32,157 nt of DNA, taken from sequence record SRR20825019_2481, one strand, 5' to 3'. A model generated the notes under the pieces. It worked only from the letters and a program-made list of their open reading frames with translations. It was not told the DNA's origin and made no database searches. The position numbers were made by a program, and so were the translations under genes. Shown here piece by piece: positions 1 to 32,157 of this stretch (positions within the stretch are counted from its first letter, which is position 1; each line of letters begins with the position of its first letter).

Positions 1-27
1 GTGCTGGCGGGGATCGAAACCACCTAA
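1..27 (+). CDS. Probable 3' end of a gene entering from outside the window (…VLAGIETT*)
   Basis: Frame 1 is open from base 1 to TAA at 25-27 with GC-rich, host-like codons. Too short to identify. Confidence 0.3.
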   Translation: MLAGIETT

Positions 28-36
28 TGCTGTTTT

Positions 37-69
37 AACCGCTGATGGGCGCTAATGAACACTGATCAA
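37..69. repeat. Three imperfect tandem 10-mers (CGCTGATGGG/CGCTAATGAA/CACTGATCAA)
   Basis: Seen directly at 40-49, 50-59 and 60-69, preceded by AAC. Confidence 0.5.
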
Positions 70-194
70 ATGCCCACTTAGTAAGACTTTTACCAAGGTG
101 GATGAGCACATCCCCCGCGCCCCTCATGACGAGGCATATGATTGGTGGCATGTATTTCAGTGGGTTCGAGTGCTCTTCGGCTTCATCTACCTCC

Positions 195-1115
195 CTAGCT
201 CGAATCTAGTTTGTCTAAAATGAAGAGGAACTTCCTACCGCTAGCTGGTCTAGTCTCCTCGACTGCCAATCTAACTGTTACTTTCTCAGCCAGTGGATTA
301 GCCGCAGTGCCCAAAAAAACATCTGCCAGACATTCATTACAATCACCTCCATTAATGATGAAACTTGAATCCTGAAAAACCGTATTCAGCGAATCACCCA
401 AATGGTTGATTTGCATAAATTCTGGCAATAGATTTTCCGAAAAATTACAAAACGATTTCGGCCAGCTTACAATTCTCGCTGTGGACTTTGATGTCCACTC
501 TGCGGCACCAATTATGATATCCTGAATCGCTGGTTTAAATCGAAAACCGTTAGGATCATATTTAGGCAAAATACCGAAACGATTAACGATTACCTCTCGT
601 GAAACAGCAAAGTGACTTTGCATTTCCACCAGTCGATCGATATTCAATCTATCATTCGTATCAAAACATAATCTGGAAAATCCATCATCCGGAATAAGCA
701 AAAGCGGCGATAATGCATCTGCTTCTCTTTCTTTTTTCTTCTCTATGTCGCCCTTTGAAACCTTAACTTTTGACCGCCTTCCGCTTGAGGACTCTTCGGG
801 ACAACGCAGCTGTAAAACATGACTTAATTCATGCGCAATTGTGAATCGAACACGTGGTGGCAGAGCACATATTCTGTTCTCTGCCTGGTAGATGTCCGCT
901 TCATATCCACTCGAAAGGCTGTCTACCACCACAAGCCATTTGTCATCCTTGGATTTAGGTTCAGCCACCATTCCCTCATAGAGTAATGGTTGAGCTCGAA
1001 ATTCCACATCCAGTAAGTCGACTAGCCTCTGAACCGAAACGAAGTTCTCAGTATCCGCGGCCGCGTTTGCTGCGTTACAACACATTCCAGCTAGGCGTTC
1101 GATATATGAGCTCAT
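195..1115 (-). CDS. ImmA/IrrE (COG2856, DUF955) family Zn metallo-endopeptidase, IrrE/CapP-like architecture (peptidase + HTH + C-terminal alpha/beta domain)
   Basis: RVRFTIAHELSH (HExxH), downstream EREAD..SPLLLIP (third-ligand Glu motif), HTH-like LVEMQSHFAVSREVIVNR. ATG at 1115 chosen; alternative GTG at 1169 overlaps the upstream gene. Confidence 0.88.
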   Translation of the reverse strand: MSSYIERLAGMCCNAANAAADTENFVSVQRLVDLLDVEFRAQPLLYEGMVAEPKSKDDKWLVVVDSLSSGYEADIYQAENRICALPPRVRFTIAHELSHVLQLRCPEESSSGRRSKVKVSKGDIEKKKEREADALSPLLLIPDDGFSRLCFDTNDRLNIDRLVEMQSHFAVSREVIVNRFGILPKYDPNGFRFKPAIQDIIIGAAEWTSKSTARIVSWPKSFCNFSENLLPEFMQINHLGDSLNTVFQDSSFIINGGDCNECLADVFLGTAANPLAEKVTVRLAVEETRPASGRKFLFILDKLDSS

Positions 1116-1131
1116 TAATCGCTCGAATTCA

Positions 1132-2646
1132 TTATCCGTCGAAATCGATCTCAGATTGAGGGGACGCACCTTTGGCGATCCAATCTAGCTTCCGGATAAG
1201 AGCATCATGCCGATCACGTCCTAGAGTGGGAGTATGCTTATTTGACACCGATGTGATATCGAACTCCTGAAGGCGTCCAAGAATTTGGACACGTTCAACT
1301 CCCGACCTCCCGCTGTGCTCTTTGATAAAATCACGGAACCTCACATCAAGTTGATGTGGCTTACCACCAGCGGCTAAAGTATAGGGCTTAAATATTGCTC
1401 TGCACCGCGCTTCAAAATTACGGGCCGAAATAACAGGCACATTTTTTCGCGAATCCGGCGGCACTTTCTTCACAATTGGTGTGGCACTGCTCTGTGATTG
1501 CTGAGTAGAAGCACCTCCGCTTGTATCTTCGGGCCACAATACCAAGCTTGTAGGAACGGTTCCACAGGCTTTTTTCGTATGCGACTCTTGATCATCAAAA
1601 AATATGTGAGCACGAAATTTGCTCAGGATTGGTTTTTTGTCTTTCCCTCCTAATAGAAACATCTGGTCAACTCGAACCCCCCAACTGCGAAGAGTATTCA
1701 TAAGACGCTCCTCAACGGGTGGATTCCGCGCCGTGACCAACGCGATTTCTATAGGTGAGAAGAGTATTCTGACACGAGTAGCAATGAGTGCAGACTCTTC
1801 GGAACTAAATCCAGCAGTTTCAAGACGACCCTCATCTGCAGCGAGAAATAGGGCTTTTTCAGGTGGGCCTGCCTTAATCACCCGTTCGACCATGCGGACA
1901 TCTAGTTTCAATGCGATGGCAAGAGATCTAGCATCTGGAACTTCATTCTCTGGGAACATCACCCTCCGAGCTCTTTCCATATCTGCTTTTATCGCACTTA
2001 GTTTTTGCAATACAGGTAAGAGGGGACCCGGAGGTAGTGGAATCGCAGCCTTGGATACTTCATGATCACGATAGGGTTTCATGTCCGGCTTATTCGCCTG
2101 ATATACCAGTTCGGCTTCAAGACCCGCCAATACCCCATCGAAATCAAACGCAATCCGTAATTGCTCCGGCTCAACATTTACTTTCTCTGGCGGGGCATAT
2201 AGCAATCCAGCTCCGATTCCACACGCCATTGCGCGTTGCACTTCACTTCGCTCATTGGACAGAAAGAGCCCAACATTTAGCGCATTGCAATATTGAGCGA
2301 TAGGTTCCCCTCCAGTGAATGCGGCTCGAATATTTTCGAAACCGTAATGGGCTAAAGATCGCATCACCCGACTACCTGCTTCCGGCTCATTCTTAGACAT
2401 TACGACGATCTCGAATGGTTTTTTTTCACCATTCAGCCTCATCATGACCTCAGCTAAAGGAAAGGCCGTGCCTTTGGAAAACGGAACATTCTCCCTTTTA
2501 ACTTGGTGATCCACATACTCCGAAAGAGGGTCCTTACGGTAAACCTCATCACTTTCCTTTGTATCAAATAGACTACTGGAGGATAGCCCCAATACCAGTG
2601 AGGCAGGGATTTTGTTCGATGGAACTGATTGGGGTAAGTTTGCCAT
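1132..2646 (-). CDS. 5'-nucleotidase (PF06189/NT5C1-type HAD family) with ~75-aa internal insertion and ~130-aa C-terminal extension
   Basis: Family motifs LVLGLSSSSLFD, G(T)AFPL, EIVVMSKN, RAAFTGG, LFLS, LRIAFDFDGVL (DxD), PLPPGP, IALVTAR, TLRSWG, FLLGG.DK, HIFFDDQ. Confidence 0.9.
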   Translation of the reverse strand: MANLPQSVPSNKIPASLVLGLSSSSLFDTKESDEVYRKDPLSEYVDHQVKRENVPFSKGTAFPLAEVMMRLNGEKKPFEIVVMSKNEPEAGSRVMRSLAHYGFENIRAAFTGGEPIAQYCNALNVGLFLSNERSEVQRAMACGIGAGLLYAPPEKVNVEPEQLRIAFDFDGVLAGLEAELVYQANKPDMKPYRDHEVSKAAIPLPPGPLLPVLQKLSAIKADMERARRVMFPENEVPDARSLAIALKLDVRMVERVIKAGPPEKALFLAADEGRLETAGFSSEESALIATRVRILFSPIEIALVTARNPPVEERLMNTLRSWGVRVDQMFLLGGKDKKPILSKFRAHIFFDDQESHTKKACGTVPTSLVLWPEDTSGGASTQQSQSSATPIVKKVPPDSRKNVPVISARNFEARCRAIFKPYTLAAGGKPHQLDVRFRDFIKEHSGRSGVERVQILGRLQEFDITSVSNKHTPTLGRDRHDALIRKLDWIAKGASPQSEIDFDG

Positions 2647-2667
2647 TCTAAAATAAGCTAAACACCC

Positions 2668-2695
2668 TATATAATTAAACCTAATAGGCAGTCAA
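2668..2695 (-). promoter_or_regulatory. Putative sigma70 promoter for the islet operon
   Basis: Minus strand reads TTGACT-N16-TATATA, with the -10 ending 21 nt before the ATG at 2646. Confidence 0.4.
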
Positions 2696-3063
2696 GTGAC
2701 ACCTCTCGAATATTTGGTAAATATTTCAGCATGCGGGGGTGAATTTCACCGACATTAGCTATATTATATTGTTAATAAAGGTGTTACGTGATTATTAGAA
2801 TTAACACTCCCTCTGGAATTTATCGGGCTTGCTCAACACAAAGCGGACAGTCTTGAACCGGTGATTATGCCAATCTCGATCAGCTAACTCAATTGGCGAT
2901 TATGCGATCGCGAATATTCTTACTTTCGCGAACAGCAAAAGATCGCCAGCCAGGGCACCTGAACACCACGTCGACCCGATGACAAACTCGGCAAAGATCC
3001 TACCTTTCGATAGAAAATTCAATGCGCCCAGAAAACATCGAACATTGCTATATGAATATCCCC

Positions 3064-3834
3064 TCAAATACACCGCCCACCATCCACATCGAGGCTCACG
3101 CCGGTAATGAATTCTGAAGCGGGATCGGCGAGAAAGACCGCCGCATTGGCGACATCCTTGGGTTCGCAGAGTCGGCCGAGGGGAATCGTGGAGAGAAACT
3201 TTTTCCGATTCTCCGGGGTGTCATCGCTGCCCATGAAAGTCGTGAGCAAAGGCGTGTCGGCAATGGCGGGGTTGATTGAATTGGCGCGGATTTTATCCGG
3301 GGCCAGTTCCACCGCGAGCGACTTGGTGAGCAGGGTGACCGCGCCTTTCGATCCGTTATACCACGACAGACCGGGACGCGGACGCACCGCCGCGGTGGAG
3401 CCAATATTGATAAAGCAGCCACTGCCCTGCTGACGAAACACGGGCACGCAATGCTGGGCGGACAGGTAGATGCTTTTCACGTTCACCTGATAGAGCCGGT
3501 CGAAGAACGCTTCATCGACTTCCAACATCGGCCGATTGTCGTGACTCATCCCGGCGTTGTTCACCATCACATCAATTCGCCCGAATCGATTCAGCGCGGT
3601 CTCCACCATGGCACCCATCGCCACGGAATTCGCGACATCCACTTCGCAGGCAATCGCCTCATGGCCAGCCTCGACTAACGCGGCCGCAACGGCTTCCGCC
3701 TTGGATAGATTTAAATCCGCCACCACCAACTTCGCACCGTGTTCGGCATATTGCTGGCTGATACATTCGCCAAAGCCGGAGGCCGCGCCGGTCACAATCG
3801 CCACCAATCCTTCCAATCGTCGTGGGGTAGTCAT
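3064..3834 (-). CDS. Classical SDR family oxidoreductase (FabG/glucose 1-dehydrogenase-like)
   Basis: TGAASGFG (TGxxxGxG), NNAG, YNGSK (YxxxK), ITG..L.VDGG; 256 aa. Confidence 0.95.
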   Translation of the reverse strand: MTTPRRLEGLVAIVTGAASGFGECISQQYAEHGAKLVVADLNLSKAEAVAAALVEAGHEAIACEVDVANSVAMGAMVETALNRFGRIDVMVNNAGMSHDNRPMLEVDEAFFDRLYQVNVKSIYLSAQHCVPVFRQQGSGCFINIGSTAAVRPRPGLSWYNGSKGAVTLLTKSLAVELAPDKIRANSINPAIADTPLLTTFMGSDDTPENRKKFLSTIPLGRLCEPKDVANAAVFLADPASEFITGVSLDVDGGRCI

Positions 3835-3884
3835 GAGCTATGGAATAGCTTACCCAACACGCACCGGACAATCACCAACTTGGC

Positions 3885-3912
3885 TTGCGAGCCGCAGACG
3901 CGAGACTACGAT
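3885..3912 (+). promoter_or_regulatory. Putative sigma70-like promoter for the ABC-F gene (possibly leaderless transcript)
   Basis: TTGCGA-N16-TACGAT; the ATG at 3920 lies 7 nt after the -10 and no Shine-Dalgarno is present. Confidence 0.3.
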
Positions 3913-3919
3913 CACTGGC

Positions 3920-5434
3920 ATGGCCTCCGCCCAACTGGTATTTCAATCCGTCGAGTTTGCCCATCCCGGCATGACTCAGCCGCTGTTCACCGATTTGACG
4001 GTGCAGTTTCCGTCGGGCTGGACCGGGATCGTCGGTCCGAACGGCGCGGGCAAAACGACTTTACTGAAAGTCGCTACGGGCGAACTGGCTGCGCAAAGCG
4101 GTTCGGTGCACCGCCAGGGATTGTCGCTCTACGTCGCGCAGCGCACGGATGATCCACCGGAGTTCTTTGAGGATTTCATCTGGGCTCCCGATGCCACCGT
4201 GCTCAAAGCACGTCTGCACGTGAGCGAAGATTGGCCGGAGCGCTGGTCGACCCTGAGTCACGGCGAACGCAAACGCGCCCAGATCGCCGTGGCGCTGTGG
4301 CGCGAGCCGTCGGTTCTCGCGCTCGACGAACCGAGTAATCACATCGACGCCGATGCCCGTCGCCTGCTGCAACTCGCATTGCAGGAATTTAACGGCATCG
4401 GCCTGCTCGTCAGCCACGACCGTTCGCTCCTTGATGAACTCTGCTCGCAATGCCTCCTGATTGATCCGCCGAACGCCGTGTTGCGTCCGGGTGGAGTGAC
4501 GGCCGCGATGGAACAACAGGATAACGACGAGAGATCCGTCCGCCATGCCAACGAAGCACTCCGTGGCACGGAAAATCGTCTCAAGGCCGAAGCCCAACGG
4601 CGGCGGGTGATCGCCGAACAAAAGGCTTCCGCCGCCCGCGGCTCGAAGCAGAAGAAGATCCCGATCCACGACCACGATGGCCGCGCCATGCGCAACCTCG
4701 CCAAGCTCACAGGCAAGGACGCCTATTCCGGGAAAATGGTCGCGCTCATGAATCAGCGCGCCGGCAAAGTCGCCGCCCAACGCGCGGAGATCAGTGTAAA
4801 GAAACGTTACGAAACCGGCATCTGGGTGGATGGTGCTTCCTTCATTCCACGCGATTTCCTCCTGCGGTTGCCTGCCGACAGCCTGCCGCTCGGCGGCGAA
4901 CGTCAGTTGCACTTTCCCGATCTCGCCATCGGCGGCACCAGTCGAATCGCGCTAACCGGGGCCAACGGTCTCGGGAAGAGCACGTTGATCCGACACCTAC
5001 TTAACCACCTCCAATTGCCCGATGAAAAACTCGTCTCCGTGCCGCAGGAAATCTCCGCCGAAGATTCCCGCGCCTTGCTCGAATCGATCAAACTCCTGCC
5101 CAACGACGAACGCGGTCGGGTGATGACCACGATCAGTCGACTGGGATCGCGTCCGGGCCGATTATTGGAAAGCGCCCTTCCCAGCCCCGGCGAAGTGCGC
5201 AAGCTACTTCTCGCCCTCGGCATCGTGCGCGGCCCGCATCTCATCGTGATGGACGAGCCCACCAACCACATGGATCTCCCCGGCATTCTCTGCCTCGAAC
5301 AGGCGCTCGCCGACTGCCCCTGCGCGATGCTGCTGGTAAGTCACGACGAAGACTTCCTCGCTAAAATCACCGAAACGCATTGGCACCTCGAATCGGCCGA
5401 TTCCGGCGACACGCAGCTACTGATCGAAGTGTAA
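3920..5434 (+). CDS. ABC-F family ATP-binding protein (two NBDs, no TM domain)
   Basis: GPNGAGKTT, LSHGE, LALDEPSNH, VSHD; second NBD GANGLGKST, PSPGE, IVMDEPTNH, VSHD; long helical linker. Start moved to ATG 3920 because the upstream in-frame part is antisense to the SDR gene. Confidence 0.9.
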   Translation: MASAQLVFQSVEFAHPGMTQPLFTDLTVQFPSGWTGIVGPNGAGKTTLLKVATGELAAQSGSVHRQGLSLYVAQRTDDPPEFFEDFIWAPDATVLKARLHVSEDWPERWSTLSHGERKRAQIAVALWREPSVLALDEPSNHIDADARRLLQLALQEFNGIGLLVSHDRSLLDELCSQCLLIDPPNAVLRPGGVTAAMEQQDNDERSVRHANEALRGTENRLKAEAQRRRVIAEQKASAARGSKQKKIPIHDHDGRAMRNLAKLTGKDAYSGKMVALMNQRAGKVAAQRAEISVKKRYETGIWVDGASFIPRDFLLRLPADSLPLGGERQLHFPDLAIGGTSRIALTGANGLGKSTLIRHLLNHLQLPDEKLVSVPQEISAEDSRALLESIKLLPNDERGRVMTTISRLGSRPGRLLESALPSPGEVRKLLLALGIVRGPHLIVMDEPTNHMDLPGILCLEQALADCPCAMLLVSHDEDFLAKITETHWHLESADSGDTQLLIEV

Positions 5435-5436
5435 TC

Positions 5437-5522
5437 GTCAGCCAGAAGCGGTCAGCTGTCAGCGATCAAGTTTATTAATCCGCATCCCTATCTCTGCTTA
5501 CCGCTTATCGCCTAACGCTTAC
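5437..5522. repeat. Imperfect inverted arrays of 7-bp repeats between convergent genes
   Basis: Left AGCGGTC/AGCTGTC/AGCGATC; right GCTTACC/GCTTATC/GCCTAAC/GCTTAC (reverse complement GGTAAGC-like, versus GGTCAGC on the left). Confidence 0.6.
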
Positions 5523-5530
5523 AGGCCCAC

Positions 5531-5959
5531 TCAATTCTTCCGTCCTTCGTCGACTTCCCAATACTCATACAGCGTGAGGATATCATCGCGTGAGCTCAGA
5601 CCGCTCTCGGCCTTGAATTTCGCGAGCAACTCCGAAGCGGAATCCTTCCAGCCGCGCTTACTCGCAAAGTCATTCCAGATGAGGATCAGCTGGTCGTTCA
5701 TCGGCCGACCATGTTGAACGCAGTAATCCCAACATTGTTCATCGGTCGCCCCGGCGAGAACACATTCGGCAAACTTCTCATAGTCCAATTCGAGATAACT
5801 CATAACCCGGGCGTCGTAGCCTTTACCCATGAGTTCGTGAAAGTCCGGACGAAGTTGCCCGGACTGTTTCAGCCGCATCTTGTCGATGCAGCGGCCCAGA
5901 TAAGTGAGCCCGCCCACTTGTTCATAGGGACTGCGGGGAGTCTTTAATGATGCGGTCAT
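5531..5959 (-). CDS. DUF5069 domain-containing protein
   Basis: PRSPYEQVGGLTYLGRCIDKMR..GQL, G.D...L, WN, terminal DEGR pattern typical of DUF5069. Confidence 0.8.
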   Translation of the reverse strand: MTASLKTPRSPYEQVGGLTYLGRCIDKMRLKQSGQLRPDFHELMGKGYDARVMSYLELDYEKFAECVLAGATDEQCWDYCVQHGRPMNDQLILIWNDFASKRGWKDSASELLAKFKAESGLSSRDDILTLYEYWEVDEGRKN

Positions 5960-6062
5960 GGCGAAACATCAAAGTGATGGAAATGCCCAACGCAATGCGG
6001 CTTAACCTGTCTGCCCGGAGTTGGGTGCCCACAATCGGGAAGTAAACCGAAAGAGGAGAATG

Positions 6063-6935
6063 TTATACATGCCGCAGCTTGTCGGGATTGCGCACAACGT
6101 AGAGACGATGAATGCGGGAGCCTACGAGATCGAAAGCGAAGGTGCTGACCGGGCCTGCGGGACTGCGCACGATCAATCCGGGAAGACCGTTAATCGTGGT
6201 GAGGTTCATCTTATGGGGTTGATAGTTGCGAACTGACAGTTGGGCAAACATCCGGGCGATGCGCTCGCGGCCCAGAATCGGCCGTCTCGCCGCCCGGGCT
6301 TTGCGCCCACCATCGGAAATCAGCACCGCATCCTCGGTCAGCGTTTGCTTCAAACCGTCGAGATCCCCGCGTTGCAATGCCTCCATAAACTTTTGAACCG
6401 CTTGTTCCGGAACCGCCGTCGAAGCCGGATTCGCTGCGTCCGGTTGTTGGGGCTTGATCCGCAGGCGGGCGCGCGAGGCGAGCTTACGGGCCGCTTCGGG
6501 AGAGCGCCCCAGCGTCGCCCCGATGTCTTCAAAGCCGAGCCCCAGCACGTCATGAAGCACAAAGGCCGCCCGCTCCGCCGGAGAGAGTTGTTCCAGCAGG
6601 AGCATGAACGCGTAGCCGACATCATGGGCGATACCGGCCTCCGGTTCGGCCGACCAATCCGCCTCGGCCAGGAGCGGCTCCGGCAGCCAAGGCCCCACAT
6701 AGGTCTCACGCCGCACCCGGGCCGATTTGAGATGATCCAGACACAACCGGGTCACAATCCGCGACAGATAGGCATCCGGGTTTTCGATCGCTCCGGCGTC
6801 CACTTGCGCCCAACGGAGATAGGCCTCCTGCACGACGTCCTCCGCATCCGTAACCGAACCGAGCATGCGATAGCCCAAGGCCCGCAACCGGGGTTGGGCA
6901 CGCATGAAAAATTCGGTGTGGGCGGCAGTGAACAT
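6063..6935 (-). CDS. sigJ: ECF41 / SigJ-type RNA polymerase sigma factor with C-terminal SnoaL-like domain
   Basis: YRMLGSVTDAEDVVQEA, ETYVGPWLPEP, ERAAFVLHDV, SDGGRK, RNPDKL (ECF41 signatures). ATG 6935 overlaps the upstream TGA (TGATG). Confidence 0.92.
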   Translation of the reverse strand: MFTAAHTEFFMRAQPRLRALGYRMLGSVTDAEDVVQEAYLRWAQVDAGAIENPDAYLSRIVTRLCLDHLKSARVRRETYVGPWLPEPLLAEADWSAEPEAGIAHDVGYAFMLLLEQLSPAERAAFVLHDVLGLGFEDIGATLGRSPEAARKLASRARLRIKPQQPDAANPASTAVPEQAVQKFMEALQRGDLDGLKQTLTEDAVLISDGGRKARAARRPILGRERIARMFAQLSVRNYQPHKMNLTTINGLPGLIVRSPAGPVSTFAFDLVGSRIHRLYVVRNPDKLRHV

Positions 6936-7393
6936 CAGGCGGCAGATGAAGCTTCCACAGGATGAATCATGCGGAAGGAAACCGCGAGCCGGTTCCAACT
7001 GTTGATCGTATTGATCGCCAGCGTGAGCCGCGCCATCTCGGATTCGCTGAAATGCCGGGAGAGTTCCGCAAAGGCATCGTCGGATATCTCACGCGTGGCG
7101 AGCATCGTCACGGCCTCGGCCCAGCTGAGAGCCGCCCGCTCGCGATCCGTGTAGAGCGGTGATTCCCGCCAAGCCGCCAGCAGATGTAAACGGACCTCCG
7201 TTTCACCGGCGGCCCGGGCTTCCCGCGTGTGCATTTCCAGACAGTAAGCACAGCCATTGAGTTGAGACACCCGGATCTTGATCAATTCGTAGAGAGCTGG
7301 ATCAAAGCAATCATCCCGCACGCTCTTTTCGAGTGCGAGCATGGCCTGCAGGGTTTCCGGAGAAGCGGTATAGTAATCGAGTCGTTGTTTCAT
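6935..7393 (-). CDS. Carboxymuconolactone decarboxylase / AhpD-like protein
   Basis: ELIKIRVSQLNGCAYCLEMH (CxxC), WRES.LYTDRERAAL, IN.WNR; the canonical ECF41 partner gene. Confidence 0.92.
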   Translation of the reverse strand: MKQRLDYYTASPETLQAMLALEKSVRDDCFDPALYELIKIRVSQLNGCAYCLEMHTREARAAGETEVRLHLLAAWRESPLYTDRERAALSWAEAVTMLATREISDDAFAELSRHFSESEMARLTLAINTINSWNRLAVSFRMIHPVEASSAA

Positions 7394-7428
7394 GGTCAAT
7401 CTGCCCGTTGATCGGGCTTTATCATATA

Positions 7429-7455
7429 AACGAGATGGCCCTCGAAAATGTGACC
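7429..7455 (-). promoter_or_regulatory. ECF41-type promoter for the CMD-sigJ operon
   Basis: Minus strand reads GGTCACA-N16-CGTT, versus the known ECF41 consensus TGTCACA-N16-CGTC. Confidence 0.75.
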
Positions 7456-7579
7456 GGAATGTAGAAATAAAATCCGGACGCCCGCCGATTTGTGTCTCCT
7501 TTCCTGCTCAACCAGCCTCTTGCCCCGGTAAACAAACGGCCTCTTTTGACTTCCCGCCACTTATCTTCAAGCTCTCCAC

Positions 7580-8107
7580 ATGACGCGATTGCTCCCCCTC
7601 TTGCTACCCATGCTCCTGATCGGCTGCGCTTCCACATCGAAAGAAACACCATTACGCACGGTGGATTACGTGGATCTCGATCGCTATCTGGGTCGCTGGT
7701 ATGTGATCGCCAACATCCCCTACTTTCTGGAAAAGGGAAAGGTCGCCAGCTACGACACCTACACGCGTCGACCCGACGGGAAGCTCGGCAACGATTTCAC
7801 GTTTCGCAAAGGAAACTTCGAGGCTCCAGAGAAGACGTGGAACGGGGTCGCCTGGATTGTAAACGAAGAGACCAATGCCGAATGGAAGGTTCAGTTCATC
7901 TGGCCGATCAGCACCACCTATCTCGTGCTGGAGCTCGATCCCAACTATCAGTGGGCGGTCGTCGGCACCCCCAATCGAAAACTGCTCTGGATCCTCGCAC
8001 GTGACCGGCAGATGAGCGACGCGACCTACCAAATGATCCTCAACAAAATCAGTGCCCAGGGCTACGATCCCGCCGAAATCAAGAAAGTCCCCCAGCCGCT
8101 TGAGTAA
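7580..8107 (+). CDS. blc: Outer-membrane lipoprotein lipocalin (Blc family)
   Basis: Lipobox LIG-C, VDLDRYLGRWYVIA (GxWY), YLVLELDPNY, LWILARD. Confidence 0.92.
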   Translation: MTRLLPLLLPMLLIGCASTSKETPLRTVDYVDLDRYLGRWYVIANIPYFLEKGKVASYDTYTRRPDGKLGNDFTFRKGNFEAPEKTWNGVAWIVNEETNAEWKVQFIWPISTTYLVLELDPNYQWAVVGTPNRKLLWILARDRQMSDATYQMILNKISAQGYDPAEIKKVPQPLE

Positions 8108-8135
8108 GGATTTTCCAACGGGGATAGGCTTTCTG

Positions 8136-8215
8136 GTCATCGCGAGTCCGGTGTAAATACACACACAGACTTAGGTTGCAACGTCACCCCGTCATTAAGG
8201 TTTCCTCGCAATGCC
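8136..8215. repeat. Degenerate GTCATTGCGAG…CTCGCAATGAC-type palindromic element
   Basis: GTCATCGCGAG (8136-8146) and CTCGCAATGCC (8205-8215); same termini as the element at 27900-28077. Confidence 0.45.
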
Positions 8216-8226
8216 CCAATCGGACT

Positions 8227-8253
8227 TTCCGTGTCATTCCGCGTATTCCGTGG
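8227..8253. repeat. Three imperfect tandem 9-10-mers (TTCCGTGTCA/TTCCGCGTA/TTCCGTGG)
   Basis: Seen directly. Confidence 0.55.
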
Positions 8254-8268
8254 GCCATCTCAACATGC

Positions 8269-9342
8269 CTAATCGGCAAACGGATAGTCGGTGTAGCCCT
8301 CTGGACCTGAACCGTAAAACGTCTCCGGATGGGGCTTGTTCAACGGCAGGCCTTCGGCGAAGCGACGGACGAGATCCGGATTGGCGATGAAGAGCTGACC
8401 CCAGGAGGCGGCGTCGGCCTCACCCTGACCAATGACTTTTTCGGCAGTGGCTTGATCCAGCTGCTGGTTAGTGATCAGGACACCACCGAATTGCTCCTTG
8501 AGCTTAGGGTAGTAGCGCGGCTCTTCCTGACTCTCACGGGTAAAGAGAAAGGCGATCCCGCGTTGCTTCATGGCCCGGGCCACGTAGCCAAAGGTCGCCG
8601 CGAGATCGGAATCACCGCAATCATGCGAATCCGCTTTCGGCGCGAGGTGAAGTCCCACGCGATCCGGTCCCCAGACCGAAATCAGTTCGTCGACGGCTTC
8701 CAACATGAAGCGCGCCCGATTCTCGATCGGACCACCATATGCGTCGGTGCGTTGATTCACGGAGTCCTGCAAAAATTGATCCGGCAAATAACCGTTGGCT
8801 CCGTGCAATTCGACGCCATCGAAACCGGCGCGTTTGGCATTTTCGGCCCCGCGGCGATAGGCGGCCATGATGCCGGGAATCTCGTCGAGCTCCAAAGCCC
8901 GCGGCGTCACGTAGTCCTTGAGCGGACGAATCAAACTCACGTGCCCCTTGGCCGCGACGGCGCTCGGAGCGACGGGCAATTCGCCATTCAGATAAGTGGG
9001 ATCGGAGATGCGACCCACGTGCCACAATTGGCAAATGATGGTCCCGCCCTTGGCGTGCACCGCGTCGGTAACGAGTTTCCAGCCCTCGACCTGCTCATCA
9101 GACCAAATGCCCGGCGTGTCCGGATAACCGACTCCCATCGGGTCGACCGAAGTGGCCTCGGTAATGATCAAGCCCGCCGTGGCCCGCTGCGCGTAATATT
9201 CCGCCATCATGGAGTTGGGCACGCGACCCTCGCTGGAGCGGCAACGCGTCAGCGGCGCCATGATCATACGGTTGGGCAGCGCCCAGGCGCCGATCTGGAT
9301 CGGCGACAGAAGGATGGAATTCTCAATCGATGGCTTGCTCAT
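8269..9342 (-). CDS. Old yellow enzyme family alkene reductase (NemA/XenB-like)
   Basis: NRMIMAPLTRCR, YYAQRA, QLWHVGR, GFDGVELHGANGYL, NQRTDAYGG, FIANPDL, GYTDYP. ATG 9342 chosen. Confidence 0.95.
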   Translation of the reverse strand: MSKPSIENSILLSPIQIGAWALPNRMIMAPLTRCRSSEGRVPNSMMAEYYAQRATAGLIITEATSVDPMGVGYPDTPGIWSDEQVEGWKLVTDAVHAKGGTIICQLWHVGRISDPTYLNGELPVAPSAVAAKGHVSLIRPLKDYVTPRALELDEIPGIMAAYRRGAENAKRAGFDGVELHGANGYLPDQFLQDSVNQRTDAYGGPIENRARFMLEAVDELISVWGPDRVGLHLAPKADSHDCGDSDLAATFGYVARAMKQRGIAFLFTRESQEEPRYYPKLKEQFGGVLITNQQLDQATAEKVIGQGEADAASWGQLFIANPDLVRRFAEGLPLNKPHPETFYGSGPEGYTDYPFAD

Positions 9343-9352
9343 GGGTGATCGT

Positions 9353-9372
9353 TGTTCTATGATGATCGAACA
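9353..9372. promoter_or_regulatory. Putative ArsR operator 1 (TGTTCTA-N6-TCGAACA)
   Basis: Near-perfect 7-6-7 palindrome 10 nt from the OYE start. Confidence 0.7.
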
Positions 9373-9402
9373 ATGTTTCGCCGCTTGCACCTGTCAAACG
9401 GC

Positions 9403-9422
9403 TGTTCGATATTTTTCGAACA
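9403..9422. promoter_or_regulatory. Putative ArsR operator 2 (TGTTCGA-N6-TCGAACA)
   Basis: Perfect 7-6-7 palindrome 8 nt before the ArsR ATG and 50 bp from operator 1. Confidence 0.72.
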
Positions 9423-9430
9423 ATAGGTTC

Positions 9431-9727
9431 ATGAAAACTTACGCCCACCCCAAGATCAGCCAAGTCCCACTGGAAATGGTCATGCATTCGCTGGCCGATC
9501 CGTGTCGCGTTGCGATCGTGCGCGCCCTGCTCAATCAGCCCGAGCTCGCGTGTAACGAACTCCCGGTCAAGGTGGCCAAGGCGACGCTCTCGCATCATAT
9601 GGATGTATTGCGGGAATCCGGGTTGATCGAGACCCGTGTCGTCGGCGCCAAGTGCCTGAGCTCCGTTCGCAAGACCGACGTGGAAAAGCAATTCCCCGGC
9701 GTGCTCGCGCTCGTGGCGAAGACATAG
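9431..9727 (+). CDS. ArsR/SmtB family transcriptional regulator
   Basis: LADPCRVAIV, C.EL, KATLSHHMDVLRESGLI, FPGVL; 98 aa from ATG 9431; divergent from the OYE gene. Confidence 0.9.
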   Translation: MKTYAHPKISQVPLEMVMHSLADPCRVAIVRALLNQPELACNELPVKVAKATLSHHMDVLRESGLIETRVVGAKCLSSVRKTDVEKQFPGVLALVAKT

Positions 9728-9766
9728 GTTTGGCGTCGGTAGCTATTCCTGAATAAAACACCCACA

Positions 9767-9782
9767 TGGCGTAAGTCGTGCT
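9767..9782 (+). promoter_or_regulatory. Putative sigma54 (-24/-12) promoter
   Basis: TGGCGTAAGTCGTGCT has GG-N10-GC spacing and ends 28 nt before ATG 9811. Confidence 0.45.
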
Positions 9783-9810
9783 CTCAAGTGGCGAACTCTC
9801 CCCTCTCGTT

Positions 9811-11175
9811 ATGACCGATCATTTCTCCCGTCTCACCGAAACCGACCGCGCCCATGTCTGGCACCACCTGTTGCAGCACAAATCCTTGGAGAACGCGGAT
9901 CCGAGGATCATTGTGAAAGGTCAGGGTCTGCGAGTGTGGGATCAACACGGGCGTGAATTTCTCGATGCGGTTTCGGGTGGCGTATGGACGGTCAATGTGG
10001 GCCATGGGCGCGAAAGCATCGCCAATGCGGTGCGCGATCAGTTGCTCGAAATGAATTACTTTGCGCAGGTCGCCGGTTCGGTGCCGGGCGCGCAATTTGC
10101 CGAAAAGTTGATCTCCAAAATGCCGGGGCTCAATCGGGTGTTCTATTCCAACTCCGGTTCGGAAGCCAATGAGAAGGCGTTCAAGATGGTGCGCCAGATT
10201 TCCGCCATGCATCACGGCGGGAAGAAGTCGAAAATCCTCTTCCGCGAACGCGACTACCACGGCACCACTCTCGCCACCCTCGCCGCCTGCGGTCAACCCC
10301 AACGCACCGCCCAATACGGCCCCCTGCCGGACGGTTTTGTTTCGGTGCCGCACTGTCTGGAATATCGCAAACAATGGGATGTCGCCAACTACGGCGAACG
10401 CGCCGCCGATGCGATTGAAGAAGTCATCCTGCGCGAAGGACCCGATACGATCGGCGCGATCTGTCTGGAACCGATCACCGCCGGCGGAGGTGTCATCACG
10501 CCGCCCGAAGGCTATTGGAAACGCGTGCAGGAAATCTGCCAGCGTTACGATATCCTGCTGCATCTCGACGAAGTGGTCTGCGGGATGGGGCGCACCGGAA
10601 AATGGTTCGGCTATCAACACTACGGCATCCAGCCCGACATCGTGACGCTGGCCAAAGGACTCGCCTCGGGATACGCCGCGATCTCCTGCACGGTCACGAC
10701 GGAGGCGATCTTCAATCAGTTCAAAGATCAGCCGGATGATCCCCTGAGTTATTTCCGCGACATCTCGACCTTCGGGGGTTGCACGGCCGGACCGGCCGCT
10801 GCGTTGGAAAATCTGCGTATCCTCGAAGATGAGGATCTTTTGAGCAATTGTCACGAAATGGGGCTGCGCCTGAAATCGAATCTCGAAGCGCTCATGGACA
10901 AACATGAAATCATCGGCGATGTGCGCGGCCAGGGATTGTTCGTCGGAGCCGAACTGGTTTCAAACCGTGCCACCAAGGAACCGGCTCCGGAAGCGCTCGT
11001 CCAAAAGGTGGTCGCCGAAGCCGGTGCGCGGGGCGTGATGATCGGCATGACGAATCGTTCCCTGCCCGGATTCAACAACACCCTCTGCCTCGCCCCGGCT
11101 CTGATCGTCACGGCCGACGATATCGATACGATCACCGCCATGATCGACGAAGCGCTGACGGCGGTGTTTGGTTAG
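9811..11175 (+). CDS. tpa: Class III PLP aminotransferase, taurine--pyruvate aminotransferase-like
   Basis: DRAHVWHHL.QHK, SGGVWTVNVGHGR, NSGSEANE, YHGTT, DEVVCGMGRTG, TLAKG (PLP Lys), DISTFGGC, TNRSLPGFNNTL. The pattern is recalled from Roseobacter-type Tpa; substrate not proven. Confidence 0.78.
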   Translation: MTDHFSRLTETDRAHVWHHLLQHKSLENADPRIIVKGQGLRVWDQHGREFLDAVSGGVWTVNVGHGRESIANAVRDQLLEMNYFAQVAGSVPGAQFAEKLISKMPGLNRVFYSNSGSEANEKAFKMVRQISAMHHGGKKSKILFRERDYHGTTLATLAACGQPQRTAQYGPLPDGFVSVPHCLEYRKQWDVANYGERAADAIEEVILREGPDTIGAICLEPITAGGGVITPPEGYWKRVQEICQRYDILLHLDEVVCGMGRTGKWFGYQHYGIQPDIVTLAKGLASGYAAISCTVTTEAIFNQFKDQPDDPLSYFRDISTFGGCTAGPAAALENLRILEDEDLLSNCHEMGLRLKSNLEALMDKHEIIGDVRGQGLFVGAELVSNRATKEPAPEALVQKVVAEAGARGVMIGMTNRSLPGFNNTLCLAPALIVTADDIDTITAMIDEALTAVFG

Positions 11176-11275
11176 AAGTTTTTTTCGTTCAGGTTAAAGT
11201 ATCTTGAGAGCATCGAAACCGGCGAGGCCAATCGCACTTGCGGACCCGATGACCTGAGCTTATCAAGAATCTATC

Positions 11276-11719
11276 ATGCAGACCTTGGTCTCCAAACGAA
11301 TTGACGGTCACGAGGTAACCTTCGACGCGAATGATACCCTGATTACGGTGCGGTTTGTCGGACACTTAAGATACAAAAATATTCAGGCCTTCGCTGAGAA
11401 AATTTACAGCGATCCGGATTATAACCAAAATTGGGACGTCTTAATCTACCTGGAGGCAGCCAAGTTTGATTTGTCTTTTTCCGACATGTTTAACTACGCG
11501 AATACCATCTGCAAAGACCCCCGCCGCGTGCTTGGCGCGACCGCCATGGTTTCTTCTTCCATTATTAATTACGGAATAGGTCGGATGTATAGTGGCACGG
11601 TGGGGGACCGGATGGGCAAACTGCGAATTGAAAGATCGGGCGCACCGGCTTTAGCCTGGCTCGAGAAGCTTAGGAACGAGCGACAAGCCGTGCAGTCCAA
11701 GGCCGCCGAAGACGACTAG
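11276..11719 (+). CDS. Hypothetical protein, SpoIIAA-like (STAS/SEC14-like) fold
   Basis: 147 aa; VRFVG, DVLIYL, AMVSSS..NYGIGRMY, ALAWL pattern; lower GC (two lines 43%). Confidence 0.55.
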   Translation: MQTLVSKRIDGHEVTFDANDTLITVRFVGHLRYKNIQAFAEKIYSDPDYNQNWDVLIYLEAAKFDLSFSDMFNYANTICKDPRRVLGATAMVSSSIINYGIGRMYSGTVGDRMGKLRIERSGAPALAWLEKLRNERQAVQSKAAEDD

Positions 11720-11849
11720 CCGCGAGTCAGAGCAGTCCACCTATCCGCTCCCCGGCTCGCTTTGTTTTTAACAAACGAGTCAGCCTTATTTCCCAACACC
11801 TAATCCCTCTCTTGGCTTCTGCGAATGGATCGTGTTCAGTAGTCTCTGA

Positions 11850-12728
11850 ATGACTCCTTTTACCACCATCCTCACGCATCCGGGCAGTGCCCATAAGGAT
11901 GAGTTTCTCGCTTGCTGCGTGTTGCTCGCCACGTCGCCCGTCACGATCGTGCGGCGCGAGCCAACCGAAGCCGATCTGGCCGAGCCCGCGACGATCGTCG
12001 TCGATGTGGGCGATTCACACGATCCGGCGCTGAACAATTTCGATCATCATCACCTGCCTGACGATGCCGCGCCCACTTGCGCACTCTCTCTCGTGCTGCA
12101 GGCCCTCGGTCTCTACGAGGACGCCAAGGCCTTTTGCGACTGGCTCGAACCGGCGGAATGGTTTGACTGCCGCGGTCCCAACGCGACCGCCAAGTGGCTC
12201 GGCGTGGAGCGCGATATCGTCAACCGGCTTAACTCCCCCATCGATGGCACGGTGCTGCGCAAGTTTGCCTCCGCGACCGAACACCAGGCGGGAGAGCCGA
12301 TTTGGGAGATCATGAAAATGGTCGGCGATGATTTGCTCAGCTATCTGCGCAACTTGCGCACTCGGTTAAACTTTATCGGCGAACATGCTGAAGTCTGGAC
12401 CCTCGATGAGCTGGCCGACGGCAACGGCGTCGCGCCGCGCGTGCTCTTTCTTCCCCGCACCGATCCCCTGCCCGACGAGCCGTCATCCGGACTCGATCGC
12501 TATGTAATGGAAAACAATCTCCACGAAAACATGGTCGCAATCATTGCCCCGGATCGTCGCGGCAGTGGCTATGGTTTATCGAAGCACCGTGATCATCCGC
12601 GTCTCGATTTCACGCGAATCACCGATGAGGCCGATGTGCATTTCGCGCATCTGCGCGGGTTCGTGGCGAAGACCTCGGCCAGCGAACCTACGCGCCTGCG
12701 TGAGCTCATCACCATCGCGGGTGGATAA
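11850..12728 (+). CDS. MYG1 family protein (DHH-like metal-dependent hydrolase/exonuclease)
   Basis: THPGSAHKDE, VVDVG..HDP...FDHH, VHFAH..GF. Confidence 0.85.
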   Translation: MTPFTTILTHPGSAHKDEFLACCVLLATSPVTIVRREPTEADLAEPATIVVDVGDSHDPALNNFDHHHLPDDAAPTCALSLVLQALGLYEDAKAFCDWLEPAEWFDCRGPNATAKWLGVERDIVNRLNSPIDGTVLRKFASATEHQAGEPIWEIMKMVGDDLLSYLRNLRTRLNFIGEHAEVWTLDELADGNGVAPRVLFLPRTDPLPDEPSSGLDRYVMENNLHENMVAIIAPDRRGSGYGLSKHRDHPRLDFTRITDEADVHFAHLRGFVAKTSASEPTRLRELITIAGG

Positions 12729-12736
12729 TATCGAAA

Positions 12737-12800
12737 GGCAGGGCGGACCGCCGGGCGCGACGCGTTTCAATCCCGGGCAGCCCAACGGTCCAACCCTACC
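12737..12800. repeat. GTAG-type REP doublet (REPIN-like inverted pair)
   Basis: Left GCAGGGCGGACCGCCGGGC; right arm reverse complement GTAGGGTTGGACCGTTGGGC; lies between convergent genes. Confidence 0.6.
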
Positions 12801-12810
12801 CGGTAATCCC

Positions 12811-13839
12811 TCACAAACGCTGGCGATAGTTGAGGCCGTTGCGGAGCATCCGGTCGATCATATCCTCATAGCTGACTCCGGCCGTCTCGACTGCTTCCGC
12901 GAAATCTTCGCCGTAGGAAATACATGGGTTGGGATTGGCTTCCAACAGGTAGAAAACACCCTCGGGTGACATGCGAAAATCGAGGCGCGCATAGCCGCTC
13001 AAATACAAGGAGCGATAGATGCGCTTGGCCACGTTTCCCAATCGGCGGTGCTCCTCAGCGGTCAGCTTCGCCGGGCAACTCGATAAACCCACTTGTGCCT
13101 GATGCGCGTAGCTCCATTTCAACTTGCTGGTCGCGATGTTGGGCGCGCCCTCCGGCAGGTTGGACATGACGAGTTCCCAGGGAGTGAACGTTTGCAGGCG
13201 ATCGTTACCCATGACGCTCATGTAGAGTTCCCGGCCGGCAATGTATTGCTCAGTGATCGCCGGGCTGCCCGATTGGCGATGAATAAGTTTCACGCGTTCG
13301 GCGAGCGCCTCTTCATCGTGCACGACTGAAGCCCGCGAGATCCCGACGGAGCCCTCGTCGATCAGTGATTTGACCAGAAGGGGAAAGGCCAACTTGGGCG
13401 GGCGCTTGATCTTGCGCCGAAGATCGAACACCGCAAACGCCGGAACCGGGATCCGGTGGTAGGCGAGGATTTTTTTCGAGAGCGCCTTGTCACGAGCCAG
13501 GGTGAGTCCCCGCGGGTTGCAGCCGGTATAAGGCACGTTCTTCATCTCGAGAAAGGAGACCACATGCTGATCAAAGAGCACTTGTCCGTCGAACGCCTCG
13601 ATCATGTTAAAGACAATATCGGGCTTCACCCGATTGAGTGCTTCCGTGATGACACCGAGATCGCTGTGAATACCGACAGGATGCACTTCGTGGCCCATGT
13701 GTCGCAGCGATGCCTGCACATCAAATTCCATTTTCCACGGCTGAATTTCCTTCTCGGGCAACCCTTCCACCGAATCGGGAGGCACCAGATCATGGTGCAT
13801 CAAGGTAACGATTTTCAACTGGCGGTTCAGATGCTTCAT
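12811..13839 (-). CDS. ATP-grasp ligase, D-Ala-D-Ala ligase-like (non-canonical)
   Basis: VFNMIE, PYTGC, DKALSK, FPLLVK..DEGSVGI, EQYIAGRE, GYARLDFR, EANPNP. ATG overlaps the upstream stop (ATGA). Confidence 0.88.
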   Translation of the reverse strand: MKHLNRQLKIVTLMHHDLVPPDSVEGLPEKEIQPWKMEFDVQASLRHMGHEVHPVGIHSDLGVITEALNRVKPDIVFNMIEAFDGQVLFDQHVVSFLEMKNVPYTGCNPRGLTLARDKALSKKILAYHRIPVPAFAVFDLRRKIKRPPKLAFPLLVKSLIDEGSVGISRASVVHDEEALAERVKLIHRQSGSPAITEQYIAGRELYMSVMGNDRLQTFTPWELVMSNLPEGAPNIATSKLKWSYAHQAQVGLSSCPAKLTAEEHRRLGNVAKRIYRSLYLSGYARLDFRMSPEGVFYLLEANPNPCISYGEDFAEAVETAGVSYEDMIDRMLRNGLNYRQRL

Positions 13840-14849
13840 ACCGCGAGCCATGGATGACCCACGAGGGTCGAGCGGATCGTGTGCATCATCAACATGAGCA
13901 GCATCGCTTCACGGGTTTGGCGCGGCGAATCCTTGAGGCGCAATTTCATCGCGCGGCAACGCTCCATGATACTCTCCAACAATTGATCCACGGTATAAAC
14001 CGCCACGCCTGAAGATGCCGCCACCGTGTGGCTGATTTCTTTACGATAGGATCGGAGAAATGCCGTCGCCGTGAGCTTGCCCGGGCGCTGAGGATTCTCA
14101 TCGAAAATGCGGCGCAGGTCCTGATCGTAGTAAGCTGGCCATTCCAATTTATAGAAGGCGCGTTTCTGATCATAATGCTCCCGCAAGGTCGTCTTGATCT
14201 GACTCAACGGCTCGACAAAGCGGCGCGATCGCACCGGGGGAACCTCCGTCGCGATCTCCTGCATCAATTCATCGACGTATTCGAGTTTCTCCAGCGCGGG
14301 CCAGTTCGCGTAACGTTTTCTCCACGGCAACCGTGGCGTCATCCACACGGCGAAGGTCTCGGCAAAATCCTCCGCAGGGTGCGACTGCGCATACCAACCC
14401 GTGAGATGCTGCACATAGCGCCGGCTGTTCGGACGCGGACGATAGGACTCGGGATACGGCTGGGTATACGAGCCAAACAGCTCGCGCCAGCGTTTGCGCC
14501 GGTGCAGGCGATAGGCGTTGTCGATCGCATGGCCCGCTTCGTGGCGCAGGATTCGCATGCACTGCTTGGGCATCGCCCCTTCCGCATCCAACATCTGGGA
14601 ACGCTCCAACAGGGTGAGGCGCGGATGGATCAGATAAAACGGCACCGCCACACCCGGCACCCCGTCCGGGGTAAACCACTCTTCGCCCACCCAGTAATGC
14701 GGACGGAAACGTAGCCCTTTGGCCGCGAGTTCCTCATTCAACCGCAGCGTGTATTCCTCCATCGGCGAGCCTTCGATACGCAGTTCCAGATCGCTCAATC
14801 GCAAATCGAGCAACCTTTCCTCGGACATCACTTTCCATCGACGGGCCAT
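13836..14849 (-). CDS. Putative zinc-binding metallopeptidase (zincin, Peptidase_Mx-like)
   Basis: ILRHEAGH (HExxH), YAQSHPAEDFAETFA, EWFTPDG. Confidence 0.85.
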   Translation of the reverse strand: MARRWKVMSEERLLDLRLSDLELRIEGSPMEEYTLRLNEELAAKGLRFRPHYWVGEEWFTPDGVPGVAVPFYLIHPRLTLLERSQMLDAEGAMPKQCMRILRHEAGHAIDNAYRLHRRKRWRELFGSYTQPYPESYRPRPNSRRYVQHLTGWYAQSHPAEDFAETFAVWMTPRLPWRKRYANWPALEKLEYVDELMQEIATEVPPVRSRRFVEPLSQIKTTLREHYDQKRAFYKLEWPAYYDQDLRRIFDENPQRPGKLTATAFLRSYRKEISHTVAASSGVAVYTVDQLLESIMERCRAMKLRLKDSPRQTREAMLLMLMMHTIRSTLVGHPWLAV

Positions 14850-15075
14850 AGACGAAAGGCACACGCTGCTCAGCTGGCCCGATCTCGTCGAGTCGCGAAT
14901 CGAATAACTCTCCTCTAATTTTCCGGACGCGATAAAATTGAAGCCAAGGCGGCGAGATCGGACTTATTCACGGTGGATCGCCGAGGTGATGAGTTTTTTG
15001 TTTCGCGATCAGAGTCCGTGCGTAAGAGCATCCCGTGTCCCAAAACAACCTGAGCCCTTTCTTATGATACAGCGC

Positions 15076-15594
15076 ATGAAATCTCTGAAAACACTATTGG
15101 CCGGTCTCGCATTGGCCGGAACGCTACTGACAGTAGCGCACGCCAACCCCGACTTCAGCGGGGAATGGAAAATCGATCCGGAAAAAAGCACCGCTCTCGA
15201 TCCGTGGAACACTTTGAATCTCTCCATCGATGTGCAGGGCGACACGGTTTCGATCACACGCCATTTCTCCACCGGGAAGCGAAACGCCATCGAGAGCATG
15301 ACGCTCGATATGACCAAGGCTTCGCAGGTCGTGGAGGTTGAGGGTTGGTGGGATAATCGTCACATCGGAGCGTATTTGGGCGGCGACAAACAACAAACGG
15401 TCGAAGCCAAATGGCTGGACGCAGGCCGCACCCTGCAACTCAACATCAACATGATCCTCGAAACAGCACAGGGCGATTCGCCCGTGCGCGTGTTGCGTGA
15501 AATGCGGCTATCACGGGATGGACAAACCTTGCATGTGCTGCAACTCCGCTCGAGTCGGAATATCCAGATCGTGCGCGTCTTCCGCAAACAGTAA
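15076..15594 (+). CDS. Secreted hypothetical protein, predicted beta-barrel (lipocalin-like)
   Basis: Signal peptide MKSLKTLLAGLALAGTLLTVAHA, DFSGEWKID (GxW), alternating beta strands, LSRDGQTL. Alternative ATG at 15064. Confidence 0.7.
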   Translation: MKSLKTLLAGLALAGTLLTVAHANPDFSGEWKIDPEKSTALDPWNTLNLSIDVQGDTVSITRHFSTGKRNAIESMTLDMTKASQVVEVEGWWDNRHIGAYLGGDKQQTVEAKWLDAGRTLQLNINMILETAQGDSPVRVLREMRLSRDGQTLHVLQLRSSRNIQIVRVFRKQ

Positions 15595-15612
15595 ACAGAA
15601 AGGAATCCTAGG

Positions 15613-17262
15613 ATGAATACACTTAATACTTTTCTCCGCGCGACTCTCGTGCTGTTGGCCGTCATCACTTCCCTGGTCAATGTCCATGCCGATCAATCAT
15701 CCGGGAAGGCCGCCTATGTGATGCAGATGACGGATGATTGGCTCATCGATGGCGATTTACCCGAACAGGCCATGCTGATCAGCTTGCAGGGACTTGCCAA
15801 CCGCAACGGCCCAAGGCTTTATCTCGAATACGGTCCAAAGTGGCCGTGGCAGATTACCAAACCGTTGCGCGGGTTTTATGAAGACACCCACGGTTTCCAA
15901 TTCACCAAACTGAAAACCGCCAAGGAAGCCCTGGACGCGCTGGCCTCATCGACCAAAGGCTATGTCGTGTGGGATAAGGAAGTGCGCACTTCACTCATCG
16001 TGGCGTTTACGGTCTCCGGTCTGGAAGACGCGCTCGTAGTGAATGAAGATTTGATACCGTTGGCCGAAGCAGCCGGACTTAAGATGCTGGTTGATCTGCG
16101 CGGCGACTTTCGCGGCATGCCTGATCATGAAATTTACCAGATCGCCATGAATCGCTATTGGGATCGTTGCAGCCGCGATGTGGTGATCTGGATGGGCGGA
16201 CATGCCGGACGCCGCATGGAGCCGGGCATGTCCGATTGGGGTATCTACAACAGAGCGTTTTTCTCCGACCTCTCCCACAACCCCAAACATCCGGAAGAAC
16301 TCGCCCTAACCAACAAGATTTATCAGGAGCAAAACCCGCAAAGCTACGTGATGGGATGGCATTCCTACGCCAAGGACACCGAAGGCCAGCAGGTTGCGAT
16401 GACTTCCAGCTACGGTCTGCGCATGGAAGGACTCAACACTCTTCCCAATCTCAGCTTCAACACCCACGTTGGCTTCTCGGAAGGCTTCACGTTCAAAAAT
16501 AATCACAACGTCGAACCAGACGAGATCGTCGTTCCAGAAGACAAAGTCTATCTCGCGCTGATCCAGACCGACGGGATCGGGATCGGCGCCTGGACCAAGC
16601 CAGGACGCGGTAAGCTCCCCTATTCATGGGGAGTGGCATTGAGCTGGGTCGATTTCTCCCCCGGACTGATCGAATATTTCTACGCGGGTGCCAAGCCGAA
16701 GGACTACTTCATCGGCTACTCGTTCCCAAGTTACATCTATCCGAAGCCCGTGCCCGACAGTGCCTACCCCATCCTGCAGGCCGAAACCCGCCGCCTGATG
16801 AAAGCGCTCGATCTGCGCGTGATGGACACGATGGACTACTCCGAAGGTAACCGGCACGTTGGCAATACCGACCTGACCAAAAACGTGGTCGATCATATCT
16901 ATAACGGTTACCCTGATGTGATCGGTTTCACGAATGGCTACGGCACCGCCCGCACCTACGATCTGCGCGACGGTCGTGCGATGATTTCGTATGATTACTA
17001 TCTGGGCACCAGACGTCCGGTGAAAGAAGCCGTCGCCGATCTCGAGGAGTTGATGGCGCTGAACACCGAGCGGCCCTACTACCTGCTCGTGCACGTGCGT
17101 GAATCCTCCAGTATCGATCGCGTCGCGGAAATTCTCGATGGACTCGAAGAACCGGTCGAAGTCGTGCCTCTTGATGTTTTCTTAAAAATGGCGGGACAGA
17201 CGAAGACCTACAAAACCCGTTACAAGCAGGACGGCGATCCCGTGGTTCGCAACCCCCTCTGA
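15613..17262 (+). CDS. Secreted GxGYxYP-family putative glycoside hydrolase
   Basis: Signal peptide; SLQGLANRNGPRLY, KGYVVWD, VMGW, NLSF, RGKLPYSW, IEYFY, DYFIG…SYIYP; AGGA upstream. Confidence 0.75.
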   Translation: MNTLNTFLRATLVLLAVITSLVNVHADQSSGKAAYVMQMTDDWLIDGDLPEQAMLISLQGLANRNGPRLYLEYGPKWPWQITKPLRGFYEDTHGFQFTKLKTAKEALDALASSTKGYVVWDKEVRTSLIVAFTVSGLEDALVVNEDLIPLAEAAGLKMLVDLRGDFRGMPDHEIYQIAMNRYWDRCSRDVVIWMGGHAGRRMEPGMSDWGIYNRAFFSDLSHNPKHPEELALTNKIYQEQNPQSYVMGWHSYAKDTEGQQVAMTSSYGLRMEGLNTLPNLSFNTHVGFSEGFTFKNNHNVEPDEIVVPEDKVYLALIQTDGIGIGAWTKPGRGKLPYSWGVALSWVDFSPGLIEYFYAGAKPKDYFIGYSFPSYIYPKPVPDSAYPILQAETRRLMKALDLRVMDTMDYSEGNRHVGNTDLTKNVVDHIYNGYPDVIGFTNGYGTARTYDLRDGRAMISYDYYLGTRRPVKEAVADLEELMALNTERPYYLLVHVRESSSIDRVAEILDGLEEPVEVVPLDVFLKMAGQTKTYKTRYKQDGDPVVRNPL

Positions 17263-17290
17263 GCGAATCCGAATCATCCTCAAAACTTCG

Positions 17291-17320
17291 AAAGCGCGCC
17301 CTCATCCGGCGCGCTTTTTT
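17291..17320 (+). terminator. Rho-independent terminator
   Basis: AAAGCGCGCC-ctcatcc-GGCGCGCTTT followed by a T-run, 28 nt after the stop at 17262. Confidence 0.85.
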
Positions 17321-17332
17321 GTGAAATCATGA

Positions 17333-17360
17333 AACCACGAAACAACCCAAATTCACGAAA
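17333..17360. repeat. Degenerate triad of short repeats (AACCACGAAA/CAACCCAAAT/TCACGAAA)
   Basis: Seen directly; resembles the reverse complement of the 8227-8253 triad (CCACGGAA…). Confidence 0.35.
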
Positions 17361-17420
17361 CTATCAGGGCATGTTGCGACACTGTCTTTCGCGGTTATGG
17401 TGTGCTTCGAGGCCAGCTCA

Positions 17421-18758
17421 TCACCCGATCTGACGTCGGATGCCCGGATAATAGAATCCCAGGGTGAGCGCACGGACGATGACGTAGCCGATAAAGCAGA
17501 GCCAAAGCGCGGTGTTGCCGTGAGCGGGTGCAAGCCAGGCACTCGCGGAAATAAACAGGACGACGGACATCAGGGAGGCATTGCGCATTTCGGCAGCGTG
17601 AGTCGTCCCGATAAAGATGCCATCGAGTTGAAAGGCCGCGAAGGAGCAGACGATATAAACCGCAACATAGGGCAGAAACGTCGCGGCGATTTGCCGCACG
17701 TTTTCGAGGTCCGTGAGCGCATTGATGAACGACGATCCGAATCCGATCAGGACCAGTCCCAAGATCACTGCCGTGACCATGGCAAGTAGCGTGGTCCGCC
17801 CCACCGCGCGATCAAACTGCGCAAGATCGCGCCGTCCTTTCGCGGCTCCCACCAGCGATTCGGCGGGAAGCGCGAATCCATCAAGAAAGAAGGCACAGAA
17901 AGAAATCAGGCTGAGCAACACGTGATTGGCCGCGAGTTGTGCTTCGCCCAACAAAGCCCCCTGTCGCGTAAACCATGCGAATCCCGCGAGCATCGCCAGC
18001 GTGCGAATCATGATATTGCCCTGGGTGAAAAAGGTGAGCCGGAGCGCCGCCGCCTGACGTAATTCCGCCCAAGGAATCATCGGCGCGTCATCACGATGTT
18101 GCCCACGCAACAAGCGCACGATCAGCCAAAGCCCGAAGAGCGCGGCGCACCATTCGGCGATCAATGTGCCCATCGCGATCCCGCGCACGCCCCAGTCGAA
18201 AACACCTGCGAACAACAGATCGAGCGCGATGTTGAGACCGTTGAGCACCAGTTGCACCGCGAGGAGCTGACGCGTGCGCCCCAGACCGATCAGCGCACCG
18301 GAGATCGCAAACGTCGCCAGCGTGGCCGGGGCGGCCCAGACGCGGATAAAGAAATAACTGCGGGCCAATCCTTCCACTTCGTCGGTCGCTCCCATCAACG
18401 GAAACACAAGCGCGGCCAGCGGCACCTGCAGCGCGATAATCGCACATCCGAAAACAATCCCTGTAATAATCGCGCGAAAGATCGCCGCGCGCGCTTCGAT
18501 TCCTCGATCCGCACCGACCGCCTGCGCGACAAATCCCGTGGTGCTCATGCGCAGAAAACCAAACGCCCATTGCATGAAATTCAGCACCAGTGCACCGATC
18601 GCGATCGCGCCCAGCGCCGCCGCCGGCCGCGTGTGCCCAATCACCGCGGTATCGACCAATCCGAGAAACGGGGTCGCGATATTCGCCACCACCACCGGCC
18701 ACGCGAGGAGGAAAATCTGACGATAAGACGGGGTGTTATCTGAAGCCGACGCGCGCAT
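17421..18758 (-). CDS. dinF: MATE family efflux transporter (DinF-like)
   Basis: LAWPVVVANIATPFLGLVDTAVIGH, FGFLRMSTTG, NIALD, FLDGFA, FQLDGIFIG; about 12 hydrophobic segments. ATG overlaps the sulfatase stop (TGATG). Confidence 0.9.
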   Translation of the reverse strand: MRASASDNTPSYRQIFLLAWPVVVANIATPFLGLVDTAVIGHTRPAAALGAIAIGALVLNFMQWAFGFLRMSTTGFVAQAVGADRGIEARAAIFRAIITGIVFGCAIIALQVPLAALVFPLMGATDEVEGLARSYFFIRVWAAPATLATFAISGALIGLGRTRQLLAVQLVLNGLNIALDLLFAGVFDWGVRGIAMGTLIAEWCAALFGLWLIVRLLRGQHRDDAPMIPWAELRQAAALRLTFFTQGNIMIRTLAMLAGFAWFTRQGALLGEAQLAANHVLLSLISFCAFFLDGFALPAESLVGAAKGRRDLAQFDRAVGRTTLLAMVTAVILGLVLIGFGSSFINALTDLENVRQIAATFLPYVAVYIVCSFAAFQLDGIFIGTTHAAEMRNASLMSVVLFISASAWLAPAHGNTALWLCFIGYVIVRALTLGFYYPGIRRQIG

Positions 18759-20233
18759 CAATTCGGTGACCAACCCACCCGCGCGTATTGTTCGGGCGGT
18801 GCATCGATTTCCGCCATCAATCGTTTCGCATGATCGACCATCCGTGATTCCACTTCCGCATCATCCAGCGAATTTTCCTGAGCCGGATCGTTCTGCAAGT
18901 CGTAAAGCAGGGTGCCGTATGGATCGGTGATCCTCCGTTGAGCGGATGTAGCATAACGCATCAGAGGCACGCCTTTACTGAAAGAAAGCGGACCAACCGG
19001 TTCGGCGGATTGCAGTTTTTCGAGAGTATAACGGCACGCCATATTCGCCGGATCCAGCGTGTAGTCCCACAGCGGGCCGGTGTAATCGGGATCGTTCGCC
19101 CGCATGTAAACATAGCGACCATCGGTCACGTTGAGATAGTGATTCGTGTAACCGAAGAGCGCCGCCTCCCGCACGGGAGTGTCGTCGGCCACGGCACCAC
19201 GCAGAGATTTGCCGGTCATGTCTGCGGTGGATTCGCAGCCGAAGAAGTCGAGCAGCGTGGGTCCCCAATCGATGATCTGAGCGAGTGACTCGCGTGGCTC
19301 GTTCTGCACGCCGGATTGCGGATCCCAAATGAAGAGCGGCGTGTGACAGAGTTCATCCCAGAGCGGACTCAGATTCTTCGCCACATAACCATGTTCGCCG
19401 AGAAAGAAGCCGTGATCGGTGCCCACGATCAGCATCGTGTCCCTCCACATATCGTGCCGATCCATTGCATCGAGCACCCGACCGAGCGAATGATCGCACA
19501 TGGCCACGAGGGCGGAGTATTCCTTTCGCCATTGCGGCAGTAGATCCGCATCTGCGCCCAGTTCTTTCAGCGCTCCATAGGTCGGCCAATCCGTGACGGG
19601 CCCAGTATAGTCCGGCGAGTAGAGTTGACGCCATTCCTCGGTCGCGAAAAACGGCTCGTGCGGATCGAAGGTCTCAATCTGGAGGAACCAGTTATCGGTA
19701 GCGTGATGATGACCGATGAATTCCAACCCCGAATCGAAGGTGCGGATCTGACTGTGCGGCTGCTGTGCACGATTGGCCATATCCTGCCGGTTTCGTTCGG
19801 CCGAATGCCGATTGGCAATTTCGGGAACGACAAACTCCGTGTCCAGACGCGGCTTCCAGGGATCTCCCTCCTGCCCTCGGATGAAATCCCAAGTCGAAAA
19901 CTTCGGGTGGTAGTTTTGCCCGCCTTCCTCAAAGTAGTGATAGTGATCCGTCACCAAGTGAGAATGCACACCGGCCTGTTGCTTGAGCATCTCCGGAAAG
20001 GCATCGTCAAACGGCTCCATCGGTCCCCAGCCGCGATGCAAAAACCCCGGACGCCCCGTCAGCAGATCGCGGCGCGCCGGCATACACGGCATCGAACACA
20101 CGTAGGAGTTCATCATCGTGGCGCTGTGTCGGGCCAGTCTCGTGAAATTCGGAGTCGGCACCCCCGCCTGTCCACCATACGGCTCGAGCCATTGACGGTT
20201 AAGGGAATCAAACATGACGACGATGGCTTTCAT
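18758..20233 (-). CDS. Cys-type (FGly-dependent, S1) sulfatase, no signal peptide
   Basis: VVMFDSL, TPNF, CMPARR (CxPxR) .LLTG, FDPHEPF, TDHG..LGEHG..AK, LYDLQNDP. Confidence 0.93.
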   Translation of the reverse strand: MKAIVVMFDSLNRQWLEPYGGQAGVPTPNFTRLARHSATMMNSYVCSMPCMPARRDLLTGRPGFLHRGWGPMEPFDDAFPEMLKQQAGVHSHLVTDHYHYFEEGGQNYHPKFSTWDFIRGQEGDPWKPRLDTEFVVPEIANRHSAERNRQDMANRAQQPHSQIRTFDSGLEFIGHHHATDNWFLQIETFDPHEPFFATEEWRQLYSPDYTGPVTDWPTYGALKELGADADLLPQWRKEYSALVAMCDHSLGRVLDAMDRHDMWRDTMLIVGTDHGFFLGEHGYVAKNLSPLWDELCHTPLFIWDPQSGVQNEPRESLAQIIDWGPTLLDFFGCESTADMTGKSLRGAVADDTPVREAALFGYTNHYLNVTDGRYVYMRANDPDYTGPLWDYTLDPANMACRYTLEKLQSAEPVGPLSFSKGVPLMRYATSAQRRITDPYGTLLYDLQNDPAQENSLDDAEVESRMVDHAKRLMAEIDAPPEQYARVGWSPN

Positions 20234-20427
20234 AGGCAGGGGACTCGGGGTTAACGAAAACGAATTTTCAGAATTTCCCAGAGATCGGGAGGGGGCAAGC
20301 TTAGGCAAGTGTGTTTAGACTGGGAGCAGCTCGGGGAAATCACCCATGAACTGGGCTGTCCCCATTATTATCATCTTGGACGTTTTTCATAGTTACATTC
20401 CGGTCGTTCTTTTCATCATCGGCCTCC

Positions 20428-21477
20428 ATGACTCAAACGGCTGATCTCGGATTTGGAATTATCGGCAGCGGCATGATCGCGGATTATCATGCCCTCGCGA
20501 TCAACGACGCGAGTGGCGCGCGGCTCGTCGGAGTGGCCGGACGCAACGCCGCCACGGTGTCCGCACTCGCCGAGAAACACGGCGCACCGTTTCACACCAC
20601 CGACATCGAGGCGTTGGTGGCGCGCGACGATATTCAGGTCGTCTGCATCGCCACCCCCAGCGGCGCCCATCTCGAACCCGCCCTTGCCGCGATCCGGGCC
20701 GGCAAACATGTCGTGATCGAAAAGCCCCTCGAAATTACGGTTGAGCGTGTGGACAAATTACTCGCCGCTGCGAAAGCCGCGGGCGTCATCGTCGCACCGA
20801 TCTTTCAGGCGCGTTTCGGAAAGAGCGCACAACTCATCAAAGCTGCGATTGAGGCCGGACGCTTCGGCCCGCTCGTTCTCGCCAGTGCCTACGTGAAATG
20901 GTATCGCGCACCGGAGTATTATCAGGGTTGGAAAGGCACCCTCGCCCTGGACGGCGGCGGCGCGACGATGAACCAATCCATCCACGGCATCGATCTGCTC
21001 CAGTGGTTCGCCGGGATGCCGGTGGAGGTCTTCGGTCGCACAACGCGACGTGTGCATAAGAGCATCGAAGGCGAAGACACGGCCTGCGCGAGTCTGCGTT
21101 ACGCCGACGGAGCGCTCGGCACGATCGAAGCCAGCACAGCGGCCTATCCCGGGTGGGCCCGCCGGATCGAGATATGCGGAGAAAACGGCGCGGTCTCGCT
21201 CGAGGATGATACGATTGTGCGTTGGGATTTTCGCGACGCCCGACCCGAAGACGACGCGATCCGCAACGCCGAGGGCGACGCCACGATGGGCTCCGGTTCC
21301 AGTGATCCCAAGTCAATCAGCCACCAGGGGCATCTTCGCCAGATTCAGGACCTCGTGAATCACCTGTGCGATGGCGCTCCTCTCGGAATCGACGGCCCCG
21401 AGGCACGCAAGGCCGTGTCGCTGATCCGCGCCATCTACGATTCCGGTGAGACCGGACGGCCGGTCTCACCGGCTTGA
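20428..21477 (+). CDS. Gfo/Idh/MocA family oxidoreductase
   Basis: GIIGSGMIA, IATPSGAH, GKHVVIEKP, GGGATMNQSIHGIDL, EDT. Confidence 0.95.
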   Translation: MTQTADLGFGIIGSGMIADYHALAINDASGARLVGVAGRNAATVSALAEKHGAPFHTTDIEALVARDDIQVVCIATPSGAHLEPALAAIRAGKHVVIEKPLEITVERVDKLLAAAKAAGVIVAPIFQARFGKSAQLIKAAIEAGRFGPLVLASAYVKWYRAPEYYQGWKGTLALDGGGATMNQSIHGIDLLQWFAGMPVEVFGRTTRRVHKSIEGEDTACASLRYADGALGTIEASTAAYPGWARRIEICGENGAVSLEDDTIVRWDFRDARPEDDAIRNAEGDATMGSGSSDPKSISHQGHLRQIQDLVNHLCDGAPLGIDGPEARKAVSLIRAIYDSGETGRPVSPA

Positions 21478-21539
21478 GATTAATATTTACCGATCGGCAT
21501 GTTACGGAAACGTCACTGGCAACATGAATTGGGGCTTTC

Positions 21540-21565
21540 GGTAACTTTTCCACCGGAAGCACGTC
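21540..21565 (+). promoter_or_regulatory. Putative ECF-sigma-type promoter for the RND operon
   Basis: GGTAAC-N16-CGTC (AAC/CGT core), ending 34 nt before ATG 21600. Confidence 0.4.
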
Positions 21566-21599
21566 ACTTAAAATCCAAACTTTCATCACGCTACTCTGA

Positions 21600-23030
21600 A
21601 TGGGATTTTCACTCTTAAAATTATCCGGCCGCAACTTCGGGACACCCTTGGTGGGACTGATCTTGATTCTGGGCGGGTGCGCCTCTTCTCCGGAGAGCCA
21701 AATCGAAGAAATCCAGATTCCCGTGCCGGAATATTGGCATGCGGATGACAGTCGGGAAAGTTTTCAGCCCCAGAGCTGGATGCGCGATATCGCTGATCCG
21801 AAGCTGGAAGAGATTCTGCGTGAGGCTCTGGAGCACAATTTCAGTCTGGCGGTGGCCCAGGCGAAATTGGAAGCGAGCCTGGCCGGGAGCAAATCCACCC
21901 AATCAGTGATTTGGCCGACTCTGGACGCCAGTGGCAGCCTCAATGAATCACGGCGCAGTTCCGCCAGCGGAATCTCACAAACTCCGGTTTCCAAAACCTA
22001 TGGTCTCAACGGACGCTTCAATTGGGAACTCGATCTGTGGGGCAAGTTGCGCAATGCCTATCGTGGGGGCTTGGCCGACGCCGAGGCAGCTATCGCGGAT
22101 TATCAAGCCACCCGCCTCTCCATCGCCGGACGCACCGCGCAGGCCTGGTATCAGGCGATCGCCGCCCAACAACTCCTCGATTTCGCCGACAACACCCTGG
22201 AAACTTTCCGATCCAGCCAGCGCATCGTCGAAGAGGGCTTTGAACGGGGCATCGGCGGCGCGCTGGATGTCCGACTCGTTCGCGCCAATCTCGCCTCCGC
22301 CGCCAGTGATCGCGAAGCCGCTCTGCGCACCCACGAAGCCGCGGTCCGCAATCTCGAACAACTTCTCGGACGCTACCCCGCCAACGAACTGAAGATCGCC
22401 ACCACCTGGCCGGAGATCAGTCCGAGCATTCCGACCGGACTCCCCAGCGAGCTCTTGCTCCGTCGGCCCGATCTGCTCGCCGCCGAACGCGAACTCGCCG
22501 CCGCTGAGCAACGGAAATTCGAGGCAAAGAAAGCCATGTTGCCCAATCTCTCGCTCACTCTGAACCGCGGCACCAGCACGACGGACGTCGACGATCTCTT
22601 CGATTTCGACAGTGCCAAAGTGTGGTCGCGCATCTGGAGCCTCTCGCTTCCCATTTTCCAGGGAGGCAAGCTCAAGGCCAATTCCGCCCGGGCGCAGGCT
22701 CTGCATCGACAGGCCGTCGCCAATTACACCGAAGTCGCGCTGACGGCTTTTCGCGAAGTCGAGGATGCCCTCAGCGCGCAAAGCTCCTACCAGCGGGACT
22801 ACGCGCTCCAGCGTATTGCCACCGAGGAATCCGTCGCGGCGGAAAAACTCGCTTGGGAACAATACGAAAACGGGCTCACCGATATCACCACCGTGCTCGA
22901 TTCGGTGCGGCGCTCTCTCGCCGCTCAACGCTCTTTGATCCAAATCACCAACCAGCGGATCCAAAGCCGGATCGACCTCTACCTCGCACTGGGTGGAGGT
23001 TTCGAAGTCGATGAAACCGCCTCCCTCTGA
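21600..23030 (+). CDS. RND efflux outer membrane factor lipoprotein (OprM/NodT family)
   Basis: Lipobox LGG-C, WELDLWGK, GLPSELLLRRPD, LPIFQGG, AFREVEDAL, LYLALGGG. Confidence 0.95.
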   Translation: MGFSLLKLSGRNFGTPLVGLILILGGCASSPESQIEEIQIPVPEYWHADDSRESFQPQSWMRDIADPKLEEILREALEHNFSLAVAQAKLEASLAGSKSTQSVIWPTLDASGSLNESRRSSASGISQTPVSKTYGLNGRFNWELDLWGKLRNAYRGGLADAEAAIADYQATRLSIAGRTAQAWYQAIAAQQLLDFADNTLETFRSSQRIVEEGFERGIGGALDVRLVRANLASAASDREAALRTHEAAVRNLEQLLGRYPANELKIATTWPEISPSIPTGLPSELLLRRPDLLAAERELAAAEQRKFEAKKAMLPNLSLTLNRGTSTTDVDDLFDFDSAKVWSRIWSLSLPIFQGGKLKANSARAQALHRQAVANYTEVALTAFREVEDALSAQSSYQRDYALQRIATEESVAAEKLAWEQYENGLTDITTVLDSVRRSLAAQRSLIQITNQRIQSRIDLYLALGGGFEVDETASL

Positions 23031-23039
23031 TATTTGCGC

Positions 23040-24482
23040 ATGAAAAAAATTCTCAAAGTCCTGCTCCCGGTCGGCATCCTGACGCTGGCCGTCGGCATCA
23101 CGGTTCTGATGCTCGTGTTCAAAAAGGAAGCGCCCCGACGCAGTTTCCAAGCCCCTCCCCGCGAAGTCGTCGTGCGACCGCTGGTCAAAGCGGATTATCA
23201 AATCGTGCTGGAGTCGCAAGGGACGGTGCAGGCCCGCACCACGAGCTCATTCATCTCCGAAGTGCGGGGAAGGATCACTTCCGTCGGTCCCAATTTCCGG
23301 GAAGGTTCCTTCTTTGAGGCCGGTGAGCTGCTGCTGGAGATCGATCCGAGCGATTATCAGACGGAGCTCATTGTGGCGCAGGCCGCTTCCGCTCAGGCCG
23401 AGTTGGATCTCGCCCAGGAGCAGGCCCGGTCCGATCAAGCCAAACGCGATTGGGAGCGGCTGAATCCCGGTGTGCCCGCCAATCATTTGACGTTGCGTGA
23501 ACCCCAATTGAAACAAGTCGCCGCCGCCCTCGCCTCGGCCCAGGCGCGGATTAAAACCGCGCAAGCCAATCTCGCCCGCACTTCCATCCGGGCTCCTTTC
23601 GCCGGACGGATGCTTTCGAAGAATGTGGATGTCGGTCAATACGTAGCAACCGGAACCGAACTGGCCCGGGGATACGCGGTTGATTTCGCCGAAGTGCGCC
23701 TCCCGCTCACCGCGACCCAGTTTTCCTACCTCGACATGCCATCGATCTATCGGGGCGAAAACCCCACGATTGAAGAAGGCCCCACCGTGACCCTGAAACT
23801 TGAGGTCGCCGGGGAGACCCACCACTGGAAAGGACGCGTCGTGCGCGCGGAAGGTGCCGTCGATACGCGCAGTCGCCAACTCTTCGTCGTCGCTCAGATC
23901 AACAATCCCTATGGTCGCGGCGCCTCGGATCGTCCGCCGTTGAAGGTTGGGTCATTTGTGAAAGCCTCCCTCACCGGCAAGGTCATTAAAGACGTTTTCA
24001 TCATCCCGCGTAATCTGCTCCGGGAAAACTCCTATGTGCTCACGGTCGCCAAGGATGAAAGCGGCGATGTGATTCGCCGTCAGAAAGTCGGCGTCGTCTG
24101 GCAAAATGACGAAGTCGTGGTCGTCAATCAGGGGCTCAAATCGGGCGATTTACTCTGCCTTACCCAAGTGCCCATCGCCTTGGAAAACTATCCGGTGCGC
24201 TCCGTTCCAGAAAGCACGGTCAAAGAAACGCCAGAAACCAAGGTCACTGAACCCGTGCGTCGGGGGCCGAGCCGAACCAGCAACGCGGGCGGTGGATTCA
24301 CCGATCTCCTCGCCGCGATCCCCGCCGACAAACCGTTACCTCCCGAACTCAAAGCCAAGCTCGAAACCGCCATCGCCGCCGCCGAAAAGGGCGATCGTTC
24401 CCAGATGCGTCCGGTCATGGTGGAGCTCAGAAAATGGGCGCAGGATAACGGAGTAACCCTCCCCTCCTTCGGTCGCCCTTAA
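23040..24482 (+). CDS. RND efflux periplasmic adaptor (membrane fusion protein) with C-terminal extension
   Basis: N-terminal TM anchor, QGTV, EVRGRI..G..LL.IDP.DY, coiled hairpin, IRAPFAG, VGQYV, VDTRSR. Confidence 0.93.
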   Translation: MKKILKVLLPVGILTLAVGITVLMLVFKKEAPRRSFQAPPREVVVRPLVKADYQIVLESQGTVQARTTSSFISEVRGRITSVGPNFREGSFFEAGELLLEIDPSDYQTELIVAQAASAQAELDLAQEQARSDQAKRDWERLNPGVPANHLTLREPQLKQVAAALASAQARIKTAQANLARTSIRAPFAGRMLSKNVDVGQYVATGTELARGYAVDFAEVRLPLTATQFSYLDMPSIYRGENPTIEEGPTVTLKLEVAGETHHWKGRVVRAEGAVDTRSRQLFVVAQINNPYGRGASDRPPLKVGSFVKASLTGKVIKDVFIIPRNLLRENSYVLTVAKDESGDVIRRQKVGVVWQNDEVVVVNQGLKSGDLLCLTQVPIALENYPVRSVPESTVKETPETKVTEPVRRGPSRTSNAGGGFTDLLAAIPADKPLPPELKAKLETAIAAAEKGDRSQMRPVMVELRKWAQDNGVTLPSFGRP

Positions 24483-24516
24483 GCAGTTCCCTCACGCAGC
24501 ACAAACAGGTCACACG

Positions 24517-27500
24517 ATGCACAAGCTAATCGAATGGTTCACCCGCAATAGCGTCGCCGCGAATATTCTCATGGTCGCGATCCTCGCGTCCGGGATCTAT
24601 TCGATCTCCTCGAAGATCATCTTTCAGGAATTCCCCGACTTCGTCTATCGCACCATCACGGTCTCCGTTTCCTATCCGGGATCGACTCCCACTGAAATTG
24701 AAGAAGCCGTCGTCGTGCGCTTGGAGGAAGTGCTCTACGATTTGGAGGGATTGAAGGAAATGGAAAGCCGGGCCACCGCGAGCTCGGGCACGGTGACATT
24801 GGAAATCGAAGAGGGATTCGATATGGGCGAGGCCCTTGATGAAATCACCAATCGCGTTTCCACGATCCGAACGTTCCCCGACGAAGCCGAACGTCCCCAG
24901 ATCAGTATCGCCTCCCGTCAGGAGCGCGTGATCACCATGGTGATCGCGGCCGACCTCAACGAACGCGAGTTGAAGGAGTTCGCGGAGGGCATCCGCAACG
25001 AGGTTTCCAACCTGCCCGAGGTCACGATCGCCTCGCTGAAAGCGGTGCGGCCCTACGAAATTTCCATCGAAATTCCGGAGAACAATTTAAGGAAATTCGG
25101 CCTCGGCTTCAATGAGGTCGTCCAGGCGATTCGCACGCACTCGATCGACCTCTCCGCCGGAAGCATCAAAACCGAGGGGGGCAATGTGCTCCTCCGCACT
25201 TCCCAGCAGGCCTACACGCAGGAGGACTTTGCGGAGATCACCGTGATCACCCAATCGGATGGCACCCGCATCACCCTCGCCGATATCGGGGTGGTTACGG
25301 ATGGGTTTGATGAGATTCCAATCCGTCCCCAATTCAACGGCGCTCGCGCCGTTGCCATCGATGTCTTCCGGACGGGATCCCAGAACATTCTCGAAATTGG
25401 CCAGGCTGTAAAAGACTTCATTGCGGAAAAGAAGCCGACCCTCCCACCAGGAATCGAATTAACGTATTGGCAGGATGATTCCGAACGGATCAGAGCGCGT
25501 TTGGACACTCTGGTGGACAGCGCGATCATGGGATTCGTGCTGGTATTGGTGGTGCTTTCACTGTTTCTCCGGCCTTCACTGGCCATCTGGGTCGCCCTCG
25601 GTGTGCCGATCGCCTTTGCCGGGGCCTTCTTCCTGCTCCCCCTCGGAGGCGTCTCCCTGAACATCGCCACGATGTTCGCCTTTATCCTCGTGCTCGGTAT
25701 CGTGGTGGATGATGCGATCGTGACGGGCGAAAACGTCTATCAGCACATGCAGGCCGGTGAGACCTCCCTGCAGGCCTCGATCAAAGGCACCCAGGAAGTC
25801 GCCATCCCGGTGATCTTCGGTGTGCTCACCACCATCGTCGCCTTTTATCCCCTCACGGTGATGACCGGATTCCGCGGGACCTATTTCAAACAGATCCCTT
25901 TCGTCGTCATTCCCGTGCTCTTGTTCTCGCTGATCGAATCGAAATTGATTTTGCCGGCTCACTTGAAGCACAGCCGCCGACTGACCGCTTCGGTTAATCC
26001 GAAAAATATTCTGGTGAAAATCCAGCAGTTCTTTGCGAGAGGGCTCGAGAGCTTCGTGCTCAAATATTACCGCCCGGTGCTGAACTCGTGCCTGAATCAT
26101 CGCTACGTCACCGTTTCCATTTTCATCGGTCTGTTCATCATGTTTGTCGGCGCGATGTTCTCCGGCCATATCCGCTGGACTCCCTTCCCCAACATCCCCC
26201 GCGATCAGGTCACGATTTCGCTCACCATGCCGATCGGCACCACGATCGAAAAAACCGACGCGATCATTCGGAAAATTGAAAAAGAAGCCCTGATCCTCAA
26301 ATCCGAGCTACGGGAAAGCTACGGGGAGGAAGTGATCAATAACATCTTCGCCACTTCCGGCGGCAAACCGTTTGGCTCCGGGTTCAGTCGTGGCGGACCG
26401 AGCGCCGGGGTCGCCGAATCCGGCGAAGTCGTCGTCGAACTCGCCACCAATGCAGCCGGCACCACCACGATCAGCAGCCGCGACGTCAGCATGCAACTGC
26501 GCCAGAGAGTCGGGCCCGTGCCGGAGGCCGAACAACTGAGCTTCGCCTTCGCCCGCGGCAACAGCGGCACCCTCGCGGTGCAGCTCCTCGGTCCCAACTT
26601 AAGCGATCTGGTCGCCGTCTCGAAGCAGGTGCAGCGCAAATTGGCCGACTATCCGGGGCTGTTCGACATCCAGGATTCGTTTGAAACCGCCAATCAGGAA
26701 CTCGAGCTCGAACTCAAGCCGCAGGCCTCCCATCTCGGCGTAACCGCCCAGAATCTCGCTACGCAGGTTCGCCAGGCTTTCTATGGAGCGGAAGCCCAGC
26801 GGATCCAACGCGGACGCGACGACGTCAAAGTGATGGTGCGTTATCCCGAAGCAGAACGGAAATCCCTCGCCGCGCTGAACCGCATGATGATCCGGACCTC
26901 CACCGGACAGGAAGTTCCCTTTGAGGAAGTCGCCCAAGTCGTGCCCGGCAAGAGCCTGCCTTCGATCACGCGGACGGATCGCAACCGGATCGTCACGGTC
27001 ACGGCGGAAGGCGATCCCGAATCCGTGGATGTCGATGCCATTCAAAACGAACTCATCAATCTCGTGATACCTGAAATCGTGCGGGACTACCCGACGGTGC
27101 AATACAGTCTGCAGGGTCGCGCCGCCGAATCACGTGACAACAACACGGAATTCCTGAATGGCTGCATCTTCGTGATCATCGCGGTGTATGTGCTCCTCGC
27201 CATCCCTTTCAAAAGCTACTTCCAACCCCTGATCGTGATGGCCGCCATCCCCTTTGGAGTCGTCGGAGCCGTCCTCGGCCACCGGATAATGGACTACATT
27301 TATCAGATCATCGGTGCGGCGAACAATCCGGCCTCAAGTGTCACCATGTTATCGCTCCTCGGTATGCTCGCCCTGTCCGGGGTGGTGGTGAATGACTCGC
27401 TCGTGATGGTCGATTTCATCAACCGGAAAACCAAGGAAGGCATGCCGCTGAGCGAAGCCGTGCGACTCGCCGGCGTGAAACGTTTCCGCGCGATTTTGCT

Positions 27501-27735
27501 GACATCGCTGACCACCTTCGCGGGCCTCTTGCCGCTGATGTTTGAAGACAGCAGTCAGGCGCAATTCCTCATCCCCATGGCCATCTCACTCGGCTGGGGC
27601 GTGATCTTCGCCACCGGCATCACCCTGATCCTGATCCCGACCGTGACTCTCATTTTTGACGACATCCGCAAAAGTTTCGCCTGGCTCTACGACTTCGACG
27701 AATACGCGAAAGAAGGCGCAGAGACGCACGAGTAA
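24517..27735 (+). CDS. RND efflux permease (AcrB/AcrD/AcrF family)
   Basis: 1072 aa; YPGSTPTEIEE, LGIVVDDAIV (TM4), GVVVNDS, RFRAILLTSLTT..GLLPL, IPMAISL. Confidence 0.95.
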   Translation: MHKLIEWFTRNSVAANILMVAILASGIYSISSKIIFQEFPDFVYRTITVSVSYPGSTPTEIEEAVVVRLEEVLYDLEGLKEMESRATASSGTVTLEIEEGFDMGEALDEITNRVSTIRTFPDEAERPQISIASRQERVITMVIAADLNERELKEFAEGIRNEVSNLPEVTIASLKAVRPYEISIEIPENNLRKFGLGFNEVVQAIRTHSIDLSAGSIKTEGGNVLLRTSQQAYTQEDFAEITVITQSDGTRITLADIGVVTDGFDEIPIRPQFNGARAVAIDVFRTGSQNILEIGQAVKDFIAEKKPTLPPGIELTYWQDDSERIRARLDTLVDSAIMGFVLVLVVLSLFLRPSLAIWVALGVPIAFAGAFFLLPLGGVSLNIATMFAFILVLGIVVDDAIVTGENVYQHMQAGETSLQASIKGTQEVAIPVIFGVLTTIVAFYPLTVMTGFRGTYFKQIPFVVIPVLLFSLIESKLILPAHLKHSRRLTASVNPKNILVKIQQFFARGLESFVLKYYRPVLNSCLNHRYVTVSIFIGLFIMFVGAMFSGHIRWTPFPNIPRDQVTISLTMPIGTTIEKTDAIIRKIEKEALILKSELRESYGEEVINNIFATSGGKPFGSGFSRGGPSAGVAESGEVVVELATNAAGTTTISSRDVSMQLRQRVGPVPEAEQLSFAFARGNSGTLAVQLLGPNLSDLVAVSKQVQRKLADYPGLFDIQDSFETANQELELELKPQASHLGVTAQNLATQVRQAFYGAEAQRIQRGRDDVKVMVRYPEAERKSLAALNRMMIRTSTGQEVPFEEVAQVVPGKSLPSITRTDRNRIVTVTAEGDPESVDVDAIQNELINLVIPEIVRDYPTVQYSLQGRAAESRDNNTEFLNGCIFVIIAVYVLLAIPFKSYFQPLIVMAAIPFGVVGAVLGHRIMDYIYQIIGAANNPASSVTMLSLLGMLALSGVVVNDSLVMVDFINRKTKEGMPLSEAVRLAGVKRFRAILLTSLTTFAGLLPLMFEDSSQAQFLIPMAISLGWGVIFATGITLILIPTVTLIFDDIRKSFAWLYDFDEYAKEGAETHE

Positions 27736-27780
27736 TATCTGAATTCCTGAAACTTAGAAGCTGTGATGGAGGTTCTCGTT

Positions 27781-27875
27781 AAGGGTGGGCGGGCACGTCC
27801 CTGTGCCCACCGTCGGTTGCACTGCGCAACGGATCCGCACGGCCTGCCGGGCACGGGACGTGCCCAGCCACCCTT
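27781..27875. repeat. REP-like inverted doublet with internal hairpins
   Basis: AAGGGTGGGCGGGCACGTCCCTGTGCCC (27781-27808) versus GGGCACGGGACGTGCCCAGCCACCCTT (27849-27875); each arm contains GGGCAC…GTGCCC; central GTTGC…GCAAC. Confidence 0.75.
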
Positions 27876-27899
27876 TTTCGCAGCTTCGTAGACTTCATT

Positions 27900-28077
27900 G
27901 TCATGGCGAGGATCGAGTGACGTCATGTCCTCCTTAGCTTTAGCGGCGGAGAAAGCCATCCACGACTACCCATTGTGCACGCCTTCACATTCGTGGATTG
28001 CCACGCCCGCGGGGGGGCGGGCTCGCAATGACAGACCAGCGGAGTGCATTAGCAGGACGCCCGCGACTCGCAATGAC
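27900..28077. repeat. GTCATTGCGAG…CTCGCAATGAC-type palindromic (MITE/RPE-like) element with duplicated right end
   Basis: GTCATGGCGAG (27900-27910), inner stem GCCATCCACGA/TCGTGGATTGC, hairpin GCCCGC/GCGGGC, CTCGCAATGAC at 28022 and again at 28067. Confidence 0.7.
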
Positions 28078-28105
28078 AGTCAAAAACCAACAGCGATTGG
28101 CATCT

Positions 28106-29224
28106 CTATTTACCCGAATCGCAGGCCAAAATCGTGCCCGCGATGTGTCTGATCCCATCGTCCACTTGGAAGTAATACGTCACGAGCACGCGTTTATCAT
28201 CCAACAGCACGGCCCACGGATAGCCGAGATCGAAACCACCGCCATCTTCGCGCAGAATCATTTCTGACGCGGTGGCAAAGTCGGTGCACTCGGCATTCAA
28301 GATACGGCACCGAATCCCATAAGGTTCGTGACGGTAGCCGTAAACCAGCAGCACCCGATCATCGGGCAAACGCAGGGCATGCAGAGGATGCCCCTTGAAT
28401 CCCATGCCCTCCCAAGGCTGGAAGCTTTGGCCGCCATCTGTGGAACGGGCGATGCAGGCCTCATCATCAAGATTCGCTGTGCGCATAAAGGCGATCAGAT
28501 CGCCATTCGGAGTTTCGTGCAGCGAGGTCTCGCTAAAGGAAGCCTTGGCATCAGTCGCTACCGGACACGAGTAGTTCCACGATTCGCCCTTGTCCTCGGA
28601 AATCAACAGATGCGTCGCCGCCCGCCGGGGTTCCGAACTCTCGTTCGCCGCACAAACCCAAAATAGCCGGCCATCGCGACCCTCGATCATCGCCCCACGA
28701 TTGTAAGCCGGCACCGTTTTCCCATAAGGATTTAAATGCACCTCGGTCGGGATCGACGGCGGCGTGAGTGGCCCCTGCCAGCTCGCACCTCCGTTGGTCG
28801 AACGCAAATAATACCCTCCGCAAAAGACTGATCCGGGACGGTTCTCAAGCACCGGGGTTTTCAATTGAGGCACCGTTTCAGGCGACATAAACGTCCAGGC
28901 GTAACTCGCGCAAAACAGACTCCCATCGCGTAGCTGCAACAAACAGGGATCCTGTGAACCGCCGAGGTGGTGAGCATGGATCAACTCGGGATCGGTGCTC
29001 CAGTTTTCGCCGTCTCTTGAACGCAGCGACACGAGATAACTATTGGGATGAACATGACTATTGTTCTCACCGCCCATGAGACGTCGATTGGGAGCGCGAC
29101 GAAAGGCCAATAGCAATTCACCATCGGGGCGCTTCACCACGGAGGGAAAGGCCGAGAAAAAATTTTCGTCATCATAAATGACAATATCCTTAACTTTACG
29201 ATAGGTCGGTGGGGTCGTGCTCAT
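28106..29224 (-). CDS. BNR/Asp-box beta-propeller, sialidase-family-like protein
   Basis: Asp boxes SRDGENW, STNGGASW, SEDKGESW, STDGGQSF; AFPS, YGYR, DLGYP; no signal peptide. ATG 29224 chosen. Confidence 0.85.
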   Translation of the reverse strand: MSTTPPTYRKVKDIVIYDDENFFSAFPSVVKRPDGELLLAFRRAPNRRLMGGENNSHVHPNSYLVSLRSRDGENWSTDPELIHAHHLGGSQDPCLLQLRDGSLFCASYAWTFMSPETVPQLKTPVLENRPGSVFCGGYYLRSTNGGASWQGPLTPPSIPTEVHLNPYGKTVPAYNRGAMIEGRDGRLFWVCAANESSEPRRAATHLLISEDKGESWNYSCPVATDAKASFSETSLHETPNGDLIAFMRTANLDDEACIARSTDGGQSFQPWEGMGFKGHPLHALRLPDDRVLLVYGYRHEPYGIRCRILNAECTDFATASEMILREDGGGFDLGYPWAVLLDDKRVLVTYYFQVDDGIRHIAGTILACDSGK

Positions 29225-29274
29225 AAATTCCTTGTTGGGGGAGGTGATATCGTCGTAGGGAACAATCGATCGGG

Positions 29275-30987
29275 TCAGGTCTCGATCGGGCGAATCGCCA
29301 GTTCGATACACACGACGGTGAGGGCTGTTTCGTTGCCGTTCTCGATCGTGATTTCGTTCCAGCCGTCTTTCACCAGCTCGATGGGAAAATGAAAATTACA
29401 GCCCTGATGTTCCGACGTGTGCGATGTGAAACAGCCTGAAGGATACAGGAGTTCCCTCGTCACGGAGTGTTCGAGCCGCGGCCAACAGCCATTGAACGCC
29501 ACCGGGAGGACCGCCGTAGGGTCATCGGCCTTCAGCACGACTTGGATGACCAGTTCCAAACCACGGTCAGTAGGTTCGGCACACATCGGCAGGCGGAACG
29601 ACCGGTTCCACGAACCCTCCAAAACTGTCGGAAGTTGCGGCGCAATATCAAATGGTGGCAGGAGCATCCCGCGACCGCTCATCGAAAACGTATAGTGCTT
29701 CGGTAAGCCACGAAGCGACTCCAGCTGATCGATCCCCCGCAGCGCGGTGTAATCCGAGATCAGGCCGGGGATTCGAGCGGGGTCGGTGCAGTAAAAGTTA
29801 TACCATTCGATCCCAACAGCCCCCAGCACGAGTTTGCCCGCCGCGTTGGCGCGGAGCATTTCGTGACTTGATGTCAATTTGCGCATGTCCTGCGTCTGGT
29901 CCAACTCCGGTGACAAAGCGGGCAGCGCATTGGCCCCGAATTCAATCACACCATAGATCGCCACCTGGTCTCCCAGTTGCGCCTTCAACTGGTCATGAGG
30001 CATTTCCCACGACGTGCACCAGAGACTCGAAGGCGCAACAAAATCCACCGTGCCATCGCGACAGAGCGTCTCCACATCAAGGCCAATGCTTTTCAAGGCC
30101 GCCAATTGCCCGGGGATGCGTAACCCCAACGGATAGGGTCGCCCGGTCTTCTCGGCGCGTCGCTGCGTGAGGGCACGCACTTCGCGCAACCAATCACTCA
30201 TCATTTCGATCGTTTCAGAGGAAGCGTTCGGTTCACAGCAGAGCGGTTGACGCCACCAATCGAGTTCCAGCCCCTCGAAATCGTAATCTTCCACCACTTC
30301 CTTGATCTGCGCCATCATCAGATCACGCACCTCGGCTTTCTCGTAGTTCAGGCCGGTGCGATACTTGGGCCTGTCCATGGTCGGAGAGTAACCGCTGCGC
30401 TTTAGACGCATCTCCGGATTTTTCAACAAGGGCACATTGAAGAAACTGCCCTCCACATTCTTATACCCGTGATAGTCGTTCATGCGGATGCTCACCCAGG
30501 GCGAAACTCCGCGTCGCCGACACGCCGCCGCCGTCTCGGCCAACCAATCCACGCCCGCATCCAATAAATCCTGGTAGAGATTCATCATCGCCATGATCCG
30601 ATCAATGAAACGCTCCACCTCCGCCGGCTCGGTGAGATCCTGGCAAATCGCGTGACCCCGAAAAAATTCCCGATCGCCCCGCACATAGCCGTCGAGAATC
30701 GTCGGGATCACTTTACTCGGATACCACGCACGGGAGGCGTTGGCATTAATCAGAAACGTATCAATCCCACTGTCGGCCAACAAATCCACATAGTTATGAA
30801 TCGCTTGAGCCGTGAAGGGACCGCCCTGAGGTCGGGGCCGGGCCTCCGACTTACCGACCTCTCCCAACGAGAAATTTTCCGGCAACCATTTTTCCGGGTT
30901 ATAGAAGAAAACACAGGAGTCGCCGTTGAAGAGATTGCGATGGTGCGTCGTGAGTTTTTCAGAATCGGGCAGATTCGAAGCAGGCAT
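29275..30987 (-). CDS. Putative TIM-barrel glycoside hydrolase-like protein (GHL10-like) with C-terminal beta domain
   Basis: FNGD, WVSIRMND.H, LNYEKAEVR, YDFEGLELDWWR, GLDV..L..G.VDFV, YNF, KDGWNEI. Confidence 0.65.
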   Translation of the reverse strand: MPASNLPDSEKLTTHHRNLFNGDSCVFFYNPEKWLPENFSLGEVGKSEARPRPQGGPFTAQAIHNYVDLLADSGIDTFLINANASRAWYPSKVIPTILDGYVRGDREFFRGHAICQDLTEPAEVERFIDRIMAMMNLYQDLLDAGVDWLAETAAACRRRGVSPWVSIRMNDYHGYKNVEGSFFNVPLLKNPEMRLKRSGYSPTMDRPKYRTGLNYEKAEVRDLMMAQIKEVVEDYDFEGLELDWWRQPLCCEPNASSETIEMMSDWLREVRALTQRRAEKTGRPYPLGLRIPGQLAALKSIGLDVETLCRDGTVDFVAPSSLWCTSWEMPHDQLKAQLGDQVAIYGVIEFGANALPALSPELDQTQDMRKLTSSHEMLRANAAGKLVLGAVGIEWYNFYCTDPARIPGLISDYTALRGIDQLESLRGLPKHYTFSMSGRGMLLPPFDIAPQLPTVLEGSWNRSFRLPMCAEPTDRGLELVIQVVLKADDPTAVLPVAFNGCWPRLEHSVTRELLYPSGCFTSHTSEHQGCNFHFPIELVKDGWNEITIENGNETALTVVCIELAIRPIET

Positions 30988-31050
30988 AGGGCTATCAGTG
31001 GGGTTGGGCTGAACGGCAATCGCGCTCGATGAGCGCTGCTTAAAGCGAGA

Positions 31051-32142
31051 TCAGCTCACCCTGCCGCGAGCATCGACGGTCCATTGATCGACGACCTGAT
31101 CGCCTTCGACCACGGTCACCGTATCGGTCAAGTTGATCACCGTGCAGACATGCGCGACGATGAAACGGATCCGGTCTCCGATCTGGAGTGCTTCCACATC
31201 GGCCCCTTCGAGCACGCCGTGTTCTTCGCTTAGCTTTAGCGCACTGATATCACGACCGTCGGCCGCGATGCCGCTGATCAAGGCTTTGGTTTTATCGGCC
31301 GAAAACACTTTACGCCCCGCATCGATCAGCGCGATTCCGGGGGCCGGACGGTCCACCACCGTGGCGAGCACGTTCACGGCCACATTATCGGGGGACATCA
31401 CCTGCGTGGTCGTCGCCAAAGACATATCCCCGAACATATAGGAACCGGGACGCACGGCATTCACCTTGCCGGATGCCGCCATGATCTTGGCCGACACACT
31501 GCAACCGGGCAGCAGCGGCAACGACGGATCAACCGCATCGCGCACTTCGATTAATTTCTGGAGAATCTTTTCAATCTTCTCCGGGCGCTCCACGGGATCC
31601 ACCCCATAGAGCTGACCTTCATGGGTGTAGATCCCCACGAGTTCAAGGTGCGGACAGGCCGCCACTATCCCGGCAATCGTTTTCGCCGATTCCGTATCAC
31701 GCACCCCTTCCCGATCAAGACCGGTGTCCACCGCCATCACCACTTTGAGTGGACGATCCGTCGCCTCGGCGACTTTCACCAAAGCCCCGGCATGCGCCAC
31801 GCTGGTCACCGCGACACGAAGTTCGTCCAACTGATCAGCCAACGCCGCCAAGCGAGGCGCGACCCGCACATCCACCAGCGAATGCGCGATAAAAATACGT
31901 TTCACGCCCGAGGGGATCATCGCTTCTGCTTCGCCGACCTTGGCACAGGTGAGACCTTTCGCCCCCGACGCCAATTGGCGTCGCGCGACTTCGACCATCT
32001 TGTGCGTTTTCATGTGAGGCCAAAGCTCCACGTCATGCGCGTTACAGACATCCTGCATCGCTTGAATGTTTTTATCCAATAGCTGGCGGTCCAAGAGGAC
32101 AACGGGTGTGATCAGATCGTCGATGTGTGTGGGGGAACTCAT
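31051..32142 (-). CDS. Fold-type III PLP enzyme, D-threonine aldolase / D-serine dehydratase (DSD1) family
   Basis: TPVVLLD, PHMKTHK (PLP Lys), CAKVGEAE, VDTG..REG, H.G, RPGSY.FGD, DAG.K..S.D, SEEHG, HVC…N. Confidence 0.9.
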   Translation of the reverse strand: MSSPTHIDDLITPVVLLDRQLLDKNIQAMQDVCNAHDVELWPHMKTHKMVEVARRQLASGAKGLTCAKVGEAEAMIPSGVKRIFIAHSLVDVRVAPRLAALADQLDELRVAVTSVAHAGALVKVAEATDRPLKVVMAVDTGLDREGVRDTESAKTIAGIVAACPHLELVGIYTHEGQLYGVDPVERPEKIEKILQKLIEVRDAVDPSLPLLPGCSVSAKIMAASGKVNAVRPGSYMFGDMSLATTTQVMSPDNVAVNVLATVVDRPAPGIALIDAGRKVFSADKTKALISGIAADGRDISALKLSEEHGVLEGADVEALQIGDRIRFIVAHVCTVINLTDTVTVVEGDQVVDQWTVDARGRVS

Positions 32143-32157
32143 GATAATTAAAAAAAA

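Follow-up and report, generated by a model that had tools for sequence, protein, structure and literature searches.

Two adjacent genes, one encoding a PF06189 (cN-IA-type) HAD 5'-nucleotidase and the other an IrrE/CapP-architecture zinc metallopeptidase, form a pair that is conserved and co-inherited, and the peptidase gene does not stand next to the nucleotidase by chance. As the two genes travel together, their operon is probably a new form of protease-controlled bacterial immunity; more specifically, we put at roughly one half the probability that it is a horizontally acquired module, of either toxin-antitoxin or abortive-infection type, in which a protease gates nucleotide depletion. In its logic this reading stands close to RosmerTA and CapP.

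The window analyzed here, meaning the whole stretch of DNA examined, comprises 32,157 nt, and its base 1 is the terminus of a 32,184-nt assembled contig. The ORF list places the nucleotidase gene at 1132..2646 (504 aa) on the minus strand, with the peptidase gene downstream on the same strand at 195..1169 (324 aa) if read from a GTG start. Since 13 homologues (258–314 aa) align from an internal ATG at 1115, the peptidase was assigned to 195..1115 (306 aa). With the stop of the nucleotidase gene ending at 1132, the gap between the genes is 16 nt. The ORF coordinates and the start chosen by alignment therefore uphold the two co-oriented genes 16 nt apart that the first-pass annotation had described.

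The GC content of the six 500-nt bins in 1–3000 is 0.43 to 0.48, compared with 0.51 to 0.64 in all 58 bins of 3001–32000, and at the right edge of this low-GC islet it steps up (0.43 in 2501–3000 to 0.56 from 3001). Only this right edge, at about 2900–3060, is visible; because base 1 of the window is the contig end, the '~3 kb' of the islet is a minimum size. The earlier statement that the two genes are the only coding sequences on a ~3 kb islet holds for the visible part, where they are the only plausible genes (small ORFs in 1–223 and 2893–3107 have no Pfam match at E ≤ 0.01), but not as a statement of size, as the left edge lies beyond the contig end. Judged from its low GC content relative to the rest of the window, the operon looks foreign and was probably acquired horizontally. 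The 417-nt low-GC intergenic region upstream of the nucleotidase gene (2647..3063, minus strand), which includes the right edge and is presumed to hold the promoter region, contains no ORF with a Pfam match, and promoter- and terminator-like sites were not commoner than in shuffled sequence. At the contig end, bases 1..30 form a repeated sequence, tRNA T-arm-like by eye and not assigned to a strand, that is common to other contigs in runs X1 and X2, which then diverge. No tRNA or Rfam family was found, even in a permissive scan of 1–400, and the right edge of the islet carries no second copy of the repeat. No informative repeats were found in the window, the contigs of four sequencing runs contain no joint that skips the islet, and no repressor, integrase or phage genes lie within the window.

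The nucleotidase matches Pfam PF06189 with an E value of 7.6e-88 (294.6 bits against a cut-off of 28.2 bits), in two stretches with an insert between them. A PADLOC search, proposed in the first-pass annotation and now run, matched it to the PDC-S08 model PDLC04900 (E 2.8e-93), and matched the peptidase to capP (E 1.2e-12) and to RmrA (best E 3.2e-9). A relative of the nucleotidase that has its C-terminal module only and no insert, P0071, gives a PDC-S08 match of E 4.5e-116. Across 20 aligned PF06189 proteins, D168, D170, T305-A306-R307, K337 and D352 show no variation, and at least 90% retain D351, in agreement with the earlier observation that the catalytic DxD, TAR, K and DD motifs are kept. 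With HAD motifs I to IV intact, the protein is predicted to be a 5'-nucleotidase acting on (d)NMPs. In its AF2 model (mean pLDDT 84.8), for which Foldseek returned nothing from the PDB at E ≤ 1e-3, the catalytic HAD core spans residues 160–370 (1537..2169, minus strand; D168/D170, T305, K337 and D351/D352 in alignment A2), and HAD folds match over residues 160..381. It is preceded by a HAD-like pseudo-domain without the DxD (residues 12–150; 2197..2613, minus strand), which lies inside the PF06189 profile, reads GLSSSSLFD at the motif I position, and matches in a wide VIA-align search the fold of the T4 Pnkp 3'-phosphatase (5uj0_B; Z 11.8, rmsd 2.8, 120 residues aligned over 14..152).

Three further elements make this nucleotidase a derived long form. 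Residues 232–297 (1756..1953, minus strand) form a lineage-specific, acidic to neutral five-helix cap insert, the helices of which (239–246, 250–258, 262–269, 272–277 and 282–296) are modeled with pLDDT > 90 and the net charge of which has a median of −2 in 15 sequences. It is missing from the short forms and from P0016 in alignment A2 (from which P0002 and P0008 were omitted). In the tree (from which P0002, P0008 and P0018 were omitted) the nucleotidases with the insert group together in a single clade (100% SH-aLRT), nested among forms that have the C-terminal module only. The insert has no Pfam, Atlas or PDB match, and an HMM built from it found nothing at E < 1 among 18,006 ORFs of 151 ImmA-type loci. 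A linker with pLDDT < 50 follows the core (residues 374–402; 1441..1527, minus strand); it is poorly conserved, 29–36 residues long in the 16 forms with the C-terminal module, and disordered in the model, and it may offer an accessible cleavage site to a protease. The protein ends in a basic four-helix module (residues 405–495; 1162..1434, minus strand; helices 408–425, 435–444, 449–462 and 477–492) with a median net charge of +5.5. Searching with this module in phmmer gave 26 matches in 1.84 billion representatives, including insert-less nucleotidases and small stand-alone proteins, and it has no match in Pfam, Atlas or the PDB (best E 0.1 among the 18,006 ORFs of the 151 ImmA-type loci). Judged by these matches, it is a mobile domain outside known families.

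We also considered whether the cap insert is a fused substrate of the ImmR/CapH kind, with an XRE-type HTH. This idea found no support: there is no Pfam or Atlas match, the sole PDB profile match nearby is a putative regulator (3r0a) at E 0.29, the net charge is acidic, and the best match of the insert HMM in the ORFs of ImmA-type loci has an E value of 1.7.

The partner gene encodes a peptidase that matches Pfam PF06114 (E 1.1e-6) and, by PDB profile, CapP 7t5t (E 3.8e-6). Its zinc site, H95-E96-L-S-H99 (819..833, minus strand) with E129 downstream as the third ligand, aligns with the CapP motif RMRFTQAHELGH; H95, E96, H99 and E129 (numbered from the ATG) are invariant in 14 of 14 peptidases, at positions close to H97/H101/E128 of CapP. 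Seven residues before the first zinc-binding histidine, R88 aligns with the arginine that the CapP preprint places in the ssDNA groove, so this arginine is kept as in CapP. In the structural model, the N-terminal half of which is of low confidence, the fold matches include PprI with ssDNA (8sln_A; Z 8.1, rmsd 6.8, 181 residues aligned over 60..303) and CapP (7t5t_A; Z 6.2, rmsd 5.7, 188 aligned over 43..305), and the top nine Foldseek matches are all IrrE/PprI, M. tuberculosis regulator entries or CapP (E 3e-3 to 1.5e-2). The C-terminal GAF/PAS-like sensor domain (residues 198–303; 207..524, minus strand) is modeled with a pLDDT of about 85–93; PprI and CapP each align with it through their own C-terminal domain, and PAS/Cache/LOV sensor domains also match it with Z 4–5.5. 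On these model-based comparisons the protein is of the IrrE/PprI–CapP fold, with the peptidase, helical and GAF-like architecture of the proteases in CapP+CapH and IrrE/PprI+DdrO, sensor domain included. The earlier identification of an IrrE/CapP-like peptidase with HExxH and a downstream glutamate is thus substantiated, and by analogy the protein may sense ssDNA. A conserved cysteine-switch residue is lacking, unlike in many (not all) CapP proteins: the loop at 100–128 is variable and basic, and has a cysteine in 1 of 14 sequences, that of the window itself. There are also no CBASS genes here.

In CapP+CapH and IrrE+DdrO the protease cleaves an HTH repressor, and many immune operons are regulated in this way (CapP preprint). 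The peptidase might accordingly be a CapP-like transcriptional switch, cleaving an HTH repressor encoded elsewhere, perhaps past the end of the contig, and inducing the operon after DNA damage, with the nucleotidase as an untouched PDC-S08-type effector. The contig ends 194 nt past the peptidase gene and a further gene downstream is therefore possible. However, neither the 417-nt upstream nor the 194-nt downstream region contains an HTH ORF, no ORF in 1–3107 matches an HTH, and the visible locus has neither an HTH fused to the N terminus of the peptidase nor an adjacent CapH/DdrO-type substrate gene. Moreover, the peptidase gene follows that of an enzyme effector and is inherited along with it, an arrangement that differs from those of CapP and IrrE; lying behind the effector in one operon, the peptidase would have to act before it could itself be induced. 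A switch of this kind would also leave unexplained why, among the matches listed, nucleotidases with the acquired insert are the only ones found with the peptidase, and we regard it as unlikely.

Co-occurrence was judged from coinciding contig sizes, using the best 120 of 197 peptidase matches, a wider family that includes a protein of Termitidicoccus mucosus. On this basis at least 10 of 16 insert-bearing nucleotidase homologues have a peptidase homologue on an equal-sized (longest) contig, as do 6 of 6 of those on contigs > 10 kb. Pairs of this kind are P0001 with P0057 (34,469 nt), P0014 with P0106 (78,105 nt), P0012 with P0067 (23,946 nt) and P0069 with P0062 (29,264 nt); the insert-less sister P0016 lies on a contig of 62,424 nt. 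By the same measure, and among the peptidase matches listed, none of seven clusters with the C-terminal module only lies on a contig sized as that of any peptidase; the peptidase accompanies the insert-bearing clade and not its insert-less sisters. In an Opitutaceae MAG, the accessions of the two proteins are consecutive in two records (MEO7414015.1/16.1). Finally, in a mirror-tree comparison of 11 loci, the pairwise identities of one protein track those of the other (r = 0.90), a value reached in 0 of 5000 permutations. The first-pass annotation had named a lack of conservation in other genomes as evidence that would count against the module; the co-occurrences, the consecutive accessions and the correlation show the pair to be conserved. 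Chance adjacency of two unrelated genes is, in view of the same three results, extremely improbable.

A predicted complex of the nucleotidase and the peptidase lends weak support to direct binding. It scored 0.48, compared with 0.00 for the best of three controls; at this level a pass is wrong more often than right, except where the pairing was likely to begin with. Among solved complexes 51 of 78 attain the mark used, as do 2 of 108 mismatched pairs and, of neighbor pairs drawn blindly, 7 of 44; scores of 0.60 or below comprise 5 of the 78 solved complexes and all four of the mismatches, out of 180, that passed. At least 44% of the contacts recur between prediction runs, and the partner pLDDT is at least 63.

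Co-inheritance and this tentative contact also fit with a RosmerTA-like toxin-antitoxin system, with control of the opposite sign, in which the nucleotidase would be constitutively toxic, the peptidase would be the antitoxin that keeps it off by binding it or by cleaving it continuously, and infection or loss of the element would remove the antitoxin. In RosmerTA an ImmA-type protease is a hub antitoxin with diverse toxins, and 58% of the pairs are toxin-first, as described in the available part of PMC10440598. The operon described here shares the two-gene layout, the variable toxin with an M78/ImmA-type protease, the toxin-first order and the tight spacing (16 nt), and RmrA models match its peptidase domain. 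The match is confined to that domain, residues 85–197 matching only model positions 186–286 of 380. Most RmrA proteins fuse an HTH to the peptidase and are about 370–400 aa long, whereas here the N-terminal HTH is missing, HExxH sits at residue 95, much as in CapP, and the protein has, with its C-terminal sensor domain, the architecture of the signal-activated IrrE and CapP. That part of PMC10440598 names no nucleotidase as a toxin type. Constitutive toxicity of the core enzyme is disfavored because short-form PF06189 genes occur without an antitoxin partner. Taken together, we consider this alternative doubtful, though worth keeping in mind. The ImmA/ImmR pairs of mobile elements differ further, with an adjacent ImmR repressor and an integrase or mobile-element backbone; as noted above, repressor, integrase and phage genes are missing from this window.

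Enzymes of the cN-IA type have metabolic roles in eukaryotes, and NT5C1A prefers AMP and dNMPs. Human NT5C1A is assigned to PF06189, the same Pfam family (table in PMC5098729), and is a metabolic enzyme without a protease partner, insert or C-terminal module. A non-immune function can thus be envisaged, either in DNA-damage or nucleotide-pool housekeeping, where a damage-sensing protease would adjust (d)NMP turnover, or as a plasmid or island addiction module. IrrE/PprI is indeed a DNA-damage regulator and not a phage sensor (CapP preprint), and the visible right flank (29 kb) holds ordinary chromosomal genes, with no defence genes and specifically no RM, BREX or DISARM genes. Against this, the stretch is low in GC and foreign-looking, and the nucleotidase/peptidase family is rare and patchy, with almost all members from metagenomes. 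Short-form PF06189 nucleotidases are found on 44 plasmid records, and the two that were examined sit on plasmids in island contexts, one adjoining a DEAD/DEAH helicase and an IS3 element and the other an integrase, DUF262 and a VWA-PP2C-kinase cassette. The PDC family is, in addition, embedded in defence loci, according to the accessible portion of 10.1101/2024.01.29.577857. We therefore judge a non-immune role to be quite unlikely.

Searches beyond these records were negative. No nucleotidase relatives were found in viral contigs, the peptidase had no match in plasmids, and the wider-family member P0127 had none in plasmids or phages. A peptidase profile, used at E ≤ 1e-20 and without a positive control, matched 0 of 401 genomes in the phylum of G001 and 0 of 401 in that of G002. 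A locus search with the generic peptidase motif RFT[IV]AHEL[GS] retrieved 80 genome and 71 metagenome loci with distant ImmA-type genes; these include no true relative of the peptidase, the top-ranked having at most 37% identity over residues 84–191.

For the protease-gated module, our preferred reading, we infer the following scheme, from the substrates and the trigger to the way control runs and a role in defence. The effector would be a cN-IA-type HAD 5'-nucleotidase that removes phosphate from (d)NMPs, and that probably gained its basic C-terminal module first and later the acidic five-helix insert, which lies in the cap over the HAD active site. Its partner, a zinc protease of the CapP/IrrE type whose sensor domain is GAF/PAS-like, would bind the nucleotidase and switch its activity, either by proteolysis or by sequestration; the point of action would be the cap insert or the disordered linker. 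An infection or DNA-damage signal would serve as the trigger, possibly single-stranded DNA by analogy with CapP and PprI, and the unleashed nucleotidase would drain nucleotide pools until phage (and host) DNA synthesis stops. Cleavage of the nucleotidase, toxicity and phage protection would be expected from such a scheme. A more specific version, which we advance only tentatively and consider improbable as it stands, is that an ssDNA-sensing CapP/IrrE-type protease has been re-targeted from a repressor to a zymogen-like nucleotidase, with the insert, gained together with the protease, as a docking or cleavage lid, the removal of which on infection would open the active site and lead to (d)NMP depletion.

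Nucleotide depletion has precedents in immunity, as dCTP deaminases and dGTPases are nucleotide-depleting immune effectors. The output proposed here, depletion that stops phage replication, would be like that of these enzymes and, as far as the available accounts of them extend, of Chp and PUA-Cal-HAD. In Chp (CARF-HAD), a HAD phosphatase domain serves as an anti-phage effector (available part of PMC12715507). In the same accounts, effectors of the Chp and PUA-Cal-HAD type are switched by cyclic oligoadenylate, m6-dAMP or other cues and not by a protease, and their HAD domains are likened to the present enzyme by fold class, not by PF06189 membership. The PDC systems, as set out in the accessible portion of 10.1101/2024.01.29.577857, are 145 candidates that were found inside loci of the BREX, DISARM or type I RM kind; the main text of that preprint does not name PDC-S08. 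Like the nucleotidase here, PDC-S08 is a two-lobed HAD enzyme with intact catalytic motifs, but it is a single-gene defence candidate of about 300 aa, whereas the present operon has two genes and a 504-aa enzyme that adds the cap insert, linker, C-terminal module and an obligate-looking protease partner. The embedding of PDC-S08 near BREX, DISARM or type I RM is not seen in the 29-kb right flank. Our literature search found no named system that pairs a nucleotidase with an IrrE/CapP-like peptidase, and in this respect the earlier claim of a new module stands; the nucleotidase family, though, is already a candidate as PDC-S08. With PDC-S08 catalogued and the combination of an ImmA-type protease with a variable toxin known from RosmerTA, the module is less new than had been claimed.

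The characterized IrrE, CapP and ImmA proteases all cleave HTH repressors and not enzymes, as described in the CapP preprint and the available part of PMC10440598. If the coupling described here is real, these widespread DNA-damage-sensing proteases would be able to act directly on an effector enzyme and not on repressors alone, and the candidate PDC-S08 nucleotidase family would gain a built-in regulatory handle. The question lends itself to direct testing: the system is two genes in 2.5 kb, D168A/D170A and E96Q are clear choices of point mutant, and toxicity, cleavage, nucleotide pools and plaque assays provide clear read-outs. The analysis also newly exposes a mobile basic C-terminal module common to other proteins. 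Should the re-targeted protease prove to be the correct reading, the operon would hold the first protease-activated nucleotide-depletion effector in bacterial immunity and would provide the IrrE/CapP sensor family with a direct, post-translational output.

The nucleotidase is a 504-aa ORF on the minus strand (1132..2646), and the peptidase (195..1115, minus strand, 306 aa) follows it. The peptidase ORF was listed from a GTG start as 195..1169; the internal ATG at 1115 is preferred, because 13 homologues (258–314 aa) align from it. With this start, 16 nt separate the nucleotidase TAA from the peptidase ATG, in agreement with the spacing in the first-pass annotation. GC content is 0.43–0.48 in the six 500-nt bins of bases 1–3000, compared with 0.51–0.64 in all 58 later bins; the left border of this low-GC stretch is unseen because the 32,184-nt contig ends at window base 1. 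Bases 1–30 are a repeat common to other contigs. In two runs, other short contigs shared these bases and then diverged from window 1–75 into similar but different sequence. By eye, the minus strand of 1–75 resembles a degenerate tRNA T-arm and acceptor 3′ end, which at the contig end could mark an integration site; the window-end repeat gave no tRNA or Rfam match and does not recur at the islet's right edge.

Pfam assigns no family (E ≤ 0.01) to the small ORFs in the 417 nt upstream of the pair or in the 194 nt downstream of it. A pure transcription switch working through an unseen repressor is considered improbable. The remaining window contains no defence genes and encodes ordinary chromosomal functions (among others an SDR, an ABC-F ATPase, an ECF sigma factor, an aminotransferase, a sulfatase, a GxGYxYP hydrolase and an RND efflux pump); a non-immune role for the pair is judged slightly less probable than such a switch. 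The ABC-F-type ATPase ORF (3557–5434, plus strand), listed from a TTG, overlaps the convergent SDR gene (3064–3834) by ~280 nt; its first matched ABC domain begins only near residue 144–152, so the true start probably lies further downstream.

The nucleotidase matches Pfam PF06189 (E = 7.6e-88), to which human NT5C1A has been assigned (table in PMC5098729), and the PADLOC single-gene defence candidate PDC-S08 (E = 2.8e-93). According to the available text of 10.1101/2024.01.29.577857, the PDC systems are 145 candidates predicted from their location inside BREX, DISARM or type I RM loci; PDC-S08 is absent by name from the main text of that preprint, as available. In the accessible part of PMC10855318, the sole paper found naming PDC-S08, an even split between phage-resistant and phage-susceptible P. 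aeruginosa strains is reported for it. The catalytic motifs are intact, as originally annotated: D168, D170, T305-A306-R307, K337 and D352 are invariant in an alignment of 20 proteins. The AF2 model (mean pLDDT 84.8) of this minus-strand product comprises an N-terminal HAD-like lobe without DxD (residues 12–150, window 2197–2613), a catalytic HAD lobe (160–370) with a confidently modelled five-helix cap insert (239–296), a disordered linker (374–402) and a four-helix C-terminal module (408–492). The N-terminal lobe best matches the T4 Pnkp phosphatase domain (Z 11.8, rmsd 2.8, 120 aligned); judging from the model, the PF06189 family resembles a HAD domain duplicated in tandem, in which one lobe is a pseudo-enzyme and may have a regulatory role. 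Ordinary PF06189 members (~300 aa) lack the insert, linker and C-terminal module. Short-form PF06189 genes also occur on two conjugative plasmids, L152 (E. coli NZ_CP010123.1) and L153 (P. putida pKF715A). One gene lies beside a DEAD/DEAH helicase and an IS3 element, the other beside an integrase, a DUF262 protein and a VWA/PP2C phosphatase/kinase cassette; these contexts are island-like and defence-like.

The insert, acidic to neutral (median net charge −2), has no match in Pfam, Atlas or the ORFs of ImmA-type loci, and the C-terminal module, which is basic (median net charge +5.5), has none in Pfam, Atlas or the PDB. Among 1.84 billion representatives, phmmer found 26 module carriers at E ≤ 1e-3, which were sorted by Pfam scans and alignment into one insert-bearing long-form nucleotidase (P0007), six insert-less nucleotidases of 437–459 aa, three nucleotidase fragments, 15 small proteins of 106–234 aa (12 with NPYA-type motifs, usually two, before the module) and one 630-aa protein whose other signal is only a sub-threshold HD_assoc_2 match (E = 0.002). 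Fourteen stand-alone module proteins (P0073, P0075, P0076, P0079, P0081–P0083 and P0087–P0093; 150–234 aa) have no Pfam match; 12 of them, all except P0090 and P0091, carry one or two NPYA(K/S)L-type motifs, followed by a variable linker and the basic module as in the nucleotidase. Their possible roles include regulation, adaptor function and mimicry of that module. The large form with the HD_assoc_2 signal (P0086 and P0094, 630–641 aa) scores 18 bits against a cut-off of 23.1; were it an HD-type dNTPase, the module would be common to two kinds of nucleotide-hydrolysing enzymes.

Conservation of the pair, which the first-pass annotation had proposed as a check, is evident among 16 insert-bearing homologues (P0001–P0015 and P0018, with P0002 and P0008 included by assumption from 72–78% identity and left out of the alignment). 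For 10 of them the longest contig equals, to the nucleotide, that of a peptidase homologue (34469, 8316, 8983, 16263, 29264, 6206, 23946, 78105, 21887 and 4290 nt); the six unmatched contigs are all ≤8.4 kb, and every homologue on a contig above 10 kb is matched (6/6). The two proteins have consecutive accessions in two records of an Opitutaceae MAG (MEO7414015.1/16.1 and MEO7799298.1/99.1), and their pairwise identities correlate over 11 loci (r = 0.90; none of 5000 permutations as high). The pair is real, conserved and rare. In a quick IQ-TREE of 42 proteins, from an alignment keeping insert and module columns, which may favour grouping, the 14 insert-bearing rows group together as a single clade (100% SH-aLRT) nested inside the C-terminal-module forms (96%), with the insert-less P0016 and P0017 as sisters. 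None of seven insert-less, module-bearing clusters (contigs up to 65 kb) matches the contig size of any listed peptidase (14 rows plus the best 120 of 197); from coinciding contig sizes among the peptidases listed, the peptidase appears to accompany the insert, not the C-terminal module.

The IrrE/CapP-like assignment of the peptidase holds. It matches PF06114 (E = 1.1e-6), PADLOC capP (1.2e-12) and the RosmerTA protease antitoxin RmrA (3.2e-9), and the PDB profile of CapP 7t5t (3.8e-6); H95, E96, H99 and E129, the HExxH and downstream Glu noted previously, are invariant in the alignment. The model is good in the C-terminal domain and weak in the N-terminal half. Against all PDB representatives, the top fold matches are PprI with ssDNA (8sln_A; Z 8.1, rmsd 6.8, 181 aligned), an M. 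tuberculosis transcriptional regulator entry (6cyj_A; Z 6.6) and CapP (7t5t_A; Z 6.2, rmsd 5.7, 188 aligned), with PAS, Cache and LOV sensor domains lower (Z 4–5.5); the nine best Foldseek rows comprise the first three families alone (E = 3e-3 to 1.5e-2). The CapP zinc site (H97, H101, E128) is near-identical in numbering to H95, H99 and E129, and R88 aligns with the CapP Arg seven residues before the first zinc-binding His, listed as an ssDNA-groove residue in the accessible text of 10.64898/2026.05.16.725639. Unlike in many CapP proteins, no cysteine-switch residue is conserved in the peptidase alignment.

Complex prediction with both full-length chains scored 0.48 (runs 0.46, 0.48 and 0.48; ≥44% contact agreement, partner pLDDT ≥63), compared with 0.00 for the best of three controls, and was graded 'weak support'. 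Of 78 solved complexes 51 reach the mark applied, as do 2 of 108 mismatched pairs and 7 of 44 blindly drawn neighbouring genes; passes scoring ≤0.60 include only five of the 78 solved complexes but all four passing mismatches of 180. A protease-controlled effector pair fits best, because an intact nucleotide phosphatase of a defence-candidate family is combined with a CapP/IrrE-type signal-sensing protease, no repressor gene is seen and the cap insert appears to have been gained with the protease. We put control of the nucleotidase by the protease, in a defence or toxin–antitoxin role, at about even odds (roughly 0.5); in its leading version, the protease would activate the nucleotidase by cleavage.

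Related in logic are CapP+CapH, HAD and other nucleotide-depleting effectors such as Chp (available text of PMC12715507), and RosmerTA, where an ImmA-protease antitoxin serves as hub for diverse toxins and 58% of the pairs are toxin-first (accessible part of PMC10440598). An antitoxin-like version, with the opposite sign of control, is unlikely, if less so than a transcription switch. Our literature search found no paper joining an M78/COG2856 protease with a nucleotidase, in line with the earlier statement that no named system has this pairing. The module proposed as new is not categorically so: it joins known kinds, PDC-S08 and an ImmA/CapP-type protease module, and its role is predicted. 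A profile search found at least 197 full-length peptidase relatives (~300–335 aa, 28–35% identical), with examples, one each, from Termitidicoccus mucosus and an Armatimonadota MAG. Most of these must have other partners, because the representative library holds only 26 module carriers; the pattern of the family is that of a hub protease whose partners vary.
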